The notes under the pieces: generated by a model | What the model saw: only the letters and a program-made list of their open reading frames with translations | The model's database searches: none | What the model was told of the DNA's origin: nothing | Position numbers and translations under genes: made by a program | Part shown: piece by piece, positions 1 through 64,000 of the stretch | Layout: the number at the start of each line of letters is the position of its first letter | Position numbering within the stretch: position 1 is the stretch's first letter | From: a bacterium | GTDB lineage: Bacteria > Hinthialibacterota > Hinthialibacteria > Hinthialibacterales > Hinthialibacteraceae | Assembly: GCA_963662285.2 (NCBI GenBank) | Contig: CAXXMV010000008.1 | Location: forward strand, 1,504,001 to 1,568,000 | DNA: 64,000 nt | Direction of reading: 5' to 3'

Positions 1-2247
1 ATACCAAGAAGAACGGATGTCCCCAGTGTTCAGGATGGTGATGAAGGGATGGAGTTAATCTTCGATCCCTTATGGTTATTGCAGGTCTTTTACCGACATC
101 ATACAGCCGCAATTCTGATTTTTTTCACAGTCACTTTCATTAGTTTATTTTTCTTTCTTAAAGAACCACCCCAATATAACGCCAAGGCGCGATTAAAGAT
201 TGAACCTAAAAGACATATATTCAGTTTCGAACAATTGACTAACTTTGAACTTTTTTCGGCTGAGTTTTATGCCACGCAAGTTAAATTACTCCAAAGCCGC
301 AGTTTGATCAGAGAGATAATTAATACCCAAATTGGCGTTAATGAATTTCTGACTCAAATGCAGTCGAACTATAACATCTTCCGCTCTATTTTTGGAGGAA
401 CAAGTTCCGCCAATTCTCCACCTCCCTATGTTGCGGACTCCATTTCAACAACGACAACTGAAATAGAAATAATGGCAATCGATTTATATATGAAACATTT
501 CACAGTATCTCCAGATCGAGTAGCGCCGCAGATTTTTTCTCTATCCTTTACCGCGCCTGATCCTAAATTAGCTGCTTTTCTCGCCAACTACCATACCCAG
601 TTGTATATCAAAAAAAATACAGATTCAAATGTCTTATATACAGACGAATATATTAATAACTTAAAAAAACAGATAAAATCGCTTGATGAACTGATCAATA
701 CTAAAAACGAAGTGATCCTCAATTATAAAAAAGATCATGGATTCTTTCAGATTCAAGGAATTAGTTCATTTGATCCGATTCAGGATATTGATGATCGCCT
801 TTCTCGCGTCAGGGAACAATTGGACAACTCCAATGATACCCTGACTGCTGCGCAATCTTCTTATGAATTCCTATTCGAACCTGACCAGGTTGGCAATATC
901 GATGCTATTCGTGAAGATGTAATCATTTCGGATTCGCTAGATAAACTTCGCGCCCGCCGTAATGAACTACTGCAAAACTGGGCTGAAATCAAAGATAAGT
1001 ACCTGGAGAAACATCCTCAATATATCAGCATTAAAAGTAAAATTGAATCTGTAGAACAAAGCATAGAAAAAGAAATCTCTATGCATGTAACGCGAGCCAA
1101 AAATGCTTTCGACGAGGCTTTCGCCACCACTACCAAACTCACCAAAGATGAGCAGGATTTAATCAAGGAAAAATATCGCCGCGACCAGGAATGGAACCAA
1201 TTAAATAACCTGGAAAAAACCAAAGAGCAGATGAACAATCAGCGCGCAAAATATTTCAACGATCTTCAAAACGCCGAAAGCAGCCGTGACACTCAACAGC
1301 AAACCCAGAATAGAACCTATGCGATTGTTGATAACGCCGATGTTCCAACCAAACCTATTAACCGGCAATGGTTTAGAATATTGCTGCTCTCGTTCGCCGC
1401 AGGAATCAGTTTATCCATCACTGGAGTGTTATTGATCGAACTTCAGGATAAAAAAATCAGAACGCCGCAACACATTGAACAGGCGACGGGAATCTCGGTC
1501 ATGGGATGCATTCCCTTTTTCAAGAGTTCATCCCTATCTCCTGTAGAAGGAAGATTGAGCCAGCATGAAACGCACACTCCCGCCGGGGAATCCTTCATCG
1601 CGCTTCGAACGAGATTTCTTTTTTCTGAGATGATCAGCCAGACTCAAACAGTGCTAATCACCAGCGCCATGAAAGGAGAGGGTAAAAGTACAGTAACTGT
1701 AAATCTGGCTATTTCATTATGCACATCTGGAAAAAGAGTCGTAATCATCGACTGCGACTTACGTAAACCAAAAATGCACCGGTTTTTCGGCGAATCCGTC
1801 GAACCTGGTTTGTTTGATATTATTAATGACGCCGATAGTATAGAGAATGTACTATTCGAGACTGATGTACCTGGATTATATATAATCCCCGCCGGATCCT
1901 TCTCCGCTAGTCCCAGCGAAGTATTGTCTTCTCCCAGTTTCGATGAAATCATTGAGACGCTTAAAGAAGAGTTTGACTTTGTTCTGCTTGATTCACCTTC
2001 TGTTTTGGCTACTCCAGATCCGACAATTATGGCGCCCAGGGTAGACATGACTCTTCTAGTTATTCGCAGCGGGAAGGTTGTGCAGGATGACATTTTATCC
2101 GCGCTGGATCATATCAAACAAACTGGCGGTTATGTTTACGCCACCATCTTAAATGGCGTTCCTTCAGTAGAACGCAGCGCTTACTCACGGTATGGTTATG
2201 GATACACGCATCAATACAATCCAGAAAATAACGCTCAAACAAGTTAA
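1..2247 (+). CDS. wzc: Polysaccharide co-polymerase / BY-kinase (Wzc/GumC family), probably 5'-truncated by the window edge
   Basis: Two TM segments flanking a coiled-coil region, Walker A (AMKGEGKS), IDCDLRKP, LLDSP and a C-terminal Tyr cluster (YSRYGYGYTHQY). The frame is open from base 1; first ATG is at 49. Confidence 0.9.
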   Translation: MPRRTDVPSVQDGDEGMELIFDPLWLLQVFYRHHTAAILIFFTVTFISLFFFLKEPPQYNAKARLKIEPKRHIFSFEQLTNFELFSAEFYATQVKLLQSRSLIREIINTQIGVNEFLTQMQSNYNIFRSIFGGTSSANSPPPYVADSISTTTTEIEIMAIDLYMKHFTVSPDRVAPQIFSLSFTAPDPKLAAFLANYHTQLYIKKNTDSNVLYTDEYINNLKKQIKSLDELINTKNEVILNYKKDHGFFQIQGISSFDPIQDIDDRLSRVREQLDNSNDTLTAAQSSYEFLFEPDQVGNIDAIREDVIISDSLDKLRARRNELLQNWAEIKDKYLEKHPQYISIKSKIESVEQSIEKEISMHVTRAKNAFDEAFATTTKLTKDEQDLIKEKYRRDQEWNQLNNLEKTKEQMNNQRAKYFNDLQNAESSRDTQQQTQNRTYAIVDNADVPTKPINRQWFRILLLSFAAGISLSITGVLLIELQDKKIRTPQHIEQATGISVMGCIPFFKSSSLSPVEGRLSQHETHTPAGESFIALRTRFLFSEMISQTQTVLITSAMKGEGKSTVTVNLAISLCTSGKRVVIIDCDLRKPKMHRFFGESVEPGLFDIINDADSIENVLFETDVPGLYIIPAGSFSASPSEVLSSPSFDEIIETLKEEFDFVLLDSPSVLATPDPTIMAPRVDMTLLVIRSGKVVQDDILSALDHIKQTGGYVYATILNGVPSVERSAYSRYGYGYTHQYNPENNAQTS

Positions 2248-2291
2248 AGAAATTTTGCATAATTAATGAATATGCATGAGGTTAATGCAAT

Positions 2292-2711
2292 ATGTTTGAT
2301 ACTTTTCTCCATTTCACCGGATCGTTTATAATTACTATGTGTTTTTTGATGTTCTTATTAAGCAGGTCGCCAAAACGGCGTGATAGCGCTCCACGTTTCT
2401 GGGATTCTGAAAGCAAAATGCGAAAATCGCTGTTTACCATAATCTTCGCTTTCTCTCTAATCGCAGCAGTTGTATTTGGCATCGCTAAAGAATGGATAGA
2501 TAGTCTGGGTTTCGGCAATGTTGAATTCAAGGATTTCTTCGCTGATATTGCTGGAATCTGGGTTGGCGTTTTCTTTACATACAAAAAATCAAAAAAAGAA
2601 AACCGGATCAAACGAAGCCTCTCGTTTCAATCCCAAAGCCAAGTTACATCCAAAGATGGTTGGAGCCCAAACCAGGCCCCCATCTTCACCCCGGATGACG
2701 ACCGGGATTAA
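2292..2711 (+). CDS. Small membrane protein (VanZ/YfiM-like)
   Basis: Three hydrophobic helices and G-x-x-KEWID...DFFADIAG motif; gagg SD upstream. Confidence 0.6.
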   Translation: MFDTFLHFTGSFIITMCFLMFLLSRSPKRRDSAPRFWDSESKMRKSLFTIIFAFSLIAAVVFGIAKEWIDSLGFGNVEFKDFFADIAGIWVGVFFTYKKSKKENRIKRSLSFQSQSQVTSKDGWSPNQAPIFTPDDDRD

Positions 2712-2727
2712 AGAGAGTAAACTACAT

Positions 2728-4782
2728 CTAATATTTTTCCGGCGTTGAAACGCCAGCTGGCGAATTACCTATGCTCTTTTCTTCAACCACTACGTCGTTA
2801 CGTTCGATCCGCATAGTACATCCCGGATCACCGGTCTGGTTAAACAGTACTCGCGCCATCATGCCTTTATAACGAATCACAACGCCTTTGCGGTTCTCTT
2901 CATCAATTCTCTCAACCATCGCCTCCTCATTTCCACTTGATAATGATGCGTGCAATACATGGAGAAAGATATCATTTTCATTAGCTGCGGTTGGCGACGC
3001 CTCAATGCGCCAGGCGCCTGATTCAGGATCGCTCTTACTATCTGGTGGATAATTCTGTCCATTGACCCAGTATTCTTTTCCCTGACCTCCAACCAGCTGC
3101 GCATTATGCTCCTCAGGAAATATTGTATAACCAACCAATCGACCACTCTTCTGCTCAATGGTAAATTGATTCCCTTCTTGAAGAGGTTTGTTGATGCTAT
3201 GCAGATGCCATGTTTTCTTGAAGTCTTTGTCAGTTGACTGCACCCTGTCAAAAATCACAAAAAGATCAGGTTGAATATGAACAAACTGCCGGGTGAACCA
3301 CTTCATCTTTTTAGGATTATAAGCGCGAGCAGCGTCGCCGCAGATATAGGTAAAATTTTCCGAAGCATAAAACTGCGTGATATCGGCAATATCCAAAGCA
3401 GGATTTTTATCGAATTCTCCCACCCGGGTAGTAGTCGTTCCACGCAATTGCCCGCCATCATTAGAGCCGCCTTCTCCACCGGGCGCCCATACCTGAGATG
3501 AGAATGTCTCATCTGGATCGAATACGGTTATACTATTATGGGCTATAGTTCTGCAATAATAATTAGTACGGTGCCCACTATACTCATTCACGCCGCTATC
3601 AATAGCCAGACTGCCGCCTTTATGAATCACAAATGTATTAGCGTCTACATGCTGATGTCCGGCGTAGAAATCTCCGCATTGAAACAAGGAGAACGTATCA
3701 TCTTTCGAGGTCCAACCGGAACGGCTCACCACCCAGCCCAGTTTTTTGAAATGCCGCGCCAGAGGCAATGATTCAGGTGAGCGAGGCGCCAGTTTCGGAT
3801 CGCGCCACAGGATTTCTTTCCATGCTTTTTGCCCGTAGTTCCATTCAATCTGGTCGCCCAGCCATTGGGCGTAACCATCCTGACAACGGGCGCCCACCAG
3901 ATGAATGAATGATTTAAGGTTCTCGCCGGGAGATACTCCTGACGGGCAATCCTCCGCTTTTACTAATGAGTCATCATGCGGTCTCAGACAATACAGATGC
4001 CATAGTGATTGAGTTTTGAAATATGAAGAATTCTTGAACAGGTCTTCGCCAGCGGCGACTCTCCACATTTCCGCCGTATACGCCAACGGAAGCGCATAGC
4101 CCCAATCGTTATAAGAAAATCCTTCCGCCTGACCACCATCTTCTCCGGCGATTTCATCGGCGGCGGGGATGGCATGATTGATCAAAAAATCCTCGCCTAT
4201 CTTCAAAAACCTATCGGCGGAACGATCATCAACGCCGTCGCCATGCAGGACTACTCCGATATAAATTACCGCCAAAGTTTCATTAATGAAGTGATTATTG
4301 AAGTCGCTATGGCGCCATAAGGTTAAAACATAGTCGCCCATCGCAACAAAAGTCTTGGCGTAACGCTGCTTCTCCGCATCGCTTAATTGGTCGTAAATCC
4401 AATCATAACAGATCACGGCAGCGCGAATATACTCTGGAGTCATATATTGGTTGCGCGGCGGATTGGCGCTTAAGGCTTCGAGATACTCTTTGGTTTTATC
4501 AGCGTACTGCTTATCGCCTTCAACGATATATAAAAAAGCAGGCAGCAGCATGTTGGTCATGTGGCTGTAATCAACGCCCGCCTGTTGTTCCAAAATCCAA
4601 CGTGAGCCAAGGAGTTTATCATAAACCGGTTTGTACTCATTCTGGCAGCGTTGTTTTATATCGGATACCATATCCGTGGTGATATAAATTCTCGGATGAC
4701 CGGTTCGGATTTCAGCAGCGGCGCACAACATCGGCGCAACAACAAGCAACGCAAAAACCACTTGCAAAAGATAACGTTTCAT
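2728..4782 (-). CDS. Secreted heparinase II/III-family polysaccharide lyase
   Basis: Signal peptide, HPRIY, EGFSY, GHQHVDANTFVI and RTIAHNSITV motifs typical of Hepar_II_III proteins. Confidence 0.8.
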   Translation of the reverse strand: MKRYLLQVVFALLVVAPMLCAAAEIRTGHPRIYITTDMVSDIKQRCQNEYKPVYDKLLGSRWILEQQAGVDYSHMTNMLLPAFLYIVEGDKQYADKTKEYLEALSANPPRNQYMTPEYIRAAVICYDWIYDQLSDAEKQRYAKTFVAMGDYVLTLWRHSDFNNHFINETLAVIYIGVVLHGDGVDDRSADRFLKIGEDFLINHAIPAADEIAGEDGGQAEGFSYNDWGYALPLAYTAEMWRVAAGEDLFKNSSYFKTQSLWHLYCLRPHDDSLVKAEDCPSGVSPGENLKSFIHLVGARCQDGYAQWLGDQIEWNYGQKAWKEILWRDPKLAPRSPESLPLARHFKKLGWVVSRSGWTSKDDTFSLFQCGDFYAGHQHVDANTFVIHKGGSLAIDSGVNEYSGHRTNYYCRTIAHNSITVFDPDETFSSQVWAPGGEGGSNDGGQLRGTTTTRVGEFDKNPALDIADITQFYASENFTYICGDAARAYNPKKMKWFTRQFVHIQPDLFVIFDRVQSTDKDFKKTWHLHSINKPLQEGNQFTIEQKSGRLVGYTIFPEEHNAQLVGGQGKEYWVNGQNYPPDSKSDPESGAWRIEASPTAANENDIFLHVLHASLSSGNEEAMVERIDEENRKGVVIRYKGMMARVLFNQTGDPGCTMRIERNDVVVEEKSIGNSPAGVSTPEKY

Positions 4783-4826
4783 AATGAATACCTCTCCTTA
4801 TGCAACATTCAAACCTTCATCTTCAA

Positions 4827-7010
4827 CTACCATAATGATAGGACGAAAAGCATCCGGTTGTTATGGGGCAGCCAGGGTTCATTACATTGATACTCACCAG
4901 TAGGGATAGGATTCATATCCAACCAGGGGCGGTCAGTCCAGGGCCAGGAGCGCGTGATGCCATTCACCACGGCGCCAATCACCGCGCCATTGGGACAAGC
5001 CGGTAACGTATTATATCTATGATGATATTGAGGAACAAAATAATCGCCAACCCCTTCCATCATCGAAGCATTAAATGGATTAAGCCCCAGAATCCAATGT
5101 ATTTGATTTTCGGCGATAGTGCGCCCTTCATGCAAACCTAACTTATCCAACAACATTCCATCATAGGCCGCATCGAGCAATTCACGGCTTCCGCCGACAT
5201 ACCAGGAATTGATCTCTTCATATTCCATGAAGTATATCCTTTTGCCATCACTACCGCCGCGTTGGATAATTCCGAAAAACTTGTCGCAACTATTCTTGAG
5301 TTGTTCTAATTTATTTTGCGCCATATCTTTGATCGGCTCGACAATATCATGATCGGGAAATCTGATAGCCAATTCAGCCAACTCGCGGAAATGGGATACT
5401 CCCTTATCACCGGCCTCAATCATTTTCAACGCCCGATCAAATATTTGTTGTTTATATTGCTCTTTCTGCGTTGCATCATACAAAGCGATCACCACCGGTA
5501 ACGGGCCGCCTCTTTTCTCGAAAAATTTCTCTGCAATCTCAATATATCGTTTTGAGTCCGGCGCATGTTTGGCCAGCAATGCAAAAGATACCGCCAAGTG
5601 GGTTGCATCGCCATTCCAATCATTCACAGGTCGTTCATCTCCCGTGTTGATCTTGTTATCGGTTTCGTCTTCCGGGATGCCCCAATAGCGATAGCCAGTA
5701 CTGACCTGTCCAATCAAGCGCATTGTGGTAAGGTCGATGCATTTCTCCAGAAAGGCCGCGCCCCATAACGCTTCATCCAACAAATCGCATACTCCATCAC
5801 CATTGCGGTCAAATTGATCGAAATAATCCTTCTTGCAGTCATAAGCCTGAATCAGTGCATAGAACGACTCGGGCGTGTATCCGTTGTATTTGTTATAGTC
5901 GCCTGCATCATGCCAACCGCCGGACAGGTCGCGATACGTCCCATCAGCAAACACCGCATCATCCATGTGACAGGCGGCGTGAAAACCGGGGATTGCCATG
6001 CCGCAACGCTGATAATAAAAGAACTCATAAGCAGGCCGGGCAGCCTGCTCAATAACTACCGAATCAGCGATAGTAAAAGGAACAGAAAAAATCTGGTTGC
6101 TTCTTATTTTAGCTTTAATCACATAATTGCCGGGAGTTTTTACATCATTAAAATCCGCCCGCCAATAAGTGCGGTCAAAATCAGCTAAATATCCCAGCGA
6201 TTCCCATCTGGCTTCTTTGATAACTTTCTGAGATTCCAAATGAATGAGTTGAAATGTGGTTGGCGCAGGTTGTTCTTGGGATGATTGCTGTAAGAGCGCC
6301 ATTTTCGCTTTCGATCCGGTCTCGTAACCAATTTGGTCTACCAGAATCAGCGATTGTTCACGACGAATCAAATCAATATTAACTTCATCTATATAGAACG
6401 GTTTATTATCTTCAGTAATGATCGCCAGCTGAGCCTGATGAGCGCCGTCGGGACGCATCGACTCAATAATAAGTTCCCGCCATCCAGCATCCTTGGCGCC
6501 GGTTTGACAAGATTGATCAATATATATCAATTCAACTGGACGGCGTCTTCCAAAACGGGAAAACCAACGTACTTCCAGCGAGATTTCATGCTCATCCAAT
6601 GCATTGAACCATACGCTGGCTCGAAAAGTTTGGATATCTCTATCCATGCGGTAAGCAATAGTACGAACGCCATAGACTCCGGATTTATTGCTTAATTGCC
6701 GCTTTCCCTCCCCCGCGTTGAAACTGCTGTAGTATTCAGTTCCACTGGTTATTTCCTCATCACTCACCATCACCTTGAGCGATGATTTGCCTTGATAAGC
6801 GAATTCATCAGTGATTTTTAATGCAGAATGCAAGTCATCCGTTAATCCAAGAGGATACCAACCAATAATATTTAATTGACTATTCTCGAAGGATGGATTT
6901 GGAGCTAGGTTTAAGCATAGCTCAGTTTCAGAGAATGAATGTGATGCAATAAAAAGAAAGACGATAAGTCTGAAAAACAATCCATATCTGTTTATCATTT
7001 TCGAATTCAC
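4827..7010 (-). CDS. Glycoside hydrolase family 9 with N-terminal CBM-like and Ig-like (CelD_N) domains
   Basis: VDQIGY, FFYYQRCG, GGWHDAGDYNKY, HHR and CNEPW catalytic motifs. Start reassigned to GTG at 7010 (GGAGGAG SD, directly after the prepilin stop). Confidence 0.85.
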   Translation of the reverse strand: MNSKMINRYGLFFRLIVFLFIASHSFSETELCLNLAPNPSFENSQLNIIGWYPLGLTDDLHSALKITDEFAYQGKSSLKVMVSDEEITSGTEYYSSFNAGEGKRQLSNKSGVYGVRTIAYRMDRDIQTFRASVWFNALDEHEISLEVRWFSRFGRRRPVELIYIDQSCQTGAKDAGWRELIIESMRPDGAHQAQLAIITEDNKPFYIDEVNIDLIRREQSLILVDQIGYETGSKAKMALLQQSSQEQPAPTTFQLIHLESQKVIKEARWESLGYLADFDRTYWRADFNDVKTPGNYVIKAKIRSNQIFSVPFTIADSVVIEQAARPAYEFFYYQRCGMAIPGFHAACHMDDAVFADGTYRDLSGGWHDAGDYNKYNGYTPESFYALIQAYDCKKDYFDQFDRNGDGVCDLLDEALWGAAFLEKCIDLTTMRLIGQVSTGYRYWGIPEDETDNKINTGDERPVNDWNGDATHLAVSFALLAKHAPDSKRYIEIAEKFFEKRGGPLPVVIALYDATQKEQYKQQIFDRALKMIEAGDKGVSHFRELAELAIRFPDHDIVEPIKDMAQNKLEQLKNSCDKFFGIIQRGGSDGKRIYFMEYEEINSWYVGGSRELLDAAYDGMLLDKLGLHEGRTIAENQIHWILGLNPFNASMMEGVGDYFVPQYHHRYNTLPACPNGAVIGAVVNGITRSWPWTDRPWLDMNPIPTGEYQCNEPWLPHNNRMLFVLSLW

Positions 7011-7011
7011 T

Positions 7012-7638
7012 CTAATCTCCTCCAGAAGTTCCCATTCTTGCGCCGCCGCCATAACGACCAATGTCACCCAGGCTGACCAGACCATTCGATGAAGAATACA
7101 TAGCAAGGTTTCCCCCTTTTATATTTCCCACTGCATAATTCAAGGGCGCCCAAACGCTTCCGCTATCGATTTTATCCGGACCAAAACTGGCTATGCCATA
7201 GCCTTTGAAAAAACTATGATTTGAAAAAAACGTCCCGGCGCTGGAATCATTACGCGCCCAATTTCCGTTATAACTTACATAAGTATAATAGCGGAAATTG
7301 GATGGGCCGCCGGTTCCCCAGTTTCCTTCTCCAAAAGGGTCTTGTTGTTCGATAGAAGTCATATATGCCACAGGCGTAGTCAAGCATATCAAACTACCGG
7401 TGGTATATCCACCCCGGCTATTGGGAAAATTGCCATAGGGATAATCATTCTGATCAATAATATATGCCTCACAAGCTGTACCGATAGCCTGCATATCTGC
7501 GCGCACTCGAGCAATTTTAGCCCGTATTTGAGCATTGAGAAAATTTGGTACTGCAATAGCGGCCAGTATGCCAATGATGGCGACCACAATTAAAAGTTCG
7601 ATTAAAGTAAATGCTTTTAAATTCACTTTTCTATCCAT
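7012..7638 (-). CDS. Prepilin-type N-terminal cleavage/methylation protein (pseudopilin-like)
   Basis: KA|FTLIELLIVVAIIGILAAIAVPNF class III signal; LTTPVAY, SFGPD and SNGLVSLGDI motifs. Start reassigned to ATG at 7638. Confidence 0.9.
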   Translation of the reverse strand: MDRKVNLKAFTLIELLIVVAIIGILAAIAVPNFLNAQIRAKIARVRADMQAIGTACEAYIIDQNDYPYGNFPNSRGGYTTGSLICLTTPVAYMTSIEQQDPFGEGNWGTGGPSNFRYYTYVSYNGNWARNDSSAGTFFSNHSFFKGYGIASFGPDKIDSGSVWAPLNYAVGNIKGGNLAMYSSSNGLVSLGDIGRYGGGARMGTSGGD

Positions 7639-7662
7639 TAAAAAATCCTTTATAACATTTCT

Positions 7663-7703
7663 AAAAAATATACGCCCAGGTGAAATCTCTTCCACCCGGG
7701 CAT
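7663..7703 (-). terminator. Intrinsic terminator-like hairpin downstream of the 922-aa gene
   Basis: Minus strand reads GCCCGGGTGGAA-GAGAT-TTCACCTGGGC followed by a T-rich tail. Confidence 0.55.
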
Positions 7704-7715
7704 CAAACTATAAAG

Positions 7716-7837
7716 TATAGTGGGCTAAAAGCCGAAAAGTAGGGTGGGCTAAAAGCGAAGCGTAGCCCACCAAAAACCACTTATGTATTTCCAACAAAAA
7801 GCAAAGCGCAGCCCACCACAACCACTGATGTATTTCC
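7716..7837 (+). repeat. GTAG-type REP cluster (family A) with local tandem duplication
   Basis: GTAGGGTGGGCTAAAAGCGAAGCGTAGCCCACC at 7739; a partial copy at 7716; the 3' part is duplicated (7751-7792 vs 7797-7837). Confidence 0.8.
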
Positions 7838-10575
7838 TAATAAATCGACCAATCAACCACGCTAGTCGGACGTTCAATGAAATAGATTCTTTCAACGCCA
7901 GCGCCATTCCAGGGGAAAGTAGTATGATTGGAAGCGAACCATTGCAATGCTCCATCATCATAATCAATCGCCAGGATGCAGAATCCGATCATATCTCCCA
8001 CAGTCGGAGGGAAGACTTCGTTTGCGAAAGCGCCTGTCATGGAATCCCAGGGGATGCGAACTTCAATGGCGTAATTACCGTCATCTTCCAATTTCCCGGC
8101 ATATTCAACCTGATCGAATAAATCCTGCGCCAGCCATCCTCCAAATGCATTCTTATATAGAACATTGGAGTCGCCATCATCAATCGCCAGAGTCGGAATG
8201 AACATTTCATTGGTGTCTAAACTATCCGGCGATTCAGCAAATACAAACTGTAAAGCATCAGCGCCATTAGGATCAGGGCCTACAAATGAATTAATATCAT
8301 CCACTGCGCTTAGCGCCGCATAGAAGTTTTCATCATCCCACATAAAATAATAGGTTCCATTGAAATCATCTAACGGAGTTACTTGTTGCGCACTATCATT
8401 ATTAATACCGCCATGAACCAAATCAACGAAATATGGATCATTAACGCCATTCAAAGTATCAGAATTAATTACTATAGACTGGGCGCCGGCATATTCTTCA
8501 GCGGATACCTGCCCATCAATGGTTATGCTCTGACCAGCATCTAGACGAACCGCATTAACCGGCCACCCCAGTTCTTGTTCTTTGGCGTAAATAGTCACGA
8601 AAATATCATCCAGATAAATCGGTTGTCCGGCTGCTACGTTAGAGAAGAGTTCCAGGGAAATATACTCGCGTTCATGAGGTTCATTGTTGAGTATCAAAGT
8701 TTGTTCAAACTGAACCCATTGATCATTCTGATCTATGGCAATGTGGCCGGAGAGGTTTTCCTGCCCATCGACTTTCTCGTTCAGGCGAACCCACAAATCG
8801 GTAAGTTCCGTCCCACTTGGGACAAAGTACATTCCCTTTACTGTGACGCGGGCATTCTTGGGAATGGCAGTATTATAACCATCCAGTTTCTGCCAAATGG
8901 CATGGTATCCGCCGACGCCATTAATGCGCAGAGCGTTGTCGCCCGAATAAACAACATCGGATTGCACAATAAAGTCAGTAATAACGCCTTCGGTGTTACG
9001 AATTATCCAAGGTTCCAATCCGCTCTCGAAACTGTTATTTAGAATATGTTCATCCAGAAAGCGGATCCAATCAATTTCGACCAAAGCATCTTCTGCAACG
9101 GAATTGGGGAAATCAAACCTAATCCGGTTTATTTCGCCTTTCCAATCTTGCTTATCGACATCAATAAAAGCTGTAAACCATTCATTGTTTACCGGAACTG
9201 AATACACGCTTGAACCATGCCCGCCTACTGTCGGGAACCAGAACATTTCCGGCCCGGCCATACCAGCGCCAGTATTGATTCTCATGCGGATTGCCGCGCC
9301 GCCATACCGTGGAGCGGGGAAAGGACCATTCGGACCAAACAGGTATGGATCATCTAAACCAGCAGGATAAGTCAATGTCAACAGGCCATCCGCAACATTG
9401 ATATTCTCCACCAGATTGCCTTCATTCCAACCCTGATCATCGCCATCGGTATTGAATTCCCAATTGGCGTCGGGGAAAGTCTCCAACACAACGATATCTT
9501 CCGGTTCTTGAACATCGATGAATATATCATCGACATAGAAAACCTTACCGGCAGGATTTTTGGAATAGAGTTGCGCTTTGAGCGAGGTCCGTTCAGCAGG
9601 CTCCATATCTAAAACCAGCGTGCTAGAGAATTGCGCCCACTGATCGAATGTTGTTATTTCAATTGGAGCACTAGTCAGTTCAGCACCGCCATTCGATTCA
9701 CGAACGCGGAACCAGAACGTCGAGTCGGCGTCCCAACTATCCGCCGGAATATTATAAGCCCCGAACACGCTGACCAGAGAACCTTTTGCAATATCTACGC
9801 CATTAAGGATTTCCTGTTCCAAGGCATGATAATTTGAATCAGCTGTACCCAGACCAGTTATTTGCAAAGACGCATACTCAGAGAATGAAATATCTCCAGT
9901 GATTCTAAAATCATCTTCCGTCCCGGCGCCGATCTGTTCCCAGGGGCTGAAACCATCAAAATAATATTCTTCAAAATTATTATTCTCCACCCCGTAATCA
10001 ACCAGGCGGATCCAGTCAATTTCCACTTTGTAATCCAGGATAACATTATCGGCCAGGTCAAAGCGGTAATTATTGATCATCCCCTGCCAAGGCTGCTGCT
10101 CATTTCCTTCCAGCAAATTGACATATACAACGAACCATCCATTATCTTCCGGCCACCAATCAGCAATATTAGAGCCGTATGGTTTATTCCCATGTCCGGG
10201 TAAACCTTCTACCGGATCTGCAGGAAAATAATAAATATTCGGACCCGATCCAAAATCTTCGGGATAGACATCAACTCCTTCATCGACGAATGACCAGCGC
10301 ATTCTCATCTGTACGCCGGTCGCCCGGTCGCCGTCATAAGGACCGAATGGGCCATTTACATAAGGATCGCCTGTCCCGGCCAGCACGGTTGCAACCAGCG
10401 AACCGTCAATAACTTCTAATGAATTTATCCCGTTTCCAATACTCCAACCTTCGCGATTGCCATCAGTGTTAAATTCCGCCGCCGTTGTATACAGCGGCAT
10501 ACATAGCACTGCCATGACTCCAAATGTTAATAAAACCTGAAATACATGTCTTGTTCTTAAAATGTTTCGATTCAT
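7837..10575 (-). CDS. Large acidic secreted/surface protein with duplicated CBM-like modules and a C-terminal CBM9/DOMON-like sugar-binding domain
   Basis: Signal peptide; two copies of EFNTDG..GW..DPY..GP..VEIDWIR plus NNxFE..YxDDIF; TIDGQVSAEEY...WDDENFY...EVRIPW is CBM9-like; ends PTSVVDWSIY. Start taken at MNRNIL (SD agggag). Confidence 0.75.
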   Translation of the reverse strand: MNRNILRTRHVFQVLLTFGVMAVLCMPLYTTAAEFNTDGNREGWSIGNGINSLEVIDGSLVATVLAGTGDPYVNGPFGPYDGDRATGVQMRMRWSFVDEGVDVYPEDFGSGPNIYYFPADPVEGLPGHGNKPYGSNIADWWPEDNGWFVVYVNLLEGNEQQPWQGMINNYRFDLADNVILDYKVEIDWIRLVDYGVENNNFEEYYFDGFSPWEQIGAGTEDDFRITGDISFSEYASLQITGLGTADSNYHALEQEILNGVDIAKGSLVSVFGAYNIPADSWDADSTFWFRVRESNGGAELTSAPIEITTFDQWAQFSSTLVLDMEPAERTSLKAQLYSKNPAGKVFYVDDIFIDVQEPEDIVVLETFPDANWEFNTDGDDQGWNEGNLVENINVADGLLTLTYPAGLDDPYLFGPNGPFPAPRYGGAAIRMRINTGAGMAGPEMFWFPTVGGHGSSVYSVPVNNEWFTAFIDVDKQDWKGEINRIRFDFPNSVAEDALVEIDWIRFLDEHILNNSFESGLEPWIIRNTEGVITDFIVQSDVVYSGDNALRINGVGGYHAIWQKLDGYNTAIPKNARVTVKGMYFVPSGTELTDLWVRLNEKVDGQENLSGHIAIDQNDQWVQFEQTLILNNEPHEREYISLELFSNVAAGQPIYLDDIFVTIYAKEQELGWPVNAVRLDAGQSITIDGQVSAEEYAGAQSIVINSDTLNGVNDPYFVDLVHGGINNDSAQQVTPLDDFNGTYYFMWDDENFYAALSAVDDINSFVGPDPNGADALQFVFAESPDSLDTNEMFIPTLAIDDGDSNVLYKNAFGGWLAQDLFDQVEYAGKLEDDGNYAIEVRIPWDSMTGAFANEVFPPTVGDMIGFCILAIDYDDGALQWFASNHTTFPWNGAGVERIYFIERPTSVVDWSIY

Positions 10576-10841
10576 TTCTTTTCTCCCTAATAAATTTTTC
10601 ATCAATGCATTTCAGCAATGCATTGATAATCACTATAAATCCATCATCAATACTAACATTTCATATTATTATGTTTCAAGACTGGTCACAAAAAAATCAC
10701 ACAAATACCGAAAATTTCCATAACAATGACTGATTATGGTTAATTTTGGCAAGAATAATATGATTAACGAGAATTTCTCTATCTTCACCGGTCTTTATCC
10801 CATGTAAATTGGTGGAAAATAGCCATTGAGCATTTTTTTTC

Positions 10842-10870
10842 TTGACAACTCAATTGATTTTTAATAAATT
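10842..10870 (+). promoter_or_regulatory. Sigma70-type promoter
   Basis: TTGACA (10842-47), 17-nt spacer, TAAATT (10865-70). Confidence 0.65.
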
Positions 10871-10901
10871 AGATTTAGCGCTGAAAGGAGGTGGTCCATC
10901 T

Positions 10902-10964
10902 ATGCATTATGACTGTACGGGTAGTACATGTAGCGCAGGTGGCTGCGGAGGTGAGGAGAGCTAA
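10902..10964 (+). CDS. Unannotated 20-aa Cys/Gly-rich small ORF MHYDCTGSTCSAGGCGGEES
   Basis: ATG preceded by GAAAGGAGGTGGTCCA, downstream of a promoter, in a + strand unit that has its own terminator. Confidence 0.5.
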   Translation: MHYDCTGSTCSAGGCGGEES

Positions 10965-11214
10965 CTTTCCCATTGCGCCTCTGTTATTAAACGGAACTTT
11001 CTTCGCATTAAAAGGAATTTAACTAAAGACGCTTCGCGTCATGATCCTGTGCGCTATTCCTCAACGCGATGATCTTTTCAAATAACAGGGATTATCGGTA
11101 ACGGATTTATTGTCAGTCGAGCGCCAAGGCGATAACGGATTGTATGATATTTAATTACAGACGTTATCCACCGGAACATGCTCTCCTGGCTTTCCAATCC
11201 AAGCAGTTTACCGC

Positions 11215-11250
11215 AACGGGGGCGATCAATTCAGATCGCCCCCGTTTTTA
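11215..11250 (+). terminator. Rho-independent terminator (+ strand)
   Basis: AACGGGGGCGATC-aattca-GATCGCCCCCGTT 13-bp stem followed by TTT. The U-tract is on the + strand only. Confidence 0.85.
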
Positions 11251-11262
11251 ATTTATTGCCAT

Positions 11263-11340
11263 GTAGGCTGGGTCGCGCTTTTCCGACACACCGATAATAA
11301 TTAATCGATTCGGTGGGTCATAAAAAGCGACCCACCCTAC
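11263..11340. repeat. Inverted REP pair (REPIN-like, family A variant)
   Basis: GTAGGCTGGGTCGCGCTTTTCCGACACACC ... GGTGGGTCATAAAAAGCGACCCACCCTAC. Confidence 0.75.
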
Positions 11341-11350
11341 GGTACTTAGA

Positions 11351-14300
11351 TTATTTATCTTCTTCGAGAATCCCCATGCCGCTGCGATCCGGATATTTCG
11401 GGCGTCGTGCCGGAATATATGGATTGCTGTTAATCTCTTCAATCATCAGATCGATAGCTGCATCCAACTGAGGATCGCCGCCGTTAATCATCTTCGAGGG
11501 ATTATCAACTATTTCAATATCAGGATCAACGCCATGCCCTTCGATGCCCCAGGTGCCGTCAACGTCAAAGTAGGCGAAATTGGGAACAGAAACACGCCCT
11601 CCATCAACCAAAGGAGGCATTCCAGAGATGCCGACTAAGCCGCCCCAGGTGCGCATACCCACCAATTTACCCAATTCGGCCTGACGGAACAAAGCGGGGA
11701 ACATATCGCCGCCCGATCCAGCCAAACCATTAATCAACATGCATTTAGGACCATGATGGGCGCTGGTCGGCCAGGGGATGCTATCTCCATCACGCAACGC
11801 CCAATAGTTTGTGATAGGTCTTTTTAACAATTCGATAAAACGGCTTGGCGCCTGTCCGCCGCCATTCCACCGCTCGTCGATAATCAAAGCCTCTTTGGTC
11901 ATCTGTCCATAGAACTGCCGGAACAGATTATTCTGGCCATCGACGCCGGTATTAGGCACGTAAATATAACCGACTTTGCCGCCTGATTTCTTATCTACAT
12001 AAGCGCGGTTCTTTTCGATCCACGCCCGGTAGCGCAGATTGCCATCATTAGAAAGCAATTTGATGACTACATCACGCGAATCATCATTCTTCACAGGTTC
12101 ATCACCAACGGTCAACACAACAGTCTTGTCAGCCAATCCGATAAAGGCCGCCCAGGGATCAAGATTGGCATCAATCGGAACGCCATTGACAGCCAGAATA
12201 TAATCGCCTTCATCGACCTTATCTTTGGCAACATGGTTGAAAGGACTGCGCGCATCGACATCCCATACCGCGCCTTCATAAATCTTCGAGATACAATATG
12301 CGCCTTCTTTCAACTCCAGATCAACGCCTAACATGCCAACCGATTCGCTGGGCTGACCTTCAACATCACCGCCGCCATAGTAGGCATGTCCGACATTCAA
12401 TTCAGAGATCATCTCTTTAATGACAAAACTGAGGTCTTCTCTGGTGGCGCAATCATCCAGCATGCCTTCGTAATGCTTCCGGACCGCTTCCCAATCCACG
12501 CCGTGCATGTTCGGGTCATAGAAGAAATCGCGGTACCTGCGCCAAGCGTCGGTAAATATTTCACGCCATTCTTCCCGTGGATTAATCATAGTACGCAGTC
12601 CAGCTGCACTGATGGCGTCTTCCAGTTTCTGATCAGGCTCAGCCTTGATAACATGAAAACTGGAACCTTTTCTGACCAGCATCTTCTTGCCGTCAGCGGT
12701 CATGTCATAACCACCCATATCATCCAAAACCGTTTTTTCTTCCTTCTTCTCATCAGAAAGATCAAACAGTTTAATAGAAGTCTTGCCGCCGCTGTTGCGC
12801 AATCCGCTGCGGCAATAAATCAATTTATCTTCATGGTTAACTGATAAAGCGTAGAAATTCCCATGCTTGACCGACAATTGAAACGCCCTGCGCTCAAAGC
12901 CTTCTATATCGATCTCCAGAGGCTTTTCGTCTTCTTTTTTCTTATTATCTTTTTTGTCTTTAACAGCCTCTTTATCAGCATCCTTGTCGCCGTCTTTATC
13001 CTTCTGGTCTTTGGCGTCTTTATCATCTACATCATCATCTTTTTTCTTTTTATCTTTGGCTTTTTTATCACCATCATCTTTACTACCATCTTTGTCATCA
13101 TCAGAGTCGTCATCTGAATCCTTGTCTTTATCTTCTTCGTCCTTACCCTCTTTATCCTTATCCTTCTCATCTTCCCATGATTCTTCATCACTCTCAAACA
13201 GATAAGGGTCTTTTACATCTGCGCGGAGAGGAACCGCATAGAGCAAATCGGTATCGCTATATACGAACGATTTACCCAATCCCCAACCGGCGTCTTCATA
13301 AATCGGACTATCAAAATTGCGGTTGCTGGCGAAAAACAGAAAGTCGCCCTTACGGTCAAAAGTGGGCGCCGTATCGTTGAACATATCGCTGGTAACCTGA
13401 TAAGACTCTTCCTTCTTCAGGTTATACAGAAAAATTGAGTTGAGCTGGTTCCGGGCGCCTTTTACATAAGCAATCCAAGCGGAATCATGCGACCAGTTAA
13501 TACCGGGATTGCTTCCCCAGCGGTCTTTATCAACAAAAAGGGATTCTTTATTATCAATATTATGTATATAGATCGATCCACTGTTATCGGTGAAAGCAAT
13601 ATTCTTCGAGTCAGGCGACCAAGTTGGATTGTAGCGGTATTTCTTACCGCCCGATGTCAGCTGCTGAGTCTCTTCCTTGCCATCGGATTGCATGATGTAA
13701 AGTTCATACTCTCCTGATTCATCAGAAAAATAGGCGATCCAGCGGCCATCAGGGCTCCAACTGGGGTAGCGTTCCGCCGCTCCGCTGCTGCGCGTCAGGT
13801 TGCGCACAGCGCCTTTTTTCTCCGGCAGCGTCCAGATGTCGCCGCGCGCTGCAATCACAACGCGCTTACCGGTTGATGATACGCCCCAACCACGAAGATG
13901 CCCGCTTACATCGGTTCGCTTGGAACGGATTTCAGGACGGGCGCCGGGAATCATAACAATGATGGATTTTGATTGTCCGGTGGATAGATTCAACAAATAT
14001 AGGTTTGATCCATTCTGAAAAACAATCTCCCCTTCACCATTGGCGCCGGGGCCAATCGATGGAAACTTACAGTCAAAATCTTTGAAAGTAGTAACCTGCT
14101 CGCGTTTTTCGGTGGTTGTATTATAAGACCAGATATTCAAACGATGATTCGGCCCGGCATCGCTAAGATAATAAACCACGTTGCCATACCACATGGGATA
14201 AGTGTCTGTTCCTTCAAAATCAGTTATCTTCTTGGATTTATAATCTTTGAGGTTGAACAGCCAGATATCAGTCGCCATGCCTCCACGATACCTTTTCCAG

Positions 14301-14944
14301 GTGCGGAAGTCTCTGCTATGCGGCGTATAAGCCAGCCACTCGCCATCGCCGTTGATAGCGCCATTGGCGCCGTAAGGCACGGGTAACTTATGCGGCATGC
14401 CGCATTCGGGCGACACAGTAAACAATTGGCTCTGACGCCCCAATCCAGCTAATCCACTGGCGTAAAAAAGCAGTTCGTTCTGAGGAGTCCAATCACAAAG
14501 CATTTCATTGGCGGGGTGATGAGTCACCCGAAAGGGAATTCCTCCCTCTACGGCAATAATATAGATATCTCTATCGCCATCATAATTCCCAACAAAAGCA
14601 ATTGATTTCCCATCTGGACTAAACCGGGGAAACATCTCCTCTCCGGCGGGGCTGGCTAAAGGAGTCGCCATACCGCCCTGGCGGGAAACCAACCATAAAT
14701 CATTAGCGTAAACAAATACAATGCTCGATGCGCTGACATCAGCGTAACGCAGCATCCCCGCATGGGGGCGCACCGCCGCTTCCACCGGTTCAGCATCGCC
14801 AGTTTTACTAGCCAACGCTATCATCTGTGTCCGTGCGTCATCGCTTTGCTGATCCAATGGCGCCAATGATATAAGTTCGCCTGTATTTCCTGTTGATACA
14901 ACAAGACATAACAACCCAACTACTAAATAAAAGTATTTCATCAC
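11351..14944 (-). CDS. Tricorn protease homologue (S41, beta-propellers, PDZ)
   Basis: WKRYRGGMA, PD40 repeats, LNVGHAY, DERWNGGG, GSGGDMFP and RTWGGLVG motifs. Confidence 0.95.
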   Translation of the reverse strand: MMKYFYLVVGLLCLVVSTGNTGELISLAPLDQQSDDARTQMIALASKTGDAEPVEAAVRPHAGMLRYADVSASSIVFVYANDLWLVSRQGGMATPLASPAGEEMFPRFSPDGKSIAFVGNYDGDRDIYIIAVEGGIPFRVTHHPANEMLCDWTPQNELLFYASGLAGLGRQSQLFTVSPECGMPHKLPVPYGANGAINGDGEWLAYTPHSRDFRTWKRYRGGMATDIWLFNLKDYKSKKITDFEGTDTYPMWYGNVVYYLSDAGPNHRLNIWSYNTTTEKREQVTTFKDFDCKFPSIGPGANGEGEIVFQNGSNLYLLNLSTGQSKSIIVMIPGARPEIRSKRTDVSGHLRGWGVSSTGKRVVIAARGDIWTLPEKKGAVRNLTRSSGAAERYPSWSPDGRWIAYFSDESGEYELYIMQSDGKEETQQLTSGGKKYRYNPTWSPDSKNIAFTDNSGSIYIHNIDNKESLFVDKDRWGSNPGINWSHDSAWIAYVKGARNQLNSIFLYNLKKEESYQVTSDMFNDTAPTFDRKGDFLFFASNRNFDSPIYEDAGWGLGKSFVYSDTDLLYAVPLRADVKDPYLFESDEESWEDEKDKDKEGKDEEDKDKDSDDDSDDDKDGSKDDGDKKAKDKKKKDDDVDDKDAKDQKDKDGDKDADKEAVKDKKDNKKKEDEKPLEIDIEGFERRAFQLSVKHGNFYALSVNHEDKLIYCRSGLRNSGGKTSIKLFDLSDEKKEEKTVLDDMGGYDMTADGKKMLVRKGSSFHVIKAEPDQKLEDAISAAGLRTMINPREEWREIFTDAWRRYRDFFYDPNMHGVDWEAVRKHYEGMLDDCATREDLSFVIKEMISELNVGHAYYGGGDVEGQPSESVGMLGVDLELKEGAYCISKIYEGAVWDVDARSPFNHVAKDKVDEGDYILAVNGVPIDANLDPWAAFIGLADKTVVLTVGDEPVKNDDSRDVVIKLLSNDGNLRYRAWIEKNRAYVDKKSGGKVGYIYVPNTGVDGQNNLFRQFYGQMTKEALIIDERWNGGGQAPSRFIELLKRPITNYWALRDGDSIPWPTSAHHGPKCMLINGLAGSGGDMFPALFRQAELGKLVGMRTWGGLVGISGMPPLVDGGRVSVPNFAYFDVDGTWGIEGHGVDPDIEIVDNPSKMINGGDPQLDAAIDLMIEEINSNPYIPARRPKYPDRSGMGILEEDK

Positions 14945-15131
14945 TCTCCTCCATTTATTATTAATATAAACATATGCCTATATCCATTTTATTAGTTTCA
15001 ATCTAATTTCAAACAATTAAAAACCCGAAGATTGATTTTAGTCGTTGATTTTTAGTCGTTTTTCCTTAACAATGCCTACTAATCTGATTTAATTCAGTCA
15101 CTCTAAATCAACCTGAGACATAGTTAAAAAT

Positions 15132-17057
15132 ATGAATAATAAAACAAGTTCAATATCAATGCCGCCATCCAACGATAATCGTGAATTCACTATACCCGCT
15201 GTTATTTTAGGAATTATTCTCTCTATTGTAATGGGAGCCGCCAATGTCTACCTGGGGCTGCGGGCAGGCATGACCGTCTCCGCCTCCATCCCCGCAGCCG
15301 TCATATCTATGGGTATACTGCAAGGCGTCTTCCGCCGCAAGAACATCCTGGAATCAAACCTTGTCCAGACCAGCGCTTCCGCTGGAGAGTCGCTGGCGGC
15401 TGGCATCATCTTCACCATGCCCGCCATGATTCTTTCCGGGCTGTGGGAAACCTTCAATTTCTGGACAACTTCAATTATTGCTTTAACCGGAGGAATGCTG
15501 GGCATCCTTTTCATGATCCCCATGAGAAAAGTCTTCGTGGTCGACAGCCAGGAATTGAAATACCCAGAAGGGCTGGCCTGCGCGGCAGTGTTGCAAGCTG
15601 GTCAAGGAGAATCCGACGAAGCCTCATCAGGATCGCTATTGATTCTTATGGGATTGATAATCGGTGGATTAGTCAAATTCTGCGTATCATTCCTGGGTTT
15701 ATTTAAGTCCATCACCGAGTGGGCTTTTTTTGCGTCCACCCGCGTCTTCTATTTCGGTTTCGATATATCTCCCGCGCTGGTATCAGTCGGCGTAGTGGTC
15801 GGGCTGCCTATCGCCATCCAAATTTTCATCGGCGGCTTCATCGGTTGGCTGGTAGCCATACCATTAATGACCGCCGATATTTCATCCGGCCCGGCTCTGG
15901 ATGCAGCATGGGATTTATGGAGCTCCCACGTCCGCTACATCGGCGTTGGAACTATGGTGGTCGGTGGAGTAGTATCGATATGGAAAGTACGCCAGGGTCT
16001 GGTCTCCGCCGTAAACGAGATGGGCGCCATGATGCAAGAACAAAAGTCGGGCGTCGAGATCGATAAGAAGAACGCCAACATAAACGGCGGCGCAATATTC
16101 CTGCTATCCCTGCTATGCATCCTTCTCACAGCGGGTACATACTATTACCTATTGCATGGCGCCCTGGCTTTCACATTACTGATTACCGTCATCATGATTG
16201 TGATGGCATTTTTCTTCACCGCAGTAGCCAGTTATATTGTGGGACTGGTGGGCAACTCCAACAGCCCGGTATCAGGCATGACCATCTCTACCATCCTGGT
16301 AACAGGCGGCATAATCTATCTGGCCGGATACACCGGAACCCAGGGCATGATCGCCACCCTCGGAGTAGCCGGTGTCATCTGCTGCGTAGCCTGCACCTCT
16401 GGCGACGTCTGCAACGACCTCAAAACAGGCCATATACTAGGCGCCTCGCCTCGCAACCAACAGATCATGCAGATCATCGGCGTGGTAGTAGCCTCATTCG
16501 TGCTGGCCCCGGTCATGACCGTCTTGCATCAAGGCTCCATCAACAACGGAACCGGCGGCATCGGTGGACGCGACCTCGCCGCGCCCCAGGCCAAACTCTT
16601 CTCATCACTGGTCGATGGATTCTTCGGCAACGGCGTCCTACCCTGGGACATGGTCTTTATAGGAGTCATCATCGGCCTGGCGCTCATGATTATTGATTTC
16701 ATACTCGAACAAAACGAATCAGAATTCCGCCTGCATATCATGCCAGTAGCCATCGGAATCTATCTACCACTAGGCCTATCGGTTCCCATCTTCTTCGGCG
16801 GAATCCTCAATTGGCTGCTAACCGGAAAAACCAAAGAATCCACAGCATTAAGCCAGAAACGTGGATTACTAACCGCCTCCGGTATGATCGCCGGCGAATC
16901 GCTCATGGGAGTGCTGCTGGGCTTCATCACCTATATGGAAATAAAAACCTGGTCGATAGGCGGCGCCTTCGGCGACATTTTATCAGATATTCTATCCATA
17001 GGAATTCTATTCCTAACCATGTTCTTTATATATAGGGTTTCAAAACGACGCGCTTAA
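15132..17057 (+). CDS. OPT-family oligopeptide transporter
   Basis: NVYLGLRAGMTVSASIPAAVIS, LKYPEGLACA, NSPVSG, DLKTGH and APQA motifs; polytopic membrane protein. Confidence 0.95.
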   Translation: MNNKTSSISMPPSNDNREFTIPAVILGIILSIVMGAANVYLGLRAGMTVSASIPAAVISMGILQGVFRRKNILESNLVQTSASAGESLAAGIIFTMPAMILSGLWETFNFWTTSIIALTGGMLGILFMIPMRKVFVVDSQELKYPEGLACAAVLQAGQGESDEASSGSLLILMGLIIGGLVKFCVSFLGLFKSITEWAFFASTRVFYFGFDISPALVSVGVVVGLPIAIQIFIGGFIGWLVAIPLMTADISSGPALDAAWDLWSSHVRYIGVGTMVVGGVVSIWKVRQGLVSAVNEMGAMMQEQKSGVEIDKKNANINGGAIFLLSLLCILLTAGTYYYLLHGALAFTLLITVIMIVMAFFFTAVASYIVGLVGNSNSPVSGMTISTILVTGGIIYLAGYTGTQGMIATLGVAGVICCVACTSGDVCNDLKTGHILGASPRNQQIMQIIGVVVASFVLAPVMTVLHQGSINNGTGGIGGRDLAAPQAKLFSSLVDGFFGNGVLPWDMVFIGVIIGLALMIIDFILEQNESEFRLHIMPVAIGIYLPLGLSVPIFFGGILNWLLTGKTKESTALSQKRGLLTASGMIAGESLMGVLLGFITYMEIKTWSIGGAFGDILSDILSIGILFLTMFFIYRVSKRRA

Positions 17058-17074
17058 GAATGGGCGGCCAACGC

Positions 17075-17124
17075 GTAGGGTGGGCTAAAAGCCGCGAAAG
17101 CGGCGTAGCCCACCAAAAACCACT
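17075..17124 (+). repeat. GTAG-type REP (family A)
   Basis: GTAGGGTGGGCTAAAAGCCGCGAAAGCGGCGTAGCCCACCAAAAACCACT, near-identical to the copy at 7739. Confidence 0.8.
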
Positions 17125-17430
17125 ATTGACAATTATTAATGATCACTTACACTCCTAATTGATTATGAATACTAGTCTGACTGATCCCGATTCATGGTTG
17201 TAATGGTTTTTATCTTGAAAATTCCCTTTTCCCTTCGGTTGCCATTAGATGCCAGTTCCCCATAGTTGTCTGACAACAGTATAGGAGGATAAGGCGGCAG
17301 ACAACCACGGCGCGAACGTGCCTGAATCTCTCCGGACGTATATCAATAAAAACCTCAAAAATGTAAATAAACGATCAAGCGCTTGTAGAAACAGCCTGTT
17401 ATATTGATTCCAATGAAATGAGAAAGAATT

Positions 17431-19167
17431 ATGAAAAGGTTTTTTGTATTAGGATTGTTTGCGTTATCCGTATGCTCGCTCTCAGCGATCTCAGTGATGG
17501 CGGCTTCATCCATGACGGTAGAAACCAGCGTTTCTTTATCAGATGCGATCGACGCTCCATCAGTTATTGATTCCATCCAGACCATCACTCTTACATTCAG
17601 CGAGCCGCTGAATCCAGAGACCGTTGCCGACGGAGTGAAACTCTACAAGGTGCAATCGACCGGGCAACTGATCGAAGAAACGTGTATCTCCAGTTTTGAT
17701 CATTCCACCCCTACCATCCTGACGATTACCCAACCGGACGGCGCCGCATTCGCAGAAGGCGAGGAATACAAAATCGCCATAAGCAACAACATTCAATCCA
17801 CCAACGGAATGAGTTTGGGAAAAGACTTTACGGGGTATTTTGCCACTAACTATTCATTCATCTTGGGCAGTGAAGGCATCCCGGAATTATACGGTCAGCG
17901 ATCTTTGATCATTTGTATCAGCGATATCCATATAGGAGATGCCAGAACAATCGCCGGGGGATATAACGGATTCGAAAAGAATAAAAAAGCCTTTGTCAAT
18001 TTTTTGAATCAGATTCGATTTTCTCCCAATGTAAAAGAATTGGTAATAGCCGGAGATATGCTGGATGAATGGGTTGGCCCCATGACAGACGACCCCTTAA
18101 ATGGAATGACGGAGTCCGGGTTTTTGGATTCGGTTGCCGCCGCCAACCAAACCGTGATTGACGCACTAAACCACATCATCCAGGACTGGAACGTCAAGGT
18201 AACCTACATCCCCGGAAATCACGATATGCTTGTCTCTTCGGAAGACATGCAGCGAATTTTTCCCGGCATATCAGAAGCGAGAGACGCACAAGGATTAGGC
18301 GCTTATTCCCCGGTGGATCATCCCGAAATCATTATTGAACACGGACATCGGTATGAATTATTCTGTGCGCCCGATCCCATATCAAACCGGTCCATAACGA
18401 ACACCGATTCAATCTTGCCGCCGGGATTTTTTTTCACGCGATGGGCGTATTCGTCGATTATTGAACATCCTTCGTCCACAAATCCATTACCCGATATAAC
18501 TTTCGATGCGGGGGATGAGAACCAATCCGCGTTGGCTCTGTATTGGAATATATGGAATTTAACAATGACCGATTTCCCTGTAACCGGTAATCTGGACGAC
18601 AAGGTGATCAAAACCAATATTAACGGCTATACGGAAACATATGCGATCAATCAATTAATCCCCTATAACCTGGATGGGAATGGCCCGCTTGAAATGAAAC
18701 TATACAAAGAAATCTTCGATTCCTGGGACGAAAGGCAAACCATCAATCAGATACCGGTTAAATATGGGGTAGAGAAAGCAATTTCCGACGAAACCGATTT
18801 AGTAAAGGGCGATTTTAGAGCCTTTAACAACCAGGCAATCCTGCAATACTTTCATAATGAGGCTTCGAATAAGAGAATCGTCGTCTTTGGGCATACCCAT
18901 GCGGCATGTATCGAACCATCGTTTAACCTGAAATCCCAAAAAACGATTTACGCCAACTCCGGAACCTGGCAGGATTTTGGTGATCCCAATTTACCATCCA
19001 TGACTTTTGTGGTAATCACCCCTCAGAAAACGAGCAATTCCACGCCTGAATATGTAACGCTGTATCAATACTCGCAAAGTGGAGAAATCACGAAATTCCC
19101 CAATCAGGCCGCCATCACAAACCTGGAACCGATGTCGAGTTCAAGAAATGGGCAGAATTACAAATAA
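17431..19167 (+). CDS. Secreted metallophosphoesterase with N-terminal Ig-like domain
   Basis: Signal peptide; ITLTFSEPL Ig-like motif; ISDIH, AGD, GNHD, EHGH and GHTH calcineurin-like motifs. Confidence 0.85.
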   Translation: MKRFFVLGLFALSVCSLSAISVMAASSMTVETSVSLSDAIDAPSVIDSIQTITLTFSEPLNPETVADGVKLYKVQSTGQLIEETCISSFDHSTPTILTITQPDGAAFAEGEEYKIAISNNIQSTNGMSLGKDFTGYFATNYSFILGSEGIPELYGQRSLIICISDIHIGDARTIAGGYNGFEKNKKAFVNFLNQIRFSPNVKELVIAGDMLDEWVGPMTDDPLNGMTESGFLDSVAAANQTVIDALNHIIQDWNVKVTYIPGNHDMLVSSEDMQRIFPGISEARDAQGLGAYSPVDHPEIIIEHGHRYELFCAPDPISNRSITNTDSILPPGFFFTRWAYSSIIEHPSSTNPLPDITFDAGDENQSALALYWNIWNLTMTDFPVTGNLDDKVIKTNINGYTETYAINQLIPYNLDGNGPLEMKLYKEIFDSWDERQTINQIPVKYGVEKAISDETDLVKGDFRAFNNQAILQYFHNEASNKRIVVFGHTHAACIEPSFNLKSQKTIYANSGTWQDFGDPNLPSMTFVVITPQKTSNSTPEYVTLYQYSQSGEITKFPNQAAITNLEPMSSSRNGQNYK

Positions 19168-19270
19168 TCCAGGATTAAACGAAAATCGGAGGGGAAAGTC
19201 AATCTACCCTACGTTGCTATTTCACATATTAAAACCCTCAGGCATCACCAGGTAACGGGCGCCAAGTGCC

Positions 19271-19361
19271 CAATGTCATTAAGTTAAGCCACTTGTCCCC
19301 TCTACCACCGGGAGAGGGTTAGGGTAGGGGTACATTCCAATAACTTAATCTAATGATATTA
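19271..19361. mobile_element. IS4-like MITE (91 bp), degenerate right end
   Basis: CAATGTCATTAAGTTAAG ... CTTAATCTAATGATATTA enclosing a CCCCTCT..GGGAGAGGGTTAGGGT palindrome; same family as 62417 and 53621; no clean TSD. Confidence 0.7.
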
Positions 19362-19363
19362 CT

Positions 19364-19410
19364 GGGCGCCAAGGGCAGTGTTTTTTTCTGCCCTTGATTG
19401 AATCACCTAT
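19364..19410 (-). repeat. RAYT-cognate REP (family B)
   Basis: GGGCGCCAAGGGCAGTGTTTTTTTCTGCCCTTGATTGAATCACC; direct copy of the 20221 REP. Confidence 0.85.
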
Positions 19411-19535
19411 TATTTCCAGGGCAAAAAAACGATTCACTAGGAAAACATATCCATCAACGCTTACATCATAGTGGGCTAAGTCTCGTTTTTTTGCTAACCC
19501 TACTTGAGACTCATCGTTGAGCACACCATAAAACA

Positions 19536-20105
19536 TTACATTGTTTTAAAACCACAATCATTCCTAAGAAAATCAAGATATTTATTGCTTCCACCCCATT
19601 TGTTGAATCTCGAATTATCCAATTTTCGATACCATCCTCTTGGATTCCAATTTTGAGATATTTGTAAATCGTCAAGAAAATTCGTCCAATGACGAAATCC
19701 TATTTCAGTATTAAAGAAAAAAAGTAATGGATATAGTTTTGCTTTTGGTGTTTTAGGCCACAATATCTGCGATGAATCGAAAAAATCCATATCGCTTTTA
19801 GCTTTCACAATTCCAATATATTTAATACCGCATTCAGGATGTACGCCTATTGTGGATACAAATAAAACAAGATCATTAACATTTGTTTTGTCATAACTAG
19901 GTTGAGCACGTTTCGGAATGCCCCAGCAATTAAATAATCCATTGGAAAATGAAATGTTAAAGTTTTTGTCTTTCTTAAAAAACTCTTTTTCCTTAGAATT
20001 TTGGGGAAGATTCACCATCAATTCTTCTTTTGTTCGTTTTTTGCTGATTGTGTAATTAATATCGACACTACCTTCTTGTCCAATGTGCATTATAAAAATG
20101 TCCAT
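19536..20105 (-). CDS. AT-rich hypothetical protein, possible PUA/EVE-like fold
   Basis: GGAGG SD before MDIF; CWG...DLVLF...YIGIV...LW...YPL pattern resembles PUA/EVE-type domains (inference). Confidence 0.65.
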   Translation of the reverse strand: MDIFIMHIGQEGSVDINYTISKKRTKEELMVNLPQNSKEKEFFKKDKNFNISFSNGLFNCWGIPKRAQPSYDKTNVNDLVLFVSTIGVHPECGIKYIGIVKAKSDMDFFDSSQILWPKTPKAKLYPLLFFFNTEIGFRHWTNFLDDLQISQNWNPRGWYRKLDNSRFNKWGGSNKYLDFLRNDCGFKTM

Positions 20106-20220
20106 AGAGTTATCCTCCAGTTTCATGATTATATTGATACATAAATACGAATCTATATCTTTGCGAGTCTATTACAATTTAATTTATAAATTAAATAGGC
20201 ATTATAAAAACAAGATAGAC

Positions 20221-20253
20221 GCCAAGGGCAGTGTCCTTTCTGCCCTTGATTGA
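20221..20253 (-). repeat. RAYT-flanking REP, left copy
   Basis: Perfect 33-bp inverted repeat of 20831-20863; internal hairpin AAGGGCAG/CTGCCCTT. Confidence 0.9.
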
Positions 20254-20264
20254 ATCCACCTTTT

Positions 20265-20825
20265 TTATTCCCAGAATTCCCACCAACGATCCACACGGAA
20301 GACAGAATCATCATTCAGTTCATAGTTACGATAACTGGAAAACATCCAATCTTCCGGGGAAGATACAAGATTCCGGGTAACTGGATTCATGTGGCAATAA
20401 TTCAATTTCTCATGCAGTTTTTCAATGGAGAAAACATTGTAATCATAAAACCGGGGCATCCACAATTGGTGAACGTTCATACCTCTCTTACGTAACATTT
20501 TCAACAACCGTTTTGCACTATACCATTTTAGCGCTTGCATAACGGACGAGATACTTATGTCTGCTTGAGGAGCAATCAGAAAATGCGCATGTTCTGGCAT
20601 TAAAACATACCCCAAAACCATGAATCCTTTTTGTATTCTTGCTTTGTTTATGGCTTCTATTGCAACTTCACACGACCACTGTTTCGAGAAGAATGGTTTT
20701 TTATCATAACAAGATGTGGTAACGAAATGGATATGACCGGATTCATTAATCCGGATGGGGTGGATAATTGAGCGGAACTTATTGTCGACTTGTAACGAAT
20801 CATAGGATTGATTTCGTTTATCCAT
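20265..20825 (-). CDS. rayT: REP-associated tyrosine transposase (RAYT, IS200/Y1 HUH family)
   Basis: HFVTT, YVLMPEHAH (HUH), LWMPRFYD, YCHMNPV and WMFSS motifs; flanked by inverted REPs. Confidence 0.9.
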   Translation of the reverse strand: MDKRNQSYDSLQVDNKFRSIIHPIRINESGHIHFVTTSCYDKKPFFSKQWSCEVAIEAINKARIQKGFMVLGYVLMPEHAHFLIAPQADISISSVMQALKWYSAKRLLKMLRKRGMNVHQLWMPRFYDYNVFSIEKLHEKLNYCHMNPVTRNLVSSPEDWMFSSYRNYELNDDSVFRVDRWWEFWE

Positions 20826-20830
20826 GATTA

Positions 20831-20863
20831 TCAATCAAGGGCAGAAAGGACACTGCCCTTGGC
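20831..20863 (+). repeat. RAYT-flanking REP, right copy
   Basis: TCAATCAAGGGCAGAAAGGACACTGCCCTTGGC is the reverse complement of 20221-20253. Confidence 0.9.
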
Positions 20864-20941
20864 ACCCCCACTTCTCATTTTTTAACTTTATAACATATTT
20901 CAAAACATAGTAACAGGGCAGCAAAGCGCCAAGTATAAATC

Positions 20942-22585
20942 CTATTCCTCAGGCCGAACACCCAACCGCTGATTAACTTTAATCTCCTCCAACATCTTCT
21001 CTGTACCATCCACCCAACGAACGCGAATTGATTTAATAATCTCCGCCTCGCCTAATCCGAAGTGTATATCAGCGCTGTTCTGCGAAAGAAAACTATGGCT
21101 CGAATAGAGTTCGGCGATCTGTTTTCCTGAAGACGCTTCAATCTCCACCCGCGCTCCATAGGCGGGCATTGATTTATTGTTCTGCACAGCGATTTGAATC
21201 CAATTGCCGCATTTGCTGCGGTTCTCTAAAAAGAAGGGCTTGCCGTCAAGATTATTGATCACGATATCCAGGTCGCCGTCGCGGTCGAAATCGCCCACAG
21301 CGCAGCCGCGCGACACTCCGGTCAATTGGCTGGCCGGGCCTATTTTATCTGAGACATCCACAAATCTTCCCTTGCCTTTATTATGCATAAGTAAATTTTT
21401 CTGCGCATAACCATTGAGGAATTCCAGTTCATCGGCCAGTGGATAAACATGCCCCGCCGCTACGAACGCATCCGGCCAGACATCGTTATCGAAATCCTCC
21501 AGCAGCATCCCGAAACTGACTTTGGGTGGAGTCCCCTGTCCTAATCCAGTCACAAAAGTCGCATCGACGAACTGAAGGCCGCCTTCGTTGCGGTATAGGA
21601 TGTTATATTCCTTATGATAATTGGCCACAGCAATATCCAAATCCAGGTCGCCGTCAATATCACGCACCGCCACGCCCATACCGCCCTGTTCTTTGCCCCC
21701 ATCGCTCAGGCCGACTCCAGCAATCAGAGAGACTTCATCGAAAAATCCCTGCCCGTCATTTTCATAGAGATGATTGCTGGTGGTATCGTTGGCGATGTAA
21801 ATATCCAGATCGCGGTCGTTATCCAGATCAGTGAAAGTTACGGTGAAAGCGCGGCCAGCGGAGAATGAATTAATCCCGCGCTCTTTTGTTACGTCCTTAA
21901 ACGTACCGTCGCCATTATTTAGAAACAGATTATCGTCAGCAGGTTTATAAGCCGAAGGTCCGATAAAGGCCATGTGTCCATGAAACGGCGCCAGCGTGCC
22001 TTTCTTGTCAGCAATTGCGGTAGAAAAAACAGCGTACTGCCCCACATAAAGATCAAGCAAACCATCGCCGTTGATATCAGCGAACGCTGCGCCGGTGCTC
22101 CAGCCGTTATTCTGAGCGCCCCCCGCGTTTTCAACTTTATTAAACTTACCGGCGCCATCATTAAGATAGAGTTGATTAGGTCCGAAATTAGTCAAATAGC
22201 AATCCAGGTCGCCATCATTATCGATATCTGCGAAATAGGCGCCAGTTCCAAAACCGGCGTCTCCCAGGCCGCTGGCTTCGGTTGCATTGCGGAACGTTCC
22301 GTCTCCCTTATTGAGATACAACTGGTTGCGCGGCGAGGATTCATCGACCTTGCCCATAACATCAGCGCCATTGACAAGGTAAATATCATCCCACCCATCG
22401 CCGTTGATATCCGCCACAGCCACCCCGGCGCCTTTGGCCTCAACAATATATTTTTTCTGAGCTGCGCCATTCTTCTGCTGAAAATCAATTCCCCGCTCCA
22501 AGGCGTTTTCAACAAACTCGAATTGCCCGAACGCCAACGGTGCAGCACACATAAAGCATATTATTAAGAGCGCTAATTTCCTCAT
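20942..22585 (-). CDS. CRTAC1-family FG-GAP repeat protein with ASPIC/UnbV domain
   Basis: Repeated DxDxDGxxD..N motifs; C-terminal HFGLG...VRW. Confidence 0.92.
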   Translation of the reverse strand: MRKLALLIICFMCAAPLAFGQFEFVENALERGIDFQQKNGAAQKKYIVEAKGAGVAVADINGDGWDDIYLVNGADVMGKVDESSPRNQLYLNKGDGTFRNATEASGLGDAGFGTGAYFADIDNDGDLDCYLTNFGPNQLYLNDGAGKFNKVENAGGAQNNGWSTGAAFADINGDGLLDLYVGQYAVFSTAIADKKGTLAPFHGHMAFIGPSAYKPADDNLFLNNGDGTFKDVTKERGINSFSAGRAFTVTFTDLDNDRDLDIYIANDTTSNHLYENDGQGFFDEVSLIAGVGLSDGGKEQGGMGVAVRDIDGDLDLDIAVANYHKEYNILYRNEGGLQFVDATFVTGLGQGTPPKVSFGMLLEDFDNDVWPDAFVAAGHVYPLADELEFLNGYAQKNLLMHNKGKGRFVDVSDKIGPASQLTGVSRGCAVGDFDRDGDLDIVINNLDGKPFFLENRSKCGNWIQIAVQNNKSMPAYGARVEIEASSGKQIAELYSSHSFLSQNSADIHFGLGEAEIIKSIRVRWVDGTEKMLEEIKVNQRLGVRPEE

Positions 22586-22624
22586 TATGGATTCCCCCAA
22601 AAACTCAGTTCGACAACAGTGATC

Positions 22625-23764
22625 CTATTTCAAAACTTCGCTGCTTTGTTCCATTTTCTCGATGGCGGATTGTAAATTATTTTTGATCCGGGGATCTTTA
22701 TTGCCCAGTTCAATCGATTTCTCGAAGGCCTTAACCGCATCTTGGTAATTCCTCAGGAACATCTGACAAACCCCGATGTTATTATAATACTCAGGCTGAG
22801 TGGGATTCTGTTCCACCGCTTTTTGAAACGAGTCCAGGGCTTGCGTATAATCCCTCTGTTGCAAATAAAGCATCCCGATATATCCATAAATCGTTGTTCG
22901 CGTCGGTTCAATTTCCAAACCTTGCTTAAAAGCCTCTATAGCTTTTTCTATATTCTTCTGACGCATATACAGGCCGCCCAGACCAAACCAGTTATCCGCC
23001 TTTTTAGGGTCGCGCCGCACCATACGGAGCGCAATTTTCAATTTATTCTTGAGTTCCAATTTTTCCTGATATTGCTTCAATGCTTTTTGCGATTCATCGC
23101 GCCGCCCCGCTTTAGCCAGAGCCTGCCCCAGCAGACGATAGCCCTCAGGCTCGGTCGGATCAATTTTGATGGATCGCGTCAGTTCTTCTATAGCGGTTTC
23201 ATATTGCTTCAGTTTCACCAGCGTATTGCCCAGCCCGAAATGTCCATGATAACCATCCGGAGCAATCCGGCACATCTCTTGAAAAACGGTTTGCGCTTCA
23301 TCCAGGCGCTGCATTAAAATAAGCAGCTCGCCCAACAGCCTGCGGGGTCGTAGATATTGGGGATCAGCGTCAATAGCTAATTTGTAATTCCGCTCAGCCT
23401 CTGGAAACTCATTAACCATCTTTTGATAATACACTCCGAGCATGGTATATGCTTCAGCACTGGCAGGATCAAGTTGAACTACTCTTTTCAACTGCTGCAC
23501 CGCATCTTCCATTCGCTCCAGACCAATCAACTGCCGCGCCGCCCCCAAATGCCACGCCGCATTATTCTCATCAAGCGCTATGGCTTTCTCATACCAGGAT
23601 AAAGATTCCGCATAAAGATATTGTTTCTCAGCTTTCTGAGCATGATAAATATACACTTTAATATTCGACAAAGGATTATCATCCCCACCTTCGGCGGCAA
23701 GTAATGCGCTGCAATTAATGGACATAATAAATGTAATCAATGATATTTTAATAATGCTTTGCAT
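22625..23764 (-). CDS. Secreted tetratricopeptide repeat protein
   Basis: Signal peptide and multiple TPR consensus repeats; typical partner of CRTAC1 genes. Confidence 0.9.
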   Translation of the reverse strand: MQSIIKISLITFIMSINCSALLAAEGGDDNPLSNIKVYIYHAQKAEKQYLYAESLSWYEKAIALDENNAAWHLGAARQLIGLERMEDAVQQLKRVVQLDPASAEAYTMLGVYYQKMVNEFPEAERNYKLAIDADPQYLRPRRLLGELLILMQRLDEAQTVFQEMCRIAPDGYHGHFGLGNTLVKLKQYETAIEELTRSIKIDPTEPEGYRLLGQALAKAGRRDESQKALKQYQEKLELKNKLKIALRMVRRDPKKADNWFGLGGLYMRQKNIEKAIEAFKQGLEIEPTRTTIYGYIGMLYLQQRDYTQALDSFQKAVEQNPTQPEYYNNIGVCQMFLRNYQDAVKAFEKSIELGNKDPRIKNNLQSAIEKMEQSSEVLK

Positions 23765-23903
23765 GGATTCACCTTTTCAATATCACCTACATAATCAATA
23801 TTCTAAACCATAACGCCAGATTCAAAATATGTTCTTTATTAAGATACCACATTCTAAGCATATATGAAACAATCATAATATAAAAAATTCTTCATTACCT
23901 AGC

Positions 23904-23934
23904 TTGACTCTACCCCTGGGGCGGAGATTATAGT
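23904..23934 (+). promoter_or_regulatory. MerR-type promoter/operator with 19-bp spacer
   Basis: TTGACT, 19 nt, TATAGT, with dyad CTCTACCCC-T-GGGGCGGAG in the spacer. Confidence 0.8.
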
Positions 23935-23962
23935 GTTCATATCACACATTGGACAATGAAAA

Positions 23963-24775
23963 ATGTTTAGTATAGGCGAATTTTCACGCATAACCGGATT
24001 ATCGATCAAAGCCTTGCGGCTCTATCACCAAAAAGAGATTCTAATACCGCATGTGATTGATGCTTCAACCGGATATCGCTACTACAACCATAATAATGTC
24101 GAGACGGCGCGAGTCATTAAAGAACTACGCAACATGGAATTCAGTTTAAGCGATATTCATACAATCATTCAAACTGATTCTAATGATAATGAAATTGTTG
24201 CAGAATTAATAAAGCATAAACAAAATCTTATTAAAAAGATTGATGATCATTCCAACATAGTTAAGAAACTCGATCTGATCATCAAGAACGAAAAGGAGGC
24301 TCAAATGGCGCTGCAAAAGGAAAATCATGAAGTTGAAGAAAAAGTAGTGGATAGCATCCTCATTGCCAGCATTCGCTACAAAGGAAAATACTGTGATTGC
24401 GGTCAGGCATTCGGCAAAATCTATAGAAAAATGGGTCGGCTGGCCTCAGGCAAACCGTTCAACCTCTATTACGACGCTGAATACAAAGAAGATGACGCCG
24501 ACATCGAAAGTTGCGTTCCGGTTAGTAAAGCAAAAGAGTCCGGGGGAATAGTTATTCGCACTTTAGAAGGAGGTAAATGCATCAGCCTGATCCACCAAGG
24601 CCCCTATGATGAACTTGGGCGATCCTACGAAAAAATCATCGCTTACGCAAAAGAGAAAGGCTGCAAAATTTCCATTCCCTCGCGTGAGATTTACATCAAG
24701 GGTCCGGGAATGATTCTCAAAGGAAACCCTAAAAAATACATAACCGAAATCCAAATTATGATTGAGGATGAATAA
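23963..24775 (+). CDS. MerR-family regulator with GyrI-like effector domain
   Basis: FSIGEFSRITGLSIKALRLY...TGYRYY HTH; HQGPYDEL and REIY GyrI motifs. Confidence 0.93.
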   Translation: MFSIGEFSRITGLSIKALRLYHQKEILIPHVIDASTGYRYYNHNNVETARVIKELRNMEFSLSDIHTIIQTDSNDNEIVAELIKHKQNLIKKIDDHSNIVKKLDLIIKNEKEAQMALQKENHEVEEKVVDSILIASIRYKGKYCDCGQAFGKIYRKMGRLASGKPFNLYYDAEYKEDDADIESCVPVSKAKESGGIVIRTLEGGKCISLIHQGPYDELGRSYEKIIAYAKEKGCKISIPSREIYIKGPGMILKGNPKKYITEIQIMIEDE

Positions 24776-24777
24776 AT

Positions 24778-26526
24778 CTAAAACATATCAGCAATCGTCA
24801 GCCAGACGGTTTGATAGGGTGACAGCGTAATGCAGCCGTTTTCCGGGTGGAGAATGTCTTGATTAATCAGGTTGATATATTCAGATTCGCCTTCCAAAGA
24901 AGGAATCTGCCCACCTATCGGCGCCGATATTTCTTCAGAAGTAACATTACTGATGCAAACAATCGTTTCCAGTTTATCCACCGATGTACGACTGAAAGCG
25001 AACAACTGGTCGCCCAAATCATAAACCTTCTGACCTCCATCGGGATGGAAAGCCTCATGTTCAATACGGATTTTCAATAATCTTACTAGTTCATTGAAAA
25101 CTTTGGCATTGACAGTATCCTCATCGCTCAACAATGCCAGCAACTCCGATTCGCGCCATTTCTTACGGTTGATCGAACGCGCCTGCCCTGTTCGATCAAC
25201 ATTAACAAAATCATTGGGTGTTGCGACCAGACTATGAAAATAAAGCGCCGGGATGCCTTTCAAACCCATAGGTATTGTCTGCGAACACAGAAAACGCGGC
25301 GCATGAAATTCACAGTCGGGTTGTCCCGGTTCGGCCAAAGCCGCGAAATAAGTTATATTCAACTCATAAGGACTATCGCTGCCATCCTCATTGCGCTTAC
25401 TGGAAACGAAACCACCACATTGCTGGACTTTAGCAACCAGCTGCGCAATATCTTCCTCAGGCAACAATCCCTCCAAGGGACGCACTCCGATCCCGTCATG
25501 CGAAGCGGTGAAATTTAGAAAAGTACACCCTTCCGGGGCATCGGGAAGATTCATGGCCCAATCAGTTAAATATCGTGCGCTACCGCTAATCAGCGTATGC
25601 AATAACAACGGCGGAAGGCTGAACTGATAGACTATATGGGCTTCGTCGCCCGAACCGAAATAACTGATATTTTCTTCATGAGGTACATTGGTCTCTGTTA
25701 AAATCAGCGTGTTAGGCGCTATCATTTCCAGAAAATCGCGGAATAACCTGACCACTGTATGGGTTTGTGATAAGTGAATGCACGAAGATCCGATCTCTTT
25801 CCAAAGATATGCGATGGCGTCCAACCGGATAATCTGCGCTCCCTGGGAAATATAAAACATAAGAATATCCAGAAACGCAAAAAGCACATCCGGATTAGCG
25901 AAATTCAAGTCAACCTGATCGTCGCTGAATGTGGTCCAGACATAACTTTCTCCGGCAGGCGTGACAACACGGGTTAATAGGGGACTGGTTCTAGGTCTGA
26001 CAACCGCCTCCAGGTTAGCCTCAGGATCGCATTCAATAAAATAATGCCGTGCAGGAGCGATTCCATTGAGAAAATCCCGGTACCAGGCGCTCTTGCTGGA
26101 GCAATGGTTAAGCACCAGATCAAACATAAGCCTAAAATTTTCTGCTAAAGCGCTTATGTTATCCCAGTCGCCAAGTTCGGGATTCACCGCCTTATAATCT
26201 ATCACGGAAAAACCGTCGTCAGAAGAATATGGCGAAAAAGGCAATATATGAACCGCATCAATAGCGCCTTTTAATCTGCCATCCAGAAAACGTTTAAGAG
26301 TTACTAACGGTTTCTCGCCTCTGGCTTGAATCATATCGCCATAAGTAATCAGGACGCTGCTTCTTTGATCCCAACGAGGCTCTAGTTCAGGCAAGTCGTA
26401 TCCTAACGCATAACGGCCCACCAGCATCGACAATCGTTCCATACAATCTTGCGTGCGGGAACCATATAGTTCATTCATGTGATGCTGAATCCGGCGAATA
26501 TAAGGGCTGGAAAATGATTTAATCAT
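24778..26526 (-). CDS. GH13_18 sugar phosphorylase (probably glucosylglycerate phosphorylase)
   Basis: LITYGD, SSDDGF, DLVLNH, RLDAIAYLWK, TETNVP and ASHDGIG motifs; next to gpgS. Confidence 0.85.
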   Translation of the reverse strand: MIKSFSSPYIRRIQHHMNELYGSRTQDCMERLSMLVGRYALGYDLPELEPRWDQRSSVLITYGDMIQARGEKPLVTLKRFLDGRLKGAIDAVHILPFSPYSSDDGFSVIDYKAVNPELGDWDNISALAENFRLMFDLVLNHCSSKSAWYRDFLNGIAPARHYFIECDPEANLEAVVRPRTSPLLTRVVTPAGESYVWTTFSDDQVDLNFANPDVLFAFLDILMFYISQGAQIIRLDAIAYLWKEIGSSCIHLSQTHTVVRLFRDFLEMIAPNTLILTETNVPHEENISYFGSGDEAHIVYQFSLPPLLLHTLISGSARYLTDWAMNLPDAPEGCTFLNFTASHDGIGVRPLEGLLPEEDIAQLVAKVQQCGGFVSSKRNEDGSDSPYELNITYFAALAEPGQPDCEFHAPRFLCSQTIPMGLKGIPALYFHSLVATPNDFVNVDRTGQARSINRKKWRESELLALLSDEDTVNAKVFNELVRLLKIRIEHEAFHPDGGQKVYDLGDQLFAFSRTSVDKLETIVCISNVTSEEISAPIGGQIPSLEGESEYINLINQDILHPENGCITLSPYQTVWLTIADMF

Positions 26527-26548
26527 TATATGTCACATCCCACATTTC

Positions 26549-27817
26549 TTATTCATCGCGCGTGCCAATGATATTCGATACCAGAGAATTTAATTTTCTA
26601 CGCAGCACCTGATAACTGAAAAACTTTTTGGCTAAATCAAAATTATGGTTAACCATTGCTTCCCGGTATTCACTATCTTCCAATATCTTGCGAATTTCAT
26701 CAACGGCGCTTTGCGTTACAAAACCCTCCATAACCGGAACTTGAAAACCTTTCGGTTCTATATCCCGAATGAAGATTGAATAACGATTGACGAAGACTGG
26801 TTTCTTGAAATAGAACGCTTCTAGTAATGCATTGCCAAAACCTTCATAAAGACTGGTATAAGTAACCAGATCGGCATGAGGATAAAGGTCCCACAGAGTA
26901 TATATTTTTTCCCCATCGTTGTTTAACTGCCGCTTTTCTCCAATACGGGTTTCTATAAAACAGATATCAACCCCCTCTTTATGCGCAGTATCACGCAGCA
27001 TATTCATATATTCAAAACCTTCATCGCCCGCCTCATGCGAGATTACCAGTTTGTATTTGGGATCATCCAGCATTTTTACCAGCTTAATAGCATGCTCAAT
27101 ACCCTTACGGGGCACTATGCGGGTTGGCTGTAATATCATCACATCATCCGGTTTGAGACCAATCTCAGCACGAATATCTGATGAATATTCATCTACGGTT
27201 GGCGCTGGAATTTCAAAATCAAAAACATTAGGCACCAGGGTGGAAGAAACTCCTTTTCGCCAGGATAATTCCTCCTGAGCGGATTGATTGATTACAGCAT
27301 GTTGTAAATCAATTTCACGCGGCGGAAAAGACATTTCCAGATAATCATTGATTGAGTTAACCAGAAAACGGGTCCTCTCCCAATAAAAATCATGATGATG
27401 GGCGATTGCAGGTATACGGGTTTCACTTAAAAATTCGGTAACCGCAATACCTAAAGGTACATGCATGGGGATGCTGACAACATTTTCAAGCACCAGCAAT
27501 GAAATATCATAGTGATCTATGAATTTATAAAGAGTATATTTGAGATATAAAGCTAAATCCCATATCCGGCGGGTTACGATTGGATCGCGAGTTGTATTAT
27601 TCCATATTTGACTGTTTATCCACTCTACTTCCGGATGCCCGAAATAGGCTTCAGGTACGCAATAACTCTCTCCCGGAGCGCGATCCAAACGTCCGGCATA
27701 CCAAAAATTCAGGTGTTGCTGATCATCATAAAGCACTTGCGCCCATTTGGCGCTCTCCAGAGTTACGCCGTCTGTTCCAGCAAAACGGGTTGAAATGAAT
27801 CCGATTCGTTCCGCCAT
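26549..27817 (-). CDS. GT4 glycosyltransferase, mannosylglucosylglycerate synthase-like
   Basis: TRFAGTDGVTLESAKW, HHHDFYWER, PTRIVPRKGIE and EGFGNALLEA motifs; osmolyte cluster context. Confidence 0.75.
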   Translation of the reverse strand: MAERIGFISTRFAGTDGVTLESAKWAQVLYDDQQHLNFWYAGRLDRAPGESYCVPEAYFGHPEVEWINSQIWNNTTRDPIVTRRIWDLALYLKYTLYKFIDHYDISLLVLENVVSIPMHVPLGIAVTEFLSETRIPAIAHHHDFYWERTRFLVNSINDYLEMSFPPREIDLQHAVINQSAQEELSWRKGVSSTLVPNVFDFEIPAPTVDEYSSDIRAEIGLKPDDVMILQPTRIVPRKGIEHAIKLVKMLDDPKYKLVISHEAGDEGFEYMNMLRDTAHKEGVDICFIETRIGEKRQLNNDGEKIYTLWDLYPHADLVTYTSLYEGFGNALLEAFYFKKPVFVNRYSIFIRDIEPKGFQVPVMEGFVTQSAVDEIRKILEDSEYREAMVNHNFDLAKKFFSYQVLRRKLNSLVSNIIGTRDE

Positions 27818-27915
27818 AATATTTCACACCATAATTATTTTCTGTATATAATTAAAATGTAGCAGATATTCTGTAGGATAGTAGTGTAAATTTATTTTTT
27901 GTATTATTAGGTAAT

Positions 27916-29094
27916 ATGGATACATCTATAAAGTCTATTCTTGATTCACTGCAAAAATACAAAGAATCGCTTTATTCACTAAGCGAATCGGTTCTTGCCA
28001 ATTTGGTAATGGTAGGAGAAATCCCCGCGCCTACCTTTAATGAAGAAAACCGCATTCAATTTTTTTGTAATCGCCTAAGTGAATGCGGTCTTCAGAATTG
28101 CTCTACAGATGAAATGGGCAACGGATTTGGCATTCTACCTGGGAAAAATTTGCTTTCTGATAAGAATATACTTGTCGTGGCTCATGCCGACACCCTGGTA
28201 TCAACTGAAATCGACCACACTATCTCTATCCAACCAGATAAAATAACCGGACCGGGTTTGGGTGACAACAGTCTGGGATTAGCCGTCATCGCCACGCTTC
28301 CCACGATTTTTGAGAGTTTAGATATTCACTTAGAGTCAAACTTAATCCTTATGGGATCCGTAAAAGGTTTAGGCAAGGGCGACCTGGAAGGTCTGCGCTT
28401 TTTCTTAAAGAATAATCCGCGGCCCATCCAGGCTGGAGTCTGCCTGGAAGGCGTTCAACTTGGACGGCTTAGTTATAATTCGCTAGGGATGTTTCGCGGT
28501 GAGATCGCTTGCATTGTTCCTGACGAATATGACTGGACCCAATTCGGCGCTTCCGGCGCCATTATAACCATGACTGACCTGATCGGGAAAATCAACTCCA
28601 TTCCCATACCACGGAGACCTCGAACCACAATTTTGTTAGGTTCAATTCGTGGAGGAACCGCTTATAACACCTTAGCGACCCGGTCGCTGCTCCGTTTTGA
28701 AGTTCGCAGCGAATCAGATGAAATCGTCAACGATTTAGAGAACCAGATCCATGATATCGTCACTGAAATGATGTATCAGTCTCATGCAGATATATCAATG
28801 AATATCTTCGCCAGACGAAAATCCGGAGGAATACTCTTTCGTCATCCTCTGGTGGAAACTATGCGGGAAATCATGAAAACGCTGGACATTAAGCCGCGCA
28901 TCACTCCCAGCATCTCCGAACTATCCGCTTTTATTGATCATAACATCCCCGCCATTACCCTTGGAATAACACGGGGCGAACGCTCTGACGAAATTTGTGA
29001 AACAATACAAATCGAACCGATGTTCACCGGCTTAGCTCAGTTAATCGGAGCGCTTTTGGCCATTGATTGCGGAGTTTGCGATGAACAACAATAA
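27916..29094 (+). CDS. M20-family peptidase-like protein with degenerate active site
   Basis: IPAPTFNE, AHADT, GPGLGDN and dimerisation domain present; the EE motif and C-terminal His are not recognisable. Confidence 0.8.
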   Translation: MDTSIKSILDSLQKYKESLYSLSESVLANLVMVGEIPAPTFNEENRIQFFCNRLSECGLQNCSTDEMGNGFGILPGKNLLSDKNILVVAHADTLVSTEIDHTISIQPDKITGPGLGDNSLGLAVIATLPTIFESLDIHLESNLILMGSVKGLGKGDLEGLRFFLKNNPRPIQAGVCLEGVQLGRLSYNSLGMFRGEIACIVPDEYDWTQFGASGAIITMTDLIGKINSIPIPRRPRTTILLGSIRGGTAYNTLATRSLLRFEVRSESDEIVNDLENQIHDIVTEMMYQSHADISMNIFARRKSGGILFRHPLVETMREIMKTLDIKPRITPSISELSAFIDHNIPAITLGITRGERSDEICETIQIEPMFTGLAQLIGALLAIDCGVCDEQQ

Positions 29095-30058
29095 TTGGCT
29101 CAAAAACAATACTTTTCATCACTCCCAATTCTGGGATATCCTTCAGATGATTGAGGAGAAAGAACGCCAGAACCTTACCATCTCGCTGTGCATACCCACC
29201 CTGAATGAAGAAAAAACCATTGGCAAAGAGATCGTAATTTTCCATTCCGAATTGATGTCCCGTTATCCTTTGCTGGATGAAATCGCCGTGATTGATTCAG
29301 GTTCGGTTGATAAAACTATAGACGTCGCTTCCAATTTCGGCGCCGACGTCTATCTATCTTCAGAGATTCTTCCCGAACTGGGCGAAAAACGGGGTAAAGG
29401 CGAAAATCTCTGGAAAGCCATCTATCAACTCAAGGGCGATATCATCGTCTACGTCGACGCCGATATTAAAAACATCCATCCCCGTTTTGTTTATGGTTTG
29501 GTAGCGCCTTTGATCTATAATCCACAGATTAAATACGTTAAAGCTTTTTATGACAGACCTTTAGCAGAATCCAATAAAATACGGCCTTCTGGAGGCGGTC
29601 GCGTCACCGAGATATTAATCCGCCCCCTCTTCTCTCTATTTTTCCCGGAATTGACCGATATCATTCAACCGCTTTCCGGCGAATACGCCGTCAGACGCGA
29701 GGTCTTGGAAAATATTCCCTTCCCTATTGGATATGGAGTTGAAACTTCTCACCTGATTGATGTATACAAGCGTTGGGGAATGAAGGCCTTTGGCCAAACT
29801 GATCTTGATCAACGCGTCCACCGCAATCAGGAAACCCGCGATCTGGGCAAAATGTCATTCGGCATCCTGCAAACATTTCTATCCCGCTTAAAGGCTTTGG
29901 GGGTGGTTAAAGATATTCCTGAACTAAACAAAATCCTCCACCAATCATCTGTTAAGGATAATATTTATCAACGGGATGATTTCTCCATCCAGGAAGAAGA
30001 ACGCCCCCCCATGATTGATGTGCCAGCCTACCGGGAAAAATACGGTCTGAATAAATGA
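29081..30058 (+). CDS. gpgS: Glucosyl-3-phosphoglycerate synthase
   Basis: IPTLNEE, GKGENLW, YVDAD, GGGRVTE, QPLSGEYA, YGVE and HRNQ motifs. Confidence 0.9.
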   Translation: MNNNNWLKNNTFHHSQFWDILQMIEEKERQNLTISLCIPTLNEEKTIGKEIVIFHSELMSRYPLLDEIAVIDSGSVDKTIDVASNFGADVYLSSEILPELGEKRGKGENLWKAIYQLKGDIIVYVDADIKNIHPRFVYGLVAPLIYNPQIKYVKAFYDRPLAESNKIRPSGGGRVTEILIRPLFSLFFPELTDIIQPLSGEYAVRREVLENIPFPIGYGVETSHLIDVYKRWGMKAFGQTDLDQRVHRNQETRDLGKMSFGILQTFLSRLKALGVVKDIPELNKILHQSSVKDNIYQRDDFSIQEEERPPMIDVPAYREKYGLNK

Positions 30059-31560
30059 CAGTTCCCAATCATATCGCTATTCTCCATTATCACCTCCAAA
30101 AAGGCGGCGTAACCAGCGTTATCCAAAACGCTCTCAAAGCGGTTGGCCATAAAGCCAGTTTTGATCTTTGCAGTGGAACTAACCACCTATCAACCCAAAA
30201 AAACGTTCTTTTAGACGAAGGTTTTTGCAAGCGTATAATCGAGTTGCCATCTCTGGGATATGCTCTTGAATCATCAACTCCAGACGCCGCGCCCGATAAC
30301 GCTTCATCTCTTGTCGATAAATTACTTTCATCGCTATCGTCAGGCGGTAATAACCAGCCTGATATATTCCATATTCATAATCACTCTCTTGGAAAAAATC
30401 CCGGCTTCAGCGAAATGGTCTATCATCTCGCTAATAGAAATGACCGGCTCTTACTGCAAATCCATGATTTTGCTGAAGATGGACGTCCGGGAAATTATGC
30501 TTTTCTACGCAAACATATCGGCGGCGGTAAGCCTGATCTAATAACCAAGATGCTCTACCCCCAGGCGTCTCATGTGCATTACGCGGTTCTTAACGGGCGG
30601 GATCATGATTTCCTGTTCAAATCGGGCATACATCCTCAACGACTGCATTATCTGCCTAATCCAGTTGCAGCGCCAACCGAAGGCGAGTCGCAAAAAATTG
30701 ATAAGCTAAACTACGACCGATTATTGGTTTATCCCACCCGCGCCATCCGACGCAAAAACATTGGTGAATTATTGTTATGGGCGGCTATGTCCCAACCGGG
30801 CGACCTCTTCGCTATAACGCTGGCGCCTCAGAATCCCAAGGCGCTGCCCATTTACCAGAGGTGGATATCATTCGCAAAGCGATTAAATTTACCAGTCGAA
30901 TTTGATATCTGCGCCCGACTCGACATCCCATTCACCAGCTTGATGTACTCCGCTGACGCGCTTATAACAACCAGCATCGCCGAAGGATTCGGTCTCGCCT
31001 TTCTGGAACCCTGGCTCTACAACCGCCCGCTCATAGGCCGCAACCTGCCCAGCATAACCCAGGATTTCTCACTGCAAGGCATTGATCTATCACACCTGTA
31101 TAATGCATTGCGTGTCCCCATCGAGTGGATTGGAGAGAAAACGCTGCGCCAGAAAATCTCTGTAGCGGCTGAACTATATTTCAGCCAATACAACCGCCCT
31201 CTACCTCATGATTTCGTCGAACGAGTTATGCAATCAATGATCACCGGGCGACGGGTGGAATTCGGCAGATTGGACGAAGAGTTGCAGGAAATTGTCATCC
31301 AAACAGTTCACGAATCACCAACCGCCCGGACTGAAGTAGACCCACCCCAATTGAATACCGGCTTCAGCGAATCAATCATCAAAAAAAATTCTAATATTAT
31401 CCAAGAAAAATTCAGCTTGGAGAAATATGGCAACCGCTTGTGGGACATATACCTAACCATTGCCAATTCAGAGCCTTGTCCGTTAGAATCGTTCAATATA
31501 GACCGATTACTGGATTGCTTCATGCAACCATCCCGATTCAATTTATTGCGCACTTCATAG
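30055..31560 (+). CDS. GT4-type glycosyltransferase (candidate mannosylglucosyl-3-phosphoglycerate synthase)
   Basis: HYHLQKGGVTSVI, HDFAEDGRP, YPTRAIRRKNIGE and EGFGLAFLEPW motifs; overlaps gpgS stop (ATGA). Confidence 0.75.
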   Translation: MTVPNHIAILHYHLQKGGVTSVIQNALKAVGHKASFDLCSGTNHLSTQKNVLLDEGFCKRIIELPSLGYALESSTPDAAPDNASSLVDKLLSSLSSGGNNQPDIFHIHNHSLGKNPGFSEMVYHLANRNDRLLLQIHDFAEDGRPGNYAFLRKHIGGGKPDLITKMLYPQASHVHYAVLNGRDHDFLFKSGIHPQRLHYLPNPVAAPTEGESQKIDKLNYDRLLVYPTRAIRRKNIGELLLWAAMSQPGDLFAITLAPQNPKALPIYQRWISFAKRLNLPVEFDICARLDIPFTSLMYSADALITTSIAEGFGLAFLEPWLYNRPLIGRNLPSITQDFSLQGIDLSHLYNALRVPIEWIGEKTLRQKISVAAELYFSQYNRPLPHDFVERVMQSMITGRRVEFGRLDEELQEIVIQTVHESPTARTEVDPPQLNTGFSESIIKKNSNIIQEKFSLEKYGNRLWDIYLTIANSEPCPLESFNIDRLLDCFMQPSRFNLLRTS

Positions 31561-31569
31561 GACGAAGCC

Positions 31570-32484
31570 ATGGATGCCATATCTTCTAAACTAACAAAAA
31601 TCATCACAGAACTGTCATCGCCGCTCGCTCCAATCCCCACTGGTATGCAAGAAAACCTGGAACCTTTAAGCGGCGTCCGCGCCGTGCTCTTCGATGTATA
31701 TGGCGTATTATTCATTTCGGGCGCAGGTGATATCGGCTTCAATGAGCCAATCGACAGCGACAGCGCCTTCCAAAGCGCCCTGGTCTCTGCTGGATTCCAT
31801 TGGCTACGTGAATACAGTGAAAAGCATGGCCCGGTATTACTTAAAAGCGCTATCAAACAAACTCACGCCTTAAAAAAAGAGAAGAATATCGAATATCCCG
31901 AAGTTGATATCCTGGAAGAATGGGAAAAGGTAGTCGTCAACCTAATCAATCAGAACATAATCCAGGGAGAAATCACGGAAACCTCGATAAAACAATTGGC
32001 TCTAGAATATGAGTTGCGCGTCAATCCGGTATGGCCCATGCCCCACCTCAAATTCATATTAAATGAGTTGCAGCAATCGCCTATGATGATGGGGATCATC
32101 TCAAACGCCCAATTCTACACGCCATCCTTATTTAAAATCTTTGCAGGAGGACAACCCGAAACTATAGGTTTTCAAGAGCCGCTCTGCATCTGGTCGTACC
32201 TCTGCGGCGAGGGCAAACCATCGCTTCGCCTGTTCCAAATGGTTAGCGACCGCCTGCAAAAACAATGCAATATATCCCCCCAGGAAACCGTATTTATCGG
32301 CAATGATATGCTCAATGATATCTGGACGGCGTCACAAGTAGGCTTCCGCACCATACTATTCGCCGGAGACCAACGCTCCCTGCGCTTAAGAGAAGACGAC
32401 CCGCGTTGCGCCTCGCTCAAACCAGACAGGATAATCTGCGATCTGGCCGATATATGTAGAATTTTGCCAGATATCACCCCTTAA
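31570..32484 (+). CDS. HAD-family phosphatase (candidate osmolyte-phosphate phosphatase)
   Basis: FDVYG, ISNAQ, KPS and GNDMLND HAD motifs; operonic with gpgS. Confidence 0.8.
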   Translation: MDAISSKLTKIITELSSPLAPIPTGMQENLEPLSGVRAVLFDVYGVLFISGAGDIGFNEPIDSDSAFQSALVSAGFHWLREYSEKHGPVLLKSAIKQTHALKKEKNIEYPEVDILEEWEKVVVNLINQNIIQGEITETSIKQLALEYELRVNPVWPMPHLKFILNELQQSPMMMGIISNAQFYTPSLFKIFAGGQPETIGFQEPLCIWSYLCGEGKPSLRLFQMVSDRLQKQCNISPQETVFIGNDMLNDIWTASQVGFRTILFAGDQRSLRLREDDPRCASLKPDRIICDLADICRILPDITP

Positions 32485-33022
32485 CATATCGATAGATATG
32501 CGTCCCATCTTTGGCTTCCGGCTGAATAGTAGGCAATGGAAAGGTATTGGCGATCACTCGGCATCCAGGTTTCAGTTGGGGCCACAGTTCGCGTTCAAAC
32601 CGGGGAAGATAGCGTTTTTCCAAGTACATAAAGACTACATCCGCGTCTCGCAGGTCTGCTTTCCAATAACTCTGATAATAGATTACGCCACCGCCCATTA
32701 ACCGGGCGATCACATAAAGGTATACCGATAACTCATAACCGATTGCCTTGGCGCCAGCCTGAGCCGCCGCTCTGATAAAACGCCCGTCGCCGCAGCCCAG
32801 GTCAACCACCGTCTCACCCGGCTGCAATCGAGCCAGCGCCACCATACGCTTTAAGGTTTCCCGGTCCGTAGGCAGATAGGGCGATCCAGTAAACATAGCG
32901 TAAACCGAGGGAACTGTGCATATTATCAGAGGTACCAGCAACCATGCTGAATGGAAGCCAAACTGGTTAGCCAGAGTGCCCGCCGCCAAAACCACTATAA
33001 TCAATACAATATACTCAACCAC
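32474..33022 (-). CDS. Membrane-anchored class I SAM-dependent methyltransferase
   Basis: N-terminal TM helices; PYLPT and DLGCGDGR motifs. Confidence 0.85.
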   Translation of the reverse strand: MVEYIVLIIVVLAAGTLANQFGFHSAWLLVPLIICTVPSVYAMFTGSPYLPTDRETLKRMVALARLQPGETVVDLGCGDGRFIRAAAQAGAKAIGYELSVYLYVIARLMGGGVIYYQSYWKADLRDADVVFMYLEKRYLPRFERELWPQLKPGCRVIANTFPLPTIQPEAKDGTHIYRYVKG

Positions 33023-33122
33023 AATTTCTTCACTTTCAGCGTCGTTTTACCTATCAATTACTCTTTTAAATAGTGTAAAATGGAAAAAATGTAAATTGCA
33101 CCATCCATAGAGGAGAATAAAA

Positions 33123-34403
33123 ATGAAATCCAATAATTCAAATCGCCGCGAATTCATAAAGCATAGCATCAAAACCGGCGCTGTGATCAGCTCTTTGAGC
33201 GGCGCCATGAGCGTCAGTTCTTATTCACGCATTATCGGCGCCAACGATACGGTTCGCATCGGTATGATCGGAACCGGGGGACGCAACCGCTGGCATGTGG
33301 GATGGCTGCACCGCGTTTCATCTGTAGAGAAACTATCGGTAGTGGCGGGTTGCGACATCTGGTCGGAAAACCGCGAACATGGCGCCAATGAGATCAAAAA
33401 CCGCTTTGATAATGAACCCAAGATGTTCAAGAATTACCATGAACTATTGGCTCAGCCGGATATCGACGCGGTGGTCATCGCCACCCCGGATCACCAGCAC
33501 TGCACCATGCTGATGGATGCGGTTAAAGCGGGCAAAGACGCCTATGTTGAAAAACCGATTGGCATGAAACTTGACGAATTGAACGCCGCCGCTGACGTGG
33601 TTAAGAGTTCTGACCGTATCGTACAGAACGGTTCCCAGGGACGCAGCAGCGCTGGCGCCGCAGCAGCCAAGGAATTCATGCAATCAGGCAAACTGGGCAA
33701 ACTACTGCGCGTCGAAGAGAGCCGCAGCCATTACATTCCATACTGGAACCACTATCCCAAACCTAAAAAAGAGTCGGACACCGATTGGCAAGCATTCTTG
33801 TTCAATAGACCATATCGTCCATTTAATGCAGATCAACACGCCAGTTGGATGGGATACCGCGACTTCTCGTCCGGCACGGTCGGCGGCTGGATGAGCCATC
33901 TCAGCGATTTCATCCATTACCTGACCGACTGCGGTTTCCCGGTGACCGCAACATCCCAGGGCGGTATCTATGCCACTACATCCGAGCCGCAACGCACCTG
34001 CACCGATACGGTTACCGCCATCCTGCATTACGCTGAAGGCTTCACTACCCTGTTCACCACCCATTTCGGCAATGCTTTTAATGATTACACCATCTTTTTC
34101 TGCGAAAAAGGAACCATGGTCGTCAATGACCCGGATGGCAACACCAACGGCATCGGGGCGCGCATCCTGGGCGATGGCAGCGATCATGCTGAGAAAATCA
34201 AGAACGCTATTGAACTGGATAATACCACCGAAGAGGATCACATGACCAACTGGATACGCTGCATCAAGTCGCGCAAACAACCCAACGCCCACATGGGTTA
34301 TGGCTATATGCAGGGCGTAGCCTGCATCCTGGCCGACCGCGCTTATGAAGAGGGATGCAATATGAAATTCGATGCCGCAAACAGAGAAATAATACCAGCA
34401 TAA
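33123..34403 (+). CDS. Tat-exported Gfo/Idh/MocA oxidoreductase
   Basis: NRREFIK Tat motif; GMIGTGGR, ATPDHQH and YVEKP. Confidence 0.92.
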   Translation: MKSNNSNRREFIKHSIKTGAVISSLSGAMSVSSYSRIIGANDTVRIGMIGTGGRNRWHVGWLHRVSSVEKLSVVAGCDIWSENREHGANEIKNRFDNEPKMFKNYHELLAQPDIDAVVIATPDHQHCTMLMDAVKAGKDAYVEKPIGMKLDELNAAADVVKSSDRIVQNGSQGRSSAGAAAAKEFMQSGKLGKLLRVEESRSHYIPYWNHYPKPKKESDTDWQAFLFNRPYRPFNADQHASWMGYRDFSSGTVGGWMSHLSDFIHYLTDCGFPVTATSQGGIYATTSEPQRTCTDTVTAILHYAEGFTTLFTTHFGNAFNDYTIFFCEKGTMVVNDPDGNTNGIGARILGDGSDHAEKIKNAIELDNTTEEDHMTNWIRCIKSRKQPNAHMGYGYMQGVACILADRAYEEGCNMKFDAANREIIPA

Positions 34404-34421
34404 CCAAATGAGGTATAGATA

Positions 34422-35630
34422 ATGAGTCAAAGGCAAAAGCGGCGCGGTTTCCTTAAAAACGCGTCCGCCGCAATGGGGTTGCTAATTGTCAAGCCGCAGT
34501 CAGTACGCGGCAGTTCGGCTAATTCGAGAATCGAACTGGGTATTATCGGCTGCGGGGGCCGTGGATTTTTTATCAGTAAAAAATTCATAGAGAATGTGGG
34601 GCCGGATATCAAACTGGTATCAGCCCATGATTATTTCTCCAACCGTTTGGAGAGATTTCAAAACATATTTGATATTCCAGCCAATCATTCTTTCACGGGA
34701 TTAAACGGCTACAAAGAGATACTGAGTTCCAAGGTGGACGGCGTTATAATCACCAGCCCACCCTATTTTCACCCACAGCATACAGCTGACGCAGTAGAGG
34801 CGGGCAAGCATATCTGGTTGTGCAAACCTGTGGCCATCGACGTCCCCGGCAGTATGAGCATCAAAGAAAGCGGGCGTAAAGCCAAAGGCAAATCGACATT
34901 GCTAGTCGATTTTCAAACCCGCAACAGCCCTTTCTTTATCGAAGCGGTGAAGCGGGTGCAAGAAAGCGCCATTGGAAAACAGGTCTGCGGCCAGGCCTTC
35001 AACCATTTCCCCTGCGGCGGTTTAGCTCCCACTGACGGCATGTCGCCCTATGCGGCGCGTTTGCGCAATTGGGGAACAGATCCGGTTATATCCGGCGACG
35101 TAATCGTCGAGCAGGCGGTTCATGCTATGGACGTGGCCAACTGGTTCGTTGGCTCTCACCCAACCAAAGCTTTTGGAACCGGCGGCCTTAAAGCCAGACT
35201 GAACGCCGGGAAGAACTGGGATCATTTCCTGGTCACCTATTTCTACGGCGATGGCCCCAAGATCGAACTCAATTGCGCCCAATTCACTAAAGGCTACGAA
35301 GACCTGGGCGCCCGGATATACGGTCAAATTGGCGTGGTAGACGCCCACTACCGCTCATCCGTCTGGGGAACCGGACCAATTGAGATCACCGGCGAGAACG
35401 CCTGGGAAGGGACGCAGCTCGACAACACCTGGGATATCGGGGTCAACAACAACTGCCGCGATTTCGTCGACAGCATCCGTAGCGGCGATTATATCAATCA
35501 CGCCGATTATGCAGCGGACAGCACATTAACTGCTATCCTGGGTCGTGAAGCATCCTATCGCGAAGAGGTACTGACCTGGGACGACATGATAAAAGAGAAC
35601 AAAAAACTGGAGATCGAAGCAGAATCCTAA
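34422..35630 (+). CDS. Tat-exported Gfo/Idh/MocA oxidoreductase
   Basis: KRRGFLK; GIIGCGGRG, SPPYFHP and CKPVAID. Confidence 0.92.
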   Translation: MSQRQKRRGFLKNASAAMGLLIVKPQSVRGSSANSRIELGIIGCGGRGFFISKKFIENVGPDIKLVSAHDYFSNRLERFQNIFDIPANHSFTGLNGYKEILSSKVDGVIITSPPYFHPQHTADAVEAGKHIWLCKPVAIDVPGSMSIKESGRKAKGKSTLLVDFQTRNSPFFIEAVKRVQESAIGKQVCGQAFNHFPCGGLAPTDGMSPYAARLRNWGTDPVISGDVIVEQAVHAMDVANWFVGSHPTKAFGTGGLKARLNAGKNWDHFLVTYFYGDGPKIELNCAQFTKGYEDLGARIYGQIGVVDAHYRSSVWGTGPIEITGENAWEGTQLDNTWDIGVNNNCRDFVDSIRSGDYINHADYAADSTLTAILGREASYREEVLTWDDMIKENKKLEIEAES

Positions 35631-35682
35631 AAACGGTAGTTCGATTATTGTTATAACGTTAATTGGAAAATCAAAGGTTTTC

Positions 35683-35834
35683 GATAACAACCCCCTCTTG
35701 AATTCTCCCCCAAACTTGGGGGAGAGGGGTGTTGGAGATATAAGCAGTTATATTGTAGTTCCTATGTTATACAAAACACTATGGTTTAGCATCCCTCTCC
35801 CAAGATTGGGAGAGGTTAGGTGAGGGTTGATATC
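35683..35834. repeat. Inverted pair of CCCTCTCCC/GGGAGAGG palindromic elements (family C)
   Basis: CTCCCCCAAACTTGGGGGAG and CCCTCTCCCAAGATTGGGAGAGGTTAGGTGAGGG in inverted orientation; same core as the MITE interior. Confidence 0.75.
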
Positions 35835-35921
35835 AACAATCTTGGTAGAAGGTTGCAAATGACGTAGAACAGATATCAATAAATCATCCGGCGTTTATAT
35901 AATCCTAAAGGAGAGTTCAAT

Positions 35922-36761
35922 ATGCCAGGCATCGGTTATCACACAGACGCTTTCAACAGCAGTAACTGGAGTTTTGAGCAATGTCTATCTTGGGCGAAGG
36001 ATCACGATCTGAAGTTCATCGAATGCGGCGTGATAGATGGATCGGCCTATCTCCAGGCGCTGGGATTCTTTCCCCATTTATCATTGCTGGAAGACCCTAT
36101 CCTATGGCGTAAGAAGATGGATGAATATGGCGTACGTTTCAGCCAACTGGACGCCGCTTTTCCATTGAATGTGATGGATGGCCTGACTATTGGCGTACAG
36201 TATATATTAAACGCTATACGCTGGGCTAAATTGACGGGATGCCCCTGCATTGATACCACGGACGCAGCATGCAAACCAGAAGGCCAAAGCGACCTGGATG
36301 GTATGCATATTCTTAAAGCCGCTTATAGAGAAATCCTCAAAGTGGCGGAAGCATACGATATTAAAATCAACATTGAACCGCATGGTTATTTCACCACCAA
36401 ACCAAAGTTCATCGACGAACTGATGGAGGAATTTAAAAGCCCCTGCTTCGGTCTAAACATGGACACTGGCAATACATTTATCTCTGGACAGGACCCAGTG
36501 GCCTATCTGGATCAATTCAAAGACCGGGTCAATCACGTTCACGTTAAGGACGTCAGCCAGGAACTGGCCGAAGCGCTTAAAGGCAACGCCACTGGAATCG
36601 CCATGAGTCAAAGCCCGGTCGGCGGCGGCGTCAACGCCGACAACATCAGCCAATGCATCAAAATCCTGGTTGATAATGGATACGACGGCGTATTCAGCCT
36701 GGAATGCGAAGGCGTAGTACTTGAACAATCAGTATCCTGGATCAAAGGTCAGTTATCTTAA
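35922..36761 (+). CDS. Sugar phosphate isomerase/epimerase (xylose isomerase-like TIM barrel)
   Basis: INIEPHG, MDTGN, HVHVKD and SLECE motifs. Confidence 0.9.
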   Translation: MPGIGYHTDAFNSSNWSFEQCLSWAKDHDLKFIECGVIDGSAYLQALGFFPHLSLLEDPILWRKKMDEYGVRFSQLDAAFPLNVMDGLTIGVQYILNAIRWAKLTGCPCIDTTDAACKPEGQSDLDGMHILKAAYREILKVAEAYDIKINIEPHGYFTTKPKFIDELMEEFKSPCFGLNMDTGNTFISGQDPVAYLDQFKDRVNHVHVKDVSQELAEALKGNATGIAMSQSPVGGGVNADNISQCIKILVDNGYDGVFSLECEGVVLEQSVSWIKGQLS

Positions 36762-36771
36762 ACTTAATTTC

Positions 36772-36801
36772 GTAGGGTGTGTCGCGCTTTTTGACCCACC
36801 G
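36772..36801 (+). repeat. GTAG-type REP (family A variant)
   Basis: GTAGGGTGTGTCGCGCTTTTTGACCCACC, similar to 11263. Confidence 0.7.
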
Positions 36802-36846
36802 GAACAAGCTGAACTGTTACCATAGAATAAACTTAGGAGAATTATT

Positions 36847-37602
36847 ATGTTCCGCTTAACGAGACTGATATTATTAATAGCCTGCTTAGCTCTGCCCTTA
36901 TCACTGCAAGCCGCCGATGAGAAGCCTATCCGCATGTTGATTTCCGGCGGCGGCGAATGGCATCCCTACGGCCAAGGTTCCGGCGCTTTCATAGACGCAG
37001 TGCGCAAAAAAGGCAACATTTTATGCTCTTACTCAGAAGACATCCGCTCCCTGCGGAAAGACCATCTCAAACATTTCGATGTATTGGTCATCTACAATGG
37101 AGTCTACTACAAAGGTGAAGGTGAAGAACAAAAAACGCCGACGCCCAAAGGCATCCCGGAAAGCATCACCGAATTCGTCAAAAACGGCGGCGGGTTGATC
37201 TGCGTGCATTCCGGTATGGCGTCCTTTTCCGATTGGCCTGGCTATTTTGACCTGATCGGCGGCGTTTGGGTCTGGGGAACCTCAACCCACGACGCCTATG
37301 GAACTCTCAAAAGCAACGTAGTCTCCGACCACCCCATCGTCAAAGGGTTGCCCAAAACTTTTGAATTTCAGGACGAGTTCTATCACACCCTAAAACTACA
37401 ACCCGGCATCAAGGTACTGATCGAATCAACCCATGAAAAGAATGGCGAGACCGTAACCGAACCTCTAGCCTGGGTTGCAAAAGACACCCCCGAAGAACGG
37501 GTGGCGGTTATCCTTCATGGCCACGACATGGGTTCATGGGGCGACCCCAATATGCAGCAATTGATGACCCAGGCTGTAGAATGGGCCGGGCGCAGGCGGT
37601 AA
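36847..37602 (+). CDS. Secreted ThuA-domain protein
   Basis: Signal peptide; GGGLICVH, DEFY, PLAW and GHD motifs. Confidence 0.88.
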   Translation: MFRLTRLILLIACLALPLSLQAADEKPIRMLISGGGEWHPYGQGSGAFIDAVRKKGNILCSYSEDIRSLRKDHLKHFDVLVIYNGVYYKGEGEEQKTPTPKGIPESITEFVKNGGGLICVHSGMASFSDWPGYFDLIGGVWVWGTSTHDAYGTLKSNVVSDHPIVKGLPKTFEFQDEFYHTLKLQPGIKVLIESTHEKNGETVTEPLAWVAKDTPEERVAVILHGHDMGSWGDPNMQQLMTQAVEWAGRRR

Positions 37603-37626
37603 GCATTGCTATATGTGGATAATCCT

Positions 37627-37659
37627 AAACGGGGCGTATTAGTGCGTCCCGTTTTTTTT
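37627..37659 (+). terminator. Rho-independent terminator
   Basis: AAACGGGGCGTA-tta-GTGCGTCCCGTTT followed by a T run. Confidence 0.7.
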
Positions 37660-37680
37660 CTAATAAATGAGGGAGAGAAC

Positions 37681-38973
37681 ATGCGTTCTAGATTAACCGA
37701 TGAACAAATCAGCCATGTTTTTATTCGGGCGCTTCAGGATATTAATTTAGTCGAGTCGGATGATACCGCATTGATTTTTTATGATCAATCATATCTCGAA
37801 GAACGAATTAAAAATTTAGTTTTGCAATTCCCAAAAACCACATTACACAGTATCGCAATAAAAGCAAATCCACTTGTTAAAATACTAAAACAAATTGAGA
37901 AATTAGGCGTGGGTTTAGAAGCGGCTACGTTACCAGAACTATATTTAGCGGAAAAATCGGGTTTTACATCTGACCGTATTGTTTTCGATTCACCAACAAA
38001 AACTATAGAAGAGATAAAATACGCCTTGAATTTTGGTTGTCATATAAATGCTGATTCTTTGTATGAACTTCACCGGATTGATGAATTACTAAAAAATTGT
38101 AAGAGTAAAAGTACAATCGGCATACGAATAAATCCACAAGTTGGAACTGGAGTTATTGAATCAACAAGCGTCGCCGGGGAATATTCAAAATTTGGCGCGC
38201 CTATAAGAGAGAATCGTGAAGAGTTGATTGATAAATTTTTAGAATATGATTGGCTTACAGGAGTTCATCTTCATATAGGTTCTCAGGGATGTTCTGTTGA
38301 AATGTTATTAAGTGGGATTGAAATTGTTTTGGATTTTGCAAAAGAAGTAAATGATATTATAGAAAGAAAAAAAACCGGGCGGAAAATTTCGATTTTTGAC
38401 ATAGGCGGCGGGTTGCCGGTTTCTTATCATAGAGATGACGAAACAGTTAGATTATCCCTTTATGTCAAAGAAATGCGTAATCAATTTAAAGAACTTTTCA
38501 GTAATGATTTTAGATTAATAACTGAATTCGGAAGATATATACATGCGAATACCGGTTGGGTGGCAAGTAAAGTTGAATACGTCAAGAGAGATTCAAATGT
38601 AAATACAGTTATGATCCATGTTGGTGCGGACTTGTTTCTACGTAAATGTTATAGACCGGAAGATTGGCATCATGAAATTTTGGTTGTTGATGATAACGGG
38701 AAAATTAAGAGTGGTAAAGATGATAATAAATATGTAATAGCCGGCCCTCTATGCTTTGCAGGAGATATAATCGCTAAAGATATTGAATTGCCTGTGGTAG
38801 AGCAAGGAGATTATATAATAATACAAGACGCAGGAGCATACACTTTGAGCATGTGGTCAAGATATAATAGCCGACAAATTCCTAAAGTAATCGGGTATAT
38901 TGAAGACGGTGAGAAATTTGAGATAATCAGGGAACGAGAGAGTCTTGATAACATTATGGACTTTTGGTCATAG
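37681..38973 (+). CDS. Group IV PLP-dependent decarboxylase (diaminopimelate decarboxylase-like)
   Basis: AIKANP (PLP Lys), SKFG, HLHIGSQG, DIGGG, EFGR, GPLCFAGD and GAY motifs; start at MRSRL (gagggag SD). Confidence 0.85.
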   Translation: MRSRLTDEQISHVFIRALQDINLVESDDTALIFYDQSYLEERIKNLVLQFPKTTLHSIAIKANPLVKILKQIEKLGVGLEAATLPELYLAEKSGFTSDRIVFDSPTKTIEEIKYALNFGCHINADSLYELHRIDELLKNCKSKSTIGIRINPQVGTGVIESTSVAGEYSKFGAPIRENREELIDKFLEYDWLTGVHLHIGSQGCSVEMLLSGIEIVLDFAKEVNDIIERKKTGRKISIFDIGGGLPVSYHRDDETVRLSLYVKEMRNQFKELFSNDFRLITEFGRYIHANTGWVASKVEYVKRDSNVNTVMIHVGADLFLRKCYRPEDWHHEILVVDDNGKIKSGKDDNKYVIAGPLCFAGDIIAKDIELPVVEQGDYIIIQDAGAYTLSMWSRYNSRQIPKVIGYIEDGEKFEIIRERESLDNIMDFWS

Positions 38974-39156
38974 GTATATGCGTCATTATAAATAAGACTC
39001 AATTAAAATAAATCGGTGGGTGAATAATAGTAAAAATATGTTAAATCTGAGAGGTGCAAAAACACCTATACCGACAATTACAACCACATCACTTTATGTT
39101 AATATAAAGCAATCAATTTACTGCCAATTAATAATGCAAATACGGAGGATGAAACT

Positions 39157-40524
39157 ATGTCTCTCGACGCCATTTATCCCGCTACTGGAGAAACGATTAA
39201 AACATACCCTGAGATGCAACCAGAAGAGGTTAAATCCATCCTGCAGCAGTCGCAAGACGCTTTTGATGGGTGGCGCAAGACTTCATTCACCGAGCGCGCG
39301 GCCTGTCTGAAAAAAGCCGCGCAGATACTCGAAGATAATGCGGAAAAATACGCCCAACTCATGACTCAGGAGATGGGCAAGACCATAAACGAAGGCATCG
39401 CCGAAGCCAAAAAATGCGCCTGGGTATGCACCTATTACGCCAACAATGCAGCGGCGTTTCTGGCCAACGAAAGAATATCAACCGACGCGGGTAATAGTTT
39501 CGTCTCTTTCCAGCCTATTGGAGTTGTGCTGGCCGTAATGCCTTGGAATTTCCCCTTCTGGCAGGTATTCCGTTTCGCCGCTCCAGCGCTAATGGCGGGT
39601 AACATCGGCGTATTGAAACACGCTTCCAATGTTCCAGGATGCGCCTTGGCTATAGAAGAGATACTGCATCATGCGGGGATTCCGCAAAACGTTTTTCGCA
39701 CCCTGCTGGTGGGCAGCGCGCAGGTTGAAGCCATTATCGAGAATCCCATAGTCAAAGCCGTTACCCTGACCGGCAGCACTCCAGCCGGAAAAGCCGTCGC
39801 CCAAACCGCTGGCCGTATGCTCAAGAAATCCGTGCTCGAACTGGGGGGCAGCGATCCCTATGTAATACTGCAAGACGCTGATCTTGATCTGGCCGCGTCC
39901 ACCTGCGTCACCAGCCGCCTTATCAACTGCGGACAAAGCTGCATCGCCGCCAAAAGATTTATCGTCGTCGAACCTATCGCCCAAGCATTTACCGACAAAT
40001 TCGTTGAAAAAATGGCGCAGGTTAAAAGCGGCGATCCCATGCTGTCTGAGACCCAGATTGGCCCTATGGCGCGGCATGACTTACGCGATGAACTACACCA
40101 GCAAGTGCTCGCCAGCATTGAGGCAGGCGCTCAATGCATCCTGGGCGGTGAATTACCTCAAGGCCCTGGAGCATTCTATCCCCCCACAGTTTTAACTAAC
40201 GTCAAACCGGGTATGCCTGCTTATGATGAAGAGATATTCGGTCCTGTGGCCTCGATCATAACCGCCAGGGATGAAGACGACGCCATTCGCATCGCCAATG
40301 ATTCCATCTTCGGCCTGGGCGCCGCAGTCTTCACCCAAGACATAGCCAAAGGCGAACGTTTGGCCGCTGAATCAATTGAAGCGGGATGCTGCTTTGTAAA
40401 CTCGTTCGTCAAATCCGACCCCCGCTTGCCATTCGGAGGCGTCAAAGAAAGCGGATACGGCCGCGAATTATCCCATTACGGCATCAAGGAATTCGTCAAT
40501 ATCAAAACGGTTTACATCAAATAA
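39157..40524 (+). CDS. NAD(P)-dependent succinate-semialdehyde dehydrogenase family
   Basis: MPWNFPFWQVFR, LELGGSDP, GQSCIAAKR, EEIFGP and PFGGVKESGYGRE motifs. Confidence 0.92.
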   Translation: MSLDAIYPATGETIKTYPEMQPEEVKSILQQSQDAFDGWRKTSFTERAACLKKAAQILEDNAEKYAQLMTQEMGKTINEGIAEAKKCAWVCTYYANNAAAFLANERISTDAGNSFVSFQPIGVVLAVMPWNFPFWQVFRFAAPALMAGNIGVLKHASNVPGCALAIEEILHHAGIPQNVFRTLLVGSAQVEAIIENPIVKAVTLTGSTPAGKAVAQTAGRMLKKSVLELGGSDPYVILQDADLDLAASTCVTSRLINCGQSCIAAKRFIVVEPIAQAFTDKFVEKMAQVKSGDPMLSETQIGPMARHDLRDELHQQVLASIEAGAQCILGGELPQGPGAFYPPTVLTNVKPGMPAYDEEIFGPVASIITARDEDDAIRIANDSIFGLGAAVFTQDIAKGERLAAESIEAGCCFVNSFVKSDPRLPFGGVKESGYGRELSHYGIKEFVNIKTVYIK

Positions 40525-40557
40525 AGCACCGTAGTACAACGACATCGGGAGATGAAT

Positions 40558-40608
40558 GGGCGCCAAGGGCAAGACCGCATCGCGGTCAGCCCTTGATGAA
40601 ACCACCTA
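40558..40608 (-). repeat. Family B REP with extended inner hairpin
   Basis: GGGCGCCAAGGGCAAGACCGCATCGCGGTCAGCCCTTGATGAAACCACC. Confidence 0.8.
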
Positions 40609-40626
40609 ATATATGGAGATAGACCC

Positions 40627-42075
40627 ATGAACAACAAGTTAAACCGCCGCGACTGCTTAAAATATCTGGGACTCTCTACAGCGGGCTTGATGCAATCCCC
40701 GTTTTCATACGCCAGCGCAACAGACGCCGCTAAAAAATGGAATTTCGTCTTCATCTTAGTAGACGACATGGGTTGGAGCGATTTAGCCTGCTATGGCGCC
40801 GATCTGCATGAGACACCCAATATCGACAAGTTTGCGGGAGAGTGTATGCGCTTCACGGACGCCTACGCCGCCAGCCCGGTATGTACTCCCACCCGCGCCT
40901 CCATCATGACTGGCAAATACCCGGCCCGTTTGCACATGACGGTGTGGCGCGAAGAGACTCTCAGGCCGCCCAAGAAAAACCGCAAACTCATTCCACCTCA
41001 TGCAGTGAGCGATCTTCCCCACCAGGAAATCACCATCGCCGAGGCGCTGCAATCCGCTGGCTATCAAACCGCCCACATCGGCAAATGGCACCTAGGGGGC
41101 GCAGAACATTACCCGGAAACCCAGGGTTTCGACGTCAACATCGGCGGAACGCTGTGGGGGGCGCCGAATACCTATTTCTATCCCTACAGCGGTTCAGAAT
41201 ATTACGGTCATCACCGCTATGTGCCCGGTCTGGCCTTTGGAGAAAAAGGCGAGTACCTCACCGACCGCCTTACCACCGAAGCCATGAATCTGATAGACAA
41301 GATGCAGCATAAACCATTCATGCTCCACCTGGCTTATCATACGGTTCATTCGCCCATCGAAGGCAAGCCGGAATTGGTAGAGTATTATCAGAAAAAACTT
41401 AAAGAAGGCCTGAACCATAAAAGCGCAACCTACGCGGCTATGGTGCATTCATTAGATGAAAACGTAGGGCGCCTGCTAGGCAAGATCGATGAACTTAATA
41501 TCGCTGATAATACCGTAGTCATCCTGTTTTCTGACAACGGTGGAGTAAGCACTGAAATCAGAGGAAAATTCGTAACCAGCAACCACCCGCTGCGCTCCGG
41601 CAAAGGATCACTTTATGAAGGCGGCATCCGCGAGCCATTACTAATCAAATGGCCTGGAGTAACCAAGCCGGGCAGCGTCTGTCATGAGCCGGTATGTTCA
41701 ACAGATTTTTATCCCACCATGCTGGATATCACCGGATCATCAGGTGACTCAAACCATAACCCGGATGGCATCAGCATCTCCCCGCTGCTCAAGAATCCCG
41801 CCAGCCAACTGCCGCGCAAAGAATTGTATTGGCATTTCCCGCATTACTATTCCACCACATCCCCTGTAAGCGCAGTGCGTCAGGGAGATTGGAAACTTTT
41901 GGAATATTACGAAGACGGCCACCTTGAACTATACAACCTAAAAGAAGACCTTGGAGAAACAAACAATCTTGCGGAAAATAATCCTACCAAAGCCGTCGAA
42001 TTACAGACGCTGCTATCCAACTGGCGTAAAAATGTTAACGCCCAGCTGCCAGTGGTTAATCAGGATCAACAATAA
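40627..42075 (+). CDS. Tat-exported formylglycine-dependent sulfatase
   Basis: NRRDCLK; DDMG, CTPTRASIMTG, GKWHLG, SDNGG and GKGSLYEGG motifs. Confidence 0.95.
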   Translation: MNNKLNRRDCLKYLGLSTAGLMQSPFSYASATDAAKKWNFVFILVDDMGWSDLACYGADLHETPNIDKFAGECMRFTDAYAASPVCTPTRASIMTGKYPARLHMTVWREETLRPPKKNRKLIPPHAVSDLPHQEITIAEALQSAGYQTAHIGKWHLGGAEHYPETQGFDVNIGGTLWGAPNTYFYPYSGSEYYGHHRYVPGLAFGEKGEYLTDRLTTEAMNLIDKMQHKPFMLHLAYHTVHSPIEGKPELVEYYQKKLKEGLNHKSATYAAMVHSLDENVGRLLGKIDELNIADNTVVILFSDNGGVSTEIRGKFVTSNHPLRSGKGSLYEGGIREPLLIKWPGVTKPGSVCHEPVCSTDFYPTMLDITGSSGDSNHNPDGISISPLLKNPASQLPRKELYWHFPHYYSTTSPVSAVRQGDWKLLEYYEDGHLELYNLKEDLGETNNLAENNPTKAVELQTLLSNWRKNVNAQLPVVNQDQQ

Positions 42076-42088
42076 ACGAAAGAATGCT

Positions 42089-44881
42089 TTAATCAATAAT
42101 AATCGTACGTTTGAAAGAAGTACGCATGTTATGTCGCGGCGAATCGTCGGATGCAATTGCGTAAAATGTATGTGCGCCTATGGGTGGACGATGGAGCCAA
42201 ACAAACGGAGGCTGACTTTTTGCGCCGAGCGACTGCTGATCGCAATATAACTCGATTTGCTGAATGCCGCTTTGGTCGGCTGCGTTTACGTCTATCTCAA
42301 TCAGCTTATCTTCCCGGACCTTCGCGGAACGTATCTCCACCGATGGGGCAATGTGATCTTCAGTGGTTTGGCATTGAAAAAAGATCGGCTTATCGATTTT
42401 GTAAGTAAAACGTTGTTTATTCTCTACTTTTTTAATGATGTTTTTATTTTGATCCAACAACGTGATAGATTTTAAATCGGGTTCAACGAAATAAAAATCT
42501 ACGGTTGATGGCTGATTTTGCAGCGGTGATAGTTGATACTCATTTCCTGATAATTTAAGAGCATGAATTGTCGAATCATCGGCGACACTCAGATAGAGTT
42601 GGATTTTATCACTGAATGATTCCAATGCGTTTTGATGAATGGATATAATGCTTTTGTTGCCCATGACTATAGCGTTTTGCGCAACAACCGGGGCGCCCTC
42701 TTTGAAGGAGAGTTCCAGCATCGCATCAGTATTGCTCGCTTGCATGTTACTCAAGGCGATAAAACGAATAGAGGGATGGTTTGCATGTTCAGCAACGATT
42801 CCCTTCCAGCCATCAGGTAATTCAAGATTATAGGATCGAGTTCGTTTTGATATTTCATCAATGCGTTGTTGCGAGGTATCGGTATAAATGGCTAACGCCA
42901 GATCGTGAGCGGTTTCATTATTAAGAATCTCCTGATCCTTGATCGGGGAAACGAATACTCCATCGCAAAGATCGCGGTATTCCGGTTTACGCGCCCAGTT
43001 GTAACCGGGGGATCGATCCAAAACGATGTTTTGTTGCTCGCCATAAACCACCATAGCCATTGAATCATTGACGCTCCACCATGATGAGCGCCGTTCCTCT
43101 GGTTCGCCTAATATTGTTGAACCAAGTTCATCTGAATAATTTCGATCTCCGGTTAAGCCGTCTCTAACATAAAAATAAACCGGCAATCCAGACCATGTCA
43201 TCCGCATATCTTGTTTGGCCTTAAATTGCGAAAAGAAAATAGTCGGCCCATCATCGAAAGAGAAGAATGAATAGTAACGATCTCCCTGCGGTGCGTTGGC
43301 TACGCCTGATGTGTTAAAACCTGTATCACTGTAATTGTAGGTGAACAGTGTTTCCGGTCTTACTGGTTTAATTGGTTTTCCATCTCTATCAGTGAAGGTA
43401 TACGAACCCATCAGCGACATGGGATGAGCATAAATCAAAGGCTCATCTGTCCCAAAAGGATATACCAAGCCGCACAGCCCGGTTCCGTAATAAGATGAAT
43501 GCGGTCTGTGTGATGAGATGCTTCCCCAGGCGAAAGATGAAAGATGATCTGATGTGCGGTGAATCAGGTTTTGCTGAGATCGATAATGATACGAACCTTC
43601 CAAACTGGCCAGCGCTTCATCCAATGCAACAGGAGCGCATCGTGGACCTCTAAGTTTATGCATCAGATAGGCCATGCCCGCTTTAGCCCATGAGTTGCGG
43701 TGATAATCGTATTGCCGGACGGCTTGCGATTGCCTCTTTAATAATAGCGCCGCTTGCTCTTCCAATCTTGCAGCCACGGGGTCTTGCTTGATCACTGCGC
43801 CATAACAATAAGCCAATAGACCGGCGCCGTAATAGGCGTCGTATTCATTACCGTGGGGCGAGAATGGTTCGCCGATAGGAAGGAATAGAGTTTTGACCCA
43901 TTGCATCACTCCGTCATAGCCATTTCCCGCATAGTTGAAGGTTTCGGGGATTCCTTTGCCTGTCAGTTGACCGAGTATTTCAATGTAACTGCGTCCTTCA
44001 AACACTAAATCGCTGGCATACCATATATTGAGCCAGCCATGATGGTCTCCGGCGTAGTCTTGATAAAGATTCCAGCCTTGCGCCCATTCACTGATGGGGC
44101 GCCCTTCAGCCATAACGGGATTGGCGAAATCGTGCATAGTAGAGACCATATCGATTCCATTGCCCGCAATTATGTCCCAATATAATTGCCCATCACTACG
44201 GTGAGGCAGCAAATAAGCGGCGCCCATAGTGCTGGAGAGGTCTTGTTTGACTTCATCATGATTACCGCCCTGGGGAACTTCCCAGTGCTGAACCAATCTT
44301 TCCTGGGGAGCGCCGCCGATCATAACGTATTCAATCAGCGATTTGGTCTCATCATCCAACTGCGGCCATAGTTTGGCAGCGGCCATAGTTAACCAACCGA
44401 CTTCATCCGCGCGCCAGGAGAATCTCCGGCGCCATTTATCGCCATCCCTGAAATCATCCCGCGTGTTGGGCAGATAGGCATAGGGCGCATCGACGTATGT
44501 ACTGGTCAAACAGCACCACCGCAACGATTGAATGGTGCGCTGCAAGAGAGTTTCGCGCGGGATATTCTGCTTACCAAAGGTCTTCTTATCAGTTTCAGTA
44601 AGCAAAATCGAATTACAAAACTGAATCATCCCGTTGCCGGGAATCACGATAATAGTAGCGTAAGGTTCGTCGCGCCAATTGGGGTATTTCCTGAAGTCAT
44701 AAAAACCGGCGTTGGGAATGCGCGATGAATCATCCACCCATAATGGTTCGAATACATCTACAGACGATTCAACTATACTTAAATAAAACCCCATCAATTC
44801 ATCTTCAGTCATTGAACTGGCAGACTGGCTGGCGCAAACAATCGAAAAACAACATAGTAGAACGAGCGACATTTTTTTCAT
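42089..44881 (-). CDS. Large secreted hypothetical protein with C-terminal Ig-like domain
   Basis: Long ORF with signal peptide; APSVEI...AADQSGI..IELY...PFVW...GAHTFYAIA Ig-like tail; caggag SD. Confidence 0.7.
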   Translation of the reverse strand: MKKMSLVLLCCFSIVCASQSASSMTEDELMGFYLSIVESSVDVFEPLWVDDSSRIPNAGFYDFRKYPNWRDEPYATIIVIPGNGMIQFCNSILLTETDKKTFGKQNIPRETLLQRTIQSLRWCCLTSTYVDAPYAYLPNTRDDFRDGDKWRRRFSWRADEVGWLTMAAAKLWPQLDDETKSLIEYVMIGGAPQERLVQHWEVPQGGNHDEVKQDLSSTMGAAYLLPHRSDGQLYWDIIAGNGIDMVSTMHDFANPVMAEGRPISEWAQGWNLYQDYAGDHHGWLNIWYASDLVFEGRSYIEILGQLTGKGIPETFNYAGNGYDGVMQWVKTLFLPIGEPFSPHGNEYDAYYGAGLLAYCYGAVIKQDPVAARLEEQAALLLKRQSQAVRQYDYHRNSWAKAGMAYLMHKLRGPRCAPVALDEALASLEGSYHYRSQQNLIHRTSDHLSSFAWGSISSHRPHSSYYGTGLCGLVYPFGTDEPLIYAHPMSLMGSYTFTDRDGKPIKPVRPETLFTYNYSDTGFNTSGVANAPQGDRYYSFFSFDDGPTIFFSQFKAKQDMRMTWSGLPVYFYVRDGLTGDRNYSDELGSTILGEPEERRSSWWSVNDSMAMVVYGEQQNIVLDRSPGYNWARKPEYRDLCDGVFVSPIKDQEILNNETAHDLALAIYTDTSQQRIDEISKRTRSYNLELPDGWKGIVAEHANHPSIRFIALSNMQASNTDAMLELSFKEGAPVVAQNAIVMGNKSIISIHQNALESFSDKIQLYLSVADDSTIHALKLSGNEYQLSPLQNQPSTVDFYFVEPDLKSITLLDQNKNIIKKVENKQRFTYKIDKPIFFQCQTTEDHIAPSVEIRSAKVREDKLIEIDVNAADQSGIQQIELYCDQQSLGAKSQPPFVWLHRPPIGAHTFYAIASDDSPRHNMRTSFKRTIIID

Positions 44882-45069
44882 TGATGAACTCCTGATTGTA
44901 TTCAAATAGAAGGAGAATTGCCTATATCCTTGTTTGTTTAGAGTGATTTATACAATAACAAACACACACATTTTTGATAACCGCTCTTTAATATATTGAC
45001 GTGAATTAATTATTATACATATCTCTAATATATCTCCATACGTTAAACGCGTTGCGTTATAATAAAATC

Positions 45070-45351
45070 ATGATACAATCATTCAGTTGTAAAGAAACAG
45101 AGAAAATATTTCATCGAGAAATTTCGATGAAATTTCCGGCAACAATACAACGTGCCGCTTTACGTAAATTACGCATGCTAAACCGGGCGCAAAACTTGAA
45201 TGATTTATTAGCTCCTCCCGGAAACCGACTTGAAGCATTAAAAGGAAGCCGAAAAGGTCAATACAGTATACGAATCAATGATCAATGGCGCATTTGTTTT
45301 AACTGGGATAAAACAGATTGTTATAACGTCAAAATTGTTGATTATCATTAA
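45070..45351 (+). CDS. higB: HigB-type (RelE/ParE superfamily) toxin
   Basis: MIQSF...RKLRML...PPGNRLEALKG.RKGQYSIRINDQWRICF...IVDYH; TATAAT at 45058-63 suggests a leaderless mRNA. Confidence 0.93.
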   Translation: MIQSFSCKETEKIFHREISMKFPATIQRAALRKLRMLNRAQNLNDLLAPPGNRLEALKGSRKGQYSIRINDQWRICFNWDKTDCYNVKIVDYH

Positions 45352-45489
45352 AGACAAAACGGTAAAAATTCAAAAACTGTTTTTATGACAACAATAATTA
45401 GTGGATATTCATAAGACTTATATACAAGATATAGCGTGAGTTTCGTCTTTCATTCACTTTTTGCCGACTTAGCATTAAAGGATTCAACC

Positions 45490-45807
45490 ATGCCCCCTAA
45501 AAAAATGCCTCCGATTCACCCCGGCGAGATACTTTTGGAAGAGTTTTTGAAGCCGATAGAGCTTAGCCAGAACCGCTTGGCTTTGGATATTCGGGTTCCG
45601 GCCCGGCGGATCAACGAGATCGTGTTGGGGCGAAGACGGGTTACGCCGGATACGGCATTGCGATTGGCGCGGTATTTCAACACATCACCCCAATTCTGGC
45701 TTGGCTTGCAAATGGATTACGACCTGGACGCCGCCGAAGACAAACTCGCTGGGACGATTGAGAAAGAAATTCAACCCCTTCCGTCTGCATTGGGACGCGC
45801 AGTATAA
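45490..45807 (+). CDS. higA: HigA antitoxin (HTH-XRE)
   Basis: PIHPGEILLEEFL...SQNRLA...RINEIV...TPDTALRLARYF.TSPQFWLGLQ. Confidence 0.93.
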   Translation: MPPKKMPPIHPGEILLEEFLKPIELSQNRLALDIRVPARRINEIVLGRRRVTPDTALRLARYFNTSPQFWLGLQMDYDLDAAEDKLAGTIEKEIQPLPSALGRAV

Positions 45808-45958
45808 AAATTATTAATCGTATTAATCGTATTGATCATTGCTTCTTTATGAGCGTGATTATTGGTTTGGGTGGAATCTTCATTCCTGCTCCCAAATAGA
45901 ATCCCGGTTAAGTGGTTTTGTTTCCCTTGATGTGGATGCCTATAATCGAAAGTTATAA

Positions 45959-45996
45959 CATCAAGGGCTGACCGCTTCGCGGTCTTGCCCTTGATG
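45959..45996 (+). repeat. Family B REP
   Basis: CATCAAGGGCTGACCGCTTCGCGGTCTTGCCCTTGATG. Confidence 0.8.
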
Positions 45997-46089
45997 CCAA
46001 CATAACACCCACTTAAACGGAAGAAACCAGACCTACCGGTAATACCACCAAACATATCTGAATAACTTTGTTTGAGATGTTCTTAATGA

Positions 46090-48135
46090 TTATTTTCTCA
46101 ATCCGATCCGGTTAAAGGGAATCTCTTTGAAACCTAACTTAAATGCTGGCGAATCGGGTTTCAAATTAAAATTCTGTTTTTCGGCATCTACAAAATGCGG
46201 GTCTTGATCGATCATATTATCTTCTAATTTAATGAACTCACGGGCTTCTTTATATATTCCATCCCATTTGCCGCCCCAGCTGATATTACGCACGATGGTA
46301 TTGCCTATCGGGGCTTTGGGATTTTCGTTGAGAATATTGATCAATTCAGGATAACGTTCGCTGTAAGGCGGTTTGTTATAGGCGATGCCCGATATGGTGT
46401 CTTTCTCATTCGCTTCCTTGATCCATCCGTCCGCATGATCCGCACACCAACCCAAGGCTCTGGCGTCGATATGCAAAGCCGGATCGCAATCCACGAAGAT
46501 ATTATTTTCAACCGTACAATCCCTGCCGCCGCCTATAAAGGCCGCCCGCGTCACCTTATAGAAAACATTACCATACATGGTTGCAGATGCGAACATGTCA
46601 TCCAGATAGACTCCAACGCACCCGCGATCCTCGAATCCTGTGATGTGATGCAGGTAGTTGTAGCGGATCATGTGACCGCGCATGGTCCAGTTGCGTCCGG
46701 CGTACATGGCGCCTGCGTCATTTGATTCCATGCAGACATGATGCATTTCGTTGAACTCGAATATATGATCGTTGCCGCCGAACATGATGCCGATATGAGG
46801 AGCGGTATGGATCAGGTTATGCGATGCCCGGTTGCCTACGCCGTAGATAGAAATACCAGGGGTATACATACGGTTGATCCGTCCATAGTGGTGGATATGG
46901 TTGTTATCGGCGTATAGGCCGCCGGGAGTCAGCGTAGTGCGGTCTCCACCAGTGAGGGATATCCCCCCGCCGCCGGTGCGATAGACTTCGCATCCGGTAA
47001 CGCAGTGTTCGAGTCCCGATAGAGAAGCGCCGCCGGCGCCGGTATTCCTGATAACGCATCCGGATAGTTGAATGCCTTTCCCGCCTTTGGCCGTGAAAGC
47101 CGTACTACGCGACGCTTCCAGGGTGAAACCGTTAAAGGTAACGTAAGACGCATCATTGATTACTACCAGGTTGGGAATAATAGACATGACGGTATTGGCG
47201 TCATCAATTGATTCCGGCGGCCAGAAATAAAGAACGCCCTGCTCACGGTCGATATACCACTCTCCGGGCGAGTCCAATTCACTGAGCATATTGAACGCGT
47301 AATACCACTGACCTTTACGGTATCCATAGCCATGATAAGGCTTCTTCAGCGATATAATGGAATTGGCGGCGTCAATCGATTCGATGGGCTGGCGTTGATC
47401 CGACCAGTCCCAGAACCAATAGCCATGCAGCCAGGGGTCTGACTCCTTAATCCAGCGCGTGGGACGTTCGCCGTCGTATTTGAATTTCCCGGTTTTGCTG
47501 CCCTTATTGCCGTGAATTTGATGTCCATCCTCTACCACAAGATCAGCTATTTTCACAAAGCCCTCATTAGGCCAACGTGATAAAGTCATCGGTTTATCAT
47601 TGAAGAACAGTTCAGCGCCGCCTTTATCGGCTTGACCATAATCGGTGATGCCCAGTGATTTCAAGTCTGCGCTCACCACGCATCCCCGCGCTTTTTCATC
47701 CAGCCGCTTTAATGTCTCAGTATCCGAGACTATCTTAAATCCAGTAATCAGCGAGCCGCCAACCAGACGCGCATTCTCTCCAGGATATGACGTATAAATA
47801 ATTGGAGAGTTCTCCAAACCTGAATCGTCTTTGTTCAATTCAAATGGTTTATCGAGGTAATAGATGCCTTCACGCACGATAACCTTTACGCCCCGGACCG
47901 GAAATGATTTCTCTTCCTTCATTGCGCGTATTTCATCCCGCGCCCGTTCCAATGTGGCGAACGGGCCATCGGTTTTAGCATCGTTAGGCTCTGGCAGCCG
48001 TCCTTGCCACGAATCATTTCCAGTTTGTGAAACATACAAATTAACCTGACTCAAATCAGGGCAGGCGGGCGCTGAACATAGCGCTATCAATAAACCGATA
48101 AATACCGTCCATACAATATTTTTATCATTAATCAT
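46090..48135 (-). CDS. Right-handed parallel beta-helix protein (pectin-lyase-like glycan-processing enzyme)
   Basis: YVSQTGNDSW.G...DGPFATLERARDEIR, DAGAMY and GVYLDD motifs; repeated NxI/NxF strands. Confidence 0.85.
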   Translation of the reverse strand: MINDKNIVWTVFIGLLIALCSAPACPDLSQVNLYVSQTGNDSWQGRLPEPNDAKTDGPFATLERARDEIRAMKEEKSFPVRGVKVIVREGIYYLDKPFELNKDDSGLENSPIIYTSYPGENARLVGGSLITGFKIVSDTETLKRLDEKARGCVVSADLKSLGITDYGQADKGGAELFFNDKPMTLSRWPNEGFVKIADLVVEDGHQIHGNKGSKTGKFKYDGERPTRWIKESDPWLHGYWFWDWSDQRQPIESIDAANSIISLKKPYHGYGYRKGQWYYAFNMLSELDSPGEWYIDREQGVLYFWPPESIDDANTVMSIIPNLVVINDASYVTFNGFTLEASRSTAFTAKGGKGIQLSGCVIRNTGAGGASLSGLEHCVTGCEVYRTGGGGISLTGGDRTTLTPGGLYADNNHIHHYGRINRMYTPGISIYGVGNRASHNLIHTAPHIGIMFGGNDHIFEFNEMHHVCMESNDAGAMYAGRNWTMRGHMIRYNYLHHITGFEDRGCVGVYLDDMFASATMYGNVFYKVTRAAFIGGGRDCTVENNIFVDCDPALHIDARALGWCADHADGWIKEANEKDTISGIAYNKPPYSERYPELINILNENPKAPIGNTIVRNISWGGKWDGIYKEAREFIKLEDNMIDQDPHFVDAEKQNFNLKPDSPAFKLGFKEIPFNRIGLRK

Positions 48136-48267
48136 GTTGTCACCTCTCAATTTGATTTATTCAACTATAGAGCGCAGAGTGAGGGGAATATCCCCAATCA
48201 CTTACGTTAATAAAATTAAGGGCGCCCGTTTTCGTACCGATATTCGTTGTTCGGAGCAGCCACTTTT

Positions 48268-49584
48268 TTATGGTTTATGATCGGGATTAACCGCTGTTCG
48301 TTTTCTCATTGCGCGTTGTAGGTCTTCCTTATTTTTGCGTGCATCAATGTAGTCGGCCTCCCAGAAGAGGATTTGGCTGGCGCCCAGTTGGTCGGCTACA
48401 TCGAATTCGCGGTGTACGTCCTCAATCGAATTCGGAACCCAGGCGTACAACCACACGTCTACTTTGCCTTCCGTCTCTTCCTTGAGCGCCTTGTAGGCCA
48501 GTTCGGATGAGCCGCCGTTCATGTAATAGCCAGCTGCTACTATCGAATCCACTAATCCTTCCTGCGCCCAGGTTCTGACGTCGAGCAGCATCCCGCGCAG
48601 GTTCCCGTCGATTTTGTTGTTTAATCCGCGATATCCCCAAGGCTGCATAACCATTGCGCTGATGGAAATCCCCGGCCGTTTCTGGGTCGCCAGCGTGCGG
48701 ACTTCGCGCATGAATTGCGTATGCGGTCTCGCGCGAAGCCGCACCCAGCGTTCGTCTCCATTGGGAATCGAATGTGGATCAACGCCGTATCGTTCGGTGA
48801 ATTCGCGCACTAGAGGTTCTTCATAGCCCCGGTCGGCTACGCCCTCCGCATCGTTCTGCGGGTCGTCGCGCACGTCGCCTGTGCGAATCCAATCCAGAAA
48901 TAAGCCGTCTACGTCATAATTGTCGAGAATCTCGGCGACGATGCCGAGTTTATAGGTTATCACTTCCGGGAACGCGAAACTCTGCTGGCTGCGGTAGAAA
49001 TCACCATTCCGTTTACGCCAGCGTGTCTCTTTGTGCTGTTTGCTGAATCGGCTTTCCAATCCCCAGCCGTGGTCGTCCTCGTTGATTGATAACCATGCAT
49101 GGATCTCCAGCCCGATCTGGTGGCCATACTTCACCGCTTCGCGTAATGTGTCAAATTTGCTGTAGTCGTTGCGTTCTAATTTATCGAGCAAGGTCTGGCG
49201 ATCTTCGGCTGATTTACCGCCAGTAAACCGCTCCGTCAATTTCACATCTTCCGGCGCGATGGGATGCCAGAAATTGTCGTTGTCCCATTTGCCTTGGGGT
49301 TCCATCAACTTACTGTTGTATAGCGACCGGCCGCCATCCAGCGCACGCCAGTATACCCGCGTCCAACCGCAAGCCTTGCAGGCATCCAGCATGCGCCGCA
49401 CTCCTGCAGCGCCCCATTCCACCCCATCGCGCATCATCCAGTCTGGATGGGTTAGTGGTGCGCTCAGTACAAGCTCTCTCGGCGGTGGTTCGACGGTATT
49501 TTCTTCCGCGTTAACCAGAGTAATAAAGCAGAGGAATGCTCCCGCAATAATCCACATCGCCCAGGAATTTCTAAATTTCAACAT
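48268..49584 (-). CDS. GHL10-like (family 10 glycosyl hydrolase-like) TIM-barrel protein
   Basis: Signal peptide; GLEIHAW and EILDNYDVDGLFLDWIR motifs. Confidence 0.75.
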   Translation of the reverse strand: MLKFRNSWAMWIIAGAFLCFITLVNAEENTVEPPPRELVLSAPLTHPDWMMRDGVEWGAAGVRRMLDACKACGWTRVYWRALDGGRSLYNSKLMEPQGKWDNDNFWHPIAPEDVKLTERFTGGKSAEDRQTLLDKLERNDYSKFDTLREAVKYGHQIGLEIHAWLSINEDDHGWGLESRFSKQHKETRWRKRNGDFYRSQQSFAFPEVITYKLGIVAEILDNYDVDGLFLDWIRTGDVRDDPQNDAEGVADRGYEEPLVREFTERYGVDPHSIPNGDERWVRLRARPHTQFMREVRTLATQKRPGISISAMVMQPWGYRGLNNKIDGNLRGMLLDVRTWAQEGLVDSIVAAGYYMNGGSSELAYKALKEETEGKVDVWLYAWVPNSIEDVHREFDVADQLGASQILFWEADYIDARKNKEDLQRAMRKRTAVNPDHKP

Positions 49585-49603
49585 TTTATGCGCTCCGAGA
49601 ATA

Positions 49604-49704
49604 GTTTTTTTTGTTGGTTGACGTTATTGGATTAACGTAGGTGTATTCAAGGGTAGAAAATACACTACCCTTGGCGCCCGTTTTGATCTTGCCCTTGGCG
49701 CCCA
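49604..49704 (+). repeat. Family B REP plus ~40-bp conserved flank and an extra half-REP
   Basis: Inverted copy of 53514-53588. Confidence 0.8.
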
Positions 49705-49734
49705 TCTTATGTTGTGTAGATTTTGTTGCTTTTA

Positions 49735-50901
49735 TTAATCCGTTTTATCGAATTGGGGAATCTTCAACGATTCGCCATCTTTGAGTGCGGAATTGTGGGC
49801 GATAATTCCCGGGACGGTCATAGCCAACGCCTCATAAACATTGACCAGAGGTTCCCGATCTTCGAGGATGGCGGTGATGAATTCGTTGGATAACTGGCCA
49901 TGAGAGCCGCCGTGTCCACCAGGAGGAACTGCTGGCGGCAGGGCTGGACGCGTGATATCGGGCAATGATTGCATTTGACCATGATAGTCGACGCCTTCCA
50001 TCCAGCCGCGTTCGCCGAAGACCCGGCCTCTTTCCGCAACCAGACCTGATATGCCCTTGCACATCAGTATGCGCGATGAGCCGCCTTCACTGGTTTTAAA
50101 CAGCGCCACTTCATCGGTGAAGGTATTGTTGTATTTATTAGCGCCCGGTTTGTAGGCATCGTAACCAGCGTTTGAACCGCTGCATGATACTGAGGTGAAA
50201 CGTCCGCCCGTCACTCCGATGTAGTAAGCAGCAGAGTGGGTGGGATACCAGAGCGGCGGCGAGCCTTTGCGCCATTCTTTGTATGAGCCAAGCGTTGTTG
50301 GACCGTAATGGTAATACTCGCCTTCCGAATAGATCAGTTTACCGAATCCCCCGGCTTTATATATTTGGCGCATGGCGTAACAATCCGGCCGGAAGCAACT
50401 GGTTTCCGCCATCATGTATTTTTTGCCGCTCTTCTGCACGGCTTCCACTAAACGGCCTGCGTCTTCCAGCGATCCAAAGACCGCAGGCACCGCTGTCATG
50501 ACATGTTTGCCATGATTGAGTACTGTGATGCAGTGTCGGGCATGACTTGGCGCATCCGTCGCTACAAAGACGGCTTCGATCTTTGGATCTTTGACCAACT
50601 CTTCCAACGAGTCATAAGATTTACCGCAACGGCATCGCTCCATTAATTCTTCGCGTCGTTCTGCTATCAAATCGCTGACCGCGATGACCTCGACGTTGGG
50701 GTGATCCTGGAATCCGAATTGGGCGCCGAACTTGCATACTCCATAACCGACGATGCCAACCCTGATTTTACGGTCGGAAGTCGGCGTCCATATTTTCTCC
50801 TCAGCGTTTGCTGTGACCGTCGATAAACTGTGCGCAACCGCCGCTCCAAGAGTAACTGTTCCCATTGTTCCAAAAAAGTCGCGTCTTTCCATCGGTTTCA
50901 T
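49735..50901 (-). CDS. Tat-exported Gfo/Idh/MocA oxidoreductase
   Basis: ERRDFF; GIVGYG, ATDAPSH, YMMAETS and GGHGGSH. Confidence 0.9.
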   Translation of the reverse strand: MKPMERRDFFGTMGTVTLGAAVAHSLSTVTANAEEKIWTPTSDRKIRVGIVGYGVCKFGAQFGFQDHPNVEVIAVSDLIAERREELMERCRCGKSYDSLEELVKDPKIEAVFVATDAPSHARHCITVLNHGKHVMTAVPAVFGSLEDAGRLVEAVQKSGKKYMMAETSCFRPDCYAMRQIYKAGGFGKLIYSEGEYYHYGPTTLGSYKEWRKGSPPLWYPTHSAAYYIGVTGGRFTSVSCSGSNAGYDAYKPGANKYNNTFTDEVALFKTSEGGSSRILMCKGISGLVAERGRVFGERGWMEGVDYHGQMQSLPDITRPALPPAVPPGGHGGSHGQLSNEFITAILEDREPLVNVYEALAMTVPGIIAHNSALKDGESLKIPQFDKTD

Positions 50902-51205
50902 ATTAAACTCCTTCTTATATACAATAAAAATAGGGAAATTATTTTAAAACATTAATGATAAAACTACTCTATCAAAATAATCTTAAAAGGTAGAGAGCGC
51001 CAAATCAATTAGAACGATTAATTGTTGAAAATGGGTAAATCGTAGGGATCATATTTTATGTTAGGCTAGATGTTTGAATCATTCAATAAGTATTATAAAC
51101 CACTTGTGCGGCGCTATTGATTTCTGTTATAACAGGATGAGTGGGCTAAAGACGAATTGCAGGCGCCAAAACCATTTGATATCTTTTTGAAAATATGGAG
51201 ACAAC

Positions 51206-53464
51206 ATGAATACTAAGCGAATGATAAATATAACTACTGTGTTATTCGCATTATTGTTGCTGGCGATAACGAATAATACCGCAGCGGATTCAAGCGATCC
51301 TCTGGAACAATATAACGTTGTATGGGATGCGCCAAGTAAGGATCATAATGGTTCCATGCCTATCGGTAATGGCGATATAGGTATGAACGTCTGGGTTGAG
51401 CCGGATGGTGAGATAGTCATGCTGCTCTCTAAAACCGATGCCTGGAGTGAAAATGGCCGCTTGCTCAAACTAGGTAGGGTACGCATTAAACTGTCTCCCA
51501 ATCCTATAGTAGAAGGCGCTCCATTCAAACAGGTCTTACGGTTGCGTCAGGGAGAAATCGTCATTGATGCAGGTGAGGGGGATAAGGCTGTAATTATTAA
51601 AATCTGGATCGACGCCAATCATCCCGTGGTGCGCGTTGAAGCCGGTAGCGCCGCTCCATTTACGGTGCAGGCGTCGTTGGATATGTGGCGCACCGAACGC
51701 CGCCAATTGCTCGACAAGGAACTCAACAGCGCCTATGGATTGCAAAGCGCTCCATTTCCAGTTTACGTCTATCCCGACGCAATCATCAGCGACCGGGATA
51801 ATCAAATCGTCTGGTATCACCGCAATGAAACATCTATCTGGCAAAACAATCTAACCCACCAGAAAATGGATGGATTTATCCAGCAATCAACTGATCCGCT
51901 TTTGAATCTAACCTTTGGCGCTTGCATCACCGGAACCGGATTAGTCAGTAAAACTCCAACAACCTTACAATCAGACAAAACATACAAGCATCATGTTCTT
52001 TCGGTTTATCCACTTTGCGCGCAAACAGAGACCGCTGATATTTGGCAAAAGCAATTGGATAAAAATATTTCCAGTTATAGTTCAGATAATATAAAAAAAG
52101 ACCGCGACGGTCATCAGGCATGGTGGAATGAATTTTGGAACCGCAGTTGGATTCGTATTTCGGGAGCGCATGAAACCGAAGCCGTCAACCGGGGTTATGT
52201 CTTACAACGCTGGATCAGCGCCTGCGCCGGACGGGGCGCCTATCCCATCAAGTTCAACGGCACGATTTTTACTGTCGATGGCGATGGATTTGATGCTGAT
52301 TACCGCAGGTGGGGCGGGCCGTATTGGTGGCAGAACACCCGGTTGCCCTATTGGCCCATGCTGGCCAGCGGCGATTTCGATATGATGACTCCACTGTTCC
52401 GCATGTACCGGGATATGCTTCCTCTGGAGGAGTACCGCACCAGGCAATGGTTCAAGCATTCAGGGGCGTTCATCGGTGAAACAGTCTATTTCTGGGGGAT
52501 GTATAACAATGAGAACTATGGCTGGAAACGCGATAAAGATATGCCGGTTGGCCAATTGGTGAACCGCTATATCTGCCGTGAATACACCGCTTCGCTTGAG
52601 TTACTGGCTATGATGCTTGATTACTATGACTATATTGAAGACGACCAATTTTTGCAGGACAGTCTTCTTCCGATGTGCGACTCTCTGTTGAAATTCTGGG
52701 ATGAACATTATGCCAACGATGAAAACGGCAAGATGAAAATGTATCCGGCGCAGGCGCTGGAAACATTGCAGGACGCTGAAAACCCGGCTACTGATATCGC
52801 CGGGCTGCAATGGGTGCTGCAACATTTACTTACCATCAATAAAGATAAAACCGGGTTGGAACGACTGGCTTTCTGGAAAGGTCTGCTTGATAAGACGCCT
52901 CCATTGCCGATGGGCGAGAAGGATGGCAAAAAGTATATTCTGGGCGCAAGTAAGATAATCGGCGGGCGCGGCAATTCAGAAAATCCCGAACTATATACCG
53001 TTTTTCCCTTCAGGCTGTTCGGCGTCGGTAAGCCGGATATTGCAACCGGGCGTCTCACCTTCGATCTGCGCGAGGTTCAAGGTAAAAACGGTTGGCGGCA
53101 GGATGATACGCAAGCCGCATTTCTGGGATTAACCGAAACCGCCGCCAGTTATCTCGTTGAAAGGGCCAACGACAAAGATAAAGGCAGCAGGTTTCCCGCC
53201 TTTTGGGGGCCGAATTTTGATTGGATACCAGACCAGGATCATGGAGGCAATTTGCTGATGGCGTTGCAAACCATGCTGCTTCAGGCTGATGATGGCAAGA
53301 TTCATCTTATGCCTGCCTGGCCCAAAGAGTGGGACGTTGATTTCAAATTGCATGCGCCGTATAAAACCGTGCTTCAAGGTTCCATTAAAAACGGTAAAAT
53401 TGAAAACCTGAAAGTTTATCCACCGGAACGCCGCAAGGATGTGATCATCGTGACAGCCCGGTAG
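51206..53464 (+). CDS. DUF5703 / GH95-like (alpha/alpha)6 glycoside hydrolase
   Basis: GSMPIGNGDIG, PIKFNG, WGGPYWWQNTR, NSENPELY and PDQDHGG motifs. Confidence 0.8.
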   Translation: MNTKRMINITTVLFALLLLAITNNTAADSSDPLEQYNVVWDAPSKDHNGSMPIGNGDIGMNVWVEPDGEIVMLLSKTDAWSENGRLLKLGRVRIKLSPNPIVEGAPFKQVLRLRQGEIVIDAGEGDKAVIIKIWIDANHPVVRVEAGSAAPFTVQASLDMWRTERRQLLDKELNSAYGLQSAPFPVYVYPDAIISDRDNQIVWYHRNETSIWQNNLTHQKMDGFIQQSTDPLLNLTFGACITGTGLVSKTPTTLQSDKTYKHHVLSVYPLCAQTETADIWQKQLDKNISSYSSDNIKKDRDGHQAWWNEFWNRSWIRISGAHETEAVNRGYVLQRWISACAGRGAYPIKFNGTIFTVDGDGFDADYRRWGGPYWWQNTRLPYWPMLASGDFDMMTPLFRMYRDMLPLEEYRTRQWFKHSGAFIGETVYFWGMYNNENYGWKRDKDMPVGQLVNRYICREYTASLELLAMMLDYYDYIEDDQFLQDSLLPMCDSLLKFWDEHYANDENGKMKMYPAQALETLQDAENPATDIAGLQWVLQHLLTINKDKTGLERLAFWKGLLDKTPPLPMGEKDGKKYILGASKIIGGRGNSENPELYTVFPFRLFGVGKPDIATGRLTFDLREVQGKNGWRQDDTQAAFLGLTETAASYLVERANDKDKGSRFPAFWGPNFDWIPDQDHGGNLLMALQTMLLQADDGKIHLMPAWPKEWDVDFKLHAPYKTVLQGSIKNGKIENLKVYPPERRKDVIIVTAR

Positions 53465-53513
53465 ATAAGCCTATTGTTTTTAGAATCATCCTAACTTTAT
53501 ATTGGGTGGTTTG

Positions 53514-53588
53514 ATCAAGGGCAGTCCTTTTTTTTCTGCCCTTGACTACACCTACGTTAATCCAATAACGTCTACCAACAAAAAAACA
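53514..53588 (-). repeat. Family B REP plus conserved flank (inverted partner of 49604)
   Basis: CCCTTGACTACACCTACGTTAATCCAATAACGTCTACCAACAAAAAAAC. Confidence 0.8.
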
Positions 53589-53620
53589 TAGGATAAAACT
53601 GTAGGGGCGTCCTTCATGGG

Positions 53621-53820
53621 CAATGTCATTAAGTTAGACGAGTTGTCACCTCTCCCGCCGGGTGTAAAGGCCTGGGACATGGGAGAGGGCTAGGGTGAGG
53701 GGTAAATAAGGATCACTTAAGCTATTGATATAGCTGGGTGGCAAGGGCAAGAGCGCATTGCGCTCAGCCCTTGATCAAGCCACCACTGATAGGATGAAAT
53801 TCCTTAACTTAATTACATTG
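53621..53820. mobile_element. Composite IS4-like MITE (200 bp) with 10-bp TSD, inserted in a GTAG REP
   Basis: TIRs CAATGTCATTAAGTTA / CTTAACTTAATTACATTG; TSD CCTTCATGGG at 53611-20 and 53821-30. Confidence 0.85.
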
Positions 53821-53911
53821 CCTTCATGGGCGCCCAATATGACAAACTACAACAAATACCAAAAACTCCAAAGCGGAAGCCAAGGGCAACCCATTTCTTA
53901 TTCATAAATAA

Positions 53912-56900
53912 TCAAAACGATAAACGCAATGATATATTTCCCGTATTATGCTTCAAATTGATCAACAGAGCCTTCTGATCAACAAGATAACGCCATCCCT
54001 GCTGTTCAAATAATGTATCAAGTTTATCCAAAGCGCCGCTTGATTCGATAGCAACCTCGCTCGGAGGCTCATCAACCGGAGCAATAAGTATTGCCGTGTT
54101 GCGTCCCTTTTTGGATTGAACGGAAAATTCAAGATATTTCTCTGATAATGCATTATTGGTTATATCAGCGTTGGCGCTTATGCGGATTTTATCGACGCCA
54201 GCTTGACCGGGAAAAACGGTTCGGATATTCAAACTGTTGCCTTGCAGCGCATGAAGGTTAGTCATGATGTTTTCAGGATTAATCCACGCGCCATTGGCCC
54301 TGGTAAAATATTCACCGTAACTATCCGGCAGCGTACCGATGTATTCACCCTCAGTCATTTGCTGAAGCATGGCGGAATTAACAATTCCGGTAGCGATCTT
54401 CAACCAGGGATATGAATCATCAAATGGCGCCAGTTCCTGCAAGGCGTACGAATAAACCAACCCGCACCACTGCACCGGAACGCCTAACCAAGTGTGATGA
54501 AAAAACGTAGTACCAAAAATCGGGATAGTAGCATAACGCTGTAATGGACGATCCTCCAGATTCCATAAATAATGAAAAGGTATACCGCTTTTCGCCCAAT
54601 AAACCGCCTTATCAAGATACTTACGGTTCCCGGTTATTTGAAATGCATCAAGGTTCGCTCGCGCTCCATGAGCCGATACCAGGATATCCGCCGCCGCTAT
54701 GGGACACTCCCATCCCTGCGCTCCACGGGGGACGCTGCGTCGGTTCAAGGCTTCTAATGCTTTTAGCCCGCTTCGGGTGACTGCATCATCGCCTGTGATT
54801 AACGCCAGACGCATCAGAAACATTGCATTGGGTGAGATGGTTCCAGAAACTACCTGCCCCTCACCACCCAGCATCTGGCGATCTTTAGAAGGATGAAATC
54901 CCCATCCACCTTCAGGATTCTGCGACGCCCGCATACTAGAAGCCTGACGCATCCATTGAGGTAAAAGCGCTTCGGTCACTCCCCAATAGAAAGCAGGCTC
55001 AAACCGCATTACATGACATCCAGCGGGAGAACCTAAACCTGCGACGCCTTGAGTTTCAAGTATGTGTTTATGAACCAGCTGAGAACGCTGGCGTGCTGTC
55101 TGCTGATCTGCACCGCCTGGATTCAGAAAAACATCCAGATCAAGCAACGCCAACATTCCACCGGAACTAAGCGCACTCCATCCGGCGCAATGCCCCCAAC
55201 CCTTGGCGTCTTCATTCCAGCATGTATGTAAATAAGCCTGGCGGCTAAGTTGAATTTCCTCCGCATAACTCCTTGGCGCAGGCATAGGATCAGGAAAAGG
55301 ATTGCCGCCATAATGATTCTTGCCATAAATCTGCAACCATGCATCCAATGCGTCATTGGGATCATCGCTTTTCGATAAATACAACACGCTACCGATAGTA
55401 ACCGGGCGCTCCTGTTGCATGATGTATGGTTCAAAAGCCATGTCGTGGTTTTCCAAAGTAAAATCTGGAACATTCGGGATGAACAATCCGAAGAGACTAT
55501 TCTCTTGTCCATAGAGCCGGTTAGGAACGGCAAACTTAAGCGAATAACCACGCCGCCCTGGCGCCCATTCCAGATTAGCAGGCCACAACAGCGAAATGAG
55601 ATTTCCTTGATGAGTCAGCGACATATATGGAATGGTGTTCTTGTATGGATGCGGGATATACTGGTCGCGCACCGGAGGATGAGCGACGGCATCACTGGAA
55701 GAGACCGCATCCCGGTCCAGATATTCGATGCCCGGCAATACCGCCATATCTTTCGCACCGCCAAACGAGGCTTCCCCGATATACATTTCCGGTCCGGAGA
55801 AATAGAGCAAACGGCCTCCATTTGATGTAAGATAGTATTGATAACGAAAAGCGTCTGGAAGATTACTCAGTTTTTCTATAGAGCCGGTAAAGTTCCATTC
55901 ACGTCCATCCCGGTCAATAATTGTTTTGCTGAAACCAAGTCTTGAGATATTGTCGCTATCACCTTGAAACTGCAATTTATCCACCATAACCGGGTACAAA
56001 CCTATTGAACCATCGTTATGAAGTATCTTGATCAACGATAAATAAGGCATAACCGCCAGTTGAGACTTGTTTTGATCAAGGATCAACGCCGAACCATAAC
56101 CCATTTTGGTTTGAAAGAGACTGATTGAAAACTTATCACCTTCGATGACAACCTTATTTTTATCTGCTGAATCGCTGACAATGGTTATGAGTGATTGCAA
56201 CGCTCCAGCGGATTTATTGGATTCATCCCGGTCGCCCGATTCCCATTGGCACGAAACGCTCTTCATGCATTCTTCATTTATTTTTATATCCCAGGAGGCT
56301 TCCCCTCTTTCAAAAGGCGGGATGATAAGCGTCTTGGTTTGGGGAGCGTCATCATTGCCGTCCAGCCCAGTCAACGAAAGTTTCACCATTCCTTCAGCGT
56401 CTCCCTCATTGCGGTAACATGCCGTCAACTGAAAGGCTTGGCCGGGATTCGCTATAGGCTTATTAGGGTGAAAGAATACCGGTTTAATGATTGCCCCGGC
56501 GCGGTCGATGATCTTAAAGGAAGCAAGCCTGATTTTCGCCTTAGCATCAGTTGGATCAAGCCGCAAACGGATTATTTCACCCTTCCATTCGACATGGTTG
56601 GACAAAATCATGGTATATGAATGAAATTGGCCATCTGTACTCAAAGGCAGTTTTTTGCTTTTTCCCTCAGTGAAATTCGGATCATCCCTGGTCGCCCAAA
56701 AAAGTTGCAGCTGGGCGCCGCTGGTAACACTCATCTCAAAAACTATGGCTGCGTATTTTGCTGCATCAAAGTTCAACGCATTACTTTGAATATATGGATC
56801 AGCAGCGGTGGATTCAAATTGAAGGCCCCGCTGCGTCTGTTGTAATTGGCTTACATCATGCGCAGGGCGCCAATCCGAGGTCTGATTCAGATTACGCAAG

Positions 56901-56968
56901 ACATCCAGCGCCATGATGTTCATAGTTAATCCCAGAGTAAGAATAGCAACGAGGGTTATACGTTTCAT
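53912..56968 (-). CDS. Large secreted hypothetical protein (N-terminal CBM-like module, probable C-terminal alpha/alpha-barrel enzyme)
   Basis: Signal peptide; ADPY..QLFW..WKGEIIRLRLDP module; QNPEGGW and PVQWCGLVY helical region. Confidence 0.7.
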   Translation of the reverse strand: MKRITLVAILTLGLTMNIMALDVLRNLNQTSDWRPAHDVSQLQQTQRGLQFESTAADPYIQSNALNFDAAKYAAIVFEMSVTSGAQLQLFWATRDDPNFTEGKSKKLPLSTDGQFHSYTMILSNHVEWKGEIIRLRLDPTDAKAKIRLASFKIIDRAGAIIKPVFFHPNKPIANPGQAFQLTACYRNEGDAEGMVKLSLTGLDGNDDAPQTKTLIIPPFERGEASWDIKINEECMKSVSCQWESGDRDESNKSAGALQSLITIVSDSADKNKVVIEGDKFSISLFQTKMGYGSALILDQNKSQLAVMPYLSLIKILHNDGSIGLYPVMVDKLQFQGDSDNISRLGFSKTIIDRDGREWNFTGSIEKLSNLPDAFRYQYYLTSNGGRLLYFSGPEMYIGEASFGGAKDMAVLPGIEYLDRDAVSSSDAVAHPPVRDQYIPHPYKNTIPYMSLTHQGNLISLLWPANLEWAPGRRGYSLKFAVPNRLYGQENSLFGLFIPNVPDFTLENHDMAFEPYIMQQERPVTIGSVLYLSKSDDPNDALDAWLQIYGKNHYGGNPFPDPMPAPRSYAEEIQLSRQAYLHTCWNEDAKGWGHCAGWSALSSGGMLALLDLDVFLNPGGADQQTARQRSQLVHKHILETQGVAGLGSPAGCHVMRFEPAFYWGVTEALLPQWMRQASSMRASQNPEGGWGFHPSKDRQMLGGEGQVVSGTISPNAMFLMRLALITGDDAVTRSGLKALEALNRRSVPRGAQGWECPIAAADILVSAHGARANLDAFQITGNRKYLDKAVYWAKSGIPFHYLWNLEDRPLQRYATIPIFGTTFFHHTWLGVPVQWCGLVYSYALQELAPFDDSYPWLKIATGIVNSAMLQQMTEGEYIGTLPDSYGEYFTRANGAWINPENIMTNLHALQGNSLNIRTVFPGQAGVDKIRISANADITNNALSEKYLEFSVQSKKGRNTAILIAPVDEPPSEVAIESSGALDKLDTLFEQQGWRYLVDQKALLINLKHNTGNISLRLSF

Positions 56969-57226
56969 GCTGATCTCCTGTATACTTTTTAGTGATGATA
57001 CATAATATCATTTTTTCTTAAGCGGATAAGAACGTTATTATGCATATCTCTCTGATTTTGCATGGCGAATTTGAATCCCCATACAACGAAAGATCTTGAA
57101 TATTTGAGATTTACCTGTAAATTGGATAGCTTATAAAAGATGGACTATTTTATTGATATTATGTTCAATAAAAAAATTCTGGTTTCCTTTTTGCATTTTA
57201 TGTTTTGATAAAAATCATTATTTATA

Positions 57227-57255
57227 TTCACGTATTCCCCGAATAAATGTATAAT
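57227..57255 (+). promoter_or_regulatory. Putative sigma70 promoter of the cyclase gene
   Basis: TTCACG, 17 nt, TATAAT. Confidence 0.45.
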
Positions 57256-57313
57256 TATATTCCTGTTATGGATGTAGGGTCGCTAAAATAATATTATTAA
57301 TGAGGTCAGTTGG

Positions 57314-58591
57314 ATGTTATCAAAATATCGCGGCGATTTTTCGTCAAAAACTCTGGAAGATAGTTTAAAAAAAGTTCTTGATACCCGTCAAGAAGAAGAG
57401 ACTAAATTTAGAGCCAAGCATGTATATAAATGGACTATCATGTTTTGCGACGCCTCCCGGACTCTAAAAAAAGCCACAGATATCAGTGAAGAAAAACTCA
57501 AAGAACTCACGGCTGAGTATCGGGAAGTTATTACAAAGATAGCAAACAAATATGATCCTCCATATACCGCATCCGGCGATGGACCACAGTTGGTGATTTG
57601 CTTTGATTCTCCTGAAACTGCGGCCAACGCAGCCATAGAAATCCAGAAAGAACTCAAAGATTGGCGTTACCGTGATGATGGCGGCGCCTATTTCCGCCCG
57701 TCAATCGGTTTGAATTCGGGAGATTTCGTTATCAAAGATGATGACCTGAAACAATCCAACGCCTGCAACCTTGGCAAACGAGTCGAAACCCAAGCCAACA
57801 AAGCCCAGATTTTCTTATCGTATTCAACATATGAAGAACTTAAATCATACAGTAATTATAAAATTGCGTTTGAAAAAGAAGCTCTTCTCAAAAATATTCC
57901 TGATCCGCAAAATATTTACAATTTATCCTGGCAGTCATCAACCATTACAGATGTAGCGAAAAAAAATAATACAGACGATAAAGACGAATCACACTCTACC
58001 CCCTCTCCATCCGGGATTTTGGAAGAATTGGATGATAAAGTAAATATTGCTGAAAAATTCATGGGCATATTGATCTGCGACGTTGCTGGTTCTACCAAGA
58101 AATTCTGGAACCTGGGAGACCGCGAAGGCAATTTACTTATCGATATTTTCCGTAAAGAAGTTTTTATAATCTTAAAGAAATATAAGGCGGTGCATATCGA
58201 AATCCGCGAAGGGGATATGATCGTCGCTTGCTTCTCTCTTGATAAACCGATTTTGAATGTTATGGCTGGTATAGAAATTCAAAAGAACTTTTTCAGAAGA
58301 AATGTCGGCCTGGGCAGCAGAAACCGGGAAAAGATCGAATCGTCAATTGGTCTTCATGTCGGCAATTTCGCCGTAAGTAATAGCGAGATTGTTCCTAATA
58401 TGGATTTCTTTACCGCTAAAGGAATGCAGGATATGGCTGGCGCCAATGATATCTGCATCTCGGAAGAAATGGCCAACATGATTAAAGAATACACTCACAT
58501 GCCATTGGTTGAATCAGGAGAAACCACAGTAAAAGGAAAAGACGAACCACTTAAAATCTTCAATTTAGAGTGGTATAAATCTTCCAAATAA
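57314..58591 (+). CDS. Soluble protein with two tandem class III adenylate/guanylate cyclase domains
   Basis: Domain 1: IMFCD..SGDG..IGLNSG..NLGKRVE..IFLS..LKN. Domain 2: LICDVAGST..EGD..IGLHVG..ICISE..VKG. Confidence 0.85.
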   Translation: MLSKYRGDFSSKTLEDSLKKVLDTRQEEETKFRAKHVYKWTIMFCDASRTLKKATDISEEKLKELTAEYREVITKIANKYDPPYTASGDGPQLVICFDSPETAANAAIEIQKELKDWRYRDDGGAYFRPSIGLNSGDFVIKDDDLKQSNACNLGKRVETQANKAQIFLSYSTYEELKSYSNYKIAFEKEALLKNIPDPQNIYNLSWQSSTITDVAKKNNTDDKDESHSTPSPSGILEELDDKVNIAEKFMGILICDVAGSTKKFWNLGDREGNLLIDIFRKEVFIILKKYKAVHIEIREGDMIVACFSLDKPILNVMAGIEIQKNFFRRNVGLGSRNREKIESSIGLHVGNFAVSNSEIVPNMDFFTAKGMQDMAGANDICISEEMANMIKEYTHMPLVESGETTVKGKDEPLKIFNLEWYKSSK

Positions 58592-58732
58592 AAAAATATT
58601 TCCTGTAAAACAACCGAGAGTATAAGAACTGACTGCGATCTTTTTAATATCACAACATCATCCGCCTTAGATATTACATCGCGTCGTTTCTTTTACATCC
58701 ACGCTCTTATGCAAAACTGGAGATTATCAAAC

Positions 58733-58993
58733 ATGGACGAATCTGCAAATACAGATAATTTCACTCAAAGCGTCATCAGCCGGATCAATCCCCAAATATA
58801 TTCAACATTATCCTCGGAACAGATTGAGGCATTGGCGCAAGCAGTATATTCATGCCGCCCCACCAAAAAACACTTAATAAATTTCCGGGGTTTTATACCT
58901 TTTTTCAAATCACGCTATTATTTCGTCTTCCTTTTCGGGCGCGACCGGCGCGCTGAGTCGCATGAGGTGCAGCATAACATGAGAAATTTATAA
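58733..58993 (+). CDS. Small conserved-looking hypothetical protein, possibly C-terminally truncated
   Basis: S.EQIEAL...H.INFR..IPF...YYFVFLFGRDRR pattern; ggag SD. Confidence 0.5.
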   Translation: MDESANTDNFTQSVISRINPQIYSTLSSEQIEALAQAVYSCRPTKKHLINFRGFIPFFKSRYYFVFLFGRDRRAESHEVQHNMRNL

Positions 58994-59108
58994 CGCCGAA
59001 TCCGGCGTCTTCAATCCCCCAATACTCTTTCTTTTCAATGTCAACTTAATGAACTGTATAAACAAACAGAACAGTTTACATAAAAAAAACGTGATTTCGA
59101 GAACCGTT

Positions 59109-60665
59109 CTATTGCAAGCCTTCAACCAAATCCTCACTTATTATGGTGGGACACCAGTATTTTTCTATATGCTCAATCACCAGTTGAGTTCCTGCGTCGT
59201 GAGAGACCTGCGGAGAATCTTTGGGGTCATACATTGCATCGGTTAAGTCGCGCACCAGGATGCATTTTTTGCCCCAGCGCGTCATCTGCCGGATGGCGAA
59301 TGAACGTCCCAGGATGCACATGTTGGTATGCACTCCCATGATGAGCAGGGTATCAATGCCTTCCTGCTCGATAAAGTTATATACTTCACGGCCATTATCA
59401 GATATACCGTCATATTTCCCAATGTCGATATGCTTGCTCTGCCGGGTCCAGGCGTGATACCAGGGCGTTTCGTCGGTATCGCAGCCACCATCTGAATCAT
59501 CGATGGGCAGCGGATGGGTTGGTATATCCAAGGCTTCCGGCAATGGGAAGACCCGCGCCAGTTGCATCCTGCGGCGTTGCGGCCAATCGAGGTAAAAACT
59601 CAGGGTATCGGACGGCGCGTGGATGATCTGGATGCCTCTATCGCGGGCTGCATTAACCACTTTGTTCATCTTCTGGGCGATGACTTCGCACCGCTCAGTG
59701 GCGCCGTTGCACCAATGCTTGTCCCACATATCGCAAATGATTATAGCCGTTTTGGCGACAGGCGTCTCTTGTTCAAAATTAATTTCCTCCCACTGATCCT
59801 TTTGTTCGGTGGACTCTTCACGGCTGCGTAATTTCAACTGAAGCGTTCCCTTGGGACGAGTGCGCTTTTCCGGGATTTCCAATTCGCTTCGCTCGACTTC
59901 ACATTGAGACGTCCAATACAGCGCATTGGCCAGCATGCGTTTGAATGAAGCGTTTTCGAAATCCTCCACGCCTCCCAGTTGAGTATAAAATACCCGGCCT
60001 CCATTAATGGTTCGCGTCCAGGCGGCGGGTTGCGGCTCTTTTTGCGTGGGGATTGTTGCGGTCATCAGCAAGTCGGCGTCATCAGAGATCGGCCCGGTTT
60101 TGTAGAGGCTGTAGCGGGAATACAAGGTTCCGATCCCGTCCAGTATGGGATGAGAATTTTTAGATTTTATGGTATTGGCTTCCATAGTAGGACCATTACC
60201 GAAATGGTTATGATAATTGCCGCCCAGAATTTCTTTATCGAACTCCAGCCAGTTCTGGAAACCATGACTGGCGGTGCGCACCGCAACAATGGCATTACCT
60301 GATTTACAATAATTCTTCACCATTTCCAGTTGTTCACCATCAATCAGCAAACGGCGGGTGAAAAATAACGCCGCATCGCAATCCTCCAACGCTTCCAATC
60401 CGGGCAACTGCTCGAATCCAATCGCTTTAAGCAAAGTGCATTCGATATTGTAATTACTCTCCAGATAGGTTTTGAATGCTGTAAGCGACGCATCAGAGTT
60501 ATACTCAGCCGATCCTGAAACCAGACAAACGCGCAGTGGTGGAGTTTCGAAATCAGCGTTTATAGAATTTACTGGCAAAAAATAAAAAACTATCAGAGCC
60601 GCTATAGCAAGAAGGAAATTACATTGGATGCTCGATAAAACTGAATTCCCGGCCTCATATTTCAT
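59109..60665 (-). CDS. ThuA-like + isochorismatase (cysteine hydrolase) fusion protein
   Basis: RTASHGF and PAAWTR..GGRVFYT in the N-half; ICDMWD, IHAPS and GVHTNMC in the C-half. Confidence 0.85.
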   Translation of the reverse strand: MKYEAGNSVLSSIQCNFLLAIAALIVFYFLPVNSINADFETPPLRVCLVSGSAEYNSDASLTAFKTYLESNYNIECTLLKAIGFEQLPGLEALEDCDAALFFTRRLLIDGEQLEMVKNYCKSGNAIVAVRTASHGFQNWLEFDKEILGGNYHNHFGNGPTMEANTIKSKNSHPILDGIGTLYSRYSLYKTGPISDDADLLMTATIPTQKEPQPAAWTRTINGGRVFYTQLGGVEDFENASFKRMLANALYWTSQCEVERSELEIPEKRTRPKGTLQLKLRSREESTEQKDQWEEINFEQETPVAKTAIIICDMWDKHWCNGATERCEVIAQKMNKVVNAARDRGIQIIHAPSDTLSFYLDWPQRRRMQLARVFPLPEALDIPTHPLPIDDSDGGCDTDETPWYHAWTRQSKHIDIGKYDGISDNGREVYNFIEQEGIDTLLIMGVHTNMCILGRSFAIRQMTRWGKKCILVRDLTDAMYDPKDSPQVSHDAGTQLVIEHIEKYWCPTIISEDLVEGLQ

Positions 60666-60753
60666 GGTATTTCCACCCCTATCTATTATTATATAATTCC
60701 AAATCTTCGTCTCAAACTAAATCAATAGATTTTATGTTAATATAAAAAAGTTC

Positions 60754-61401
60754 CTAGGTTCCACCAACGACCGGAGAACAATTTACGCCGCCGCCGAAAC
60801 GCATTATATCGCCGTTGCTCATAACGCCGTTGGAAATTGCATATATTTTAAATCGGGTATTCAATAATCCGCGGCTCCATTCCAGCGGCCAGGCTCGTCC
60901 CCCGTCGTAATCCTTGTCTGGTCCTTTGGATGCCAGGCAGTATCCTTGAACTTTCTTATTTTCTCTATCAGGGCGCACTAGGTATTGTTTCAACGTATCT
61001 CCATAATAACCATCATAATTAGCGTATTCATACCAAGGTCCAGGAATTATTGATACAGGTATATTGACCGTAGTAGAAATATTTTCATTATTCTTCAGGA
61101 TATAATCGATATCCATAAAAGGATCATTGTAATCAGCGCTGGAAAGATATGAGACAGGGGTAGTCAACTCGATCAAATGGGTTTCGCTGCATTCAAACAA
61201 TTTAGGCCAGGGATGAAATTTGTAATCCATTTTGTATTGTTCGATAGCAAGAGCAATGGCGTTATGATCGGTATGGACGCGGGCTACCTTGGCGCGAATC
61301 AGCGCATCATAAAACCGGGGAACTGCTATGGCGGCCAGTATTCCAATAATGGCGACTACAATTAACAATTCAATAAGCGTAAAACCAGCCCGATGCTTCA
61401 T
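60754..61401 (-). CDS. Prepilin-type N-terminal cleavage/methylation protein
   Basis: AG|FTLIELLIVVAIIGILAAIAVP, LTTPVSY, SKGPD and SNGVMSNGDI; aaggag SD. Confidence 0.9.
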   Translation of the reverse strand: MKHRAGFTLIELLIVVAIIGILAAIAVPRFYDALIRAKVARVHTDHNAIALAIEQYKMDYKFHPWPKLFECSETHLIELTTPVSYLSSADYNDPFMDIDYILKNNENISTTVNIPVSIIPGPWYEYANYDGYYGDTLKQYLVRPDRENKKVQGYCLASKGPDKDYDGGRAWPLEWSRGLLNTRFKIYAISNGVMSNGDIMRFGGGVNCSPVVGGT

Positions 61402-61496
61402 GATTTCTCCTTGCAACATTAGAAGCAGTATCAGATTGGATATCTCACTTACAAAATAGAACGATTCTCCTATCACATCGGTAATGGTGAAACATA

Positions 61497-61529
61497 GTGG
61501 GATACGCTGACGCTTTTAGCCCACCCTAC
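61497..61529 (-). repeat. GTAG-type REP (family A)
   Basis: Reverse complement GTAGGGTGGGCTAAAAGCGTCAGCGTATCCCAC. Confidence 0.75.
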
Positions 61530-61546
61530 CTGCTTGATGCGCAAAC

Positions 61547-62266
61547 TTATTGCACTAAACCTTTATTAGACATGTAAATATCGCCCGACGATTTCAATCC
61601 ATTAGAAGCGCTAAAAGTGATTTTATACGCTTGATCATGCGCATAACTCCAGGCTTGTTGATCAATACGATCCGGCCCCAAACTCGTCATCGTATAAATC
61701 GTTCCGCTGGGTTTCCAAATGGCTCGAGGAGATTCCACCCCGCCGTACGGACCAGCGTACTGAAAAAAAGCCATGCTTTTGGGATGCATACCACGAGTGG
61801 CCGAGGAACCAAAATAGGGGTCCAAGGGGATTGATGAAATGTAGGCAACCGGCGTGGTCAATTTCGAGTAGGATAAATATTCATTCTGTGAAACGCCGCT
61901 CACTCCCGGCACGCCGCCACTGTCGTAATCGGGAACGTAGGAGTTGAAATCCAATCGATACATCTCCATTGCGCTGTTCAACGCTTTCAAATCGGCGTAG
62001 GTGCGCGCCACTTGAGCTCTCATCTGCGCATTCAAAAAATTAGGTACGGCAATGGCCGCCAAAATCCCGATAATCGCAACCACGATCAGCAACTCGATTA
62101 GCGTGAAACCTTTCTTTTCAAAAAATCCTTTTCGCCAACGGTAAATCACGGTTGGTTTCAGATTATTTTCTTCGCATTTATCAGATACAAGAATATGGTT
62201 AATCAAATGACTTCGTATGAGAGTCACCTTCTCTTGCGGGGAATAATGCCTATGGATTGTCTTCAT
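61547..62266 (-). CDS. Prepilin-type protein with an IS3-transposase-derived N-terminal leader
   Basis: KG|FTLIELL at residues 53/54; residues 1-50 resemble an IS3 OrfA HTH. Confidence 0.85.
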   Translation of the reverse strand: MKTIHRHYSPQEKVTLIRSHLINHILVSDKCEENNLKPTVIYRWRKGFFEKKGFTLIELLIVVAIIGILAAIAVPNFLNAQMRAQVARTYADLKALNSAMEMYRLDFNSYVPDYDSGGVPGVSGVSQNEYLSYSKLTTPVAYISSIPLDPYFGSSATRGMHPKSMAFFQYAGPYGGVESPRAIWKPSGTIYTMTSLGPDRIDQQAWSYAHDQAYKITFSASNGLKSSGDIYMSNKGLVQ

Positions 62267-62386
62267 TTGGATTTCCTCCGTTTAACTATACGAGAACGAT
62301 TCTCAATATTGCGTGCGTTAATACTGGTTTTGTTAACAGCAATAACTTAAACGATGGATAATATCATTTCCAACTTAGACAATACA
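62117..62386 (-). mobile_element. IS3-family left-end remnant (IRL plus 5' orfA)
   Basis: Minus strand begins TGTATTGTCTAAGTTGGAAATGA, then a GGAGG SD and RHYSPQEKV..R.HL...VSD.C....L.PTV.YRW.K.FFE. Confidence 0.7.
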
Positions 62387-62416
62387 AGCCTACCTGGCTA
62401 GGGTGGCATCAAGGGC

Positions 62417-62508
62417 CAATGTCATTAAGTTAACTGTGTTGTCCCCTCTCCCGCCGGGAGAGGATTAGGGTGAGGGTTATTTACAAAACAACTTAGTTAA
62501 TGACATTG
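62417..62508. mobile_element. IS4-like MITE (92 bp) with 10-bp TSD
   Basis: 12-bp perfect TIR CAATGTCATTAA/TTAATGACATTG; TSD CATCAAGGGC at 62407-16 and 62509-18. Confidence 0.88.
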
Positions 62509-62514
62509 CATCAA

Positions 62515-62539
62515 GGGCGCCCACGAGGAGCGCTCCTAC
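62515..62539 (-). repeat. GTAG-type REP (family D, like the 53601 target)
   Basis: Reverse complement GTAGGAGCGCTCCTCGTGGGCGCCC. Confidence 0.7.
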
Positions 62540-62586
62540 GTGATTTATATCAATACTCACAATCCATAGAGAGTTCTTGCATCACT

Positions 62587-64000
62587 CTATTCTACAGATT
62601 TAGCGGCGAAAATCTCCTTGAAATAATCTGCTTTATCTTCATTGCGGATCAAGTCGATATATTTCGGGCCTCCGCTGTATTCGACCATAACCGTTTTAAA
62701 GAGGTCGCCTGAAAGAAGCAGTAATTCGATTTTACGCGTTGCTACACTGTCGGCGATAGCGTCTTTGAGGCGGTTGAGGCTGAATTTGCGGTTGTCTACG
62801 CCGATGATTTTAGCGTCTTCAAACAGCCCCGCTTTATCCGCCGCGCCGCCTGGAATAATTCCGGTTATGGTTCCATTGTCAGATACTTTCATACCCAGTG
62901 AGGAGAGCGACGGGTCTTTATCATAATCGGTCGGCTCATTGGCATAGACGATGCGGTATCCAAGACGGTCAAGCACGGTCAAGGGTAAATCATCATGCCA
63001 GCCGCGCACACCGGTCTTCGATCAGGGCTTTCCAATCGTAGGACATCACTTGATTGAGTAAGTCAATGACATCCTCTTCCGTGAATCCCACCCGGTTTTT
63101 AGAACTGTCATACCGCCCCAGAAACTTACGAACGAAATCATCCAGACATAGTTCGCCATCGCTCTCATCCCGCAGAATGCCGTCAATTTCATACCACAGC
63201 AGGGCGCCTTCGAAATAGTAATCCTGCGCCCGGTTGAGCCGCGACCAATATTTCCCCCAGCGGCGCCGTAGGTATGAGGATGACGCGGTATCTTCGAGAT
63301 TGGTGGATCGCCGTCCTTTTTGCTGCATCAACGAGACGATGGTTTTGCCTACGCCGACCCATTCATCCTGCAAACCGCCTTCGAATGAGCTGCGTTCGGC
63401 GGTCTTAAAAAGACCGGAACGCGCCGTCAGAACCACGCCCAGGCATTGATCGAGACCTTCATAAACCCAAAGCAGCCTTGTGTCCTTGGGGGTGTTATGA
63501 TCGGGCGTGACCATCCCCGCCGGGCGGTGATATTTACCGCACCAGCGGTGTCCATATTCGTGGGCTAACAGATGCCCGGTCACGCGCAGATTTTCGAAGT
63601 CGAGTCCACGTTCACCAACAGCATTGAGACTGGATCGTAGATGCTCTAAACCGAGGAAAGGGAAACTATCGCTGAGAATAAGCAGAAAATGATAATCGTA
63701 ATTGTGCTCGGTTCCATATAGAGCCATAGCCTGGCTGACCAGGGTTTTGAATTTATCAACTGTTTCCGGTTCGGGGTGGATGGCTTGTTTTGATTCGGAA
63801 ATCAAATGCAGGTAATGGGGCGTCCCGTTTTCGGGGGTTATATCATACTTGTTGTAATACTCTCCGCAGATCAACGGACTATCAACCAGCTCGCGGTAAG
63901 ATATCCGCTCAAAAACTGGATGTGATGCAGTATCATCTTTAGCGATCAGCGAGGAAGCCCATTGCCATTGGTCTGGTAATTTGAGTGTGAGATCGACATC
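62587..64000 (-). pseudogene. M61 glycyl aminopeptidase with PDZ domain, frameshifted near 63010, 5' end beyond window
   Basis: LVDSP, GLEH, HEYGHRWCGKYHRPAG, LLWVYEG and DYY.EG motifs; PDZ (GGAADKAGL) lies in a different frame; frame open to base 64000. Confidence 0.75.

Follow-up and report, generated by a model that had tools for sequence, protein, structure and literature searches.

Between two minus-strand genes of the window, i.e. the whole 64,000-nt stretch of DNA analysed, lies a plus-strand unit that we explain, with confidence slightly better than even, as a real, single-copy and phylum-restricted gene for a stable RNA of ~375 nt, which would be mRNA and structured RNA at once. Our verdict is that the unit appears to represent a new small-RNA family, the members of which are both structured and translated and have a function that we infer. 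A stand-alone plus-strand unit was the core of the original prediction and was borne out, with each of the elements listed there recovered in its place. The flanking genes, both on the minus strand, encode a 922-aa protein with a CBM9 domain and a 1197-aa tricorn-type protease.

The unit is headed by a sigma-70-type promoter on the plus strand, identified by a consensus scan, in which the boxes TTGACA (10842-10847) and TAAATT (10865-10870) are separated by 17 nt. The promoter matches the consensus at 10 of 12 positions and ranks first among the six promoter-like sites in 10400-11500, a region for which shuffles predict 3.3 ± 1.5 such sites. In homologues, a -35 box of the TTGAC type and a -10 box reading TAnnnT or CATATT keep the same spacing to the Shine-Dalgarno (SD) sequence, and wherever a regular expression found both boxes, GGAGG follows the -10 box at 15-18 nt. 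From the promoter geometry, transcription is predicted to start at 10877..10878 (+), 7-8 nt past the -10 box; this predicted start (~10877) coincides with the first base or bases of the helix P1 described below. An extended SD sequence, GAAAGGAGGTGGTCC, follows at 10883..10897 (+) as a complement to the organism's own 16S rRNA, the 3' end of which is GGATCACCTCCTTTCT, so that SD pairing can extend over 15 contiguous nucleotides, including one G-U. The SD had been called very strong, and it is the longest anti-SD complement among the 7,485 GGAGG sites of the 7.29-Mb genome when the antisense of the 16S gene itself is set aside. Its segment GAAAGGAGGTGGTC is invariant in the alignments A1, A3 and A4, the sole exception being one G in locus L037.

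The first GGAGG is positioned 10 nt upstream of the AUG of a mini-ORF at 10902..10964 (+), which comprises an ATG at 10902, 20 codons in all and a TAA at 10962-10964, and encodes the peptide quoted in the original prediction, with cysteines at positions 5, 10 and 15. The unit is closed by an intrinsic terminator at 11215..11251 (+), consisting of a 13-bp stem, a 6-nt loop and a T-run; 9 of the 13 pairs of the stem (11215-11246) are G-C, and the T-run is present on the plus strand only, as anticipated. All homologues that were folded have a stem at this place, with energies of -18 to -33 kcal/mol and a T-run right after it. The tail between ORF and terminator has the predicted length of ~250 nt, but most of it (10965-11179) is unconserved and constitutes a variable insert closed by a conserved, long-range helix. 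The whole RNA folds with -125.4 kcal/mol, corresponding to z = -3.97 relative to shuffles. Promoter, SD, ORF and the 3' block with terminator recur jointly across related genomes, and, judged from the sequences, this joint recurrence is far in excess of chance.

The unit is single-copy in its own genome, and BLAST finds a match in 24 of 41 related genomes. The matches fall into two conserved blocks, one of which corresponds exactly to the SD plus the ORF, the other to ~70 nt ending in the terminator. A covariance model (R1) was built from alignment A3 and comprised only the 5' domain, the long-range helix being no part of the search. The host phylum, which is small and uncultivated, is represented by 35 species genomes in the collection, and 32 of these were matched by R1 at E<=4e-6; no convincing match was obtained in G015 (86% complete), G026 and G034 (68% complete), the weak match in G026 being attributed to chance. 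Outside the phylum, one of 116 genomes was matched, and upon inspection this locus (L098) proved to be an ordinary gene with a strong SD, leaving no genuine match. A pattern scan using one genome per species returned 22 loci, 19 of them in metagenome-assembled genomes (MAGs) titled 'bacterium' or 'Candidatus Omnitrophota bacterium'; the other three, L054, L061 and L069, are chance matches inside the coding DNA of unrelated bacteria. A scan of metagenomes contributed 11 further loci. L094, L096 and L097 were likewise set aside as chance matches on inspection.

Searches of catalogues were consistently negative. Rfam 15 yields no match at gathering score in the whole window, and at E<=10 the region 10600-11360 yields no plus-strand match and eight weak minus-strand ones far below gathering score, in agreement with the prediction of an undescribed family. 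ARAGORN reports nothing in the window. A divergent housekeeping RNA was considered and rejected because RNase P, tmRNA, 6S and SRP RNA are each found elsewhere in the genome above cut-offs. At the peptide level, exact look-ups of eight peptides in a collection of 15 billion proteins found all eight absent, none of 16 peptides matched an NCBIfam family, and the only Pfam match was RepA1_leader at E = 0.14. A full-text search of the literature that covered peptide motif strings, as opposed to RNA names, returned unrelated papers only. By the measure of these searches, the unit belongs to no catalogued family.

Comparison of the homologues provides detailed evidence for translation. The ORF is conserved in frame: among the distinct order-level sequences, 30 of 31 keep the ORF intact and in frame, as do all seven sequences of two further families. 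The AUG is positioned 5-6 nt downstream of GGAGGTGGTC in the order-level sequences and 10-11 nt past GGAGG across homologues, and the stop codon follows GGTGRCTG by exactly 24 nt in the order-level sequences, with TAA, TAG and TGA all in use. The sole exception is a metagenome contig (L046), which is otherwise near-identical to intact copies and in which a 1-nt insertion breaks the ORF. In the set of 33 distinct ORFs formed by the order-level sequences minus L046 plus the seven sequences from the two further families, no ORF has an internal stop in frame 0, whereas 27 ORFs do in frame +1 and 32 ORFs do in frame +2. The ORF lengths fall into 12 classes between 54 and 93 nt, every one of them a multiple of 3; the non-coding variable domain, which served as a control, has lengths that spread over all three residue classes. 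Codons 3 and 4 vary mostly at the third position, the residue staying Asp, Glu or Gly, and the N-terminal M-x-[DE]-[DG]-[CS] seems to be conserved as an amino-acid sequence. With the exception of L046, start, frame and stop have survived indels and substitutions in the versions compared, and the mini-ORF is therefore almost certainly read and translated by ribosomes.

These observations also weigh on the possibility of a purely noncoding structured RNA with an accidental ORF. Strong conservation at the nucleotide level, covariation and the fact that pairing dictates parts of the peptide sequence would fit such an RNA, but the restriction of ORF lengths to multiples of three in all 12 classes, the absence of in-frame stops from all 33 ORFs, the use of three different stop codons at one fixed site, the position of the AUG 10-11 nt past GGAGG and a frame-restoring pair of indels in one family (see below) all oppose it, and we regard it as very unlikely.

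The second layer of conservation is RNA structure, which was derived from, and tested on, the 26 sequences of alignment A1. P1, a helix of 4 bp, pairs GCGC at 10878..10881 (+) with GCGC at 10933..10936 (+), the latter located within Ser-Ala codons. Three of its four pairs have changed on both sides, yielding the variants GCGC/GCGC, ACGC/GCGU, GAGC/GCUC and ACCC/GGGU, with the helix paired in 99% of cells. P4 and P3 together form a long-range helix of ~22 bp, in which the 3' half of the ORF finds its partner in a conserved block, rich in pyrimidines and located ahead of the terminator. The 5' strand of P4, GGTGGCTG at 10938..10945 (+), covers Gly-Gly-Cys codons, and its 3' strand at 11204..11212 (+) consists of CAG, a bulged T and TTACC; P4 is paired in 95.7% of cells, and where its pairs have changed, they have done so on one side only. 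The 5' strand of P3 at 10947..10961 (+) contains a second, SD-like GGAGGTG, leaves G10953 unpaired and ends at the stop codon, which in every version lies at the apex of the long-range helix. The 3' strand at 11180..11195 (+) is of the pyrimidine-rich CTCTCC / CTTTCC type, with G11188 and T11192 unpaired. In P3, two-sided changes affect 4 of 14 pairs, and pairing is seen in 88.7% of cells. The second GGAGG precedes the stop by 10 nt in the window and by 10-11 nt in homologues. Between the 3' strands of P3 and P4, a conserved 8-nt internal loop of the AATCCAAG type at 11196..11203 (+) occupies conserved alignment columns, and between the two P3 strands lies the variable apical domain (10965..11179 (+) in the window; 64-337 nt in homologues), which is unalignable between genera.

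Over all helices, 92.5% of cells are paired, compared to 40-51% with slid partners, a comparison in which a structure drawn from the same sequences tends to outscore its slid versions; the covariation score was matched by none of 500 shuffles. An independent swap test of P3a gave -11.7 kcal/mol for cognate and -8.7 kcal/mol for non-cognate strands, and none of 10,000 permutations was as good. Four of the 29 sequences (L026, L027, L029 and L072) have poor cognate P3a energies in fixed windows, and folding of the free duplex gives -29 to -33 kcal/mol for the same four. In the second family, the duplex reaches -27 to -36 kcal/mol and is made of different sequence. The MAFFT alignment A4 misplaces the helix of this family by one column, and pair counts exclude A4; the helix of the second family rests on inspected loci, duplex folding and the P3a swap test. 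P3 of the most distant family takes the form of a local hairpin, the loop of which contains the stop codon. The 3' strand of P4 could instead pair with the SD flank in two families, and since two-sided changes are also absent from P4, this part of the fold is tentative. A hairpin of the N-terminal codons, P2, is weak or absent in several sequences and is not claimed because of this inconsistency. On the evidence of these alignments, P1 and P3 covary, and the RNA is structured.

Where the two layers overlap, the RNA seems to prevail over the peptide. The covariation in P1 alters the encoded residues, which are Ser-Ala, Ser-Val, Arg-Val or Ser-Ser, and in the paired part of the ORF the third codon positions vary no more than the first and second. 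The second family lacks the single unpaired C that otherwise separates P4 from P3, and its P3a has gained one nucleotide; this 1-nt loss and 1-nt gain keep the helix, the ORF length and the position of the stop. The frame over GGAGGTG is shifted as a result, and the peptide tail therefore reads ..G-G-W-E-x4, with the central cysteine lost, whereas it is ..G-[GD]-C-G-G-x3 elsewhere. By eye, the net charge is clearly acidic in the window's family and neutral or basic in the second family, and the 31 distinct peptides contain between zero and five cysteines, several having one and one second-family peptide lacking Cys altogether. Selection thus appears to keep the RNA architecture and the act of translation more than the peptide sequence, with the reservation that the conservation of M-x-[DE]-[DG]-[CS] may assign to the peptide a larger role than is assumed here.

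Such a larger role is the essence of a plain small-protein gene, in which a peptide of 16-30 aa would be the sole product, and helices, SD and terminator would serve to stabilize a very short mRNA or to tune its translation. The conserved frame, start and stop, the conserved N-terminal residues with third-position variation, and a promoter and SD suited to high output all speak in its favour, and there are two published precedents, hbs (PMC5737220) and icaR (PMC3868564). It is more difficult to reconcile with tails, Cys contents and net charges that differ between families over conserved nucleotides, with an internal loop and two helix strands that are conserved beyond the needs of pairing, and with the retention of the variable 64-337-nt insert in every version. 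We consider this explanation a serious contender of rather low probability.

The cysteines had suggested a more specific function, namely that of a metal-binding micro-protein employing C-x4-C-x4-C. The cysteines at positions 5, 10 and 15 of the window's peptide conform to this motif, but among the 31 distinct peptides the spacing was found by eye in this one only, neither the number (zero to five) nor the spacing of cysteines being conserved. Since the motif is thus confined to one peptide and the central Cys is replaced in one family, a metal-binding micro-protein of this type is improbable in the extreme, and this part of the original prediction is abandoned.

A precursor of a ribosomally synthesized and post-translationally modified peptide (RiPP), also proposed initially, would have a variable core rich in Cys, Ser and Thr, a conserved C-terminal follower and enzymes encoded elsewhere. 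The peptide composition (Gly 21%, Ser 16.5%, Cys 10.8%) and the combination of a variable N-terminal and middle part with a conserved C-terminal part are in line with this proposal, but the putative follower tracks the RNA covariation and is frame-shifted in one family, indicating that the conserved peptide part is set by RNA pairing. Moreover, no maturase-type Pfam family is encoded within ~1.5 kb of 12 loci, where the neighbouring genes are mutually unrelated, the family searches in NCBIfam (16 peptides) and Pfam gave nothing beyond the RepA1_leader match, and single-copy occurrence, near-universality in the phylum and a housekeeping-type promoter are not suggestive of such a precursor. The initial proposal did not withstand these comparisons, and we deem it very improbable.

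The neighbours at the 12 loci comprise pilus genes, BlaR/BlaI, PhoD-like, M23 peptidase, TPR, symporter and UbiA genes, a methyltransferase gene in three loci, and genes for RuBisCO-like protein, fumarase, bactofilin, HepT, rhamnosidase, amine oxidase and CrtC, and they are mostly convergent with the unit. Differing and mostly convergent neighbours among which no RiPP maturase is found disfavour a linked RiPP cluster and, equally, a leader-peptide attenuator that governs whether transcription continues past the terminator into a downstream gene. The unit does possess the components of an attenuator (mini-ORF, terminator and alternative pairings), but the next downstream gene is on the opposite strand in the window and likewise in most other loci, and where downstream genes are co-oriented, they vary by locus (PhoD-like, RuBisCO-like, amine oxidase). 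Of all alternatives weighed, the attenuator is assigned the least probability, which is close to negligible.

An RNA that sequesters CsrA/RsmA in the manner of CsrB/RsmZ might be envisaged, as the genome encodes CsrA and three GGA-bearing SD-like motifs are situated in conserved parts of the unit. Yet GGA is no more frequent in the variable domains of 21 sequences than expected (64 observed, 63.1 expected), few GGA fall into predicted loops, the conserved GGA motifs are located within helices, and Rfam finds no match; sequestration of CsrA is accordingly given a very slim chance. The genome also contains a gene for Hfq.

Metatranscriptomes offer a weak hint that the unit is transcribed. RNA is the recorded source of 21 of the 24 runs listed for this stretch, and in the inspected region 10500-11600 metatranscriptome contigs from three studies fall wholly within the predicted transcript, with lengths of 334 nt (10887-11221), 249 nt (10934-11181) and 164 nt (10889-11026), although the ends and the strand of a transcript cannot be read from contigs and RNA libraries may be contaminated with DNA. 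Further contigs share with the unit no more than the conserved part of the ORF and are therefore taken to derive from relatives. The flanking genes have no contig cover in four runs, an absence that does not mean silence.

Translation and structure could be combined in the following manner: The RNA probably begins inside P1, which closes a loop that exposes the exceptionally long SD together with the AUG and a handful of variable codons. The remainder of the ORF forms the 5' strand of P4 and P3, with its partner block just upstream of the terminator. Helices, 5'-terminal stem, SD-bound ribosome and terminator may together give rise to a long-lived RNA, which, by analogy to hbs and icaR, would be designed for stability and heavy ribosome loading. 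A ribosome travelling from AUG to stop would have to open P1, P4 and P3, and this unzipping may transiently free the anti-SD-like, pyrimidine-rich 3' block and the conserved 8-nt loop. The freed parts might target other RNAs, ribosomes or a protein, or have no activity at all; the Gly/Ser/Cys-rich peptide of 16-30 aa may act on its own, too. Given this architecture and translation through the helices, we read the unit as a putative translation-coupled RNA device of the dual-function-sRNA kind, a reading to which we incline by a small preponderance. At the level of sequence, the unit possesses a promoter and a terminator of its own, as is typical for dual-function sRNAs. Constraint on the RNA is seen in the alignments, and from this we infer that the RNA may act in trans. 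Among the options named originally, a dual-function sRNA of an undescribed family comes closest to these comparisons and is the one favoured here.

A more far-reaching and, in our estimation, doubtful proposal is that the unit is a phylum-wide housekeeping riboregulator gated by translation, through which translational capacity would be sensed via one abundant RNA, with the peptide largely a by-product. The RNA would recruit 30S subunits via the longest anti-SD complement of the genome, and a ribosome finishing the mini-ORF would unzip the helix and release the pyrimidine block and the 8-nt loop, which in turn may act on the SD sequences of other mRNAs, on ribosomal subunits or on a protein. 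The spacing of the signals in the window is symmetrical: the stop follows the second GGAGG by 10 nt just as the AUG follows the first.

Irrespective of such details, a well-supported, uncatalogued RNA gene is added to a phylum known only from metagenome-assembled genomes, and its near-universal presence, together with the strongest ribosome-binding signal of the genome, suggests a core function. The overlap of constraints is unusually clean, as ~30 nt serve as codons, as one strand of a covarying, long-range helix and as an SD-like motif, and in one lineage the loss of one nucleotide was offset by the gain of another, so that helix, frame and stop were preserved at the expense of the peptide. 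The overlapping constraints therefore make the unit a good test object for distinguishing selection on a peptide from selection on translating. It also serves as a warning that annotation of small ORFs from a peptide motif alone is unsafe; gene callers miss the mini-ORF, as the eight absent look-ups out of eight indicate. In a limited search of the literature, we found no description of an ORF that doubles as one strand of conserved helices, of a stop codon at the apex of such a helix or of indels paired so as to restore the frame.

Individual traits of the unit resemble several known systems. Leader-peptide attenuators of the trpL type and the fold-back inhibition element of the hok mRNA share with the model proposed here a mini-ORF, translation of which has to remodel pairing, and a contact between a 5' part and the extreme 3' part of the RNA. 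The unit differs in that it has no conserved downstream gene at 12 loci, its peptide is not toxin-like and no antisense partner was seen. A strong SD near the 5' end, the bound ribosome of which protects the RNA, is reportedly the principle of the STAB-SD element that is ascribed to Agaisse and Lereclus (1996).

In the hbs mRNA of B. subtilis, a ribosome bound to a strong SD and a 14-bp interaction of 5'- and 3'-UTR stabilize the mRNA, and this protection acts against RNase J1 (PMC5737220). The unit shares with hbs the strong SD near the 5' end and a long-range 5'/3' interaction; it differs in that hbs encodes a normal protein and pairs between UTRs, whereas the unit pairs via its coding region. 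RNase Y is present in the host genome and RNase J was not found in it, and the RNase J1-specific part of the hbs model therefore need not apply. In the icaR mRNA of S. aureus, a 3'-UTR anti-SD motif pairs with the SD, the resulting long duplex being a substrate of RNase III (PMC3868564). The likeness consists of a pyrimidine-rich, anti-SD-like motif at the 3' side for which the same RNA provides an SD-type partner. In icaR, however, the true SD is masked and translation is blocked, whereas in the unit the motif pairs with a second SD-like sequence inside the ORF, leaving the true SD in a loop.

Known dual-function sRNAs include SR1/SR1P, SgrS/SgrT, RNAIII/hld and Spot 42/SpfP (PMC12310071, PMC12612679, PMC8916003, PMC5013986). 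The unit shows no sequence or Rfam relationship to these RNAs, and it differs from them in that its ORF doubles as a strand of the conserved helices and terminates at the apex of a helix. As far as is known, the coding and the base-pairing parts of dual-function sRNAs are largely separate. What the unit has in common with them is its design as a small, independent and structured transcript with its own promoter and terminator and a translated ORF of <50 codons. Our reading is that the unit would work like a dual-function sRNA or a self-pairing small mRNA.

Within the unit, a 20-codon mini-ORF (10902-10964, plus strand) with its promoter, long SD and terminator, the same spacing occurs twice: at 10887-10904 and again at 10947-10964, a GGAGG is followed after exactly 10 nt by a codon, which is the start codon in the first case and the stop codon in the second. 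On the 5' side of each GGAGG motif, start-side and stop-side alike, there is also a GCGC-(A/T)G box; it is the pairing of the two GCGC boxes, one from each GGAGG region, that forms the short helix P1 (10878-10881/10933-10936). Judged from these repeated motifs, the ribosome-binding region of the unit looks like an internal duplication.

The surroundings of the unit vary among its relatives. A gene for a class I SAM methyltransferase lies directly upstream in three of eleven related loci (L007, L010 and L011), which is probably residual synteny; no other neighbour family reaches three of the loci compared, a BlaR1-type peptidase M56 being found in two (L003, L008). In three loci from one genus (L009, L048 and L075), a tRNA gene is located on the opposite strand ~100 nt past the terminator of the unit. 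In the window, a second long inverted repeat (11266-11337) separates the terminator of the unit from the stop of a minus-strand gene for a tricorn-type protease (11351-14944, ending at 11351; 1197 aa; domains PD40, Tricorn_C1, PDZ_Tricorn and Peptidase_S41). The sole trace of this repeat in Rfam is a sub-threshold match to a microRNA family (E = 0.85), and the repeat is probably the terminator belonging to the protease gene. The middle of the protease holds a long low-complexity insert, ~100 residues in length and rich in Asp, Lys and Glu. Among RNA-related proteins, RNase Y, CsrA and Hfq are all present in the window's own genome (G000), and a search of the whole genome, the assembly of which is 92.5% complete, found no RNase J (top match 22.9 bits vs a cut-off of 400).

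The fold also occurs in other forms. In the most distant family (L093, from genome G028 of the same phylum), the apex of P3, a long-range helix in the window (10947-10961/11180-11195), lacks the variable domain (10965-11179 in the window): P3 is a local hairpin, the 4-nt loop of which holds the stop codon, and the partner block of P4 (10938-10945/11204-11212 in the window) follows ~100 nt downstream. This is the architecture in minimal form. In two sister families (L026-L031), the P4 3' strand reads GATCACC, its letters identical to the 3' end of 16S rRNA, and in place of P4 it could have an alternative partner in the SD flank, GGTGGTC, which is preferred in minimum-free-energy folds; the alternative pairing could act as an on/off switch for translation.
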